Assembly (NCBI GenBank): GCA_964394965.1
Contig: CAYMZV010000002.1
Span: 1-46,693 of the forward strand
Length of the DNA stretch: 46,693 bases
DNA from: an uncultured Chryseobacterium sp.
Lineage (GTDB): Bacteria > Bacteroidota > Bacteroidia > Palsa-965
Direction of reading: 5' to 3'
The notes beneath the pieces are model-generated. The model was given only the letters and a program-made list of their open reading frames with translations, made no database searches and was not told the DNA's origin. The translations under genes were made by a program, and so were the position numbers. This document shows positions 1-46,693 of this stretch, piece by piece (the stretch's first letter is position 1; each line of letters starts with the position of its first letter).

Positions 1-1427
1 CCTGTTCCCGTTGCCGTAACAACAAAACTCACTGAATCACCAACACAAACCACGTGATTGGTAGGTTGCGTTGTGATGTTGGGAGCAATTGCGCCACAGC
101 CCGGAGGCATGATTGCAAGAATGGCTGATGTGTTTAAAGCGCCTGTTGTTGTAAGTGCCCTGCCGTTAAGCGTAACATTGGTCAGCAAATCCATTGCTCC
201 GTTATTGCAAATAATTGTTCCGTTGAAAATGGAGTTGTCATTTATGCTGACGGCACCGTTGACTTCCCAAAAAACATTTTTCGCTTGTGTGCCATTGATC
301 AGATTCACTTTTGAAGAAACACTTGTAGAAAGTGCACCGTTGATATGAATCAGGAACACAGCGTTTGCATCACCTTCAGCATTGAGATAAAGCGTATCGG
401 TAAATGTGCAAGCCGAATTCATGATGTAAGTGTGCGGTGTAAGAACCAAGTTGTGTCCGAATTGTGCGGGATACAACAGTTCTATATCATAAGGAATTGC
501 ATTGAGATAATTGTAGACGGTGGTCAAATCGGTTGCACAAATGGCTGTTGAACCATCGGGAATCGGATGAATCATTCCGGTAACGAACAAAGGATTGTAA
601 CCTGTTGTCAACCCATTGTTGCTGCCCACATCACCCGTGACATGTGTAACTCCAACATTTGTAACCGGGCCGATGGAAGAAAATAAGGTGTAGCAAGCGG
701 TCGATAAAAGATTCGGTGCAAGCGGTCCGGTCAACAAAAGACTTCCGCAACCGATCGGTGTATATGCCAACACGCCGTCAACAGTGACAGCGCCCGCAGT
801 GGAGAGTGCACGTCCTTCGAGTGTGTCGCCTGTGCTCATGTTGATTGCTGCGTTGTTTGCAATGACAGTTCCGCGCATTGTTGTTCCGGTAGCCATGCTT
901 ACCAAACCTTCAATTTTCCAAAATACATTACATGCCAACGCTCCGTTGATCAACGTGACTTTTGAATTTGCATTTGCTGAAAAAGGCGCTTGGATCTGAA
1001 AAATGAAAACCGCATTCGGATTGTTCTGTCCATCAAGAATGAGATTCAGGTTCAGTGTGGTTGCACTTGAAATGGAATACACCCCTGCATTGAGAATTTG
1101 TCCGTTGCCCAATAAATTTGCCGGAAAGAAAGTCGGGACAGTGGCATTGAGTTGGTTGTACGCGATCAACAAATCGGCAGCACATTGCGCACTTGCCCCA
1201 TCATTGTCGTGCATCACACCATCCACATTTCCGAAGCCCGTGCTCGATCCGCTGTTCGTTCCCACATTTCCCGTAAGGTGCGAAAGTCCTGTATTGCTCA
1301 CTGCACCGACAGTTGTAAACAGAACAAAATCAGCCGCAGTTCCGAGTGGCGGAGCCTGCGCGAAAGCCAATGTTGAGAGCGATAACAGTGCAGCGGTTGT
1401 TATCTTATGTAATAATTTGTTTTTCAT
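1..1427 (-). CDS. Ice-binding-like protein with two tandem DUF3494 domains followed by Ig-like repeats; partial, 3' end runs off the left edge
   Basis: Absent from the ORF track because it leaves the window. Hand translation of the reverse strand from ATG 1427 stays open to base 1. It reads MKNKLLHKITTAALLSLSTLAFAQAPPLGTAADFVLFTTVGAVSNTGLSHLTGNVGTNSGSSTGF...NVFWKIEG...GRALSTAGAVTV. A second unit follows: TACYTLFSSIGPVTNVGVTHVTGDVGSNNGLTTGY...NVFWEVNG...GRALTTTGALN. Then comes APNITTQPTNHVVCVGDSVSFVVTATGTG. A signal peptide is present. Both units align with the paralog at 2397..3509. Confidence 0.8.
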   Translation of the reverse strand, partial: MKNKLLHKITTAALLSLSTLAFAQAPPLGTAADFVLFTTVGAVSNTGLSHLTGNVGTNSGSSTGFGNVDGVMHDNDGASAQCAADLLIAYNQLNATVPTFFPANLLGNGQILNAGVYSISSATTLNLNLILDGQNNPNAVFIFQIQAPFSANANSKVTLINGALACNVFWKIEGLVSMATGTTMRGTVIANNAAINMSTGDTLEGRALSTAGAVTVDGVLAYTPIGCGSLLLTGPLAPNLLSTACYTLFSSIGPVTNVGVTHVTGDVGSNNGLTTGYNPLFVTGMIHPIPDGSTAICATDLTTVYNYLNAIPYDIELLYPAQFGHNLVLTPHTYIMNSACTFTDTLYLNAEGDANAVFLIHINGALSTSVSSKVNLINGTQAKNVFWEVNGAVSINDNSIFNGTIICNNGAMDLLTNVTLNGRALTTTGALNTSAILAIMPPGCGAIAPNITTQPTNHVVCVGDSVSFVVTATGT

Positions 1428-1464
1428 TTTGCTTGATGTTAGTGTGATTTTATTTTTCACTGCT

Positions 1465-1533
1465 CAAAGGTGAGCCGCCGGTCATCCCAAACTGTTACAG
1501 AACTCTTGCGATTAGTTACATCATTCACACATT
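1465..1533 (-). promoter_or_regulatory. Composite stress-regulon promoter element, copy a (drives the gene at 1..1427)
   Basis: In gene orientation: AATGTGTGAATGATGTAACTAATCGCAAGAGTTCTGTAACA, 20 nt, CACCTTTG. The box lies 38 nt from the ATG at 1427. Confidence 0.65.
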
Positions 1534-1621
1534 AGGCTTTCAATGAAAAAGCATTTCCATACCCAAATGAAAACGCTTTTGTCCGATCCGGAATATCGGG
1601 TTGTCTTACAAACCAACCTCC

Positions 1622-2383
1622 TTATTGTGCCAAAAATCCCCCATCGATTTCCATTGCGGTTCCTGTCATGAACGAACTGTCATCGCAAGCGAGAAAAATA
1701 AATGCTGCTGCAATCTCTTCCGATTTGCCCAAACGTTTCATCGGATGCATTGCAACAATCTGCTGCTTGACATCCGCATGAACGTCAAAACCACCCTTGG
1801 TAAGCAAGGGCGTGTCGATGAATGCCGGACAAATTGCATTGATGCGTATCCCGTCGGCAGCGTATTCCAACGCAGCCGTTTGTGTGAGTCCGATCACGCC
1901 GTGTTTTGCCGCAACGTAATGCGATGAAGTGGCGAATCCCACTTTACCCAAAATGGAAGACATATTTATGATCACTCCCCTTTTCTGTTTCAGCATCTGT
2001 GTCAACTCATGTTTCATGCCATTGAATACACCGTTCAAGTTCACACCAATCACTTTCAGCCACGCCTGTTCGCCCATATCACCCACTTTATCGGGTTCGC
2101 CTCCAATGCCGGCATTGTTAAGTGCTACATCAAGCGTTCCGAATGCACTTACCGTTTTTTGAATTGCATTTTCCACTTGTGCAAAAACAGACACGTCGCA
2201 TTCCAAAAAAATCGCGTTCGGGTTTTCATTGCGTATTTCCTGCATTGCCTGATCGACAGTATCGGATTTCATATCTGCTACTGCAACATTGGCTCCTTCT
2301 TTTGCCGCTGCCATTGCACATGCCTTGCCAATACCCGACAATCCTCCAGTGATAAACACCGTTTTGTTTTCCAGCTTTTTCAT
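1622..2383 (-). CDS. Short-chain dehydrogenase/reductase (SDR) family oxidoreductase
   Basis: Track ORF 1622..2434 trimmed to the Met at 2383 just before the Rossmann motif KTVFITGGLSGIGKA. NNAG and the catalytic YVAAKHG (YxxxK) are present. Trimming removes the overlap with the upstream stop at 2397. Confidence 0.85.
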   Translation of the reverse strand: MKKLENKTVFITGGLSGIGKACAMAAAKEGANVAVADMKSDTVDQAMQEIRNENPNAIFLECDVSVFAQVENAIQKTVSAFGTLDVALNNAGIGGEPDKVGDMGEQAWLKVIGVNLNGVFNGMKHELTQMLKQKRGVIINMSSILGKVGFATSSHYVAAKHGVIGLTQTAALEYAADGIRINAICPAFIDTPLLTKGGFDVHADVKQQIVAMHPMKRLGKSEEIAAAFIFLACDDSSFMTGTAMEIDGGFLAQ

Positions 2384-2396
2384 TTTGTGTCGATTT

Positions 2397-3509
2397 TCAT
2401 TTTTGAAAAATTCCATTTCCTGATTTTTCTTCAACAGTCCCGTCCTTGTAATAAATAAATCTCAAGCCTTCATAATCCGCACTCACTTCCTGACCCAACG
2501 CATTTGTCACTCGCACCATTTGCCGAACAACAATCGTATTGTCAATGACAATGATGTCGAATGTGTGGGATTGTCCATTATAATCGGTTTGTTTCAATCG
2601 GTAATAATTCACTGTTTTGTCAAAACCATAATCTGCGAAGGAATAATCATTCGGTTGCGAACTCGTTCCCGCTCCGTTGACTCTTGCGACCTGCGTGAAA
2701 TTTTCCCCGTCGGTTGCTCTTTCCAAGGTGAAATAATCATTATTCGTTTCGGTGGCAGTGGACCACGACAATAGATTGTAAGCATGTTTATCCGATCCAT
2801 TGAAAAACAATAATTCAATCGGTAAAACAATTTGGGAAGGTGAACAGGATAACGAGGCTGTCATTGTAGAAATGTTTATGGCCCCTCCAATGGAAAGTCC
2901 CCTTCCTTCAAGTGTTGAGCCATCCAATAAGTTGAGTGCGCCATTGGCAATTACCGTTCCCTGGAAAACAGAACTGTCGCCCAAATCGAATTCCCCATTC
3001 ACTTGCCAATACACATTGCACATGGAAGCGGAATTGATCAGGATCACATTCGACAATGAGTTTGCAGCCAAAGCGCCGTTGATCTTGAAAATGAATAACG
3101 CATTGGGATCACCTTGGGCATCCAATGTCAAATCGCCATTCAATGATGAAGCTCCCATGCAATAAACATTGGGAGAAAGGATCTGGTTGTTTCCCAATAC
3201 AACTCCTATAACGGTATCACAAGTGATTGCATTCATAAAACTGTAAGCGGAATCCGCATCCGATGCCGCTTGCAATGAAACGGAATCCGTCAAATGGGTT
3301 TGTCCGTTTATTGTTCCGGGAGGAAATCCGGTGAATGCCCCTGCATTTGTACCGATATCACCTGTGGCAACTGTCGCTCCAACATTCGTGAATGCACCGA
3401 CTGCCGTAAACAGGACAAAAGACGATGCCGCCCCCAAATTGGGCGACTGTCCGAAATTCATTTTGGGGAAGAGAACAAATACGAGAATAAATAGCGACTT
3501 ACCTTTCAC
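2397..3509 (-). CDS. Ice-binding-like protein (single DUF3494 domain) with a C-terminal beta-sandwich domain
   Basis: LGAASSFVLFTAVGAFTNVGATVATGDIGTNAGAFTGFPPGTINGQTH, NVYWQVNG and GRGLSIGGAINI match the DUF3494 ice-binding fold signature. The C-terminus carries LPIELLFFNG...NNDYFTLERATDGENF...YYRLKQTDYNGQ. The track start ATG 3548 is only 3 nt from the -7-like box (3551..3558), so it lies upstream of the expected TSS. GTG 3509 gives a signal peptide MKGKSLFILVFVLFPKMNFGQ. The start is inferred. Confidence 0.75.
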   Translation of the reverse strand: MKGKSLFILVFVLFPKMNFGQSPNLGAASSFVLFTAVGAFTNVGATVATGDIGTNAGAFTGFPPGTINGQTHLTDSVSLQAASDADSAYSFMNAITCDTVIGVVLGNNQILSPNVYCMGASSLNGDLTLDAQGDPNALFIFKINGALAANSLSNVILINSASMCNVYWQVNGEFDLGDSSVFQGTVIANGALNLLDGSTLEGRGLSIGGAINISTMTASLSCSPSQIVLPIELLFFNGSDKHAYNLLSWSTATETNNDYFTLERATDGENFTQVARVNGAGTSSQPNDYSFADYGFDKTVNYYRLKQTDYNGQSHTFDIIVIDNTIVVRQMVRVTNALGQEVSADYEGLRFIYYKDGTVEEKSGNGIFQK

Positions 3510-3550
3510 TCCCGTACAATTTATATTGCGAATGAATATCCACAACACAA

Positions 3551-3618
3551 CAAAGGTGAGTCCTTAAGAATGGCAATTGTTACAGAACTCTTTCAATTAC
3601 TTACATCATTCACACATT
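3551..3618 (-). promoter_or_regulatory. Composite stress-regulon promoter element, copy b (drives 2397..3509 plus the SDR)
   Basis: AATGTGTGAATGATGTAAGTAATTGAAAGAGTTCTGTAACA, 19 nt, CACCTTTG. Confidence 0.65.
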
Positions 3619-3690
3619 CGGCGTTCAATGAAAAAGCATTTCCATTCTGGATGAGCATGCTTTTGAAATGATGCCAATGAAGCCATTATT

Positions 3691-4083
3691 TCAGCCAGGA
3701 ACTGTTTGTATTTCCTTTTCCGGTGTTATACATTTCTTCATCATTTCCAACAATGTATCCAATTCAAAAGGTTTGGTGATGTAATCGGCAGCACCCGACT
3801 TCAAAGCATTCGCCTTATCATTCTTTTCGGAAAGTGAACTGCTGAAAATAAAAGGTATGGAGGAAATCTTGGCTGTGTGCAAGAGCAACTGCAACACTTC
3901 ATGACCATCCATCTCACGCATTATTATATCACATATTATCAGGTCAGGCATAAATTCAGTGGCGAGTTCAATTCCCTTTTTCCCGTTATCGGTTGCAAGA
4001 ATCCTATAGCCTTCCATTTCAAGGTACTCGGTCAGGTTATCGAGAATTTCAGGATTGTCCTCGATCAATAAAATTGTTTCCAT
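3691..4083 (-). CDS. Stand-alone response-regulator receiver (CheY-like)
   Basis: ILLIEDNPE, DLIICDIIMREMDG (acceptor Asp) and ADYITKPF are present. There is no output domain. It is the last gene of the long operon that starts at 10573. Confidence 0.85.
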   Translation of the reverse strand: METILLIEDNPEILDNLTEYLEMEGYRILATDNGKKGIELATEFMPDLIICDIIMREMDGHEVLQLLLHTAKISSIPFIFSSSLSEKNDKANALKSGAADYITKPFELDTLLEMMKKCITPEKEIQTVPG

Positions 4084-4130
4084 TATTCATCCTTCCTTTT
4101 AAAGCAGTAATGAAAATATACCCTGAACGA

Positions 4131-5618
4131 TTATTTAACATGCACCATTGCCTTTTCGTCAATATCAATTCCCAATCCCTTTGCAACCGCCATTCCCAAC
4201 TGAACATCAACACGGAAAAAATGGCACAATTGCCTATTGATGATTTCATTTTTTTTCTCACCGCCAATCCCACCCATCGCATTCACAATATTGCTTGCCA
4301 GATTTTTCCTGTCTTGTGCATTCATCGCATCCCGATACAACGCTCCGGGCTGTGAGTAATGATCGTTGTCATTTTCATTGCGGTCAAACCAATCGGCTGT
4401 CACCGATTCCAATTGCATGGGTGATTCCCTATAATTCTCGTCCACAACAATATCATCAAAACTGTTCGGACGGTAATTCACAGTCGATTCCCCATTATCA
4501 CCCACCTGCATGAATCCGTCACGCTGGTAATTTGCAACTGCGTATGGGCACCTGTTCACAGGAATGTTTTCATAATTCACACCCAATCGATAACGGTGTG
4601 CATCGGGATAGGAAAGCAAACGTCCCTGCAACATCTTATCCGGTGAATAACCGATGCCATCAACAACTGCTGCCGGAGCGAAAGCGGATTGCTCGACATC
4701 ACGGAAATAATTCTTCGGGATTTCGTTCAGCTCCATGGTGCCAACAGCGATCAATGGAAAATCCTTGTGAGACCAAACCTTGGTAACGTCGAACGGATTC
4801 CACTTGAAATTTTTCGCCTGTTCATCCGTCATCACTTGAATTGACAGTGTCCATTTGGGGAAATCTTTTCTTTCAATCGCTTCCACCATGTCGCGTTGCG
4901 AATGATCGAGATCAACACTTTTCATTTCAATCGCTTCCTTGTCGGTGAAATTTTTCACTCCTTGCAATGTCTTGAAATGGAATTTCATCCATACCCGTTC
5001 ATTGTTTTTATTGTACATGGAAAAAGTGTGACTGCCGAAACCATTCATGTAACGGTAGGAAAACGGGGTTCCGCGGTCACTCATCAAAATCATTACCTGA
5101 TGAAGGCTTTCCGGATTCAAACTGAAAAAATCCCAAACAGCTGTTGGATTCTTACAATTCGTTTTGGGATCACGCTTTTGTGTGTGAATGAAATGGGAGA
5201 ATTTTTTTGCATCCTTGACAAAAAACACGGGTGTATTGTTCCCGACCAAATCCCAATTGCCATCTTCGGTATAGAATTTAAGCGCAAATCCGCGGGGATC
5301 CCTCTCGGAATCGGCGCTTCCCTTTTCGCCCGCCACCAAAGAGAAACGCGCAAACATTCTTGTCTGTTTGCCGATCTCGGAAAACAATTTCGCCTTTGTG
5401 TATTGCGTAATGTCATGCGTCACCGTAAAAGTTCCGAATGCTCCCGTTCCTTTTGCATGAACAACACGTTCAGGAATTCGTTCGCGGTTGAAATGTGCCA
5501 AGTCTTCGTGCAGAAAATAATCCTGCAATAAAATCGGTCCACGATTGCCAACCGTCATTGAGTTTTCGAATTCGCAATAGGGTCTGCCGCTTGCTGTGGT
5601 TAATTTTCTCTTTTTCAT
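4131..5618 (-). CDS. Monofunctional heme catalase (small-subunit type, 495 aa)
   Basis: FNRERIPERVVHAKGTGAFG, RDPRGFALKFYT, VGNNTPVFF and RLLSYPDAHRYRLG are canonical catalase signatures. Confidence 0.95.
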   Translation of the reverse strand: MKKRKLTTASGRPYCEFENSMTVGNRGPILLQDYFLHEDLAHFNRERIPERVVHAKGTGAFGTFTVTHDITQYTKAKLFSEIGKQTRMFARFSLVAGEKGSADSERDPRGFALKFYTEDGNWDLVGNNTPVFFVKDAKKFSHFIHTQKRDPKTNCKNPTAVWDFFSLNPESLHQVMILMSDRGTPFSYRYMNGFGSHTFSMYNKNNERVWMKFHFKTLQGVKNFTDKEAIEMKSVDLDHSQRDMVEAIERKDFPKWTLSIQVMTDEQAKNFKWNPFDVTKVWSHKDFPLIAVGTMELNEIPKNYFRDVEQSAFAPAAVVDGIGYSPDKMLQGRLLSYPDAHRYRLGVNYENIPVNRCPYAVANYQRDGFMQVGDNGESTVNYRPNSFDDIVVDENYRESPMQLESVTADWFDRNENDNDHYSQPGALYRDAMNAQDRKNLASNIVNAMGGIGGEKKNEIINRQLCHFFRVDVQLGMAVAKGLGIDIDEKAMVHVK

Positions 5619-5671
5619 TTTCGGTTTGTCTTATTGGCAAAAACTCATTGCGGATTATCCTTCACCTGTTT

Positions 5672-6022
5672 TCATTCACTTTTATCTTCATCCAAATCGT
5701 TGTGATCATCCCCACCCAAACTGTAACCGTTATTTTCCTCGTCTTCGCTTCCAACATTTTCCTGCTGATCATCCAATTCAGAACCCGGAATATCCAAATC
5801 ACTTCCTGATAGGTCGTCTTTGAAATCCTTCTCGTTGCCTTTCCCTTCCGTATCGGTTTCGTTTGGTGTTTTTGTTTTGGAAATATCTTCCGGGTTCATA
5901 TCCTGTTCCTCCTTGGCATGATTGAAAATATCTTCACCTACAGGATATAACGGATAACCTTTTTTGTTTTCATTGGCACCGTTTTTCCTTGGCAAATCCG
6001 TATTGTCTTTTTCGTTTTTCAT
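5672..6022 (-). CDS. Small highly acidic protein of unknown function
   Basis: 116-aa ORF rich in D/E/N (GSELDDQQENVGSEDEENNGYSLGGDDHNDLDEDKSE). Its start overlaps the upstream stop (ATGA at 6019..6022), so it is translationally coupled. Confidence 0.55.
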   Translation of the reverse strand: MKNEKDNTDLPRKNGANENKKGYPLYPVGEDIFNHAKEEQDMNPEDISKTKTPNETDTEGKGNEKDFKDDLSGSDLDIPGSELDDQQENVGSEDEENNGYSLGGDDHNDLDEDKSE

Positions 6023-6417
6023 TTTGCATTGTAATAATGGTTTGTAAAATGCTCCCTGACAAAAGCGTGTTGCTGATGATCCGTCATTTTATCGGCCTGT
6101 TGGGTGACGATTCTTATTTTTGCGAAATGATGATCGGCTTTCAGGAGATTGGCCAATTCTGCTTTTGCATCGGTCGGTCCAAAAAGAAGCACCTCTTCGT
6201 AATTCTTGATGACTTCACCCAGTTTTTTATAATATTCTGATTGCTGATGCTGTTCCTTGTTGTGCATCAGGTTTTCGCCCTTGCCCAAGCTGTGCTCCTT
6301 TTCTCGGTGCGTGAATTTTGATTCAAGGCTTTTTGTTTCGATGGGATCTATTGTATATTCCATCAAATGAGCGGTCGAATGATCCATCCAAATGCCCAGG
6401 TATTTTGCTGTTGTCAT
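6019..6417 (-). CDS. Hypothetical protein; weak resemblance to host-attachment / bacterial eRF1-like (baeRF) small proteins
   Basis: 132 aa. YEEVLLFGPTDAKAELANLLKAD...IVTQQADKMTDHQ recalls the layout of the Host_attach family. This is recognition by eye only. Confidence 0.5.
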   Translation of the reverse strand: MTTAKYLGIWMDHSTAHLMEYTIDPIETKSLESKFTHREKEHSLGKGENLMHNKEQHQQSEYYKKLGEVIKNYEEVLLFGPTDAKAELANLLKADHHFAKIRIVTQQADKMTDHQQHAFVREHFTNHYYNAK

Positions 6418-6465
6418 TTTGTTTTATTTATTGTGAAACTGTTAAAGAAAAAGTGTCCGCCGATT

Positions 6466-6990
6466 TTATTTAAGCAACGAAGGATTGAGCATTTCAACTA
6501 CAATCACTCCGCCAACAAGCAGGGTGACGCAGACCAGGAATCCGACCGCCATATACTTGTATCTTTTCGCATCTTTCTTCGCTTCCATCATCTTGAACAG
6601 GTTGAACAATGAAAAATTTATTTTCCTGAATTTTGTTTCTGTCTTGACAACATAGTCGGAAGCGCCGTGCTTGAATGATTTCAGTGCAATGTCAATGTTG
6701 TCTTCACTGGTCAGCATGATGACATTGGTATCATGACTTTCCTTTTTGATCAGATCCAAAACCTTGATGCCATTCATCGCATCCGGATTTATACTATTGA
6801 GATTATAGTCAAGGATAACCACTTGGGGCTTGTCTTCCGCATATTTCTTCATGCAACTCTCTCCCGTTTCAAACGAATGGATCTTGATGGGCATTTTTGC
6901 AAAAGCCGTTTCGATATCGGCCTTCAGCGCAAGTTGAAATACCTTATTGTCTTCAACAATGAAAATATTTATCTGGTTCTTCGAGTTCAT
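6466..6990 (-). CDS. Receiver domain protein with a C-terminal transmembrane anchor
   Basis: IFIVEDNKVF, VVILDYNLNS (acceptor Asp), MLTSEDN and GASDYVVK form a REC domain. A hydrophobic helix YMAVGFLVCVTLLVGGVIVVEML follows at the C-terminus. Confidence 0.8.
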   Translation of the reverse strand: MNSKNQINIFIVEDNKVFQLALKADIETAFAKMPIKIHSFETGESCMKKYAEDKPQVVILDYNLNSINPDAMNGIKVLDLIKKESHDTNVIMLTSEDNIDIALKSFKHGASDYVVKTETKFRKINFSLFNLFKMMEAKKDAKRYKYMAVGFLVCVTLLVGGVIVVEMLNPSLLK

Positions 6991-7032
6991 GATTTTTGTT
7001 TTTTTGTTTTACATTCCAATATGGAATGCATT

Positions 7033-7503
7033 TCATTCGAGTAAATTCATTGTATTGATGTATTGCTCCACTTTACTGAAGGCCTGTTCATCCTTTCGCA
7101 AATAGGTGCAACCATATTCCGCAAGCGCCTTTACAAAAACATTCAATTCGGTTTGGGCGCTCAGCAAAATGATATTCGTATTGGCTTTCATCGACTTTAT
7201 TTTTTTTATGATCGACAATCCGGTAGCGGCATCACCTAGGTTCGTATTCAACAAATGATCCATGATGATGACAATCGGATTCCGGTGCAATTCCATCAAG
7301 CAGGTTTCCCCAACGGAAAATATCTTTATTTCAACCCGCGGAAAACGAATGCTCAAAAAACCTTTCAAGGACTTTGCATATACTTCATTGTCTTCCACAA
7401 TAAATATTATTTTTTTAGGTGACGCGATATTCTTGAAAAATCGGGTGAGCATATTCACTTTCCTGACAGGGTTTTGAAACTTAGGCACAGTTGAGTTTTT
7501 CAT
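7033..7503 (-). CDS. Stand-alone receiver domain protein
   Basis: KIIFIVEDNEVYAKSL, VIIMDHLL and ILLSAQTE are present. The start is uncertain: ATG 7503 overlaps the Hpt gene by 23 nt, while Met 7452 is the alternative. Confidence 0.7.
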   Translation of the reverse strand: MKNSTVPKFQNPVRKVNMLTRFFKNIASPKKIIFIVEDNEVYAKSLKGFLSIRFPRVEIKIFSVGETCLMELHRNPIVIIMDHLLNTNLGDAATGLSIIKKIKSMKANTNIILLSAQTELNVFVKALAEYGCTYLRKDEQAFSKVEQYINTMNLLE

Positions 7504-7849
7504 TTTCTATTTCCCGGACAGCCTGCTTGCATATCAAAACAAGTTGCCCGTTCAGTTCCTTTATCTTTTCAATGTTTACCCCTGCGGTTCCAAGATTTTC
7601 CATTTCCTGCAAAATGGGAGTGAGCACGGAAATACCCATAATGGAAACGGATGACCGCATGGTGTGGGAAAATTTCTTGATGATCAAAAAATCCGTCCTT
7701 TCTATCGCATCCTTGATGGATTTGAGTTCTTCCTGGATCTGTTCGAGGAAAGCATCCATGATTTCCCTGATCAACAGTTTTTTTCCGCCCATCATCTCGT
7801 TGAGATAATTCAGGTCACACACATTTTGAATATTATTTTCGATTGGCAT
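7481..7849 (-). CDS. Hpt (histidine phosphotransfer) domain protein
   Basis: 122-aa helical protein with an Hpt-type motif FSHTMRSSVSIMGI, lying between a hybrid kinase and receivers. Confidence 0.75.
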   Translation of the reverse strand: MPIENNIQNVCDLNYLNEMMGGKKLLIREIMDAFLEQIQEELKSIKDAIERTDFLIIKKFSHTMRSSVSIMGISVLTPILQEMENLGTAGVNIEKIKELNGQLVLICKQAVREIENEKLNCA

Positions 7850-7853
7850 TTTA

Positions 7854-9335
7854 TCAGCAGTTAAGGGTTAAATCATATATTTTTTCAAAAAGCAGATTTG
7901 CATTGATGGGTTTTGAAATGTAATCGTTCATTCCCAAGCTCAGGCAACGTTCCTTTTCACCCGCCATGGCATGGGCGGTCATTGCGATGATCGGAATATT
8001 GTTTTTCATTTCATGGCGGATAATGGTCGCGGCTTCGTATCCATTCATCACCGGCATTTCCATATCCATGAGGATGATGTCAAAATTATTTTCGCGGATT
8101 TTTTCGATTCCCACACTTCCATTTTCCGCCACTTGCAATTTCATGCTGTTCTCCGAGAACAAACTTAAAATCAGTTTCACATTCAACTGGTTGTCTTCAA
8201 CCAACAGGATATTCAACCGGCTGAGTTTTTCGAGATTGTATTTTTCTCCCGTGACCTCTGCAATCGGCAAAATTTCAGCTGATCTTTTGTAGGGAATGCA
8301 AAATGAAAATGTCGAGCCTACCTTGATTTCACTTTTAACCGACAACGTTCCACCTTGAAGTTCGACCAATTGTTTTGCAATGCTCAACCCCAATCCGGTG
8401 CCGCCGTATTTCCTTGTTGTATGGGATTCCGCTTGACGAAACCGTTCGAAGATATGTTCGAGTTTATCCGGGGTTATTCCAATTCCGGTATCCTGCACTG
8501 AAAATTCCAACAGCGTAATTCCATCTCCACGAAGATGTTGAGACTGGCACGAATTATCCTTTAAGACTTTTACGCGAACATTTATTTTTCCCTTTTGGGT
8601 GAACTTGATCGCATTTCCTGCGAGGTTGAGAATAATCTGCGTAAGACGTGTGGGATCGCCAAGCAGACGATCGGGAACATTATCCTCACACTTGAATACG
8701 AATTCAAGGTTTTTTTCTTTTGCCTTTTCCCCCAACATGATATTAAGGGACGCAAAAATTTCCTTGACACTGAAAGTATGTTCTTCAAAAGCCATCATTC
8801 CGGCTTCAATTTTTGAAATGTCAAGTATGTCGTTGATGATTGTCAGCAGGTTTTCTCCAGCCGTTTTAATTGTCTTGACATATTCCCTTTCTTTTTCTTC
8901 CAGATTTCCCTTCGACAGAATATCCGAAAAGCCAATGATGGCATTCATCGGTGTACGGATTTCATGGCTCATGTTGGCAAGAAACGCCTCTTTCAATTTG
9001 GTCGACTCTTCCGCTTTTTCTTTCGCTTCACTGTAATCTTCGAGAATATTGAGAACGGCACGCTGTGTATTTTCCAAATGGATTTTTTCTTCGCTGTAAT
9101 CATCCAGGATATTCAGCAGGGCGCGTTGACTGTCTTCGGAATGGTATTTCTCTTCGGAATAATCATCCAGAATATTCAGCAATGCCTTTTCGGTATCCTG
9201 CAAATCGATTTTCTCTTCGGAAATGGTTTCCTCAGTGTTTTCCGGATTTCTTTTGGATTTCCAGGCTTCGATGTCGATTCCGCTGTTCGGTGATGAAGAC
9301 ATTTGTATTTTATTTTTTCGGGTTGATGAAATCAT
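7854..9335 (-). CDS. Soluble hybrid sensor histidine kinase (coiled coil, HisKA, HATPase, REC)
   Basis: The N-terminus repeats ALLNILDDYSEEK three times. FLANMSHEIRTPMNAIIGF (H-box), GGTGLGLSIAKQLVELQGG (G2), and REC ILLVEDNQLN...DIILMDMEMPVMNG are present. I saw no TM segment or sensor domain. Confidence 0.9.
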   Translation of the reverse strand: MISSTRKNKIQMSSSPNSGIDIEAWKSKRNPENTEETISEEKIDLQDTEKALLNILDDYSEEKYHSEDSQRALLNILDDYSEEKIHLENTQRAVLNILEDYSEAKEKAEESTKLKEAFLANMSHEIRTPMNAIIGFSDILSKGNLEEKEREYVKTIKTAGENLLTIINDILDISKIEAGMMAFEEHTFSVKEIFASLNIMLGEKAKEKNLEFVFKCEDNVPDRLLGDPTRLTQIILNLAGNAIKFTQKGKINVRVKVLKDNSCQSQHLRGDGITLLEFSVQDTGIGITPDKLEHIFERFRQAESHTTRKYGGTGLGLSIAKQLVELQGGTLSVKSEIKVGSTFSFCIPYKRSAEILPIAEVTGEKYNLEKLSRLNILLVEDNQLNVKLILSLFSENSMKLQVAENGSVGIEKIRENNFDIILMDMEMPVMNGYEAATIIRHEMKNNIPIIAMTAHAMAGEKERCLSLGMNDYISKPINANLLFEKIYDLTLNC

Positions 9336-9346
9336 TTCAGCAAAAA

Positions 9347-10573
9347 CTAACTCTTGCCTTTCAATTCTTCAATCTCCTTTTTCAATTCTATCATTTTCAA
9401 CTCTCTTCCCACTGTCAGTTTCCTGAATCTTTCCAACTCCTCCATTCGCATCAATTCCTTTTCACGTCCTGCAATTTCCCTTTCGGCCAATTGCTTTTGT
9501 GCAGTGATATCCCTGGCTACAATTACAACGCCCAATACATTTCCGCGATCATCCTTGTAAACCGAACCGTTGAACAATACATCGGTGAACTTTCCATTCT
9601 TGTGGCGCAACGTAAGTGGGGAATCGATAACGAATCCCTTGGCAAAAACTTCCTGATAAACATCACGTGCCTTTTGCGGTTCGGTGAAATAATCGAAGAA
9701 ATCGGAACCGATCAGTTTTTCGCGTTCTATTCCTGTAATTTTCACTGTCGCATCATTCATGTCGGTGATTTTCCCTTCGGTGCTGATGGTTACCAATGGA
9801 TCCAGACTCGCTTCAATCAAACTCAATGAATATTTGGAAAGCAATTTTTGCGCTGTCACATCACGTGCAACAATTACAACGCCCAATACATTTCCACGAT
9901 CATCCTTGTAAACCGATCCGTTGAACAGAACATCGGTCAGCTTGCCATTTTTATGGCGGAGCGTAAGCGGTGAATCGGCAACGGAACCTTTGGCAAAAAC
10001 TTCCTGATACACTTCACGGGCCTTTTGCGGCTCAGTGAAATAATCGAAGAAATCGGAACCGATCAGTTTTTCGCGTTCTATTCCTGTAATTTTCACTGTC
10101 GCATCATTCATGTCGGTGATTTTCCCTTCGGTGCTGATGGTTACCAATGGATCCAGACTCGCTTCAATCAAACTCAATGAATATTTGGAAAGCAATTTTT
10201 GCGCTGTCACATCACGTGCAACAATTACAACGCCCAATACATTTCCACGATCATCCTTGTAAACCGATCCGTTGAACAGAACATCGGTCAGCTTGCCATT
10301 TTTATGGCGGAGCGTAAGCGGTGAATCGGCAACGGAACCTTTTGCAAAAACTTCCTGATACACTTCGCGCGCTTTTTGCGGTTCGGTGAAATAATCGAAA
10401 AAGTCGGTACCCGTAAGTTTCTCGCGTGTGACTCCCGTAATGTTTGCCGTAGCTTCATTCATATCCGTGATCTTGCCTTCGGTGCTGATGGTAACCAATG
10501 GATCCAAACTCGCTTCGATCAAACTTCTTGCATATTGGGATTCCTGTGTTTTTGCCGTTTTGAATGTTTCCAT
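9347..10573 (-). CDS. Triple-PAS protein with a C-terminal coiled coil and no output domain
   Basis: Three 117-aa units of the form SLIEASLDPLVTISTEGKITDMN...FFDYFTEPQKAREVYQEVFAKG...LRHKNGKLTDVLFNGSVYKDDRGNVLGVVIVARDVT, followed by REIAGREKELMRMEELERFRKLTVGRELKMIELKKEIEELK. Confidence 0.85.
   Translation of the reverse strand: METFKTAKTQESQYARSLIEASLDPLVTISTEGKITDMNEATANITGVTREKLTGTDFFDYFTEPQKAREVYQEVFAKGSVADSPLTLRHKNGKLTDVLFNGSVYKDDRGNVLGVVIVARDVTAQKLLSKYSLSLIEASLDPLVTISTEGKITDMNDATVKITGIEREKLIGSDFFDYFTEPQKAREVYQEVFAKGSVADSPLTLRHKNGKLTDVLFNGSVYKDDRGNVLGVVIVARDVTAQKLLSKYSLSLIEASLDPLVTISTEGKITDMNDATVKITGIEREKLIGSDFFDYFTEPQKARDVYQEVFAKGFVIDSPLTLRHKNGKFTDVLFNGSVYKDDRGNVLGVVIVARDITAQKQLAEREIAGREKELMRMEELERFRKLTVGRELKMIELKKEIEELKGKS
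9479..10531. repeat. Three in-frame tandem repeats of 351 bp (PAS units)
   Basis: About 9683..9990 and 10034..10341 are identical by eye (about 308 bp at a 351-bp offset). The third copy is more diverged. Confidence 0.85.
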
Positions 10574-10636
10574 TGTATTTATTTCATATCACTGTTAAAA
10601 GCCGGTTTCACCTTCGATTGTATTGGCGGGAAAAGA

Positions 10637-10705
10637 CAAATGTGAGTCGTTTCGCTACTGCAAGTATTACACAACTATGGAAATGAGTTGCATAATTCAC
10701 ACATT
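10637..10705 (-). promoter_or_regulatory. Composite stress-regulon promoter element, copy c (drives the operon 10573 down to 3691)
   Basis: AATGTGTGAATTATGCAACTCATTTCCATAGTTGTGTAATA, 20 nt, CACATTTG. Confidence 0.65.
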
Positions 10706-10747
10706 GGGATTCGGTGCTGCATTTCGGCGCTAATTGGATTGCATTTA

Positions 10748-10781
10748 AAAGGAGCGTTGTAATTTAATACAACGCTCCTTT
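10748..10781 (-). terminator. Intrinsic terminator-like hairpin after the DUF1003 gene
   Basis: Perfect 14-bp stem AAAGGAGCGTTGTA / TACAACGCTCCTTT with a 6-nt loop. A T/A-rich tail follows on the minus strand. It sits between the stop at 10854 and promoter copy c. Confidence 0.5.
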
Positions 10782-10853
10782 ACCTACTACCAACCTACAC
10801 TTACTTCCATATAACCGTCTTAAGCGAAAGCACGGTTGTCATTTCAATATTTT

Positions 10854-11423
10854 TCATCCGGCAGAAGACTTGTCCAGCTTACGGCTTATTTCCTTCAGCA
10901 GGATGAATTGTTTTTCCTGTGTTTCAAAAAGCGTCTCGATCTGCTCTTCCAATAACAAATCCATTTTTTGGTGCATGCTGCGGATTTGCATTTCCGCTTT
11001 CAGGTTTATCATGTAATCATTTTCACTTCTCATCCTGTCTTTTTCCTCTTTCCGGTTTTGGCTCATCATGATGATCGGAGCCTGTAAAGCCGCAATGCAG
11101 GAAAGCACAAGATTCATGAGGATGAAAGGATAAGGATCGAATTCATAATGGGTGAGAACAATGACATTGAAAAGAATCCAGATTGTCAATATGACTCCGA
11201 ACATGATGATGAATTTCCAACTTCCCCCGAATCGCGCCACCTTATCGGAAATCTTTTGTCCCTGCGTGAGTGTTTCCATGGGAGGATGCAAAAGGTTGTG
11301 AATGATGAGTTCTTCCGCCTTGATGGTATCATTGACAATCTGATGCAACTTGTTGAGATGCCGGTGTTCGTTGGATATCAACTGGTCAATTTCATTGTTA
11401 CTCATCGGGGAAGTTGTTGTCAT
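10854..11423 (-). CDS. DUF1003 family membrane protein
   Basis: FGGSWKFIIMFGVILTIWILFNVI...FDPYPFILMNLVLSCIAALQAPIIMMSQNR is the typical DUF1003 core. The start overlaps the upstream stop (11420..11423). Confidence 0.8.
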   Translation of the reverse strand: MTTTSPMSNNEIDQLISNEHRHLNKLHQIVNDTIKAEELIIHNLLHPPMETLTQGQKISDKVARFGGSWKFIIMFGVILTIWILFNVIVLTHYEFDPYPFILMNLVLSCIAALQAPIIMMSQNRKEEKDRMRSENDYMINLKAEMQIRSMHQKMDLLLEEQIETLFETQEKQFILLKEISRKLDKSSAG

Positions 11424-12031
11424 GACGCATTTTTATTTTTCCCTTTTCGTTCCAACTCACCCATGAATACAGTGAGCTCTTTTATGAAATCATCCTGTTT
11501 CAGTGTGGATTGTTTTATATAGCCTATCATTTTCTTCAACTCATCGGGAGAATTCATTGCTTTCTCGAGTAAACTCGAAATACCCAAAATGTGGGCAATG
11601 GATTGTCGAACCTTATGCGAAGTCATGAACATCATTTCCTCCATGCCCTCAATATATTTTTTCAGATAGTCGTCCGTTTGCCGGAGTTCATCATAAGTGA
11701 TATTCAATTCAATTGTCTGCTTTTCATTTTCCTCATTTTGAAATACAAGTTCCTTGTTGGCAACAATCAATTCCGCTTCGCGATTTTGCTTCTCCCGATT
11801 TTGAAAAACAAGTTCCTTATTGGCGATGATCAACTCGGCTTCGCGTTTTCCTTTTTCTTCATTGCTGGAATGAAGCTCCTTGTTTGCCGAATCCAACTCC
11901 GCCACGACTTTTTCATTCACATCGTTTTGAATGGCCAACTCAATCTTGGTAGAAATCAACTCATCTTCACACTTCTCACCCGTTTCAATTGCTGGAACGG
12001 ATTCCTCGTGGATCAAGCCTTCTGTCTTCAT
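11420..12031 (-). CDS. Coiled-coil (21-aa repeat) protein ending in a DHp-like (HisKA-like) domain, with no ATPase domain
   Basis: Repeats of the form REAELIIANKELVFQNREKQN are followed by MFMTSHKVRQSIAHILGISSLLEKA (H-box-like). The track start 12094 lies inside the promoter motif. Met 12031 lies 5 nt past the -7-like box, which suggests a leaderless mRNA. It is a paralog of 26937..27734. Confidence 0.65.
   Translation of the reverse strand: MKTEGLIHEESVPAIETGEKCEDELISTKIELAIQNDVNEKVVAELDSANKELHSSNEEKGKREAELIIANKELVFQNREKQNREAELIVANKELVFQNEENEKQTIELNITYDELRQTDDYLKKYIEGMEEMMFMTSHKVRQSIAHILGISSLLEKAMNSPDELKKMIGYIKQSTLKQDDFIKELTVFMGELERKGKNKNAS
11681..11962. repeat. Degenerate 63-bp (21-aa) coding repeats
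   Basis: AELxxANKELxFQNxExxxR periodicity within the CDS 11420..12031. Confidence 0.7.
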
Positions 12032-12035
12032 GCTC

Positions 12036-12104
12036 CAAATTTGCGAGCCTTTCATCATGCAAGTGTTACACAACTTTGGGAATAAGTTATACAATTCACA
12101 CCTC
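12036..12104 (-). promoter_or_regulatory. Composite stress-regulon promoter element, copy d
   Basis: GAGGTGTGAATTGTATAACTTATTCCCAAAGTTGTGTAACA, 20 nt, CAAATTTG. Confidence 0.6.
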
Positions 12105-12119
12105 CAATATCAAAACAAG

Positions 12120-12149
12120 AAACACCTTCATAATAAAATGAAGGTGTTT
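12120..12149 (-). terminator. Intrinsic terminator-like hairpin after the His-rich small gene
   Basis: Perfect 12-bp stem AAACACCTTCAT / ATGAAGGTGTTT with a 6-nt loop, followed on the minus strand by CTTGTTTTG. Confidence 0.55.
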
Positions 12150-12195
12150 TAAATTTCGTCCCGACAATTATCGGTAAAAAATCAAATTGCAGTGA

Positions 12196-12450
12196 TTAAC
12201 TATTCATTGCATGATGTTTGGCATCTTCTTTCTGACACTCATTGGCAAGACATTGCTGTCCGTGAGCCTTGATTGTACTTTCAGAAGCTTTTTCGTGATT
12301 GCCCGCTTCATGGTGCTTCGCTGCATCCTGGTGATGTTGCGCTGCAGCTTCAAAATGGCTTGCTGCCTTTTTGTGGTTTTCAATCCCTTTTTTATTGTCT
12401 TCAGCGGTAACAGGAGATTGCTTTTTGATTGGTGTTGTCGTATTTGTCAT
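12196..12450 (-). CDS. Small histidine-rich helical protein (84 aa), function unknown
   Basis: AASHFEAAAQHHQDAAKHHEAGNHEKASESTIKAHG. It is monocistronic, with its own motif copy upstream and a hairpin downstream. Confidence 0.6.
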   Translation of the reverse strand: MTNTTTPIKKQSPVTAEDNKKGIENHKKAASHFEAAAQHHQDAAKHHEAGNHEKASESTIKAHGQQCLANECQKEDAKHHAMNS

Positions 12451-12491
12451 TTTGTTTATTTTTTTATTGTGAATGAATTTTCACAACGTAA

Positions 12492-12560
12492 CAAAGGTCT
12501 GTAATGACAAATATTCAAGTGTTATAGAACTTTGGGAAAGAGTTGTATAATTCACATGTC
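12492..12560 (-). promoter_or_regulatory. Composite stress-regulon promoter element, copy e
   Basis: GACATGTGAATTATACAACTCTTTCCCAAAGTTCTATAACA, 20 nt, GACCTTTG. Confidence 0.65.
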
Positions 12561-12601
12561 AGAACGGGGCTTGAAAAATGAAAGGGAAAAAGCAGAAATG
12601 A

Positions 12602-13501
12602 TTATTGGGGTTTGTCGGAAGCCACTGGCTTGGCAATTTGCGCAGGGGCAATTTTTCCGGAATGCATTTTTGCATAAGTCGCGGTAAACTCGGCGCCAAA
12701 AAACAGGATGATGGATGAATACGAAACCCACAACAGAATCAAAATGACTGAGCCGGCAGCACCATAAACAGACGCGGGCTGGGCTTTACCGAAATAAAAT
12801 GCCAGTGATATTTTTCCCATTTCAAACAACAAGCCGGTAACAATTGAACCCAACCAAACATGCTTACATTCTATTTTCGCATCGGGCAGAATCTTGAACA
12901 TCAATGCAAAAAGGAAAGATATCACCGCAAATGAAAAAATGAAGTTCAGAACATTGAAAAAAACAACACGCAAATGGGAATCGTCACCCTGCATCCAATT
13001 GCTCATCGAAGCCAGTGTCGTTGAAACTACCAATGAAATCAAAAGCAGAAAAGCGATTGCCAAAAGCAATCCGAAAGAGAAAAGCCTTGCCTTCAGTATT
13101 GGCCAAAGTCCCTTCCGAGGCACCACCTTCACTTGCCAGATTGCATTCAGGGTTTTTTGCAATTCAACAAATACGCCCGTAGCGCCAACGAGTAAAATCA
13201 CAATGCCGATAATGGAACCCAGAACGGTGGCTTTCGATTTACCGACATTGACCAGTATCGCTCCGATTTGTTTTGCCGTTTCAGCACCGAGAGTCTTTGA
13301 GACTTGCCCCAAAATATTCTGATCAACCACTTCCTTTCCGAAAAAGTATCCCGCTATGGAAAGTACCAGAATCAACAATCCCGGAATACCGAAAATGGCA
13401 TAATAGGCGATGACGGCACTTTGCCTGAATGGGTCTTTGTCATTCCATTCCTTGAAAGTTGTCTTGAATAATTCACCCAATGTTTTTATCCGATGCTGCA
13501 T
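12602..13501 (-). CDS. YihY/BrkB family membrane protein
   Basis: FKEWNDKDPFRQSAVIAYYAIFGIPGLLIL plus multiple TM helices. The track start 13537 falls inside the -7-like box (13535..13542). Met 13501 (MQHRIKTLGELF) is the first start downstream of the predicted TSS. Confidence 0.8.
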   Translation of the reverse strand: MQHRIKTLGELFKTTFKEWNDKDPFRQSAVIAYYAIFGIPGLLILVLSIAGYFFGKEVVDQNILGQVSKTLGAETAKQIGAILVNVGKSKATVLGSIIGIVILLVGATGVFVELQKTLNAIWQVKVVPRKGLWPILKARLFSFGLLLAIAFLLLISLVVSTTLASMSNWMQGDDSHLRVVFFNVLNFIFSFAVISFLFALMFKILPDAKIECKHVWLGSIVTGLLFEMGKISLAFYFGKAQPASVYGAAGSVILILLWVSYSSIILFFGAEFTATYAKMHSGKIAPAQIAKPVASDKPQ

Positions 13502-13534
13502 GGGTTGTTCCGAATTAAGTGAATGGTCATTTCG

Positions 13535-13603
13535 CAAAACTGCACATCTCAGAGCACTCCCATGTTACATAACTTTTGAAAAACATTGTATCATTCACAC
13601 CTT
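13535..13603 (-). promoter_or_regulatory. Composite stress-regulon promoter element, copy f (divergent partner of copy g)
   Basis: AAGGTGTGAATGATACAATGTTTTTCAAAAGTTATGTAACA, 20 nt, CAGTTTTG. Confidence 0.6.
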
Positions 13604-13613
13604 CCCGATTGGA

Positions 13614-13682
13614 ACAATGTGAATTATACAACTCTTTGCAGGAATTGTGTAACACCGCACTATTGTGGGTTACGCAACTTTA
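13614..13682 (+). promoter_or_regulatory. Composite stress-regulon promoter element, copy g (the only plus-strand copy)
   Basis: ACAATGTGAATTATACAACTCTTTGCAGGAATTGTGTAACA, 20 nt, CAACTTTA. The box lies 29 nt from the ATG at 13711. Confidence 0.6.
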
Positions 13683-13710
13683 GTATTCCATAAAATCAAA
13701 AACATAAAAC

Positions 13711-14175
13711 ATGAAAACCGAAAAAATAAAAATTTTCCTCGTTGATGACGATGCACTTTTTCTAAAATCACTGGAAATCGATTTTCTCCAACATGCAGAT
13801 TTTACCATTGAGACTTTTGCAACCGGTGAGCTTTGCATGAAGAGCCTGTCACACTCCCCCGATGTAATCATTCTCGATTACCATCTTGATGGCATTGTGA
13901 AAAATGCGATGAATGGCATTGAAGCGTTGGACAGGATAAAAAAATTCAATCCCGATATTCCGGTGGTGATGTTATCTTCCCAGTACAAGGTCGAGCTACA
14001 TGAAAACTGCATGCAACACCAGGCTTTTGTTTATGCGATAAAGGATGAAACCACATTCATGCAGCTGCAAAAAATCATTTCATCCATTTTCCCGAACAAA
14101 AAAAACGGGAAAGAAATCGAACTGGTGTATGGCGAGGATGCCATTCCCTTTCAACTGTCGATCATCCGGTGCTGA
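13711..14175 (+). CDS. Stand-alone receiver domain protein (paralog of 27827..28258)
   Basis: KIFLVDDDALFLKSLEIDF, VIILDYHLDG (acceptor Asp) and VVMLSSQ are present. The two paralogs are co-linear for about the first 125 residues by eye. The C-terminal tail diverges after an A8 run near 14088. Confidence 0.8.
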   Translation: MKTEKIKIFLVDDDALFLKSLEIDFLQHADFTIETFATGELCMKSLSHSPDVIILDYHLDGIVKNAMNGIEALDRIKKFNPDIPVVMLSSQYKVELHENCMQHQAFVYAIKDETTFMQLQKIISSIFPNKKNGKEIELVYGEDAIPFQLSIIRC

Positions 14176-14177
14176 TT

Positions 14178-15044
14178 TCATTTGCGGATGATTCCTTCAA
14201 GGAATTTTCTCTCTTTCAATAAATAGCAACTGCCTTCCGCAAGAATGCTCACGCTCAGGTTTTCCATCACGATTGCGGTGGAATCATTCACCACATCAAT
14301 GTTGGTTGTGCTTATTTTGTTTCCATCGATCAGGATAACCATTCCTGATCCAATACATTCGGCACGATTTCCTTCGGAAATAATCAACGCAGTGTCTTCA
14401 CCCAATCCGATGCCCAAGCACGAACGGTTCAACACAACCGCATGCGCCAATCTCGCAAAACGTCCGCGCTTGATGAAATGCGTATCAACAACAACACCAT
14501 TGATCAAGCCGAAACCCTTCGCAATTTCAATATCACCCTTGTAAAGCGCCTCACGGATCAAACCACCTCCAATGATGGTTTCGGGTATGGCCATTGCTCC
14601 GGCACTTGTTCCGCCAACAATAAAATTCTTATCGGAATAATATTTGCGTGAAATGGTTTTCAATAATTCCGTTTCTCCGATCAGTGAAACAAGTTTGTTC
14701 TGATCGCCGCCTGTAAAAAAAACAGCGTGTGCCCCCTGTATACGTTTGATTGCAATGGGATCGTGTGCATCTTCCCTGTTTTCCACTTTTATGATTCCTA
14801 CCTGCGTAAAACCTTCGCGTTTGTAGGAATCAATATAAAGCGCTTCCATTTCTTTCGGTATGGAAGAAGCCGAAGCTATAATTTCTATGATGTGATGCGT
14901 TCGTGGAATTTCCGATATGAGCGTACCCAAGATTTCGAAGTGGGTTTGAGATTCTTTCTTCCTATGGATGGTAAGATTTTCTCCGGCGATTTCACCTTTA
15001 TACTCATGCCCACCGATGATCAATAATTTTCCTTGAGGTATCAT
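14178..15044 (-). CDS. Cyanophycinase-like peptidase (family S51)
   Basis: LLIIGGHEYKGE, FFTGGDQNKL, GGTSAGAMA (nucleophile Ser) and VVDTHFIKRGRFARL match cyanophycinase motifs. Confidence 0.85.
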   Translation of the reverse strand: MIPQGKLLIIGGHEYKGEIAGENLTIHRKKESQTHFEILGTLISEIPRTHHIIEIIASASSIPKEMEALYIDSYKREGFTQVGIIKVENREDAHDPIAIKRIQGAHAVFFTGGDQNKLVSLIGETELLKTISRKYYSDKNFIVGGTSAGAMAIPETIIGGGLIREALYKGDIEIAKGFGLINGVVVDTHFIKRGRFARLAHAVVLNRSCLGIGLGEDTALIISEGNRAECIGSGMVILIDGNKISTTNIDVVNDSTAIVMENLSVSILAEGSCYLLKERKFLEGIIRK

Positions 15045-15045
15045 G

Positions 15046-16308
15046 TCATGAATGCGATTTGATTAATTCCGTAATCTTTTCAAGTCCCATTTTTATGTTT
15101 CCCTCTTCAGGCCCAAATGAAAAACGAACATGGCGATTGAATGCCGAAGCCTTTTTCGGTTGGCCGGGGTGAATGTCGAACATATAACCAGGCACACAAA
15201 TCACTTTTCGTTGCAGCGCTTCCTTGAAAAAACGGTCCGCATCATTTAATCCTGAAGGCAGTTGACTGATATCGGCCCAGATATAAAATGTGCTGTTGGC
15301 ATCGGAAGAACAAATCACCCCGTTTTTCCGAAGGGAATTCAGCATGATATTCTTTTTCCGGCTGAAAACTTTCCGCAGTGCGTGGGACTCCTTATCCACC
15401 CTTTCCGCTTCAAACAATTGCAGTGCCGCCCTTTGAATGGGCAAACTCGGTCCGCCATCAATTCCGCTTGCCACCCTTCCCAAATCATCAATGATATTTT
15501 TCGGTCCAATAACCCAAGCCAATCGCCAACCCGGATAACGAAAGGATTTCGTCAAGCCATCCACAATCAGCACCTGATCGGAATTCACATCGTCAATGAA
15601 TTCCGCAGAAGATACGGGCGCGTTTGCCGGATTCCCGTTCTCATAAATGAAGTGCGAATAAACCTCATCGACAATAAGTGTGCAGTTGTGTTTTTTCACA
15701 ACCTTCACATATTCATCCAATTCATCTCCCTTGATTACATGGCCAGTCGGATTGCAGGGATTGCTCAATAAAAAAGCATCGAGGTTGGATTTTTCAATCG
15801 CCTCGGCAAATTCGGTTGGACGCAATGAATAATTGTTTTCCCATTTTGTGGGAATGCAAACGGGAATGATGCGTTCCAATTGATAGTTGATCAGGTCTTC
15901 ATACGCCGGATATTCGGGAACCTTGTAACCCAACCGTATCGATCCGACAATTGAAAAAATCCGCGTGAGTGCAAGACGACCGCCCATGGCAATGCTTACA
16001 TTCTCGAAAGTGTATTTTGAAATTTTATTTTTGCGGTAAAGCCGGTTGTAATGGTCTGCAATTGTTTTTCTCAACAGTTCCATGCCATTCAACGGACCAT
16101 ACCTGTCATCGTCGGGTTCGATTGTAAATTCCTTTATTCTGGCCGGAGCGCCTTCCATTTCTCCCACCTCGGGTTCGCCTTGTCCCAAGTTCGCCCATTC
16201 CGGATTACCAGCATGAAAGCCGAGCTTGGCGGCTTCGTCCATCACCCAAATGACTCCAATGTCGCGCATTTCATTGAACACATTTTTTGTTTTCATTTCC
16301 TGTTTCAT
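15046..16308 (-). CDS. PLP-dependent aminotransferase, class I/II
   Basis: LSNPCNPTG, DEVYSHF and GLTKSFRYPGWRLAW (Schiff-base Lys) are present. The start overlaps the upstream stop (ATGA at 16305..16308). Confidence 0.85.
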   Translation of the reverse strand: MKQEMKTKNVFNEMRDIGVIWVMDEAAKLGFHAGNPEWANLGQGEPEVGEMEGAPARIKEFTIEPDDDRYGPLNGMELLRKTIADHYNRLYRKNKISKYTFENVSIAMGGRLALTRIFSIVGSIRLGYKVPEYPAYEDLINYQLERIIPVCIPTKWENNYSLRPTEFAEAIEKSNLDAFLLSNPCNPTGHVIKGDELDEYVKVVKKHNCTLIVDEVYSHFIYENGNPANAPVSSAEFIDDVNSDQVLIVDGLTKSFRYPGWRLAWVIGPKNIIDDLGRVASGIDGGPSLPIQRAALQLFEAERVDKESHALRKVFSRKKNIMLNSLRKNGVICSSDANSTFYIWADISQLPSGLNDADRFFKEALQRKVICVPGYMFDIHPGQPKKASAFNRHVRFSFGPEEGNIKMGLEKITELIKSHS

Positions 16309-16766
16309 TTCGATCCTGTGTTATCATTCCGTTTTTTCATCTCATATCCAAGTATTACCAAAAAATAAAAAGTGACATCACCTGTAATTTTTCCAATCAG
16401 AATGCCAAGCGTGAAATTTTTCAGAAGGAGGGGAAACAGATACATGAAAAAAGGCCGAACCAATAAACCGTCAATGATTCCGGCAGGACCGAATTCCAAA
16501 ACAATATTCCTGATGATTCCGAAAAAATCGGAAAAGGAAAAAACCTGTTTGCCGGTTTTCTTTTTTTCAACCGCAACCGATATGTTTTGAAAAAAAATGG
16601 TCGAATAAAAACCGATTGCCTCTCCAAGTGAACCTGCATAAGCCACCAGGATCGGGTTGCCGGAAAAAAAATGGGTTACGCTTGCCACGCCAATTGCCGT
16701 TATTGTTCCAACAATTTCCGCAGGCAAATACCGTTTCAGCCATTCCTTTCCTTTTTGTTTTATCAT
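16305..16766 (-). CDS. Small polytopic membrane protein, function unknown
   Basis: About four hydrophobic segments (IVGTITAIGVASVTHFF, FFMYLFPLLL, VTFYFLVILGY). Trimmed to Met 16766, which removes the overlap with the PSD-like gene. Confidence 0.55.
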   Translation of the reverse strand: MIKQKGKEWLKRYLPAEIVGTITAIGVASVTHFFSGNPILVAYAGSLGEAIGFYSTIFFQNISVAVEKKKTGKQVFSFSDFFGIIRNIVLEFGPAGIIDGLLVRPFFMYLFPLLLKNFTLGILIGKITGDVTFYFLVILGYEMKKRNDNTGSK

Positions 16767-16782
16767 TCTTGTTTCACCTTGT

Positions 16783-17928
16783 CTAAATAACAGGATAGGC
16801 TTGCGCAATCTTCGTTCCCATTTTATAATGCAATGTCCGTTGCGCCGTAAAACTCACGTTGCTTGACGCTTCAAACAGCACAATGATATCGGAACCGCCG
16901 AATTGAAAATAAGACAACTCTTCCCCTTTGCGAACCGTAACACCCACTTCAGCCGTAATGACAACGGAAGATACCTGACACATTCCTATCGGGAGAACCG
17001 CCACCAAACCGATTGGCGTATCCAACACAATCAATCCGCGGCTTTGTGCAAATTGGTAACCCGCAACATCCAACGAATCGAAATTCCTTTTCAGTTTCAG
17101 GGAATGTTTTCCGGATTTTTCTTTATCGGGCACAGCTTCCACTTCCAAATAAACCTGTCCCTGAATTGTCCTGGCTTCCAAAACCTTTCCACCAACCGGT
17201 GCATGTTGACGATGATAATCGGTAGGGCCGAGATAGGAATGCATGAACATTCCATTTTCAAAACGGTTTTTATATGGACTTCCCTCGAGCAATTCACTCA
17301 CTTTCCAATTCAGGTTTTTAACCGTTACATGAGAATCCGCACGTATTTCCCATTGCCCTCCGAATGTGGAATCGGCGGGCATGACGATGACCGATTGATC
17401 GGCAATTGCTGCAACAGGACGAAATCCGGGTTTGAAATGTCTTGCAAAAATCTGATTGAAAGTTCTCCATCCACCGTGAGGGCGCGTATATTCTTTCATA
17501 TTGTAATTCGGCGAATCGTAAAAAGTCTGTTCCGATTCTTTTGTCAATGATGCAGGTGTATCGAGAAAATCTCCAATCACATTTGCATATTTCACGAGCC
17601 ACTTTGAAAACGGTGTAAGTGGCAGCGCGTTGTTGTGTGGAATGATCTTATTCTGCAATGAAAAAACAGGTTCCTGATCGGCGATGAAATAAAATGCGCT
17701 GAGATGATCATTTACATTCTGTCCGGAAGAAAATTCCGTCGGCACCCAAAAAATGAATTCATTGATCCAATCCAAATACTGATCAAGGTTTTTTACGTCC
17801 GACAAAAACGGGACATTTTTAGCGTGTGCCTTCCTGATTGACTTTTCAAATTTATCTTTCCAATTGTTCGACTTGATCATCTTGATCAATTCTTCGACAA
17901 TGGGATGGTAAGTGTTTTTGGTGGACAT
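16783..17928 (-). CDS. Phosphatidylserine-decarboxylase-family (pyruvoyl-type) protein, long form with an N-terminal PSDC-like domain
   Basis: The C-terminal FQFGGSDIIVLFE matches the PSD self-cleavage GGS/LGST region. The N-terminal HPIVEELIKMIKSNNWKDKFE...LDQYLDWINEF resembles the PSD-associated domain. Confidence 0.75.
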   Translation of the reverse strand: MSTKNTYHPIVEELIKMIKSNNWKDKFEKSIRKAHAKNVPFLSDVKNLDQYLDWINEFIFWVPTEFSSGQNVNDHLSAFYFIADQEPVFSLQNKIIPHNNALPLTPFSKWLVKYANVIGDFLDTPASLTKESEQTFYDSPNYNMKEYTRPHGGWRTFNQIFARHFKPGFRPVAAIADQSVIVMPADSTFGGQWEIRADSHVTVKNLNWKVSELLEGSPYKNRFENGMFMHSYLGPTDYHRQHAPVGGKVLEARTIQGQVYLEVEAVPDKEKSGKHSLKLKRNFDSLDVAGYQFAQSRGLIVLDTPIGLVAVLPIGMCQVSSVVITAEVGVTVRKGEELSYFQFGGSDIIVLFEASSNVSFTAQRTLHYKMGTKIAQAYPVI

Positions 17929-17988
17929 ATTGGATGGGGGTTAGTTTTATTTGATTCCATGCAGCTAAGTCGATAGAAGCCTTGTTCA

Positions 17989-18057
17989 TAAAGTTTCACA
18001 CTTCCATTGATGGGAATGTTATACAACTTTGGAAATAAGTTACATGATTCACATGTC
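17989..18057 (-). promoter_or_regulatory. Composite stress-regulon promoter element, copy h (drives 17928 down to 14178)
   Basis: GACATGTGAATCATGTAACTTATTTCCAAAGTTGTATAACA, 20 nt, AAACTTTA. Confidence 0.6.
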
Positions 18058-18160
18058 CAAAGTGGGTTTGCCTGGAATGGAATTGGCAATTGCCATGGAC
18101 AAGATTTGAAATCCCGCCATTCAACCATTTCACGCATTCATGGCAACGAACAATTATTTA

Positions 18161-18835
18161 TCACTTATTCCTGGAAGAATTCTTGATATGGCCTTTCAAC
18201 AAAAAACTTTTTCCTGCAGCATCCATGTTTTGCTTGAAACCACCCGCCCCTGCCTTGATATTTTCCACCGCTCCTGCGAGATTTTTTGAAAAAGTTGTAT
18301 CCATCAGCAACATCCCGATTGTTCCTTTTCCCTCACGCACGTTGTTGCTGATCGCGGATAAATTCCCGGTAATGTTGGCTGAATTGTCGCTGGTGATTTT
18401 CAGCTTGAGGAGAATGTCATCCATGTTGATCGGAACCGCCGTTTGGATCAAGTCATTGTTTGCAATTTCCATTTTGCTTGCCGCTCCGGGAGAAATCACG
18501 ATTATCTTGTTTCCCATCAACCCATCCGAACCCACAATCGCCTTTGCATCTTTTTTTATGAACTTGCGTGAATTTGCATCAATCAACATATCCACTTGAA
18601 CGGAAGTATCGTTGAGTTGCGAAATATTTTCAACGATGCCAACCGTTATACCGGAGAATCGCACATTGTTCCCCACCTGCAATCCACTGATGTCCTTGAA
18701 GATTCCACGGATCGTGAAAGTGCTTCCGAATAACTGTTGACGCGAACCGATGAAATAAATCCCGGTGATCAACAGGAACAAACTCGTGGATACGAATATT
18801 CCCAATCGAATATTATTCCGTGCATTTTTTTTCAT
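18161..18835 (-). CDS. mlaD: MlaD-like MCE-domain protein
   Basis: N-terminal TM helix followed by an MCE domain (FKDISGLQVGNNVRFSGITVGIVENI). It follows the MlaE and MlaF genes. Confidence 0.8.
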   Translation of the reverse strand: MKKNARNNIRLGIFVSTSLFLLITGIYFIGSRQQLFGSTFTIRGIFKDISGLQVGNNVRFSGITVGIVENISQLNDTSVQVDMLIDANSRKFIKKDAKAIVGSDGLMGNKIIVISPGAASKMEIANNDLIQTAVPINMDDILLKLKITSDNSANITGNLSAISNNVREGKGTIGMLLMDTTFSKNLAGAVENIKAGAGGFKQNMDAAGKSFLLKGHIKNSSRNK

Positions 18836-18853
18836 GGTTTGATTTTTAAAAGA

Positions 18854-19582
18854 TTATTCGAAAAATGAGCGCACCCATTTGTCTTCCGATTTTACCAATT
18901 CCTGGAAAGTCCCCTCGGCAACGAATTTCCCTTCGTGAATGATGATGATGCGATTCGCGGTGATGCGCGCACATTCCACATCGTGCGTAATGATGATGGA
19001 GGATGTATTGTATTTTTTCTGTACATCCAGAATCAATCGGCTGATTTCCTTTGAGGTGATCGGATCCAATCCGGTTGTCGGTTCATCGTACAACATGATT
19101 TCCGGTTTTAAAATCAATGTCCGCGCCAAGCCTATTCTTTTTCTCATTCCGCCTGAAAGTTCGGAAGGCATTTTATCGATTGCATTTTCAAGTCCCACAT
19201 TCTTCAATTCCTCCATGACCAATGCATCCATTTCCACCCGTGTCATTTTTTTGTCGCCCCTCAATGGGAATTCAAGATTTTCCCTCACCGTCATCGAATC
19301 ATACAAAGCGGCACTTTGAAAAAGGAAACCGATTTTTTTCCGCACTGCATTCAATTCACCGGAATTCAAATCGGAAATGTTTTTCCCCAACACCGTCAAT
19401 TTCCCTTCGTCGGGATCAATCAATCCGACAAGACATTTTATCAAGACGGATTTTCCGCTTCCCGATTTTCCCAGGACAACCAGGTTTTCCCCCTTGTGCA
19501 TTTTCAAGTTGATATCGCGCAGCACCTGATTCCTGCCGAATGATTTTTTCAAATGTTCTATATCGACCACAACTTCTTCCAT
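18854..19582 (-). CDS. mlaF: ABC transporter ATP-binding protein, MlaF-like
   Basis: Walker A GKSGSGKS, signature LSGGMRKR and Walker B IMLYDEP are present. Trimmed to Met 19582, 1 nt after the MlaE stop. Confidence 0.9.
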   Translation of the reverse strand: MEEVVVDIEHLKKSFGRNQVLRDINLKMHKGENLVVLGKSGSGKSVLIKCLVGLIDPDEGKLTVLGKNISDLNSGELNAVRKKIGFLFQSAALYDSMTVRENLEFPLRGDKKMTRVEMDALVMEELKNVGLENAIDKMPSELSGGMRKRIGLARTLILKPEIMLYDEPTTGLDPITSKEISRLILDVQKKYNTSSIIITHDVECARITANRIIIIHEGKFVAEGTFQELVKSEDKWVRSFFE

Positions 19583-19583
19583 T

Positions 19584-20420
19584 TCATTTCCCGAATAAGC
19601 TCGTGAGTTGGACCGCAACCATATCGATTATGAAAACCAATAATGAGGCGATGACAACCGCAGCATTTGCCGCCTTGCCCACACCTTCTGTTCCCTTGTT
19701 TGAATTGTAGCCTTTGTAACAACCGATCAATCCGATTGCGAATCCGAAGAAAAAAGTTTTGGTGATGGCGGGAAATAAATCCTTGAAATTCAATGCCGCG
19801 AAAACCTGTGAAAAGAACAAATGAAAACTCACATCGCCTTTCAGGTTCACACCGACATAAGAACCGTACAATGAAATTGCATCGGAAACAATTGCCAAGG
19901 CGGGAATCATCAATGTCGCCGCAGCAACCCGTGTGACAATGATATATTTGACCGGATTGATTCCGGAAACTTCCATCGCGTCGATTTGTTCGGTCACTTT
20001 CATCGATGCCAATTCCGCACCGATTCCCGAACCCACTTTGCCCGCGCAAATCAATGCCGTAATCACCGGACCGATTTCCCTGACGATGGAAACCGCAACC
20101 ATTGCCGGCAGCCACGACTCAGCGCCGAATTGCGCAAGTGTTGGCCGCGATTGAATCGTCAATACCAAACCCATGATGAATCCGGTGATTGCCACCAATG
20201 GAAATGATTTGTAACCGATCAAATAGCATTGCTTCAACAGTTCCCTGAATTCATAAGGGGGCTTGACCGCTTCCCTGAAAAACCGTGCGGTAAAGATGGA
20301 GATCGCTGCGACTTCCATAAAAAAGGATTTGAGTGCAGACATAAAATAATTGTCCACAATTTCTTCCGGATCATCTTCAATCCTATCCTTTTTTGAATCC
20401 GCTGCGCTTTCCATTTCCAA
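19584..20420 (-). CDS. mlaE: MlaE-family ABC permease
   Basis: FFREAVKPPYEFRELLKQCYLIGYKSFPLVAITGFIMGLVLTIQ is a typical MlaE N-terminal region. Multiple TM helices follow. Confidence 0.85.
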   Translation of the reverse strand: MEMESAADSKKDRIEDDPEEIVDNYFMSALKSFFMEVAAISIFTARFFREAVKPPYEFRELLKQCYLIGYKSFPLVAITGFIMGLVLTIQSRPTLAQFGAESWLPAMVAVSIVREIGPVITALICAGKVGSGIGAELASMKVTEQIDAMEVSGINPVKYIIVTRVAAATLMIPALAIVSDAISLYGSYVGVNLKGDVSFHLFFSQVFAALNFKDLFPAITKTFFFGFAIGLIGCYKGYNSNKGTEGVGKAANAAVVIASLLVFIIDMVAVQLTSLFGK

Positions 20421-20429
20421 TAATTAAAA

Positions 20430-20903
20430 TCAGTTCAGGTATCTTCTCAGAATCCACGAAATCGTTTCGTGTTGTTCCATGAGTCCGGTAAGGAAATCCG
20501 CAGTTCCCGCATCGTTGAACTTTGTAGAACATGTTTCAATGTCTTTTCTCAGTTCGGTGATTATGGTTTCGTGATCTGCCAGGAGTTCCTTGATCATGTC
20601 TTTCGAGGAAAGATACTTTCCGGGCGATTCTTTCAGTGATGATAATTTTGAAAATTCCTGCATGGTTGCGATCGTCTTGCCACCCAATTTCCCAATGCGT
20701 TCGGCAACCTCATCAATCGATATTTCCAATTGTGAATATTGACCTTCAAACAATTTGTGGAGTTCCATGAAACTTTCACCGGTTACATTCCAATGCGATT
20801 TTCTTGTCTTGATGTACAATACCATTTCATTGGCCAATACAGTTGAAAGGAGAGTGATGCCATGTTTCAGGTTTTTTTCTGCAATACCGATGTTCGGTTT
20901 CAT
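20430..20903 (-). CDS. dps: Dps family DNA-protection / ferritin-like protein
   Basis: LLSTVLANEMVLYIKTRKSHWNVTGESFMELHKLFEGQY and DEVAERIGKLGG are present. Confidence 0.9.
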   Translation of the reverse strand: MKPNIGIAEKNLKHGITLLSTVLANEMVLYIKTRKSHWNVTGESFMELHKLFEGQYSQLEISIDEVAERIGKLGGKTIATMQEFSKLSSLKESPGKYLSSKDMIKELLADHETIITELRKDIETCSTKFNDAGTADFLTGLMEQHETISWILRRYLN

Positions 20904-20921
20904 ATTGATTGTGTTTGTCGG

Positions 20922-21221
20922 TTAATTTATTTTACTTGATTGGTTCCCTGTGAATGTCAATTTTTCATTTGCCGGTTTTTCATAATCCAGCTTGCCCCAT
21001 TTTATCCTGTCCCAGATCCTCTCATGGAAAAAATAACCGACCGTCGTATAGACATTGCTGACCAACATAAAACCCAATGCGATTTTCAATTGTCCCGTGA
21101 ATAAATAAATCGACGTGAAATCGAGTAGCAGGATAATCGTCCTGTAACTGACGGTTTTTACAATGGATCTGCGAAACGTTTCATCGCCATGGTGTTTGCG
21201 GGGAATGAATTGCTCGATCAT
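20922..21221 (-). CDS. DUF2061 family membrane protein
   Basis: ETFRRSIVKTVSYRTIILLLDF...YFFHERIWDRIKWG. Trimmed to Met 21221, which overlaps the upstream stop (ATGA). Confidence 0.75.
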   Translation of the reverse strand: MIEQFIPRKHHGDETFRRSIVKTVSYRTIILLLDFTSIYLFTGQLKIALGFMLVSNVYTTVGYFFHERIWDRIKWGKLDYEKPANEKLTFTGNQSSKIN

Positions 21222-22303
21222 TTTTTTTGTTTGATAAAGGAAAACCTTGAAGTGGTGGGAACAATATTTCCCAATAGGAATCCCCACGGTTTCAATGAAT
21301 CAATGTGATCGAAAATAACCTTGATGATGGCAGTCAGCGGAATGGACAGGAACATTCCCGGAATTCCCCACAATGCGCCACCGACAAAAACGACGACGAT
21401 TGAAATGAGAGCATTCAATTGCACCCTTTTTGCAACCACATGCGGAATGATGAAATGATTGTCGATGAACTGGATGAATAAATAGACAGCAAGAACGAGT
21501 AGCGGATAAGTGGATGAATCCTTTGTGACAAATGCAATGATCATCGGCAAGGCGATTGCAATGATTCCACCGATATAAGGAACGATATTCAATATGGCTC
21601 CAGTAATTCCGAGAATGATTGCATATTGGATACCGAGCAATAAAAGGCCGACAGAATTCAAGACAGCCATGATCAGCATTTCAAAAAAGAGTCCGACGAG
21701 ATAACTCTGGATAATTGTTTTGGTACTCGTGAGCACTTCCACAACAACTGCATGATGTTCGCTCTTGAAAAGTTTTCGGACGAATTCCAGCAAAAGTGTT
21801 TTATAAAATAAAATCATGAATATGTATACCGGAAGCAGCATTCCAACGAGAAGTATCCTTCCCGCTTCAGAAATTTTTTCCCCGATGCCGATATTCCCAA
21901 TCGCATCCATCTGGCTTTCCTTTATCCAAGTTGTGATCTTGATTGGGCGGATGTTGAATTTATCGGAAGCCCACTGGGTCAGGTTATCGCTTGTCAAATC
22001 GAATTTCTCTTTCAGTTGGGGATACGTTTCGCTGAACATGGTCACTTGCGAAGAGATAATGTAGAAGATGAAAAGGATAACAACGAGCGCCAGAAAAACC
22101 GCGAGTGAAATGGCAATGACCTTGTTTATCTTTTTCGAAACCAAGAAATTCACGATCGGATTGAGGAGGATGGCGACAATGGTTGCGTAAAGAATGGGAA
22201 CAATGATTTTCTGACCGATATACAATGTGTATACAAATGCAAACAGTCCAACAAATATCAAGGCAACCTTTGCATAAAACGGTATTTTGGCTTGAGTTTC
22301 CAT
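21218..22303 (-). CDS. AI-2E family transporter (PerM/UPF0118)
   Basis: 361-aa polytopic protein with NIVPYIGGIIA and IIPHVVAKRVQLNALISIVVVFVGGALWGIPGMFLSIPL. Confidence 0.85.
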   Translation of the reverse strand: METQAKIPFYAKVALIFVGLFAFVYTLYIGQKIIVPILYATIVAILLNPIVNFLVSKKINKVIAISLAVFLALVVILFIFYIISSQVTMFSETYPQLKEKFDLTSDNLTQWASDKFNIRPIKITTWIKESQMDAIGNIGIGEKISEAGRILLVGMLLPVYIFMILFYKTLLLEFVRKLFKSEHHAVVVEVLTSTKTIIQSYLVGLFFEMLIMAVLNSVGLLLLGIQYAIILGITGAILNIVPYIGGIIAIALPMIIAFVTKDSSTYPLLVLAVYLFIQFIDNHFIIPHVVAKRVQLNALISIVVVFVGGALWGIPGMFLSIPLTAIIKVIFDHIDSLKPWGFLLGNIVPTTSRFSFIKQKK

Positions 22304-22325
22304 TCTTTCTTTTCAGGATTATTTT

Positions 22326-22904
22326 CTAGAAGTGAACAGCCAAACCGAAAGTGGAAATGCCTGTTGAGAGATCAAGGAACAATCCCACTTTTTGATTCAA
22401 GTGATATTCGGTTCCGATGTGACCGTCGAGATACAATCCGCTTGAACTGTGATCGACAACGGTTGTCTCTCCATAATAACCGGTTTCCCAGGTTGTCCTG
22501 TGAATTGCAAATCCCAATGAAGCGGCGAGATAAAAATCCCATTTCGAACCGGCGTGCAACAGTTGATCAAAATAATAGGAACCTTTCACTCCAACGGGAA
22601 CGACCGTTTCGCGATAGGAATAATTCCTGTATGGATAATTCGGATTTCCCCAGTAATAATAATCCTGATAGGAATAAATGGTGACGAATGGCGCAAGTGT
22701 AAAATTCCGTGCAACATTGAATTCATAATCGGCATGAATGACAGGAATGGAATGTCCGACATATCCATAATAACCGATTCCCAATCCGATGTTCAACGTA
22801 TTTCCGTATGATTCGGAAGCTGCAGGTGTTTTTGTATCCTGAGCGGAAACCGAAATGCTGAAAACAGCGAAAGAGATGAATGAAGCAAGCAATAATTTTT
22901 TCAT
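22326..22904 (-). CDS. Small outer-membrane beta-barrel (porin-family) protein
   Basis: Signal peptide MKKLLLASFISFAVFSISVSAQD, alternating aromatic/Gly strands, and a C-terminal ...FGLAVHF. Confidence 0.7.
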   Translation of the reverse strand: MKKLLLASFISFAVFSISVSAQDTKTPAASESYGNTLNIGLGIGYYGYVGHSIPVIHADYEFNVARNFTLAPFVTIYSYQDYYYWGNPNYPYRNYSYRETVVPVGVKGSYYFDQLLHAGSKWDFYLAASLGFAIHRTTWETGYYGETTVVDHSSSGLYLDGHIGTEYHLNQKVGLFLDLSTGISTFGLAVHF

Positions 22905-22987
22905 GGGACGTTTTTATTTATTTAATGATTCGGCCTTGAATGATATTTTCATGACCCGATTTTTTCAGTGAATGAATTTTCACAGGC

Positions 22988-23056
22988 CAAAGGTGAATCG
23001 AACCGTTCGCGTGCCTGTTACACAACTTTGTCAATATGTTACAACATTCACACATT
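22988..23056 (-). promoter_or_regulatory. Composite stress-regulon promoter element, copy i (drives 22904 down to 18161)
   Basis: AATGTGTGAATGTTGTAACATATTGACAAAGTTGTGTAACA, 20 nt, CACCTTTG. Confidence 0.65.
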
Positions 23057-23084
23057 GCATGCTGTTGCATCAAAACAAAATCAA

Positions 23085-24230
23085 CTAATGCGGTTTTGAC
23101 CCATGCGATTGTGATCGCGGCTGCGGTGATTGTTTGGGTTGCGATTGTGGTCTTGATTGCGGCTGCGACTGCGGCGGTTGTTGTGCTGGTTGTTGTGGAG
23201 TTGGTTCTTGTTTAGGTTGTGGTTGTTGCTGCGGTTGCGCTGATGGCTGTTGCTTTGGTTTAGGTTGTTGTGGAGTTGGTTGCTGTTTAGGTTGCGGTTG
23301 TGGATTTTTCTGCTGAGGCTGGCTGACCGGAACAGGTTCCTTTTTCTGTTGTGTCTGTGGTTTATTCTGTTGTGGCGATTGTGCCGGTGGATTTGCCTTG
23401 TTCGCTTGCGGTTTGGCGGTTTGATTGGGCGCTTCCGCTTTTTTCTGTTCAACGGTTTTCACATCTTTCGCATCGACCACTTTTGCCGGTGCCGGCTTCG
23501 TTCCAGCTGCATCATTTTTTTGAACTTGCGGTTTGTATATTTCAAGTTGGTTATTGTTCATTTTCTGTTCATGCGTGGCGCTTTCCTTGACGACAACAGG
23601 TGTGATCGTTTTTCCCATGTGTTTTTCCACTTCTGTTTTATCGGGACCGCCATTATAATTTACATGTGTTGAATTGTCCGTGCGTGGATTATTGATAACC
23701 GTTGATTTGTTAATGATCGTTGTATTGGTCGTCGTATTGACATAATAATTATTGATGGTCGTACTTCCAAAATGATTGTTGTCCACAAATCTCCAATCCT
23801 CGTCGCGATGATGATACGAACCCGGTCCCATTGCACACCATCCATAATATCCATCCGAAACTCTCCAATCCACCCAGCCCGGTCCCCACTCATTGTCGGG
23901 AACCCAAATCGGTCCATACATTGCATCGTAGTACCATCTTCCATAATGGAAAGGCGCCCATCCCCATGCATAATCGGAAACCCACGTCCATCCGTAATCG
24001 GTATAGACCCAATAACCGTTTGTTGCATAAGGTGAAAATCCGGGACCTGCATCCGGGACCCAAACATATCCGTAAGTTGGATTGTTCATCCACGTACCAT
24101 AGGGACTCAAGTCATCATAGAAAACCTGAAAACTCACTGACCCTCCCTGTGCTCTCGCTTGAGGCGGCGCCATCCATGAAAAGAAATCGATGATCATGAA
24201 TAGGGCAACTATTTTAGCTGGGATTTTCAT
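23085..24230 (-). CDS. Secreted W/Y/G-rich repeat protein (YxWGxW-type) with a long P/Q-rich tail
   Basis: Signal peptide, then YGYVWVPDAGPGFSPYATNGYWVYTDYGWTWVSDYAWGWAPFHYGRWYYD. The C-terminal ~130 aa are low complexity (PQQNKPQTQQKKEP...PQPKQQPTPQQPKPKQQ). Confidence 0.7.
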   Translation of the reverse strand: MKIPAKIVALFMIIDFFSWMAPPQARAQGGSVSFQVFYDDLSPYGTWMNNPTYGYVWVPDAGPGFSPYATNGYWVYTDYGWTWVSDYAWGWAPFHYGRWYYDAMYGPIWVPDNEWGPGWVDWRVSDGYYGWCAMGPGSYHHRDEDWRFVDNNHFGSTTINNYYVNTTTNTTIINKSTVINNPRTDNSTHVNYNGGPDKTEVEKHMGKTITPVVVKESATHEQKMNNNQLEIYKPQVQKNDAAGTKPAPAKVVDAKDVKTVEQKKAEAPNQTAKPQANKANPPAQSPQQNKPQTQQKKEPVPVSQPQQKNPQPQPKQQPTPQQPKPKQQPSAQPQQQPQPKQEPTPQQPAQQPPQSQPQSRPQSQPKQSPQPRSQSHGSKPH

Positions 24231-24483
24231 TGCGGTGTTTTGGAATTGAATAAACTTGTCTATGTTGTTTTGGCACTGCCGGATGTTCCATTATATAATT
24301 GTTCAACATCAGTTTCAACGAATCGTAATATGACTTCAAATTCGCGAGTGTTATCTCGGGATTTTTTTCATCCGGAATAGTCACACTCATCTCCTCGAGA
24401 TACTTCGACAACTCAGGATACTTATCCTTTATTATCATTGTGATTTTCAGGATTTGTGCGTTCAAGTCGCTTTCGGTTTCCAT
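24214..24483 (-). CDS. Hypothetical protein (89 aa)
   Basis: ORF in an operon-like series with no recognisable motif. Confidence 0.45.
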   Translation of the reverse strand: METESDLNAQILKITMIIKDKYPELSKYLEEMSVTIPDEKNPEITLANLKSYYDSLKLMLNNYIMEHPAVPKQHRQVYSIPKHRNENPS

Positions 24484-24493
24484 AACGTTTTCC

Positions 24494-24805
24494 TTAAAGG
24501 AAAATGATCAGCAACAAAATGATGATGATGAGTGCACCCACTGAAATGTAAATGCCTCCCGGACCATTGTGTGTCTGTTTATCCGTCGAACGGATTTCAT
24601 TGCGCATGGCACTTTTTTCCGCGCGGCTCAATGAGGAATGCTCGATTGCCTTGATTTCGTTTGACCCCGTCAACAGAATTGTTTTCGATGAAGCCGAGTT
24701 CGTCGGCAATTCGGTTTGGTTGATTGCATCTGTTGCTTTTGCTGCATTCGGAATGAATGCAAAGGCAAGCAGGCTTGTGAATGAACACAGGATTACTTTT
24801 TTCAT
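24494..24805 (-). CDS. Hypothetical protein with a signal peptide and a C-terminal TM anchor
   Basis: MKKVILCSFTSLLAFAFIPNAAKA ... GGIYISVGALIIIILLLIIFL. Confidence 0.55.
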   Translation of the reverse strand: MKKVILCSFTSLLAFAFIPNAAKATDAINQTELPTNSASSKTILLTGSNEIKAIEHSSLSRAEKSAMRNEIRSTDKQTHNGPGGIYISVGALIIIILLLIIFL

Positions 24806-24827
24806 AATATTGATTTTTATTTTTTCG

Positions 24828-24983
24828 TTAAACGATTTTGTCTCCCCTGATCAGGCGAAGCAATACTGCAACCAAGGCAAGGACAAGAAGGATATGAATC
24901 AATCCCCCTGCATTATAACCCAAGTATCCGATCGCCCACAGAATCACCAGGATTACTGCGAACACATAAAGTAGATTTCCCAT
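24828..24983 (-). CDS. lmo0937-family mini membrane protein (51 aa), copy 1
   Basis: Not in the ORF track (too short). The reverse strand reads MGNLLYVFAVILVILWAIGYLGYNAGGLIHILLVLALVAVLLRLIRGDKIV, the characteristic two-helix lmo0937-type sequence. Confidence 0.75.
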   Translation of the reverse strand: MGNLLYVFAVILVILWAIGYLGYNAGGLIHILLVLALVAVLLRLIRGDKIV

Positions 24984-25034
24984 GGTTTTTGTTTTTAGGT
25001 TAGGTGAACCTGTTCATTCGGCACTGCATTTTTT

Positions 25035-25109
25035 TCAGCGCGGATCAGGGATGAAAACGGATGCAAATGCAACCAGGATTGTGAATGAACGCAGGATTGT
25101 TTTTTCCAT
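25035..25109 (-). pseudogene. Truncated duplicate of the 5' end of 24494..24805
   Basis: MEKTILRSFTILVAFASVFIPDPR then a stop, compared with MKKVILCSFTSLLAFAFIPNAAKA. The DNA similarity includes the shared string GTGAATGAAC(A/G)CAGGATT. Confidence 0.55.
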
Positions 25110-25279
25110 AACGTTGCTTTTATTTTTCTGTCAAATGATTTTACCTCCGCTGATCAATCTCAGTCAACGCTCAATTCAAATTTAAAACAGGAGAGAACCG
25201 GTCGATTGCATTATTCGTTACCATGACACATTCTGTCGTTTGCCTGATGAAAAATCCGGATATCTTGAATTGAATTGCG

Positions 25280-25435
25280 TTAGACTGTTTTGTCTCCACG
25301 GATCAGGCGAAACAATACGGCTATCAAGGCAATGACGAGAAGGATGTGAATCAATCCTCCGGCGTTATAACCCAAGTATCCGATGGCCCACAGAATCACC
25401 AGGATTACTGCAACCAAATAAAGTAGATTTCCCAT
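25280..25435 (-). CDS. lmo0937-family mini membrane protein (51 aa), copy 2
   Basis: MGNLLYLVAVILVILWAIGYLGYNAGGLIHILLVIALIAVLFRLIRGDKTV. Hand translated. Confidence 0.75.
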   Translation of the reverse strand: MGNLLYLVAVILVILWAIGYLGYNAGGLIHILLVIALIAVLFRLIRGDKTV

Positions 25436-25485
25436 TGTGTTTATTTTTTAACTCGTTAGTGATATTTTACTGATTTCGATGTTGT

Positions 25486-25926
25486 TTATTTCGCCAAGGA
25501 TTTTCCCAATTCATTTATCTCATTATTGAAATCATCCCTTTGCTTGAAGAATTCGGTTTTGAAAATGTTCCAGCTTTCAAGCGTTGCAACTTCGTACCCG
25601 TTCACTGACGCTTTCATGTCTGCATTCATTTTTTCAAGTTTTTCAAGACGTTCCTCATCCTTTTTCGCGTCGGCTGTCTTTTCTTTTGCGATTTTGAGTT
25701 TGTAGTTCATCAATTGTCGTTCGTTTTCCTCGATCATGCTCTCATATTCTGCTCTTGCCTGCTTGTGTGCTGCAATGGAATCTTCTTTGGCTTTTTCCAG
25801 GTTGTCTTGTGCAACAGCCAGATTGTCTTTTGCATCTTCCACTTTTTTTGCCGGCGATTCACAACTTGCGAAAATCGTTATGGCTGCCATGGCTATTATT
25901 GCGAATGGTGAAAATATTTTTTTCAT
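25486..25926 (-). CDS. Lipoprotein with coiled-coil character, function unknown
   Basis: Lipobox ITIFASC, then a K/E-rich helical sequence. Confidence 0.6.
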   Translation of the reverse strand: MKKIFSPFAIIAMAAITIFASCESPAKKVEDAKDNLAVAQDNLEKAKEDSIAAHKQARAEYESMIEENERQLMNYKLKIAKEKTADAKKDEERLEKLEKMNADMKASVNGYEVATLESWNIFKTEFFKQRDDFNNEINELGKSLAK

Positions 25927-25975
25927 TGTCTTTGATTTTAATCCCGAATGGTCGGGCGTTGATGGATTGTTTGAT

Positions 25976-26013
25976 ATAAAAAATACTGTCCGATCCGTTC
26001 AACCGGACAGTAT
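25976..26013 (-). terminator. Intrinsic terminator after the CsbD-like gene
   Basis: 10-bp stem ATACTGTCCG / CGGACAGTAT with an 11-nt loop, followed on the minus strand by TTTTTTAT. Confidence 0.65.
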
Positions 26014-26031
26014 GGTTAACCGCAATGAAAA

Positions 26032-26217
26032 TCAGAGTGCTGCAATGATTGCGAGCAATTCCTCTTTTGTCTTGCCAAGTTTAATTTGGATTTTAGCGAG
26101 CATTTCCTCTTTCTTGCCTTCGGCAAATAAAAGATCATTGTCGGTGAGGAATGCGAATTTTTGTTTCAACTTTCCTTTCGCCTCATTCCAGCTTCCTTTC
26201 AATTCATTCGTGTTCAT
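26032..26217 (-). CDS. CsbD-family general stress protein
   Basis: ELKGSWNEAKGKLKQKFAFLTDNDLLFAEGKKEEMLAKIQIKLGKTKEE is the typical CsbD sequence. Confidence 0.85.
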   Translation of the reverse strand: MNTNELKGSWNEAKGKLKQKFAFLTDNDLLFAEGKKEEMLAKIQIKLGKTKEELLAIIAAL

Positions 26218-26254
26218 GTTGTTTGGGTTTTAAACTTTACTGACTCTTTCTTGG

Positions 26255-26323
26255 CAAAGATGACCTACTGAAGCCTGGAATGTGTTACATGATTTATTGA
26301 TTCTGTTACATCATTCACACATT
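26255..26323 (-). promoter_or_regulatory. Composite stress-regulon promoter element, copy j
   Basis: AATGTGTGAATGATGTAACAGAATCAATAAATCATGTAACA, 20 nt, CATCTTTG. Confidence 0.6.
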
Positions 26324-26749
26324 CTATTTTTGCGAAATCAATTTGCCCGATTGGATTGTTTTATGGTTGCTGATGATGGCATAGAAATAAATACCTGAAG
26401 GAAGGCTTCCTGTTTCTATCGGTGTTGTCGTGTTGAGCAAGGCAATGGCCATCAGCTCTTCGCCCAACAGGTTGTAAATTTTCAATTGCGAATTGGTATT
26501 CAGCAGACCCGCATCATTTATTCTGATGGAGACAATCGATTCGAATGGGTTCGGGTAAATTGTAGCGGCGACCCCATCGATGGCGATGTTTTCAATTGGA
26601 TTTGAAATCCCAACGTTGTTTATTGTCCTGTTGAACTGGAAAGGGGAAATATCCGATATGCTTTCGAGTGTTGGAGCCTGTGCAAAATCCAATCTCGGGA
26701 ACATGAAAAATGTCATTACGGCAAAAGTCAATTTCAATTCCCTTTTCAT
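26324..26749 (-). CDS. Small secreted protein with a T9SS type-A C-terminal sorting domain
   Basis: Signal peptide, then ATIYPNPFESIVSIRIND...LKIYNLLGEELM...LPSGIYFYAIISNHKTIQSGKLISQK. Confidence 0.75.
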   Translation of the reverse strand: MKRELKLTFAVMTFFMFPRLDFAQAPTLESISDISPFQFNRTINNVGISNPIENIAIDGVAATIYPNPFESIVSIRINDAGLLNTNSQLKIYNLLGEELMAIALLNTTTPIETGSLPSGIYFYAIISNHKTIQSGKLISQK

Positions 26750-26788
26750 CGTGTTTCAATTCGATTGCGAATTCGTTTCCGCAACAGC

Positions 26789-26857
26789 CAAAGGTGGCCA
26801 GACTTGAAAAGGGAATTGTTACACCATTCCGGGAATCAGTTGCATGATTCACACTTG
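26789..26857 (-). promoter_or_regulatory. Composite stress-regulon promoter element, copy k
   Basis: CAAGTGTGAATCATGCAACTGATTCCCGGAATGGTGTAACA, 20 nt, CACCTTTG. Confidence 0.6.
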
Positions 26858-26882
26858 TTGTTTTCGGCTTTTCCGTGAACAT

Positions 26883-26910
26883 AAAAAAAACGCTACCGGA
26901 TAAGTAACGC
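26883..26910 (-). terminator. Probable intrinsic terminator after 26937..27734
   Basis: On the minus strand: GCGTTAC TTATCCG GTAGCGT followed by T8. The 7-bp stem includes G-U pairs. Confidence 0.45.
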
Positions 26911-26936
26911 CTTTGTCATTCCACAGGTATCGGTTG

Positions 26937-27734
26937 TCAATCCTGATGCTTCTGTTTTTTTGGGGTTTCATTGTTTCCCTCATTCGTCTCGAAATTGCAA
27001 ATGAATGTTGTCAATTCCTTTGTCAGTGTATCGAGTGCTATTGCAGATTGTTTTATATAATCCGTCAGCTTTTTCAGTTTTTCCGGAGAGTCGATTGCCT
27101 GTTCCATCAGATTCGACAAGCCTAAAATATGGGTAATCGGTTGCCTTACGCGATGTGAGATCATGAACAGCATTTTTTCCAATCCCTGAACATGTTCATC
27201 CAAAAACATTTTTGTTTTTTGCAACTCGTCATTGGAAACGATCAACTCTGCAGCACGTTTTTCTTTCTCCCTGTTTTGAAAAACCAATTCTTCATTGGCA
27301 ATGACCAATTCGGCTGCGCGTTTTTCCTTCTCCCCATTTTGAAATAAAAGTTCACTGTTGGCAACGATCAATTCAGCGGCGCGTTTTTCCTTTTCTTCAT
27401 TCTGAAATACGAGCTCCCTGTTGGCAACGATCAATTCGGCTGCGCGTTTTTCCTTCTCCCCGTTTTGAAACGCAAGCTCTTCGTTGGCAATGACCAATTC
27501 CGCTGCACGTTTTTCCTTCTCCGTGTTTTGAAACGCAAGTTCCTCGTTGGCAATGGCCAATTCCGCGGCACGTTTTTCCTTCTCCCCGTTTTGAAAAGAA
27601 AGTTTCTTGTAGGCTATGACCAATTCAGCAGCACGTTCCTCATTCTCCTTGTTCTGAAAAAAAAGCGCCCTTACGGCAGCGATTAATTCTTCTGATCGGT
27701 GAATATTATTATCGGCAATAGGCGGAGTTTGCAT
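26937..27734 (-). CDS. Coiled-coil (seven 21-aa repeats) protein ending in a DHp-like domain, with no ATPase domain
   Basis: AAELVIANEELAFQNGEKEKR repeats are followed by LFMISHRVRQPITHILGLSNLMEQA. ATG 27734 lies 4 nt from the weak -7-like box, suggesting a leaderless mRNA like its paralog. Confidence 0.75.
   Translation of the reverse strand: MQTPPIADNNIHRSEELIAAVRALFFQNKENEERAAELVIAYKKLSFQNGEKEKRAAELAIANEELAFQNTEKEKRAAELVIANEELAFQNGEKEKRAAELIVANRELVFQNEEKEKRAAELIVANSELLFQNGEKEKRAAELVIANEELVFQNREKEKRAAELIVSNDELQKTKMFLDEHVQGLEKMLFMISHRVRQPITHILGLSNLMEQAIDSPEKLKKLTDYIKQSAIALDTLTKELTTFICNFETNEGNNETPKKQKHQD
27219..27695. repeat. About 7.5 tandem 63-bp (21-aa) coding repeats
   Basis: AAELxxANxELxFQNxEKEKR periodicity, equal to three heptads. 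Confidence 0.85.
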
Positions 27735-27737
27735 ACT

Positions 27738-27806
27738 GTAAGTTTACTCACTTTAAACATTCAATTGATACATAATTCGTGAGATAACTTGCATAATTCA
27801 CACATT
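27738..27806 (-). promoter_or_regulatory. Composite stress-regulon promoter element, copy l (weak -7 box)
   Basis: AATGTGTGAATTATGCAAGTTATCTCACGAATTATGTATCA, 20 nt, AAACTTAC. Confidence 0.5.
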
Positions 27807-27826
27807 GGGAATTCCAGTGGGCACTT

Positions 27827-28258
27827 TTACATCCTATCCATATACCAACTCAATTCCTTTTCCATTCTTTTATAGCGGAAAATGGTGGTGACGATTTTTT
27901 GCAGCCGCATGAAAGCGGTTTCGCTTTTCACGACATAATCAAATGCACGATGATGCATGCAATTGATCGCAACATCGATTTTATCCTGCGAGGATAACAT
28001 GACAACCGGAATATCGGGGTTGAATGCCTTTATCTTATCCAATGTTTCCATTCCATTCATCGCATTCTTATCCATTCCATCGAGATGATAATCCAGAATG
28101 ATGACATCGGGATTGTGCGACAGATCCTTCATGCAAAGTTCGCCGGTTGCAAAAGTCTCAATTATAAAATCCGCATGTTCGAGAAATTCAATCTCCAATG
28201 ATTTTAAAAACACAGCATCATCGTCCACCAAAAAAAGCCTTATTTTCTCGTTTTTCAT
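27827..28258 (-). CDS. Stand-alone receiver domain protein
   Basis: RLFLVDDDAVFLKSLEIEF, VIILDYHLDG, VVMLSSQDK and FDYVVK are present. The start overlaps the kinase stop. Confidence 0.85.
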   Translation of the reverse strand: MKNEKIRLFLVDDDAVFLKSLEIEFLEHADFIIETFATGELCMKDLSHNPDVIILDYHLDGMDKNAMNGMETLDKIKAFNPDIPVVMLSSQDKIDVAINCMHHRAFDYVVKSETAFMRLQKIVTTIFRYKRMEKELSWYMDRM

Positions 28259-30606
28259 TGCTTCGTATTTTTAATCCGTTGAAACTCTTCTTCCAATTCT
28301 TCGCAGGCCTGTACACAGATATTTTCAAGTTGTACAATCAAGTCATTCATTCCACCGGCCTCCTGCTGCGCACTTGCAAATTGCTGGACTTTTTTTGCCA
28401 TGCTCTCATAATCCGAACTGATGCCCATGATTGAAAAGGAAGGAATCATTTTGTGTATGGTGGTGTGCAATGAATCCCAATCCTTATTGTGAAAACTCTG
28501 CTTCATCGAAAGGATCAATGGAGGAGTCTGCTCGAGATAACAGGAAATCATTTCCATCATCAATGCCGGATTTGATTTTGTGCGTTGAATCAAATAACTC
28601 AAATCAACGCTTCTTGATTTTTTATCCGGAAGATTTCCAATCACGTTGTCATTGTACTTTATCGATACGGGTTTCTTCACCAACCCGACAATCTTATTGT
28701 ACAGAACTTTTTCGTCGACAGGTTTCGCGATATAATCATTCATGCCAACCGATCTGCATTTTGCCAGATCGACGGTGGTGACATCAGCTGTCAATGCAAT
28801 GATTGGGATTTTCGAATTCATTGTATTGCGGATATATTGCGTCGCCTCGAATCCATTCATCTCCGGCATTTGCAAATCCATCAGGATGATATCGTACGAT
28901 TTCATTTGCAGTTTTTCTATGGCAATTTTCCCATTGGCGGCAATGTCGCGTTCAAATCCGAAATCGTCGAGCAGTGTTTTCATCAGCAATTGGTTGAGCG
29001 CAATGTCTTCCACCACCAACACCTTGATATTCTTCATTTCAGTATCGGCTTCGGCGGTTTCCGTCTCAAACTCCGCTTTCACTTTTGTCTTTTGAAAAGT
29101 CAATATGAAACTGAATGTGGATCCCTCGTTGATTTTGCTTTGCACCTGAACATTTCCGCCTTGCGATTCAACCAATTGTTTTACAATGGCAAGTCCCAGT
29201 CCCGTTCCACCATACAGGCGTGATGTGCCACTGGTAGCCTGCTGGAAATTCTCAAAGATGTTTTCGATTTTACTTTCACTGATGCCGATTCCGGTATCCG
29301 TAACGGCAAATTCTATTATCACCTTGTCCTCTTCTTCCTCCAACAAACGGACACTTACGGTAATTTTCCCTTCCGTTGTGAATTTCACGGCGTTGCTTAC
29401 CAAATTCAGGATGATTTGATGCAAGCGCACCGGATCACCCACCAACACATCCGGAATCCTGTTGTCATATTCCTTGACGAGTACCAGGTTTTTTTCCTGG
29501 ATTTTCGTTTCAAACAGATGAAGCATCGACGATATGGACGCTGACATCTTGAATGGTGTTTGTTCAAATGTCATCTTTCCGGCATCCACTTTTGCCAAAT
29601 CGAGAATGTCGTTGATCAATACGATCAATGCATCACCGCTCATTTTTATGGCGGTCAAATATTCCTTTTGTTTCGCCGACAATTCCGTTTTCAAAACCAC
29701 TTTTGTAAATCCGATGATCGCATTCATTGGCGTCCGGATTTCATGGCTCATGTTGGAAAGGAATTGTTGTTTTGCCTTTACGGCATCTTCAGCAATGCGT
29801 GTTGCACTTTCCGCTTTTATTTTTGCCTCTTCGGCGATTGCAGTCGCCAATTCCGCAAACACTTTTGCTTCCGTCAATTCCTTTTCATTCCTTTTCTGTT
29901 CGGTGATGTCCCTTGCAACAACCACAACTCCCAGCACATTTCCCTGTTCATCCTTGTAAACCGAACCGTTGAATAAAACATCGGTCAATTTATGATCCCT
30001 TATTGTCAACGGATAATCCGTAACAAATCCTTTTGCAAAAGCTTCCTGATAACCTTTCCGCGCTTTTTCCGGCTCGGTGAAATAATCGAAAAAATCCGTA
30101 CCGATTGATTTTTCGCGCGCCACACCGGTTATGTTTACGGACGCATTATTCATGTCCGTTATTTTTCCTGCAGGATTGATTGTGAAAAGCGGATCAAGAC
30201 TTGCCTCAATAAGACTGCGCGCATAATTGGCAACCCTCAACTCCGCCGCGCGTTTTTGCTTTTCATTGTTTTGAAACGCAAGTTCCTTGTTGGCAATGAT
30301 CAATTCGGCTGCACGTTTTCCCTTTTCCTCATTTTGAAATAAAAGTTCCTTGTTCGCAATCACCAATTCATCGGCACGTTTTTCCTTCTCCTCATTTTGA
30401 AATAAAAGTTCCTTGTTCGCAATCACCAACTCATCGGCGCGTTTTCCCTTTTCCACATTCTGGAATGCGAGTTCCTTGTTGGCAATGATCAATTCGGCCG
30501 CACGCTTTTCCTTCTCTTCGTTTTGAAAAGCAAGTTCCTTGTTGGCATCATCCAACTCATTTGATTTTTTCCTTTTAGCCATTTTCGGTTGTGATGCTGT
30601 TTTCAT
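28255..30606 (-). CDS. Hybrid sensor histidine kinase (21-aa coiled-coil repeats, PAS, HisKA, HATPase, REC, Hpt)
   Basis: About five ANKELAFQNEEKEKRAAELII repeats are followed by PAS LIEASLDPLFTINPAGKITDMN. Also present are FLSNMSHEIRTPMNAIIGF, GGTGLGLAIVKQLVESQGG, REC VLVVEDIALN...DIILMDLQMPEMNG and an Hpt-like HKMIPSFSIMGI. Confidence 0.9.
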   Translation of the reverse strand: MKTASQPKMAKRKKSNELDDANKELAFQNEEKEKRAAELIIANKELAFQNVEKGKRADELVIANKELLFQNEEKEKRADELVIANKELLFQNEEKGKRAAELIIANKELAFQNNEKQKRAAELRVANYARSLIEASLDPLFTINPAGKITDMNNASVNITGVAREKSIGTDFFDYFTEPEKARKGYQEAFAKGFVTDYPLTIRDHKLTDVLFNGSVYKDEQGNVLGVVVVARDITEQKRNEKELTEAKVFAELATAIAEEAKIKAESATRIAEDAVKAKQQFLSNMSHEIRTPMNAIIGFTKVVLKTELSAKQKEYLTAIKMSGDALIVLINDILDLAKVDAGKMTFEQTPFKMSASISSMLHLFETKIQEKNLVLVKEYDNRIPDVLVGDPVRLHQIILNLVSNAVKFTTEGKITVSVRLLEEEEDKVIIEFAVTDTGIGISESKIENIFENFQQATSGTSRLYGGTGLGLAIVKQLVESQGGNVQVQSKINEGSTFSFILTFQKTKVKAEFETETAEADTEMKNIKVLVVEDIALNQLLMKTLLDDFGFERDIAANGKIAIEKLQMKSYDIILMDLQMPEMNGFEATQYIRNTMNSKIPIIALTADVTTVDLAKCRSVGMNDYIAKPVDEKVLYNKIVGLVKKPVSIKYNDNVIGNLPDKKSRSVDLSYLIQRTKSNPALMMEMISCYLEQTPPLILSMKQSFHNKDWDSLHTTIHKMIPSFSIMGISSDYESMAKKVQQFASAQQEAGGMNDLIVQLENICVQACEELEEEFQRIKNTKQ
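30226..30561. repeat. Five tandem 63-bp (21-aa) coding repeats
   Basis: Same repeat family as 27219..27695 and 11681..11962. Confidence 0.85.
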
Positions 30607-30614
30607 TTTGCCAT

Positions 30615-31181
30615 TTAATTTCCCACTTCCTCGATGGGGCTTCTCCTCTTGTCTTTCAATTGCTTGAAATGCGAAGGTGAAAGTCCGGTCACTTTCTTGA
30701 ATTGATTCGATAAATGTGCGACGCTGCTGTAATTCATTTTCCAGGCGATTTCGGTAATGTTCAATTCGCCGTAAATGATCAATTCCTTTATGCGTTCGAT
30801 TTTATGGGAGATGATGAATTGTTCAATGGTGGTTCCCTGCACTTCGGAAAACAGATTCGCGAGATAGGTGTAATCGTGATTCATTTTTTCACTGAGGAAA
30901 TCGGAAAAATTCATTTTGATCATTTCATCGCTGTGATGCACCATTTGCACGATCACATTTTTTATTTTTTCAATCAGCATGGCCCTTTTGTCGTCCATCA
31001 ATTCAAGACCCGCTTCCAACAGACCCGCTTTCACCTGTTCGCGCTGTTCGGCTGAAATGTTTTCCATGATTTCAACTTCACCCAAATCCACCACCATGAA
31101 ATGAAGTCCGAGTTCTTTCAACACTTCTTTCACCACAATTTTGCAGCGGGCGCTCACCATGTATTTGATGTATAATTTCAA
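30615..31181 (-). CDS. AraC-family transcriptional regulator with a small N-terminal domain
   Basis: The C-terminus has two HTH units (YTYLANLFSEVQGTTIEQFIISHKIERIKELI and ITEIAWKMNYSSVAHLSNQFKKVTG). The track start 31313 would run through the promoter motif. TTG 31181 (MKLYIKYMVSARCKIVV) or ATG 31160 are the plausible starts. Confidence 0.75.
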   Translation of the reverse strand: MKLYIKYMVSARCKIVVKEVLKELGLHFMVVDLGEVEIMENISAEQREQVKAGLLEAGLELMDDKRAMLIEKIKNVIVQMVHHSDEMIKMNFSDFLSEKMNHDYTYLANLFSEVQGTTIEQFIISHKIERIKELIIYGELNITEIAWKMNYSSVAHLSNQFKKVTGLSPSHFKQLKDKRRSPIEEVGN

Positions 31182-31204
31182 ATGCTTTTTTTTGACAGGA
31201 TTGA

Positions 31205-31273
31205 TAAAGGTGATTCTATTCGGATCGATAAACGTTACACAACTCTTGAAAAGAGTTACACAATTCACACTTT
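31205..31273 (-). promoter_or_regulatory. Composite stress-regulon promoter element, copy m (drives the AraC, kinase and receiver genes)
   Basis: AAAGTGTGAATTGTGTAACTCTTTTCAAGAGTTGTGTAACG, 20 nt, CACCTTTA. Confidence 0.6.
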
Positions 31274-31674
31274 TCGGATTGTGCAGGGCAATACAATTCC
31301 AAGGGAAACCCAATTGCAGGGCTTGTTGGTACAGGAAACTATCTTGAAATGCTTAAGAATAACCGCAGGGAGGAAACCTTGTTGCTGTAAGGTAACACAT
31401 TAAAGGCAGATTGCAACATTAACCGATTGGTTCGTTGTCGGTCAGTTGAACGGTTGGAAAGTTCTTAATGTCCCCGCAGCAATCAATAGCAAGAAACATT
31501 TCTTGATTTCCCTTTGACACAAGGGCTCGGGAAAAAAGAATGAACTCCATGGCCTACAGTTGAAGTCGAGAATGAAATCGGGAAATCGGGTTCATTCCCA
31601 TTATCCCTGATGTTGTATTAAAAAACAACCTTCCGTTCACGTAAAATCCGGGTTGCTTCAGGAAGGGAAAAATA

Positions 31675-32742
31675 TCAGTTGAAAAAACTCTTGTTCTTGT
31701 TGTTGCCGGTATTGGTCATCATGAACCGCAACGAAACTTCAAATCCTCCGCGCGATTGGCTGGCGACGGTCAATCCGGATAAGTTGACATCATAACTCAA
31801 ACCGATTCGCAGTGAGTTGAGTTCATAAGCGGTAACAATATTGAATGCATCGCCGAAACGGTAATATCCTCCGAGAACAAAAGCGGCAGGATTTTTTCTT
31901 CCCGTATAATGTGAAGCTTCCTGCATGATGTATTTGACCAGCATGCCGGCATTTATTTCATGCGCACCGCCTTGAATCATCACAATGTAGCCGGGCTCGA
32001 GAACGAGACTGTAATTTTTTATTCCGATGTCGGCACTTCCATGTGCAACCATTTTCATTGGCAAACGCATGTCCGTATTACCATAAAAACTATATACGGG
32101 TTGGTTGATGTGTTGCACGGAAAATCCTGCTGTCATGCTCATCCCGTCATTTGAACTGATGGTGGCGTGTCCTTTTCCAAAAAACCACGCGACCCCCGCT
32201 CCCATATCTGCATAAGTGCGATTGGGATAAGCTGTCGGTTCCAGTGAAGGTGCGGAAGGATCGAGGTAACCACCGATGTATTGATTGTCCCAATTCAATT
32301 TATCATAAGCGATACTGCGCTGACCGAACCCGCCATAAATTCCAGCGGAAATCAAATTGTTATCGTTCACCGCAAGCACTCCCGACAAATGTATTTGTCC
32401 GGTGGTTGTTCCCATTGAACCATCACCCGCCTTGTCGGAAAAAAAATCCAATCCGATGCCCATGTGATTTCCATTCTGCTTTTTCATGAATGCCATATCA
32501 CCACACACATTAAAAGTCTTGAATGGATTATTGGTAACACTTTTCCATTGGTCCTTGTAATTGATGATGGCCATGAAGTCGTGCGACAAAGCGGTTTCCG
32601 CCGGATTCAACAGCAATGGGGTTTCGGTTAATTGCGTGAAGTGAATGTCCTGACCGAAAGAAAAAAGCGGCAACAGAAAAAATGCAGCGGCGGAAAAAAA
32701 GCGGCAGTGGGCCGGGGAAAAAAGTTTTTTCATTTTGTCCAT
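31675..32742 (-). CDS. PorP/SprF-family type IX secretion system membrane protein
   Basis: QDIHFTQLTETPLLLNPAETA near the N-terminus, and beta-barrel character. It sits directly downstream of a type-B CTD cargo gene. Confidence 0.85.
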   Translation of the reverse strand: MDKMKKLFSPAHCRFFSAAAFFLLPLFSFGQDIHFTQLTETPLLLNPAETALSHDFMAIINYKDQWKSVTNNPFKTFNVCGDMAFMKKQNGNHMGIGLDFFSDKAGDGSMGTTTGQIHLSGVLAVNDNNLISAGIYGGFGQRSIAYDKLNWDNQYIGGYLDPSAPSLEPTAYPNRTYADMGAGVAWFFGKGHATISSNDGMSMTAGFSVQHINQPVYSFYGNTDMRLPMKMVAHGSADIGIKNYSLVLEPGYIVMIQGGAHEINAGMLVKYIMQEASHYTGRKNPAAFVLGGYYRFGDAFNIVTAYELNSLRIGLSYDVNLSGLTVASQSRGGFEVSLRFMMTNTGNNKNKSFFN

Positions 32743-32846
32743 TTGTTGGAAGTTGAAAAGCTGGAAAGTTTCAAGGTTGGAAAGTTGTTTTCGTCATTTC
32801 AACTTTTCAACCGTTCAACTTTCCAACCCCTTTTATTTAAAGCTGT

Positions 32847-35800
32847 TTATTTTATCAAAGAGACATTTCCTTTTTTATCTATTTGTGTTCCATCCAGCAA
32901 CGTTCCCTTCAAGACATACGTGAACACTGCATTTTCACACGGAACACCACGCCATACCCCATTCCAACCGATAGTCGGATCGGTGGTATGGAAAACCTGT
33001 TCTCCCCAACGATTGTAGATGGAGAAATCCATGTACTTGATGCAAGCGCCCCTGACATACAGAATATCATTCTGATTGTCGCCATTCGGTGAGAATGCAT
33101 TCGGTACGAAAACCTGTCCGCAAAGAATGTCAACATTAACTGTTACCGTATCCGTTGCAGTACATCCAAGTGAATCGGTAACAGTCATCGTATAAGTTGT
33201 AGTGACAGTTGGCGATGCAATTGGATTCTGGCAATTGTTGCAACTCAATCCCACAGATGGTGACCAACTATAAGTGACCACGCCTGTACTTGTTCCACTC
33301 AATTGCGTGGATTGTCCTTGCGTAATTGTCACATACGGCCCGGCATCCGGATTCAGTGAACTCAATCCTGTAACCACAATCGGTGATGCTATCGAACATC
33401 CATGAGCATCGGTGATGGTACATGTATAACTTCCCGGTGCGAGAGCTACTGCGGTTTGTGTTGTTTGTCCATTGCTCCAACTGAAACTGTACGGTGCGGT
33501 TCCACCGGTTGGCGTAACTGTCGCCGTTCCATCATTGACATTACATCCTGCCTGAGTGGAAGCGATCGTATCGGTCAAATTGCTCACGATAACGGTAACG
33601 GTGTCATGGCTTATACATCCTCCCACTACGGAAACGGCAACCACATAAGTAGTCGTAACCGTCGGCGAGACAACTAAGGTATTCGAGGTTCCGACAACAG
33701 TTGTTCCACTTGTCCACGAATAAGTATACCCCGTTCCCGTAGGCGTACTGAGCGTTACAAGACTATTGCTGCAAATGACAGTATCATTTCCTGCATTGGC
33801 GGTAGGATAGGGTTTTACCGTTACGCTGAAAGTAAAGGACGCCGAAGCGCATGCATTGATCGCATTCAGGTGAAGCTGATAGGTTCCCGCATTCGGGAAT
33901 GACATATCAATTACATTGTTTGACGTATCCACAATATTGCCGCCGGTTGCTGTCCAGTTATAATAAGTGTTGTTGTTGAATGTAGTGGAGAATGTATTCG
34001 TGTCTCCCTGACAAACGATGTGTGGACCTGTTACCACCACATTCGGGTTTCCAAGAACAACAATTGTATCGTACGGTGACCAAGGTCCGGCACAACCGTA
34101 ACTGGTTTCCTGTACACGGAAGATGAGGACACCTGCGGCATTCAGGTTTACAAAAAGTGAATTCGAATTTGCACCCGATGGTGATACAAAAGGATTTCCG
34201 CCGTTTATTCCATTGCATTGCCACATGTAAGTTGAATTGTCGGAATAATTGTATGGCGAGAAGAACAACGCTACAATGTCTCCGATACAGAAAGTATCGC
34301 GTGGTGCAAATGTGGTGTAATCGTAAGAGGTGATTACTTCTGCGCCTGAGCGTGGTGCACCAATAGTCAATCGGATAAGGCTTCCGAGTGAATTGTCGGG
34401 AACGCTGGAGTTGGTTGCAATGACACGCAGGTAATTCATGCCAACCGGTACACCGATGATGGCCAAGCTGTCTTTACATGGAATATGGATATCCAATGTC
34501 GTATCACCCGTTGCAGCAACAGATCCCAGAATTCCATTCGGGCCGATCTGCGAAAAATTCAGGCTGCTCAACAATTGGGTCTCGAATAAATTTCCAGGAT
34601 TGTAAACCGCAGTGTTGTTGTACGTATTGACATTGATATCAATGATCGAATCTGCACCTGCAGGATTTATTGCACAATCCGTAACACAGAAATTAAGATC
34701 GTGCGAATTGTTTGTGGTTATATCACAATCACCAATACAGAAAGGTCCCCAAGGCGAACCGATCACAGACGGATTGGAAGAAACAACACGGATATAATAA
34801 CCGCATCCCGGAGGAACATTCGGTACCAATCCGGATACAGATCCCGGAGGTGAACCCAATGAAGGATCATAAGTGGCGGTGCTTGGATAAGTTCCAACAA
34901 CGGGAGGCGAACTTGCAAACACACCATTGGAATCGGAAAGTTGTGCGGTGTAAACATTGCCCGGATTAAAAACTCCCGTTGAATAGAATGGAATGTCAAT
35001 GGCACTACTCACGCAGACAGCATTGGTATCCATTGTGACAACAGGTTGTAAAGTGGTGATGACGTTCGGACACGCGACAATTGAAAAACACCCTGAGGCG
35101 ACTCCTATGAATACCGGAGGCGGCGACGTTCGCCTTATCCTCACCTTGTAACAACTACCCGCTCCCGAGGAACTCGGAAGAAGAATGGCAAATGCCCCAC
35201 TCATCTGTGGATAAAAAATACTCGTCACCCAGGTATTCGCCGTGTTGAAATTCCCAAATGCATCCGACAAATCGATCGCGTATGTTCCATCACACAACGT
35301 ATCGGTGAGATGCCAATAAATGAAAAGCAATCCACCCTGACAAACAGGATTCGGTGAAACGCTATCGACAACAATGGAAGCTGTCGCATTGTTGGTTGCA
35401 ACAATATTGATGTCATCAATTGCCAATGCAACGGAATCGGGAGATGCGCCACTGTTATTCTGCCACCTGAAACCGAAGCGGAGATTGTTCACATTACTGA
35501 AAGCGGGATCGGTAATGTCTTCGTATTTCCATTTGTATTTATTGTTGTACTGACTCAAACCGATTTGCACCCATGGTCCGTTATTGGCACTGTAATAAAC
35601 CTCACCATAAGCGGTGGGTGATCCCTGACAGAGATAGAAAAAACTGAAGTGAACGGAATCCATACCCATGGTACAGATACCGCTGGTCATGTTCGCAAAA
35701 CGGTCGGAAGCATTGGATGGATTGAAATTGCAATTGGTAATTCCCGATGGAACATCGTAGATGTGAAGATTTTGACTGTATGGTGCAAAGCTGATCGTTC

Positions 35801-36035
35801 CACTATAAGTGCTGTCTTGACTCATCGTATTCTGGTAAGTCGGAGCGCCCGTATATTGATTGTTGACAATCCATTCATTGGTACCGGTGTTTGATCCGGG
35901 GCCATTGCCGTTCAATGTGAAAGTGCCTCCGCCGTTTTGGAAATTTTCCGAGAAGAGCAGTACGTTTTGTGCGCGCAATAAGAAACCGCCTACAAAACAA
36001 AAACTGAGAATGAAAAGTAAAAGTGATTTTTTCAT
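32847..36035 (-). CDS. Large cell-surface protein with a SprB-type repeat and a T9SS type-B (gliding-motility-associated) C-terminal domain
   Basis: The C-terminus reads VFVPNAFSPNGDNQNDILYVRG...FSIYNRWGEQVF...GWNGVWRG. A SprB-like repeat GCNVNDGTATVTPTGGTAPYSFSWSNGQT is present. Trimmed to Met 36035 (MKKSLLLFILSFCF). Confidence 0.85.
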   Translation of the reverse strand: MKKSLLLFILSFCFVGGFLLRAQNVLLFSENFQNGGGTFTLNGNGPGSNTGTNEWIVNNQYTGAPTYQNTMSQDSTYSGTISFAPYSQNLHIYDVPSGITNCNFNPSNASDRFANMTSGICTMGMDSVHFSFFYLCQGSPTAYGEVYYSANNGPWVQIGLSQYNNKYKWKYEDITDPAFSNVNNLRFGFRWQNNSGASPDSVALAIDDINIVATNNATASIVVDSVSPNPVCQGGLLFIYWHLTDTLCDGTYAIDLSDAFGNFNTANTWVTSIFYPQMSGAFAILLPSSSGAGSCYKVRIRRTSPPPVFIGVASGCFSIVACPNVITTLQPVVTMDTNAVCVSSAIDIPFYSTGVFNPGNVYTAQLSDSNGVFASSPPVVGTYPSTATYDPSLGSPPGSVSGLVPNVPPGCGYYIRVVSSNPSVIGSPWGPFCIGDCDITTNNSHDLNFCVTDCAINPAGADSIIDINVNTYNNTAVYNPGNLFETQLLSSLNFSQIGPNGILGSVAATGDTTLDIHIPCKDSLAIIGVPVGMNYLRVIATNSSVPDNSLGSLIRLTIGAPRSGAEVITSYDYTTFAPRDTFCIGDIVALFFSPYNYSDNSTYMWQCNGINGGNPFVSPSGANSNSLFVNLNAAGVLIFRVQETSYGCAGPWSPYDTIVVLGNPNVVVTGPHIVCQGDTNTFSTTFNNNTYYNWTATGGNIVDTSNNVIDMSFPNAGTYQLHLNAINACASASFTFSVTVKPYPTANAGNDTVICSNSLVTLSTPTGTGYTYSWTSGTTVVGTSNTLVVSPTVTTTYVVAVSVVGGCISHDTVTVIVSNLTDTIASTQAGCNVNDGTATVTPTGGTAPYSFSWSNGQTTQTAVALAPGSYTCTITDAHGCSIASPIVVTGLSSLNPDAGPYVTITQGQSTQLSGTSTGVVTYSWSPSVGLSCNNCQNPIASPTVTTTYTMTVTDSLGCTATDTVTVNVDILCGQVFVPNAFSPNGDNQNDILYVRGACIKYMDFSIYNRWGEQVFHTTDPTIGWNGVWRGVPCENAVFTYVLKGTLLDGTQIDKKGNVSLIK

Positions 36036-36608
36036 TGTGCTTTTTTTATGTGGCCTTTGTCCGAAATGTTTGCCGCATTTGGACAAGGCTTGAATGGGTT
36101 ATGGGAATTTTAACATGTGAATATAAAACATTGTTGCTTACAAACCGACCAAACAATCGAAAAATCAAGGGAGTATGCCAATTTCATTTCCCGGCATTTC
36201 ACCACACTTCCGCGTCCCTATGATAATTGGGGAATTATGGTCTAGCACATCCTCAGGCGAGCCTTCATTCGGTCATTACAGACTATCATGAAATTATTGA
36301 AAATATCCTATGCACTTCGTTGTATAGACATATATTTTCCCGAGAGAACCCAAATGGATAGAAATGCAGCCATCAAATGGAAATTATAGTTTCAAAAGAA
36401 AACAAGATAGTCTCAGCACTCCTTGCATATGCTGCCTTTCCATGAACATAGATCCTCTCCCGGGAATTATGGCTCAAGGGGAATATTGTATTAAAACACA
36501 ACCTATTTCATACTTTCCATCCCTCAAGACCATTGTAAATCCAACCGATGCATTTCTCAACATTCAAATAATGGAATTCTTTTAACTTTATTCCCTACCG
36601 ACACTTTT

Positions 36609-36968
36609 ATGAAAGCCTATAAATTAATCAACATCAACGGAACGGATTGTTCCTTTCAGGAGGGAACACTATCGGAATTGAAACACATCGACCTCAAGCA
36701 TTTTTTCGTGCAGACACATATCGATGCCTATGAGATGGTCCCCCATCCCGCTCCGCGGTATCAATTTGTAATTACGCTGAAAGGGAAATTAAGATTCACA
36801 GTGACCAACGGCGACACCTTCATCATTGAACCGGGCGTTGCACTTATTGCCGCCGATCTGCTGGGTAAAGGCCATACCTGGGAAATCATTGAGGGAAATG
36901 AGTGGCAACGGATTTACCTGGTTCCCCATTCCGACAAGGATGATTATTTTACGCCATCGGGTAATTGA
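36609..36968 (+). CDS. Small cupin-like protein, function unknown
   Basis: 119-aa ORF with beta-rich sequence FVITLKGKLRFTVTNGDTFIIEPGVALIA. The assignment is weak. Confidence 0.5.
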   Translation: MKAYKLININGTDCSFQEGTLSELKHIDLKHFFVQTHIDAYEMVPHPAPRYQFVITLKGKLRFTVTNGDTFIIEPGVALIAADLLGKGHTWEIIEGNEWQRIYLVPHSDKDDYFTPSGN

Positions 36969-37029
36969 AAAAATCAACCGTGCAGGGTTATATTAAAACA
37001 CAACCCTTTCCTCACGTGTGATTTCAAAA

Positions 37030-37072
37030 ATAAAAAAGGGACTGCCTCGACGAGACAGTCCCTTTCAATTTT
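37030..37072. terminator. Bidirectional terminator between convergent genes
   Basis: 9-bp stem AAGGGACTG / CAGTCCCTT, flanked by an A-run upstream and a T-run downstream. Confidence 0.6.
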
Positions 37073-37085
37073 GCGGACAAACAGT

Positions 37086-38711
37086 TTATTTCACGACCGA
37101 AATCCTGCTTACCTGTTTCTTGTCTTTTTCATTGACAACAACCGTATACAATCCGTTGGCAAGGAAACCCATATCCATTGTGAAAAGCTCTTCCCCATTT
37201 CCGGGCTTAGTCTTATAAATCATTTCACCCATTGCATTGTAAATTTCAATATCGCTTACGCTGCTTGCGTTTGTTCCGAAGTTGAAATTCAGGGAGCCTG
37301 AAGTCGGGTTAGGGTAAATTTTCACTGTAGACAATTCATTTTCTGCAATCGATGTGGTGAGGCACATTGAATTGAAGACGGGAGTATTGGTTCCTGTGTT
37401 GATGTTCGGTCCTGCATTCCTGTTGATCAATGTAATCGGTGCCGACACAAAATCGGTTGTCGGAGCTGTAGGAGGCGAAATCAAAGTTGCAGCTGCAGTC
37501 GAGGTGAGCAATGCTGCATTGTTTTCATTGCATCCTGTTGCACCGGTGCTGCTCATTTCGAGAAGCCACATGTCATTGTTCGTTGATGGTGATGAATTGG
37601 TATAACCCAAAACAAAATAACCACCGTTTCCATTGCTGATGATATTCTGAAAGGCGTCATTGCCTGTTCCACCATAATTCTTGGACCATAAAATGGCTCC
37701 ATTGGAATCCATTCCAAAAGCAAGTGCATCTCCACCGCTTCCGAAAGATGTTGTAATTCCTGTAATCACAAGTCCGCCATTGCCATCGACAACTGCAGAA
37801 GTAACGGCATCTTCACCAGCACCACCATAAGTGTTGAACCAATCCAATGTTGGGAATCCGGTGCTTACATCAAAACGCGCTACGAAAATATCGCCAAGTC
37901 CCGCTCCGAATGAACGGGTATTTCCCAAAAGGAAAAATTTGTTTGAAGGGCCATCCATGATCAATCGTGCATCGTCATCGCCTGTTCCACCCAACAAAAA
38001 TGTTCCCTGCATCGCGCCATTGTCATCCAACTTCGAAAACATCGCTTCATTCAATCCGATCGTATTCACTCCGGAATATCCTGCAACGAGGTATCCATTT
38101 CCTGTGCCCAACGATTTCACATCATAAATCGCTTCATTCGCATACGGCGTACCGATATTTTGCGACCATAAAACGTTTCCGTTGGTGGCATCCATCTTCA
38201 CAAGAAGTCCATCCAATTTTCCACCCGTATTGTTTTTCACTCTTCCAGCGACAACAATATTTCCGTCGTTCGCCGCCTTGACTGCACTTGCATAATCAAC
38301 ACTGTCTGTTCCAAGCACCGAAAGGAAAATCGGATTGCCGGATGCATTCAACCGCACAACCATAAGATCTTCAAGTCCTGCAGGCGAAGTTGAAAAACTG
38401 GTTGAACGTCCAGCAATTGTTTGTTCTCCTGTTGCAGACATATAAGAAGCAGTACCATATTCCGTTAAAAGTCCGCCGGCATGTATGTTGCCTGTTGTAT
38501 TTCCCAAAAGGTCTGTTTGCATTACAAGTGCATCATATCCTGCCCCTGCAGTGGCATCGGTTGTTCCGGTAATGTTCAACACACCACCGTAAAGCTCCAT
38601 CATGTTTCCAAATTCATTTCCGGAAAGATCGGTTGTATTCTGGAAAGTGGTCTGTGAATGCGCAGCGAAGAAAGCGCCCGATAAAAGTATTGACGTAAGG
38701 GTTTTTTTCAT
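37086..38711 (-). CDS. Secreted repeat (propeller-like) protein with a T9SS type-A C-terminal sorting domain
   Basis: Signal peptide MKKTLTSILLSGAFFAAHSQ, and G/D/N-rich repeats. The C-terminus reads KIYPNPTSGSLNFNF...IEIYNAMGEMIY...LANGLYTVVVNEKDKKQVSRISVVK. Confidence 0.8.
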   Translation of the reverse strand: MKKTLTSILLSGAFFAAHSQTTFQNTTDLSGNEFGNMMELYGGVLNITGTTDATAGAGYDALVMQTDLLGNTTGNIHAGGLLTEYGTASYMSATGEQTIAGRSTSFSTSPAGLEDLMVVRLNASGNPIFLSVLGTDSVDYASAVKAANDGNIVVAGRVKNNTGGKLDGLLVKMDATNGNVLWSQNIGTPYANEAIYDVKSLGTGNGYLVAGYSGVNTIGLNEAMFSKLDDNGAMQGTFLLGGTGDDDARLIMDGPSNKFFLLGNTRSFGAGLGDIFVARFDVSTGFPTLDWFNTYGGAGEDAVTSAVVDGNGGLVITGITTSFGSGGDALAFGMDSNGAILWSKNYGGTGNDAFQNIISNGNGGYFVLGYTNSSPSTNNDMWLLEMSSTGATGCNENNAALLTSTAAATLISPPTAPTTDFVSAPITLINRNAGPNINTGTNTPVFNSMCLTTSIAENELSTVKIYPNPTSGSLNFNFGTNASSVSDIEIYNAMGEMIYKTKPGNGEELFTMDMGFLANGLYTVVVNEKDKKQVSRISVVK

Positions 38712-39016
38712 TTTGTTGGGTTTGATTTGTTTTAAATTTTTGCGAAAGTAGTGTTATTAAAGATGATATTGGTTTTATACATTTTTTAAAGGCTACCGTT
38801 AAATCAACAAAACGACCATTCACACCCTTTGGTCATTCGCTAAATTTTATTTTTTGAATGATAATGAGACATCTATAAATTTTATATTTCCCCATTCATC
38901 ATTATAAAAATATTTTTCTGTTTAAATGCTTTTGATGATTAGATAAGTATTAGAAAAAAAACAAAACAGTTATGTTATGGGATTATTAAGAGTACTTTTG
39001 TCACCTAGAATTTTTT

Positions 39017-41650
39017 ATGTTTAAACGCCCCGTACCCCTCCTTCTTGTTTTCTTATTTTTCATCAATAGAATCGACGCCCAACAACCGAATTGGCATTTC
39101 ACCGGCTATGGTCCGCATTTCCGTGACTTCAATGCTGTCCAGATCCTAAATACAGGAAGAATAATTGCGGCCGGTGGAAATTTCTACAACGATGCCATCA
39201 CTTCTTTTTTTGTATCGGACGACTCAGCCGCATCTTGGGGAATCGAAGTCGACTCGATCAATGCAGAGATGAATGACATGCACTTCCCAGCAGACAATGC
39301 CGGTTATGCAGTGGGAAACGCGGGAATGTTTTACAAGACAATCGATCAGGGAACCAGTTGGCATCAAATCGCATTGAATGCACCACTGAATTCAAGAAGT
39401 TATTATGGCGTTCATTTTACAAATGCTACAACCGGCGTTGCAGTGGGAGGATACGATACGACACAAACCATCATGCGGACAATTGACGGAGGAGTGAACT
39501 GGACGACGATTGTTGATGCACCCGGACAAATTTTGCGCGATGTCATGTTTACCGATTCGCTCATCGGTTTTGCAGTTGGCGACAGTGGCACAGCATTGAA
39601 AACACACGACGGTGGAATTTCATGGTCAACGTTGACTGTTCCCGCATCGATGAATGTTAGGAATTTCCAATCGGTTTATTTTATCGATTCGCTGATCGGA
39701 TTCATTGCCGGAGGAAATCCATCGAGTGCACACCGCACACTTTTGAAAACCATCGACGGTGGAGTTACATGGAATACGGTTATCGACGTTGTAGGTCCGA
39801 TGGCAAATGTGGTTTATTTTCTCTCTGACAGTGCAGGTTATATAGGAGGGGAAAATGGTTTGTTGCTCTATACTGCCGATCAAGGTTCCACTTGGACTTC
39901 TTTCACGGTCACAGGAAATGATGTGAATCCGATCAACGACATCAACTTTTTGAATGCGAGTTTTGGAATCGCTTCCGGCGTTTATGGTAAAACACTTATT
40001 TATAGGGACACACTCATTCAACCGCCATCGGCAGTCATAAATACAATGCCCATAATCATCAATGCAAACAGTGTAATGATTGATGGCGTTGTAAGTGGGC
40101 ACAATCGACCGACAACAGTTGAGTTCGAATACGGTTTGACGCCATCGTTCGGAACTACACTTGCAATGACACCATCGCTCACGTCGAATAACAATCAGCA
40201 CGATTCTGTTCTGGTAACAGGATTGTTGTTGTCGAATGTTTATTACGGCAGAATCAAAGTCACCAACTCACTTGGATTTGCCTACAGCGGTACGATTCAA
40301 TTCCACACCGATTCGGTGACAGGTCCGAATTTTGATTTTGAAAACTGGAATGATTACAGCAATGAATATCCGCTCAATTGGTTTATTACCGGACCCGTTC
40401 AAAAAGTCCTTTCTTATGATGGAAGTTTTGCAACGAGAATAATTGCCCAAACTACCAATGCACCGGGTGCGTTGTATCGTGCAAATGATACCGGACATGG
40501 CCCTCCGTTTTCCGGGCTTCCGTTTTCCGGCGGCAGACCCGACACCTTGATGTTTTATGCCAAGTACGATGTTGTCCCGAATGATTCCGCTTTGGCTTGG
40601 TTTTTCCTGAGCAGCAATGGAATCAATATTGTCGATACGATCGTGAAGATTCCGGGTTCGAGCGGAGGCTTGTTCCAATTGTTCAAGATCCCGATTCATT
40701 ATACCAGCTTGAATATTCCGGATTCCCTCGGATTGTTATTCGCCAGCTCAGATATTTTCACCGGAAATATTTCCACTGTAAGTGAGATCACAATCGACAA
40801 CATCCAGTTGCACGGATCGAGTACACAACTTCCGAATAGCGACATGGAATCATGGGGTGTTTCAACAAGGAATCATGCGGTTTCATGGTATTCGAATGAT
40901 GACAGCAATTTCAACCCCGAAGATTCTGCCATGGTGAAAAGAAGTACAAATGCATTTTCAGGAAACTATGCATTGATGCTGAGAACCTTTGCAAACACCA
41001 ATCAGCAATACAACAGTGCAAGCATGAAATCGGGACCGAACATTTACGCTCCCGGCCCCGACTTCGCCGTTTTCGCGCGACACACAACATTGAATGGAAT
41101 GTATGAATTGAATACATCCACCAACGACACATTTACGGTAATGGTATCGATGTATAAATTGGGCGTTCAGGTTGGCGGATCTTATGTGAATTTCACCAAT
41201 CACTTTTCCAATTACAGTTTATTCACCGCTCCGATCAATTATTACACCAGTGATGTTCCCGACAGTTGCGCCATCCAGTTTTTCCTCGGAAAAAGGGATA
41301 CGACACAATTCGCCGGCAACTCATGGGTGCTGATCGACGATCTTGGTTTTGACGGAGTATTGACATCGATTGATTCATCAACCATTAAAAGCCCTGTCGT
41401 TGAGATGAACCTTTTCCCGAATCCCGCACAGGACCATGTCAACATCCAGCTTCCCGATGCTTTTGCAAAACAAACGGGAGAAATAAAGATTACCGTTTTC
41501 GACATGAGCGGAAAAGAATGCCTTTCCAAAACGGAAACCAATAGGAATCAAATCCTGTTGGACGTAAGCGGCCTGAATGATCAACTGTATTTTATGGAAA
41601 TCAAAAACGAAAACCAATCCCTCTACTCCAAATTAATAATTTCACGATGA
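39017..41650 (+). CDS. BNR/Asp-box beta-propeller protein with a T9SS type-A C-terminal sorting domain
   Basis: Five Asp-box repeats (DQGTSWHQ, DGGVNWTT, DGGISWST, DGGVTWNT, DQGSTWTS). The C-terminus reads NLFPNPAQDHVNIQLP...ITVFDMSGKEC...DQLYFMEIKNENQSLYSKLIISR. Confidence 0.8.
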   Translation: MFKRPVPLLLVFLFFINRIDAQQPNWHFTGYGPHFRDFNAVQILNTGRIIAAGGNFYNDAITSFFVSDDSAASWGIEVDSINAEMNDMHFPADNAGYAVGNAGMFYKTIDQGTSWHQIALNAPLNSRSYYGVHFTNATTGVAVGGYDTTQTIMRTIDGGVNWTTIVDAPGQILRDVMFTDSLIGFAVGDSGTALKTHDGGISWSTLTVPASMNVRNFQSVYFIDSLIGFIAGGNPSSAHRTLLKTIDGGVTWNTVIDVVGPMANVVYFLSDSAGYIGGENGLLLYTADQGSTWTSFTVTGNDVNPINDINFLNASFGIASGVYGKTLIYRDTLIQPPSAVINTMPIIINANSVMIDGVVSGHNRPTTVEFEYGLTPSFGTTLAMTPSLTSNNNQHDSVLVTGLLLSNVYYGRIKVTNSLGFAYSGTIQFHTDSVTGPNFDFENWNDYSNEYPLNWFITGPVQKVLSYDGSFATRIIAQTTNAPGALYRANDTGHGPPFSGLPFSGGRPDTLMFYAKYDVVPNDSALAWFFLSSNGINIVDTIVKIPGSSGGLFQLFKIPIHYTSLNIPDSLGLLFASSDIFTGNISTVSEITIDNIQLHGSSTQLPNSDMESWGVSTRNHAVSWYSNDDSNFNPEDSAMVKRSTNAFSGNYALMLRTFANTNQQYNSASMKSGPNIYAPGPDFAVFARHTTLNGMYELNTSTNDTFTVMVSMYKLGVQVGGSYVNFTNHFSNYSLFTAPINYYTSDVPDSCAIQFFLGKRDTTQFAGNSWVLIDDLGFDGVLTSIDSSTIKSPVVEMNLFPNPAQDHVNIQLPDAFAKQTGEIKITVFDMSGKECLSKTETNRNQILLDVSGLNDQLYFMEIKNENQSLYSKLIISR

Positions 41651-44600
41651 AAACCCCAATGAAAAAATTACTACTGCTTGCATTCGTTTTTTCAGCATTT
41701 ATCGGTAATGCCCAAACTGCATCCAGCGGTCCTTCGGGTGTGACCGTTACTTCCAATCCAACGGATTCAAGAGCCCTCGGATGGGCGGGTGGAAAAACAA
41801 ACTCGTATACCAATCCCTCATGGCCCGCTTACAATTCGCCATGTTATGTTTATGGATTCAGGGATACATTGTATCAAGCGATCAATGGAAATAATAACCA
41901 GCCGCCGAATCTGGGTTGCGGTTCAATGTCCAATCTCGTTTACAATGCTGCACAATCGAATCTTGCAGGAGGAATCCTCGTTTACTTGGGAACAACGAAT
42001 TATTCCTATGTACCGAATTGGATGGGCGGATATGAGGTTACAACACTGAACGTCCGTGCAACCATCACGATCACCAATGGCGCTGCTGCTCCAATTCCGA
42101 TTCTCAGTATCGGTACAGCAAAGTTGATCAGGGCAAATCAGAATTTCAATGTAAAATTCCTGATGGAAACATTCAGCCCGGGAGATGGAACCTATTTTGC
42201 CGATGGTCCAAACCAATGGGTTCCTTCCATTACACTTTACGATGATCTTCATACCGATCCAAGCACTTCCATTTGCACCTCATTCGCTTATGGTTCGTAT
42301 TATACTTTTTCTGTCAATGCAACAGCGACAAATACCGGTCCCTATTGTCAGGGTGCTACCATCAGTCTTGCAAGTACAGGCGTTGCACAAACCGGTGGAC
42401 CTGTAACCTATGCTTGGAGCGGTCCTTCCTATTCGAATGCAACACAAAACCCTACAATTTCAAATTCCACTACAGCAATGACGGGTACCTATACAGTTCA
42501 GGTAACCGATAATATCGGATGCGTTGGATCTGCAAGTACTACGGTAACTGTAAATCCATTGCCAACCGTAACTGCCAATTCAACTGCAGTTGCTGTTTGT
42601 GCCGGTAACAGTGTAACACTCACAGGTGGTGGTGCAACTTCTTACACTTGGTCAGGAGGTGTAACAAATGGAGTTCCGTTTGTTCCCGTTTCAACTGCAA
42701 CTTATACAGTAACGGGAACGAGTGCGGCCGGTTGTACAAACACTGCAATGACAACTGTAACTGTAAATCCTGTGCCAACCGTAACGGCCACTTCAACTGC
42801 TGCCGCTGTTTGTGCAGGTAACAGTGTAACACTCACAGGTGGTGGTGCAACTTCTTACACTTGGTCGGGCGGTGTAACGGATGGAAATGCTTTCGTTCCA
42901 CTTTCAACTCAGACTTATACAGTAACAGGGACAGGTGCCAACGGTTGCACAAATACTGCAATGACAACTGTAACTGTAAATCCATTACCGACTGTAACGG
43001 CCACTTCAACCGCCACTGCAGTTTGTACCGGCGGCAGTGTAACACTCACAGGTGGCGGTGCAACTTCTTACTCCTGGTCAGGCGGTGTAACGGACGGAAA
43101 TTCTTTTGTTCCACTTTCAACACAAACTTATACTGTGACAGGAACAGGTGCCAATGGTTGCACAAATACTGCAATGATAATGGTAACTGTAAATCCGCTT
43201 CCTACTGTAACCGCGACTTCAACAGCAGCTGCTGTTTGTGCCGGTAACAGCGTAACACTCACAGGTGGCGGTGCAACTTCTTACTCTTGGTCCGGTGGTG
43301 TAACGGATGGAAATGCTTTCGTTCCACTTACAACACAGACTTACACAGTGACAGGAACTGACGGAAACAATTGTTCAAACACGGCAATGACAACCGTAAC
43401 GGTAAATCCACTTCCAACTGTAACGGCAACTTCAACCGCCGCTGCTGTTTGTGCAGGCAACAGTGTAACACTCACAGGTGGTGGTGCAACTTCTTATTCT
43501 TGGTCGGGTGGTGTAACGGATGGAAATTCTTTTGTCCCGGTTTCAACTCAGACTTACACAGTGACAGGAACTGACGGAAACAATTGTTCCAACACGGCAA
43601 TGACAACGGTTACTGTAAATCCGCTTCCTACTGTAACGGCAACTTCAACCGCTGCCGCTGTTTGTGCAGGTAACAGCGTAACACTCACAGGTGGTGGTGC
43701 AACTTCTTATTCTTGGTCGGGTGGTGTGACGGATGGAAATTCTTTTGTTCCACTTACAACCCAGACTTACACAGTGACAGGGACAGACGGAAACAATTGT
43801 TCCAACACTGCAATGACAACCGTTACTGTAAATCCATTGCCAACTGTAACTGCAACTTCAACCGCTTCTGCTGTTTGTGCAGGTAACAGTGTAACACTCA
43901 CAGGTGGTGGTGCAACTTCTTACTCTTGGTCGGGTGGTGTAACGGATGGAAATGCTTTTGTTCCACTTTCAACACAGACATACACAGTGACAGGAACAGA
44001 CGGAAATTCCTGTTCAAATACAGCAATGATAACGGTAACGGTAAATCCTTTACCAGCTGTAACCGCAACTTCAACCGCTGCCGCTGTTTGCGCCGGTAAC
44101 AGCGTAACACTCACAGGCGGTGGTGCAACTTCCTACTCTTGGTCGGGTGGTGTAACGGATGGAAATTCTTTTGTTCCACTTGCAACTCAGACTTACACAG
44201 TGACAGGAACTGACGGAAACAATTGTTCCAACACTGCAATGACAACAGTTACTGTAAATCCATTGCCAACTGTAACGGCAACATCAACCGCCGCTGCTGT
44301 TTGTGCCGGTAACAGCGTAACACTCACAGGTGGCGGTGCAACTTCTTACTCTTGGTCCGGTGGTGTAACGGATGGAAATGCTTTCGTTCCACTTACAACA
44401 CAGACTTACACAGTGACAGGAACTGACGGAAACAATTGTTCAAACACGGCAATGACAACCGTAACGGTAAATCCACTTCCAACTGTAACGGCAACTTCAA
44501 CCGCCGCTGCTGTTTGTGCAGGCAACAGTGTAACACTCACAGGTGGTGGTGCAACTTCTTATTCTTGGTCGGGTGGTGTAACGGATGGAAATTCTTTTGT

Positions 44601-46693
44601 CCCGGTTTCAACTCAGACTTACACAGTGACAGGAACTGACGGAAACAATTGTTCCAACACGGCAATGACAACGGTTACTGTAAATCCGCTTCCTACTGTA
44701 ACGGCAACTTCAACCGCTGCCGCTGTTTGTGCAGGTAACAGCGTAACACTCACAGGTGGTGGTGCAACTTCTTATTCTTGGTCGGGTGGTGTGACGGATG
44801 GAAATTCTTTTGTTCCACTTACAACCCAGACTTACACAGTGACAGGGACAGACGGAAACAATTGTTCCAACACTGCAATGACAACCGTTACTGTAAATCC
44901 ATTGCCAACTGTAACTGCAACTTCAACCGCTTCTGCTGTTTGTGCAGGTAACAGTGTAACACTCACAGGTGGTGGTGCAACTTCTTACTCTTGGTCGGGT
45001 GGTGTAACGGATGGAAATGCTTTTGTTCCACTTTCAACACAGACATACACAGTGACAGGAACAGACGGAAATTCCTGTTCAAATACAGCAATGATAACGG
45101 TAACGGTAAATCCTTTACCAGCTGTAACCGCAACTTCAACCGCTGCCGCTGTTTGCGCCGGTAACAGCGTAACACTCACAGGCGGTGGTGCAACTTCCTA
45201 CTCTTGGTCGGGTGGTGTAACGGATGGAAATTCTTTTGTTCCACTTGCAACTCAGACTTACACAGTGACAGGAACTGACGGAAACAATTGTTCCAACACT
45301 GCAATGACAACAGTAACTGTAAATCCATTGCCAACTGTAACGGCAACAGCAACTGCGGCTGCAGTTTGTGAAGGAAACAGTGTAACACTCACGGGCGGTG
45401 GTGCTACTTCCTATTCTTGGACAGGTGGCGTAATAGATGCTGTATCATTCATTCCACCAGCGACACAGACTTATACGGTAACCGGAACAGATGGAAACAA
45501 TTGCACAAACACGGCAACAATAACCGTTACTGTAAATCCATTGCCAACTGTAACTGCAACTTCAACTGCCGCCGCTGTTTGCGCCGGTAACAGTGTAACA
45601 CTCACGGGCGGCGGTGCAACTTCCTATTCCTGGTCGGGTGGTGTAACTGACGGAAATTCTTTTGTTCCACTTACAACTCAGACATATACAGTGACAGGAA
45701 CAGACGGAAATAATTGTTCAAACACTGCAATGACAACTGTAACTGTAAATCCATTGCCAACTGTAACTGCAACTTCAACTGCCGCCGCTGTTTGTGCCGG
45801 TAACAGCGTTACACTCACGGGTGGTGGTGCAACTTCCTATTCCTGGTCGGGTGGAGTAATAGATGCTGTATCATTCATTCCAGCCTCGACACTGACTTAT
45901 ACAGTGACAGGAACAGATGCAAACGGTTGCACGAATACTGCAATGACAACAGTAACTGTCAATCCGAATCCGATTGTAAACGTCGGTCCGGATCAAGCCA
46001 TTTGCAGCGGAACGATCCTGTTGGATGCGGGCAATGTAGGTGACACCTATGCATGGAACGATGCAAGCACTGGACAAACACTTACAGCTGCGTCTTCCGG
46101 TATTTATTGGGTGGATGTAACGAATGCTTCCGGATGTACAACACGTGATAGCGCAACGATTACCATTAATGCAAATCCTGTTGTCAATCTTGGTTTGGAT
46201 ATCACCCAGTGCGGTGGAACCGTAACACTTGACGCAGGCAATGCAGGTGCAACTTATACATGGAGCGATGGCAGCACATCACAAATGCTTACCGTTTCTT
46301 CAAGCGGTACTTATTTTGTCACCGATACTTTGGCAGGCGGATGTTATGCTTCCGATACCATAGTTGTAGTCATCAACAGCGTTCCAAGTGTTGATCTGGG
46401 ATTGGATGTGACACAATGCGGTGGATCAGTAACACTTAATGCCGGTAATGCGGGATCAACTTATCTCTGGAGCAATGGCGCAACTACACAGTCAACTACC
46501 GTTTCCACTTCAGCAACTTATTATGTTGATGTAACAAACGCCAGTGGTTGTACCGGAAGCGATACTGTTTCAGTAACCATCAATACACTTCCTACAGTAA
46601 CAGCCACTGCCACAAGCACAGTAGTTTGTGTTGACGATGCGTCAGTTGCATTGACAGGAACACCAGCGGGTGGAACCTGGAGTGGTGCAGGCG
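41647..46693 (+). CDS. Giant repeat adhesin-like surface protein; partial, runs off the right edge
   Basis: Not in the ORF track. ATG 41647 overlaps the upstream stop (ATGA). The signal peptide is MKTPMKKLLLLAFVFSAFIGNAQ. Sixteen 71-aa Ig-like units follow (NPLPTVTATSTAAAVCAGNSVTLTGGGATSYSWSGGVTDGNSFVPLTTQTYTVTGTDGNNCSNTAMTTVTV). A second repeat type comes after them (CGGTVTLDAGNAGATYTWSDGST). Confidence 0.8.
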   Translation, partial: MKTPMKKLLLLAFVFSAFIGNAQTASSGPSGVTVTSNPTDSRALGWAGGKTNSYTNPSWPAYNSPCYVYGFRDTLYQAINGNNNQPPNLGCGSMSNLVYNAAQSNLAGGILVYLGTTNYSYVPNWMGGYEVTTLNVRATITITNGAAAPIPILSIGTAKLIRANQNFNVKFLMETFSPGDGTYFADGPNQWVPSITLYDDLHTDPSTSICTSFAYGSYYTFSVNATATNTGPYCQGATISLASTGVAQTGGPVTYAWSGPSYSNATQNPTISNSTTAMTGTYTVQVTDNIGCVGSASTTVTVNPLPTVTANSTAVAVCAGNSVTLTGGGATSYTWSGGVTNGVPFVPVSTATYTVTGTSAAGCTNTAMTTVTVNPVPTVTATSTAAAVCAGNSVTLTGGGATSYTWSGGVTDGNAFVPLSTQTYTVTGTGANGCTNTAMTTVTVNPLPTVTATSTATAVCTGGSVTLTGGGATSYSWSGGVTDGNSFVPLSTQTYTVTGTGANGCTNTAMIMVTVNPLPTVTATSTAAAVCAGNSVTLTGGGATSYSWSGGVTDGNAFVPLTTQTYTVTGTDGNNCSNTAMTTVTVNPLPTVTATSTAAAVCAGNSVTLTGGGATSYSWSGGVTDGNSFVPVSTQTYTVTGTDGNNCSNTAMTTVTVNPLPTVTATSTAAAVCAGNSVTLTGGGATSYSWSGGVTDGNSFVPLTTQTYTVTGTDGNNCSNTAMTTVTVNPLPTVTATSTASAVCAGNSVTLTGGGATSYSWSGGVTDGNAFVPLSTQTYTVTGTDGNSCSNTAMITVTVNPLPAVTATSTAAAVCAGNSVTLTGGGATSYSWSGGVTDGNSFVPLATQTYTVTGTDGNNCSNTAMTTVTVNPLPTVTATSTAAAVCAGNSVTLTGGGATSYSWSGGVTDGNAFVPLTTQTYTVTGTDGNNCSNTAMTTVTVNPLPTVTATSTAAAVCAGNSVTLTGGGATSYSWSGGVTDGNSFVPVSTQTYTVTGTDGNNCSNTAMTTVTVNPLPTVTATSTAAAVCAGNSVTLTGGGATSYSWSGGVTDGNSFVPLTTQTYTVTGTDGNNCSNTAMTTVTVNPLPTVTATSTASAVCAGNSVTLTGGGATSYSWSGGVTDGNAFVPLSTQTYTVTGTDGNSCSNTAMITVTVNPLPAVTATSTAAAVCAGNSVTLTGGGATSYSWSGGVTDGNSFVPLATQTYTVTGTDGNNCSNTAMTTVTVNPLPTVTATATAAAVCEGNSVTLTGGGATSYSWTGGVIDAVSFIPPATQTYTVTGTDGNNCTNTATITVTVNPLPTVTATSTAAAVCAGNSVTLTGGGATSYSWSGGVTDGNSFVPLTTQTYTVTGTDGNNCSNTAMTTVTVNPLPTVTATSTAAAVCAGNSVTLTGGGATSYSWSGGVIDAVSFIPASTLTYTVTGTDANGCTNTAMTTVTVNPNPIVNVGPDQAICSGTILLDAGNVGDTYAWNDASTGQTLTAASSGIYWVDVTNASGCTTRDSATITINANPVVNLGLDITQCGGTVTLDAGNAGATYTWSDGSTSQMLTVSSSGTYFVTDTLAGGCYASDTIVVVINSVPSVDLGLDVTQCGGSVTLNAGNAGSTYLWSNGATTQSTTVSTSATYYVDVTNASGCTGSDTVSVTINTLPTVTATATSTVVCVDDASVALTGTPAGGTWSGAG
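42551..45958 (+). repeat. Sixteen in-frame tandem repeats of 213 bp
   Basis: The unit boundary string GTAAATCC recurs every 213 bp from 42551 to 45959. Confidence 0.9.
43228..45314 (+). repeat. Perfect higher-order duplication of five repeat units, 1022 identical bp at a 1065-bp offset
   Basis: 43228..44249 equals 44293..45314 by spot checks. Three pairs of track ORFs have identical translations: 43371..43574 with 44436..44639, 43898..44110 with 44963..45175, and 43920..44114 with 44985..45179. The first mismatches are at 43227 and 44250. Confidence 0.85.

What the first reader, a model, noticed from the sequence alone, without database searches (positions are those of the whole stretch)
14178..18057. 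A motif-driven four-gene operon couples a PSD-family pyruvoyl decarboxylase, a small membrane protein, an aminotransferase and a cyanophycinase
The genes are almost fused: a 16-nt gap, an ATGA overlap, then a 1-nt gap. The operon lies behind motif copy h.

The decarboxylase is the long PSD form with an N-terminal PSDC-like domain. This branch includes non-lipid amino-acid decarboxylases in fungi, so its substrate need not be phosphatidylserine.

Cyanophycinase releases beta-Asp-Arg dipeptides from cyanophycin, yet no cyanophycin synthetase or isoaspartyl dipeptidase is visible in the window.

The combination suggests either stress-induced mobilisation of a nitrogen polymer or synthesis of a small amine or compatible solute. 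I cannot match the combination to a described pathway.
Basis: partly seen in the sequence, partly recalled or inferred. Interest (0 to 1): 0.6.

Follow-up and report, generated by a model that had tools for sequence, protein, structure and literature searches.

The report
Stress-regulon cyanophycinase–aminotransferase–decarboxylase operon
An uncultured Bacteroidia bacterium keeps, behind a stress-regulon promoter motif, an extra cyanophycinase, an aminotransferase and a soluble "phosphatidylserine-decarboxylase-fold" amino-acid decarboxylase that travel together in related genomes. They probably turn the nitrogen store cyanophycin into an amine under stress, but no substrate has been shown.

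Summary
Four co-directional minus-strand genes, with a 16-nt gap, an ATGA overlap and a 1-nt gap, lie behind a copy of the window's recurring 40-nt motif.

- **Decarboxylase.** It is not the housekeeping PSD, which lies on another contig. Its predicted fold matches the fungal soluble decarboxylases PsiD (Trp) and Ao-ADC1 (Arg) over the full length.
- **S51 protein.** It passes the cyanophycinase model. It forms its own clade, sister to cphA-linked cyanophycinases.
- **Rest of the genome.** cphA, a canonical cphB and IaaA-type isoaspartyl peptidases are encoded elsewhere.
- **Linkage.** AT–S51 is an invariant pair: 15 of 15 metagenome loci where downstream DNA exists. The decarboxylase plus a membrane protein (this 153-aa protein or a DUF155 protein) is a second module. 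The two modules stay linked through at least four arrangements.
- **Co-occurrence.** All three enzymes occur in exactly the same 6 of 61 related genomes.
- **Wider family.** The decarboxylase spans many phyla, mostly without AT or S51. In gut Bacteroidales it sits beside a GadC-like antiporter, which this scan had already noted in three other genomes.

Best reading: stress-induced cyanophycin mobilisation that ends in an amine (GABA or agmatine). Substrates are untested. This is a new variant of known kinds and is moderately interesting.

The parts
18016..18055 (-). Regulon motif copy ('h'): 40-nt core GTGAAT-N-TGTAAC ... GT-N-TAAC, starting 127 nt upstream of the PSD-like ATG
   Evidence: the repeat finder families D14/D15. 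13 copies were aligned. A PWM finds the same motif 79-138 nt upstream of 13 of 30 close PSD-like orthologs and 0 of 71 distant ones.
16783..17928 (-). PsiD/Ao-ADC1-type soluble pyruvoyl decarboxylase of the PSD fold (381 aa). Predicted self-cleavage at G345|S346 in the FGGSD motif; triad D186/H239/S346.
   Evidence: PF02666 at 1.3e-45 but below all PSD equivalog cut-offs. D186, H239, G344 and G345 are invariant and S346 and D347 nearly so in 30 homologs; all six are invariant in the 11 closer ones. The AF2 model (pLDDT 86.5) matches 8x4q and 9jer over the full length.
16305..16766 (-). 153-aa membrane protein of four long helices, of no known family; interchangeable with a DUF155 protein in relatives
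   Evidence: No Pfam or NCBIfam hit even at E=10. Atlas neighbours are only hypothetical Bacteroidota proteins. Four helices in the AF2 model, pLDDT 85.5. Invariant charged residues E17, E49, E91, D99, R104, K126, D130. DUF155 fills the same slot in other loci.
15046..16308 (-). Class I/II PLP aminotransferase (420 aa), nearest to class-Ib aspartate aminotransferases. Lys in TKSF, and Arg (residue 111, GGR) where class-Ib AspATs have GGK.
   Evidence: PF00155 at 8e-39; below all NCBIfam equivalogs. PDB matches are AspAT and aromatic AT. GGR aligns to GGK of 1j32 and 6f77. GGR is invariant in all 24 operon-type orthologs and TKSF in the 22 whose hit reaches that region.
14178..15044 (-). Cytoplasmic cyanophycinase paralog (S51, 288 aa), in a clade distinct from the cphA-linked CphB
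   Evidence: TIGR02069 at 186.9 bits, cut-off 126.6. 1e-35 to cyanophycinase 7uqv. The GTSAG Ser, DTHF His, GEDT Glu, GGDQ and RGRxxRL motifs are kept. The clade has 100/99 support and is sister to S51s lying beside a second cphA. No hydrophobic N-terminal segment.

Best explanation
This is an accessory operon controlled by the stress regulon and built from two modules.

- **Module 1 (AT-S51).** An intracellular cyanophycinase paralog is paired with a class-Ib-like aminotransferase.
- **Module 2.** A soluble, self-cleaving pyruvoyl amino-acid decarboxylase of the PsiD/Ao-ADC1 type is paired with a small membrane protein.

Proposed mechanism; every step after gene identity is inferred.
1. When the regulon fires, the extra cyanophycinase cuts stored cyanophycin into beta-Asp-Arg. 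The polymer is made by the genome's own CphA.
2. The IaaA isoaspartyl peptidase encoded elsewhere frees Asp and Arg.
3. The aminotransferase moves the Asp amino group onto 2-oxoglutarate, giving Glu and oxaloacetate.
4. The decarboxylase converts a free amino acid into its amine and consumes a proton. The amino acid is either the Glu just made (giving GABA) or the released Arg (giving agmatine).
5. The membrane protein exports the amine, or anchors the decarboxylase.

The net effect is fast conversion of a nitrogen store into protective or buffering small molecules during stress.
For: **Gene identities.**
- The S51 protein passes the cyanophycinase equivalog and keeps the catalytic triad and pocket motifs. 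Its clade is sister to cphA-adjacent S51s.
- The PSD-like protein has the D-H-S triad and a GGS cleavage motif. Its model matches two fungal soluble amino-acid decarboxylases over the full length, and E. coli PSD only over the catalytic domain. The fungal enzymes are described in PMC11929908 and PMC12904898.
- A canonical PSD is encoded elsewhere in the genome.

**Substrate supply.** cphA scores 1260 bits. A second cyanophycinase and two IaaA genes are also in the genome. iaaA-cphB-cphA are contiguous in two relatives.

**Functional coupling.**
- AT, the operon-type S51 and the PSD-like gene occur in exactly the same 6 of 61 related genomes.
- AT is followed by S51 in 15 of 15 metagenome loci that extend downstream. 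The PSD-like gene is linked in 12 of 17, in four arrangements.
- A 40-45%-identical PSD-like paralog is also linked to AT-S51-MEM in G020.

**Co-regulation.** The motif lies upstream of 13 of 30 close orthologs. Where the operon is split (L030), PSD and AT each have their own copy.

**Free amino acid as substrate.**
- Orthologs in 5 genomes of other lineages occur without any cyanophycinase.
- In 24 gut Bacteroidales loci the gene is followed by a near-GadC antiporter, 632 bits against a cut-off of 650.
- Three such genomes lack a PLP glutamate decarboxylase.

**Aminotransferase.** It keeps a basic residue (GGR) at the dicarboxylate-binding GGK position of class-Ib AspATs. The role of that position rests on my knowledge of Thermus AspAT Lys109.
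Against: - No enzyme activity is known for any of the four proteins or for close homologs.
- The decarboxylase is only 17-20% identical to PsiD and Ao-ADC1 (25% to E. coli PSD) and is equidistant from all three by sequence. Homology therefore does not give its substrate.
- No isoaspartyl dipeptidase lies in the operon.
- The genome already has an AR-fold ADC-like gene next to an agmatinase, so an extra arginine decarboxylase is not needed for polyamine synthesis.
- cphA is common in this family (26 of 34 genomes). Its presence in every operon genome is therefore weak evidence.
- Two loci have PSD-membrane protein-S51 without AT (L025 and L040).
- Most family members occur without AT or S51.
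- The aminotransferase is below every equivalog cut-off, and its top NCBIfam hit is an arginine-derivative enzyme, GntC.
Confidence: 0.45

Rival explanations
1. Dipeptide-tailoring pathway. The decarboxylase and/or the aminotransferase act directly on beta-Asp-Arg, whose beta-aspartyl part carries a free alpha-amino acid group, as the serine head group of phosphatidylserine does. The product would be beta-alanyl-arginine or an oxaloacetyl-arginine, serving as a compatible solute or signal.
For: It would explain why no isoaspartyl dipeptidase lies in the operon. It would explain why a dedicated cyanophycinase clade is always fused to AT. PSD chemistry works on an amino acid with a bulky side-chain substituent. 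The family keeps the P-x-D-Y-H motif of E. coli PSD rather than the A-Y-H of PsiD.
Against: PSD-like orthologs at 55-65% identity occur in five genomes with no cyanophycinase. They stand alone in most of the 80 loci, or sit beside amino-acid/amine antiporters. The genome has IaaA, and in two relatives iaaA lies next to cphB.
Confidence: 0.1
2. Small-amine or compatible-solute biosynthesis unrelated to cyanophycin. The aminotransferase makes an amino acid from a keto acid, the decarboxylase turns it into an amine, and the S51 protein has shifted to another peptide substrate.
For: AT followed by a decarboxylase is a standard two-step route to amines. The operon S51 is a separate clade, at most 45% identical to the cphA-linked enzymes. 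It is never adjacent to cphA in the loci seen.
Against: The S51 protein scores above the cyanophycinase cut-off. It keeps every motif that the local canonical CphBs have. Its sister clade is cphA-adjacent. All six carrier genomes have cphA.
Confidence: 0.15
3. Stress-induced membrane-lipid remodelling. The PSD-like enzyme decarboxylates a serine- or aspartate-bearing lipid head group at the membrane, docked by the 153-aa or DUF155 membrane protein. AT and S51 are merely co-regulated neighbours.
For: In Bacteroidota the gene is almost always followed by a membrane protein. It belongs to PF02666 and keeps PSD's D-H-S triad. The same regulon drives Mla lipid-transport genes nearby; this comes from an earlier first-reader note and was not checked here.
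Against: A canonical PSD exists in the genome. The fold match to soluble decarboxylases includes the N-terminal helices. No hydrophobic N-terminal segment is present. Gut relatives pair the gene with amino-acid/amine antiporters, an MFS transporter and a porin. AT and S51 co-occur with it strictly, and the linkage survives rearrangements.
Confidence: 0.1
4. No shared pathway: independent stress genes that happen to be packed together in a regulon island.
For: The island holds many unrelated stress genes behind the same motif. The PSD-like gene stands alone in most lineages.
Against: All three enzymes are present or absent together in 61 relatives. The linkage is kept in at least four gene orders and with two different PSD-like subfamilies.
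Confidence: 0.15

Closest known systems
Ao-ADC1, pyruvoyl-dependent arginine decarboxylase of Aspergillus oryzae (PDB 9JER/9JF5; PMC12904898)
   Same: N-terminal helical region plus a PF02666 catalytic domain. Gly-Ser self-cleavage yields a pyruvoyl group. It is soluble, has a free amino-acid substrate and no PSD activity. The Foldseek match covers the whole model (TMq 0.60, 417 columns).
   Different: Only 20% identity, bacterial rather than fungal, and about 100 residues shorter. The active-site strand reads PTDYH here and ADSYH in Ao-ADC1. The substrate here is unknown.
PsiD, L-tryptophan decarboxylase of Psilocybe cubensis (PDB 8X4Q/8ZIA; PMC11929908)
   Same: Best sequence-profile and fold match. 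GGS-type cleavage motif: GGSS in PsiD, GGSD here. F/Y-L ... Y-H active-site strand and G-M pocket loop.
   Different: 17-18% identity. The hydrophobic pocket residues of PsiD are not conserved (V292 aligns to P, A294 to D, T374 to C/A). Pfam's PSDC N-terminal domain is not detected.
CphB/CphE cyanophycinases and the cphA-cphB-iaaA or 'cyanophycin utilisation' clusters (PDB 3EN0, 7UQV, 7UQW; PMC10206079)
   Same: S51 fold, Ser-His-Glu triad, GGDQ and RGRxxRL motifs, and a score above the TIGR02069 cut-off. The genome has the canonical cphA/cphB/iaaA set.
   Different: It forms a separate clade, at most 45% identical to the local CphB. It is not next to cphA, an isoaspartyl dipeptidase or an amino-acid transporter. 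Instead it is fused to an aminotransferase and linked to a pyruvoyl decarboxylase. That combination is absent from the cluster survey and from the full-text search.
Decarboxylase/antiporter acid-resistance modules (GadB-GadC, AdiA-AdiC, pyruvoyl HdcA-HdcP)
   Same: In gut Bacteroidales, orthologs of this decarboxylase sit directly before a near-GadC antiporter. This scan had already noted that in three Muribaculaceae genomes.
   Different: In this window the partner is a 153-aa four-helix protein of no known family, not an APC antiporter. The amino acid would come from an internal polymer rather than from outside the cell.
Bacterial phosphatidylserine decarboxylase (E. coli Psd, PDB 6L06/7CNW)
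   Same: PF02666 catalytic domain, D-H-S triad, DYH motif.
   Different: Below all PSD equivalog cut-offs. It has about 130 extra N-terminal residues. Only the catalytic domain superposes (TMq 0.46). The genome has its own canonical 218-aa PSD.

Membership tests
PSD-fold pyruvoyl enzymes (PF02666) | PF02666 domain above the gathering score | tested here: met
   156 bits against a cut-off of 22
PSD-fold pyruvoyl enzymes (PF02666) | Asp-His-Ser autoprocessing triad and a Gly-Ser cleavage site | tested here: met
   D186 (PAD), H239 (DYH) and G345-S346 (FGGSD) align to E. coli D90, H144 and G253-S254 and to PsiD H296 and G402-S403. D186, H239 and G345 are invariant and S346 at least 90% conserved in 30 homologs.
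Phosphatidylserine decarboxylase proper (EC 4.1.1.65) | Scores above an NCBIfam PSD equivalog cut-off | tested here: not met
   The best hit is 107.8 bits against a cut-off of 371. The paralog on contig C171 passes: 275.6 against 225.
Phosphatidylserine decarboxylase proper (EC 4.1.1.65) | Activity on phosphatidylserine | not testable with these tools
   Needs an enzyme assay
PsiD/Ao-ADC1-type soluble amino-acid decarboxylases | N-terminal helical region packed on the catalytic domain (full-length structural match) | tested here: met
   Foldseek: 8x4q at E 3e-14, TMq 0.60, 388 columns; 9jer at E 2e-13, TMq 0.60, 417 columns. E. coli PSD aligns over 273 columns with TMq 0.46.
PsiD/Ao-ADC1-type soluble amino-acid decarboxylases | Pfam PSDC N-terminal domain (PF12588) detectable by sequence | tested here: not met
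   No Pfam hit for residues 1-150, even at E=10
PsiD/Ao-ADC1-type soluble amino-acid decarboxylases | Free amino acid as substrate | not testable with these tools
   Indirect support only: antiporter neighbours in gut relatives, and orthologs in genomes without cyanophycinase
Cyanophycinase (TIGR02069; CphB/CphE) | Score above the curated equivalog cut-off | tested here: met
   186.9 bits against 126.6
Cyanophycinase (TIGR02069; CphB/CphE) | Ser-His-Glu triad and the conserved pocket (GGDQ, D-x-H, R-x-R-x-x-R) | tested here: met
   GTSAG, VDTHF, GEDT, GGDQ and KRGRFARL are present. Thr replaces Synechocystis Gln173, but the local cphA-linked CphBs also have Ser or Thr there.
Cyanophycinase (TIGR02069; CphB/CphE) | Genomic association with cphA | tested here: inconclusive
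   It is not adjacent to cphA, but all six carrier genomes encode cphA, and the sister clade is cphA-adjacent. cphA is common in this family anyway.
Cyanophycin utilisation or metabolism cluster | An isoaspartyl dipeptidase (IadA/IaaA) and/or cphA within the cluster | tested here: not met
   Neither lies in the operon or the window. IaaA is on C206 and C43, cphA is on C441, and no IadA was found.
Class I/II aminotransferases (PF00155), class-Ib AspAT-like | PF00155 domain and the PLP-binding lysine | tested here: met
   134 bits. The Lys in TKSF aligns to SKTF of 1dju and is invariant in orthologs.
Class I/II aminotransferases (PF00155), class-Ib AspAT-like | Lys of the GGK motif that binds the distal carboxylate | tested here: inconclusive
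   GGR aligns to GGK of 1j32 and 6f77 and is invariant in operon-type orthologs. Arg could serve the same role, but this is untested. The protein is below all AspAT equivalog cut-offs.
Decarboxylase/antiporter module | An adjacent APC-family amino-acid/amine antiporter | tested here: not met
   In this window the neighbour is a 153-aa four-helix protein with no family. The feature is met only in the gut Bacteroidales relatives.

The most novel reading that the evidence does not exclude
Bacteria have an unrecognised, vitamin-B6-independent family of soluble pyruvoyl amino-acid decarboxylases, annotated everywhere as 'phosphatidylserine decarboxylase'. In cold and soil Bacteroidia this family is wired to a dedicated cyanophycinase clade and an aminotransferase. 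Together they would form a stress-triggered route from the nitrogen polymer cyanophycin to a protective amine: GABA, agmatine or a beta-Asp-Arg derivative. That would be a physiological role for cyanophycin beyond nitrogen storage, and a third downstream fate of its breakdown products.
Probability: 0.3. Interest if true: 0.75.

Novelty: new variant of a known kind. Interest (0 to 1): 0.55.

Why it matters
Cyanophycin breakdown is known as cyanophycinase followed by an isoaspartyl dipeptidase. A conserved second cyanophycinase clade hard-wired to an aminotransferase and a decarboxylase, under a stress regulon, would add a new downstream branch and a stress role for the polymer.

The decarboxylase belongs to a large bacterial family: 219 clusters (50% identity) at E ≤ 1e-30, spread over many phyla and including gut Muribaculaceae and Parabacteroides. 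The family is mis-annotated as a lipid enzyme, and its only characterised structural relatives make tryptamine and agmatine. Finding its substrate would therefore matter for microbial amine production in both soil and gut.

All the proteins are small and easy to express, so the hypothesis can be tested directly.

Tried and rejected
Neighbourhoods were taken from the genome search, the fetch from genomes and the search for related loci instead.
- **The search for related loci with the 30-sequence alignment** failed because no stretch was conserved enough. An 11-sequence alignment worked.
- **Membrane protein.** Pfam and NCBIfam gave nothing even at E=10. The atlas gave only hypothetical Bacteroidota clusters. 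A VIA-align wide search of its AF2 model gave only generic helical-bundle matches with Z below 8, so no fold assignment is made. It has no similarity to the DUF155 protein that replaces it.
- **Reading the decarboxylase substrate from pocket residues.** Sequence mapping onto PsiD's published pocket is unreliable in the loops. Model coordinates cannot be accessed, and the review of Ao-ADC1 lists no arginine-binding residues. The attempt was abandoned.
- **Neighbours of the decarboxylase outside Bacteroidota.** 78 flanking proteins were scanned and no family recurred more than 3 times, so they give no pathway hint.
- **Literature.** Searches for the gene combination or for bacterial PsiD-like enzymes returned nothing relevant.
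- **Polyamine-pathway check**. The genome has an AR-fold ADC-like gene plus an agmatinase and no agmatine deiminase. This does not discriminate between the readings.
- **Rejected idea: that the first gene is the cell's PSD**.
- **Rejected idea: that the genome lacks cyanophycin synthesis**.

Full report
**Observation.**
- The region holds four co-directional minus-strand ORFs:
  - a PF02666 protein at 16783-17928 (381 aa);
  - a hydrophobic 153-aa protein at 16305-16766;
  - a PF00155 aminotransferase at 15046-16308;
  - an S51 peptidase at 14178-15044.
- The junctions are as described: 16 nt between the TAG and the next ATG, an ATGA overlap, and one base between TGA and ATG.
- The S51 stop lies 2 nt from the stop of a convergent receiver gene.
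- A copy of the window's recurring motif lies at 17987-18057. Its 40-nt core starts 127 nt before the first ATG.
- A simple scan found no more internal promoter-like or terminator-like sites than in shuffled sequence.

**The first gene is not the cell's phosphatidylserine decarboxylase.**
- It has the PF02666 domain but falls far below every NCBIfam PSD equivalog cut-off.
- The genome carries a second PF02666 gene on contig C171. It is 218 aa long and passes two PSD equivalog cut-offs.
- The window protein keeps the autoprocessing triad (D186, H239, S346) and an FGGSD cleavage motif. These residues are invariant or nearly so across 30 homologs at 32-52% identity.
- By sequence it is equidistant from E. 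coli PSD, Psilocybe PsiD and the 9JER protein.
- An AF2 model (pLDDT 86.5) matches PsiD (8x4q) and the Aspergillus oryzae arginine decarboxylase Ao-ADC1 (9jer/9jf5) over the whole chain, including the N-terminal helices: TMq 0.60 over 388-417 columns. E. coli PSD matches only the catalytic domain: TMq 0.46 over 273 columns.
- PsiD and Ao-ADC1 are soluble pyruvoyl decarboxylases of free Trp and Arg. Ao-ADC1 has no PSD activity (PMC11929908; PMC12904898).
Pfam's PSDC domain, however, is not detectable by sequence.

**The decarboxylase family is large, and mostly independent of the other three genes.**
- A search of the full representative library found 4,240 clusters at E ≤ 1e-3 and 219 at E ≤ 1e-30. 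Close homologs are named 'phosphatidylserine decarboxylase' wherever a name is given.
- In species-representative genomes, 513 loci encode a relative. The best 80 (53-82% identity) come from Bacteroidota, Proteobacteria (Caulobacter, Derxia, Methylobacter, Gallionella), Acidobacteriota, Chloroflexota, Gemmatimonadota and cyanobacteria.
- Only the environmental Bacteroidota members at 69% identity or more have AT and/or S51 nearby.
- In 24 gut Bacteroidales loci, one to three tandem copies are followed by three genes:
  - a 589-aa permease that scores 632 bits against the GadC model TIGR03813 (cut-off 650);
  - an MFS transporter;
  - a porin.
- Earlier agents of this scan reported that same architecture in three other Muribaculaceae genomes; I found it independently.
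- Elsewhere the gene has no recurrent neighbour.
- Five carrier genomes from other lineages have no cyanophycinase at all.
- The family's substrate is therefore a generally available molecule, most simply a free amino acid, and not something specific to cyanophycin.

**The S51 protein is a cyanophycinase paralog.**
- It passes TIGR02069 (186.9 bits against 126.6). It matches the solved cyanophycinases 7uqv, 3en0 and 7uqw at 1e-35 to 1e-30.
- The nucleophile Ser (GTSAG), His (DTHF), Glu (GEDT), GGDQ and the RGRxxRL arginines are all present. The one departure from Synechocystis (Gln173 to Thr) is shared by the local cphA-linked enzymes.
- It has no hydrophobic N-terminus, so it is probably cytoplasmic.
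- Operon-type S51s are 60-80% identical to one another and at most 45% identical to cphA-adjacent CphBs.
- They form a clade with 100/99 support. Its sister is a pair of S51 genes lying just downstream of a second cphA in genome G009.

**The genome can make and finish degrading cyanophycin.**
- It encodes cphA (1260 bits, contig C441), a canonical cyanophycinase at the start of contig C196, and two IaaA-type isoaspartyl peptidases, one of them at the end of contig C206.
- No IadA was found.
- In two sister-genus genomes, iaaA, cphB and cphA are contiguous. The three short contigs here are therefore probably one cluster broken by assembly.

**The genes are functionally coupled.**
- Among 61 related genomes, a PSD-like gene of this type, the AT ortholog and the operon-type S51 are found in exactly the same six: G000, G008, G020, G028, G030 and G032. 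None of the three was found in 53 others with these queries. Kin are not independent, so no statistic is claimed.
- Genome G013 is unpublished.
- A metagenome scan with AT gave 17 orthologous loci. In all 15 that extend downstream, S51 follows AT within 2-10 nt. The PSD-like gene is linked in 12.
- Arrangements seen:
  - PSD-MEM-AT-S51: the window, L027, L028, L124, L125, L127, L131 and L140.
  - PSD-DUF155-AT-S51: L017, L019 and L129.
  - AT-S51 convergent with PSD: L121-L123.
  - AT-S51 facing DUF155-PSD: L133.
  - PSD-DUF155 followed by an inverted AT-S51: L030.
  - A 494-aa insertion after PSD: L032.
  - The two modules on different contigs: G032.
- In G020 a different PSD-like subfamily (40-45% identity, 424 aa) is linked to the same MEM, AT and S51 genes.
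- L025 and L040 lack AT.
- PSD with MEM or DUF155 also occurs alone: L018, L023, L026, L031 and L036.
- The units are therefore [AT-S51] and [decarboxylase plus membrane protein].

**Regulation.**
- A PWM built from the window's 13 motif copies detects the motif 79-138 nt upstream of 13 of 30 PSD-like orthologs at 68% identity or more, and of 0 of 71 more distant ones.
- In L030, where the operon is split, both PSD and AT have their own copy.
- Earlier notes describe the surrounding island as a stress regulon with ice-binding proteins, catalase, Dps and Mla. I did not re-test that.

**The other two proteins.**
- The aminotransferase is nearest to archaeal and bacterial aspartate and aromatic aminotransferases. 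It is below all equivalog cut-offs, and its top NCBIfam hit is GntC.
- It keeps the PLP lysine. At the GGK position of class-Ib AspATs it has an Arg that is invariant in orthologs. From my knowledge of Thermus AspAT Lys109, that position binds the distal carboxylate. This is compatible with Asp/Glu handling but proves nothing.
- The 153-aa protein has four long helices with seven invariant charged residues. It has no family, no informative fold match and no similarity to DUF155.

**Mechanism.**
- Shown: the gene identities at family level, the linkage, the co-occurrence, the motif, and the presence of cphA, cphB and iaaA.
- Inferred: stress induction; hydrolysis of cyanophycin to beta-Asp-Arg by the extra cyanophycinase; IaaA releasing Asp and Arg; transamination of Asp to Glu; decarboxylation of a free amino acid to an amine; and export or anchoring by the membrane protein.
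- Glu to GABA gives a linear pathway. It fits the near-GadC partner in gut relatives and the absence of a PLP glutamate decarboxylase in three such genomes and in this one. The completeness of those gut MAGs is unknown.
- Arg to agmatine fits the Ao-ADC1 precedent and the composition of cyanophycin. However, the genome already has an ADC-like gene next to an agmatinase.
- My rough odds for the substrate are Glu 35%, Arg 25% and something else 40%.

**Novelty.**
- The survey of cyanophycin gene clusters does not mention a decarboxylase at all; 'aminotransferase' occurs once, in a passage that was not shown.
- Full-text searches found no paper that links the gene families or describes bacterial PsiD-like enzymes.
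- The parts belong to known kinds. The combination, and the dedicated S51 clade, are a new variant.

Noticed in passing
L064, L071, L077, L091 and about 20 further loci (gut Muribaculaceae, Parabacteroides, Porphyromonadaceae): One to three tandem copies of the PSD-like decarboxylase are followed by a near-GadC antiporter (632 bits against a cut-off of 650), an MFS transporter and a porin. Three loci also have a 584-aa PLP decarboxylase upstream. Three such genomes lack a PLP glutamate decarboxylase.
   Followed up: partly
L033, L034, L035, L051, L053, L054: The PSD-like gene is immediately next to a second long PSD-fold paralog only 26-31% identical to it (Fluviicola, Acidobacteriaceae, Lysobacterales and a Pyrinomonadaceae-labelled bin).
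   Followed up: no
window 13711-14175 (+) against 14178 (-): The receiver-domain gene ends 2 nt from the S51 stop codon in convergent orientation. In relatives (L017, L019, L129) a receiver gene follows S51 on the same strand, so the receiver seems to belong to the neighbourhood.
   Followed up: partly
G020:C25 (L020 12297-13537): The AT ortholog in this same-genus genome is read through two TGA codons, or a frameshift, near its C-terminus. It may be a pseudogene or an assembly error. Here MEM is on the opposite strand and the PSD-like gene is a 424-aa paralog.
   Followed up: no
L021 (G055:C11 1-17000): A distant S51 (34% identity) and a distant PSD-like gene (31%) lie 4 kb apart among a cold-shock-domain protein, a fatty-acid desaturase, an erythromycin-esterase-like gene and a DUF6629 gene. 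This may be an analogous stress island.
   Followed up: no
own genome contigs C441, C196, C206: cphA fills a 3-kb contig, cphB starts at base 14 of its contig, and iaaA ends 17 nt from its contig's end. In two relatives the three genes are contiguous, so the canonical cyanophycin cluster is probably fragmented by assembly.
   Followed up: partly
L025, L033, L041, L044 (record titles): PSD-like genes at 66-77% identity to the Bacteroidia gene sit in bins labelled Saccharibacteria, Pyrinomonadaceae and Gallionella. This suggests either recent horizontal transfer or mis-binned contigs.
   Followed up: no
L135-L139: AT homologs at about 40% identity, which keep the GGR/GAR and TK motifs, lie on short contigs of about 2 kb. 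Origin unknown.
   Followed up: no
window 42519-46013: Sixteen tandem 213-bp (71-aa) repeats at about 76-85% identity inside a giant open-ended ORF (41647-46692+).
   Followed up: no
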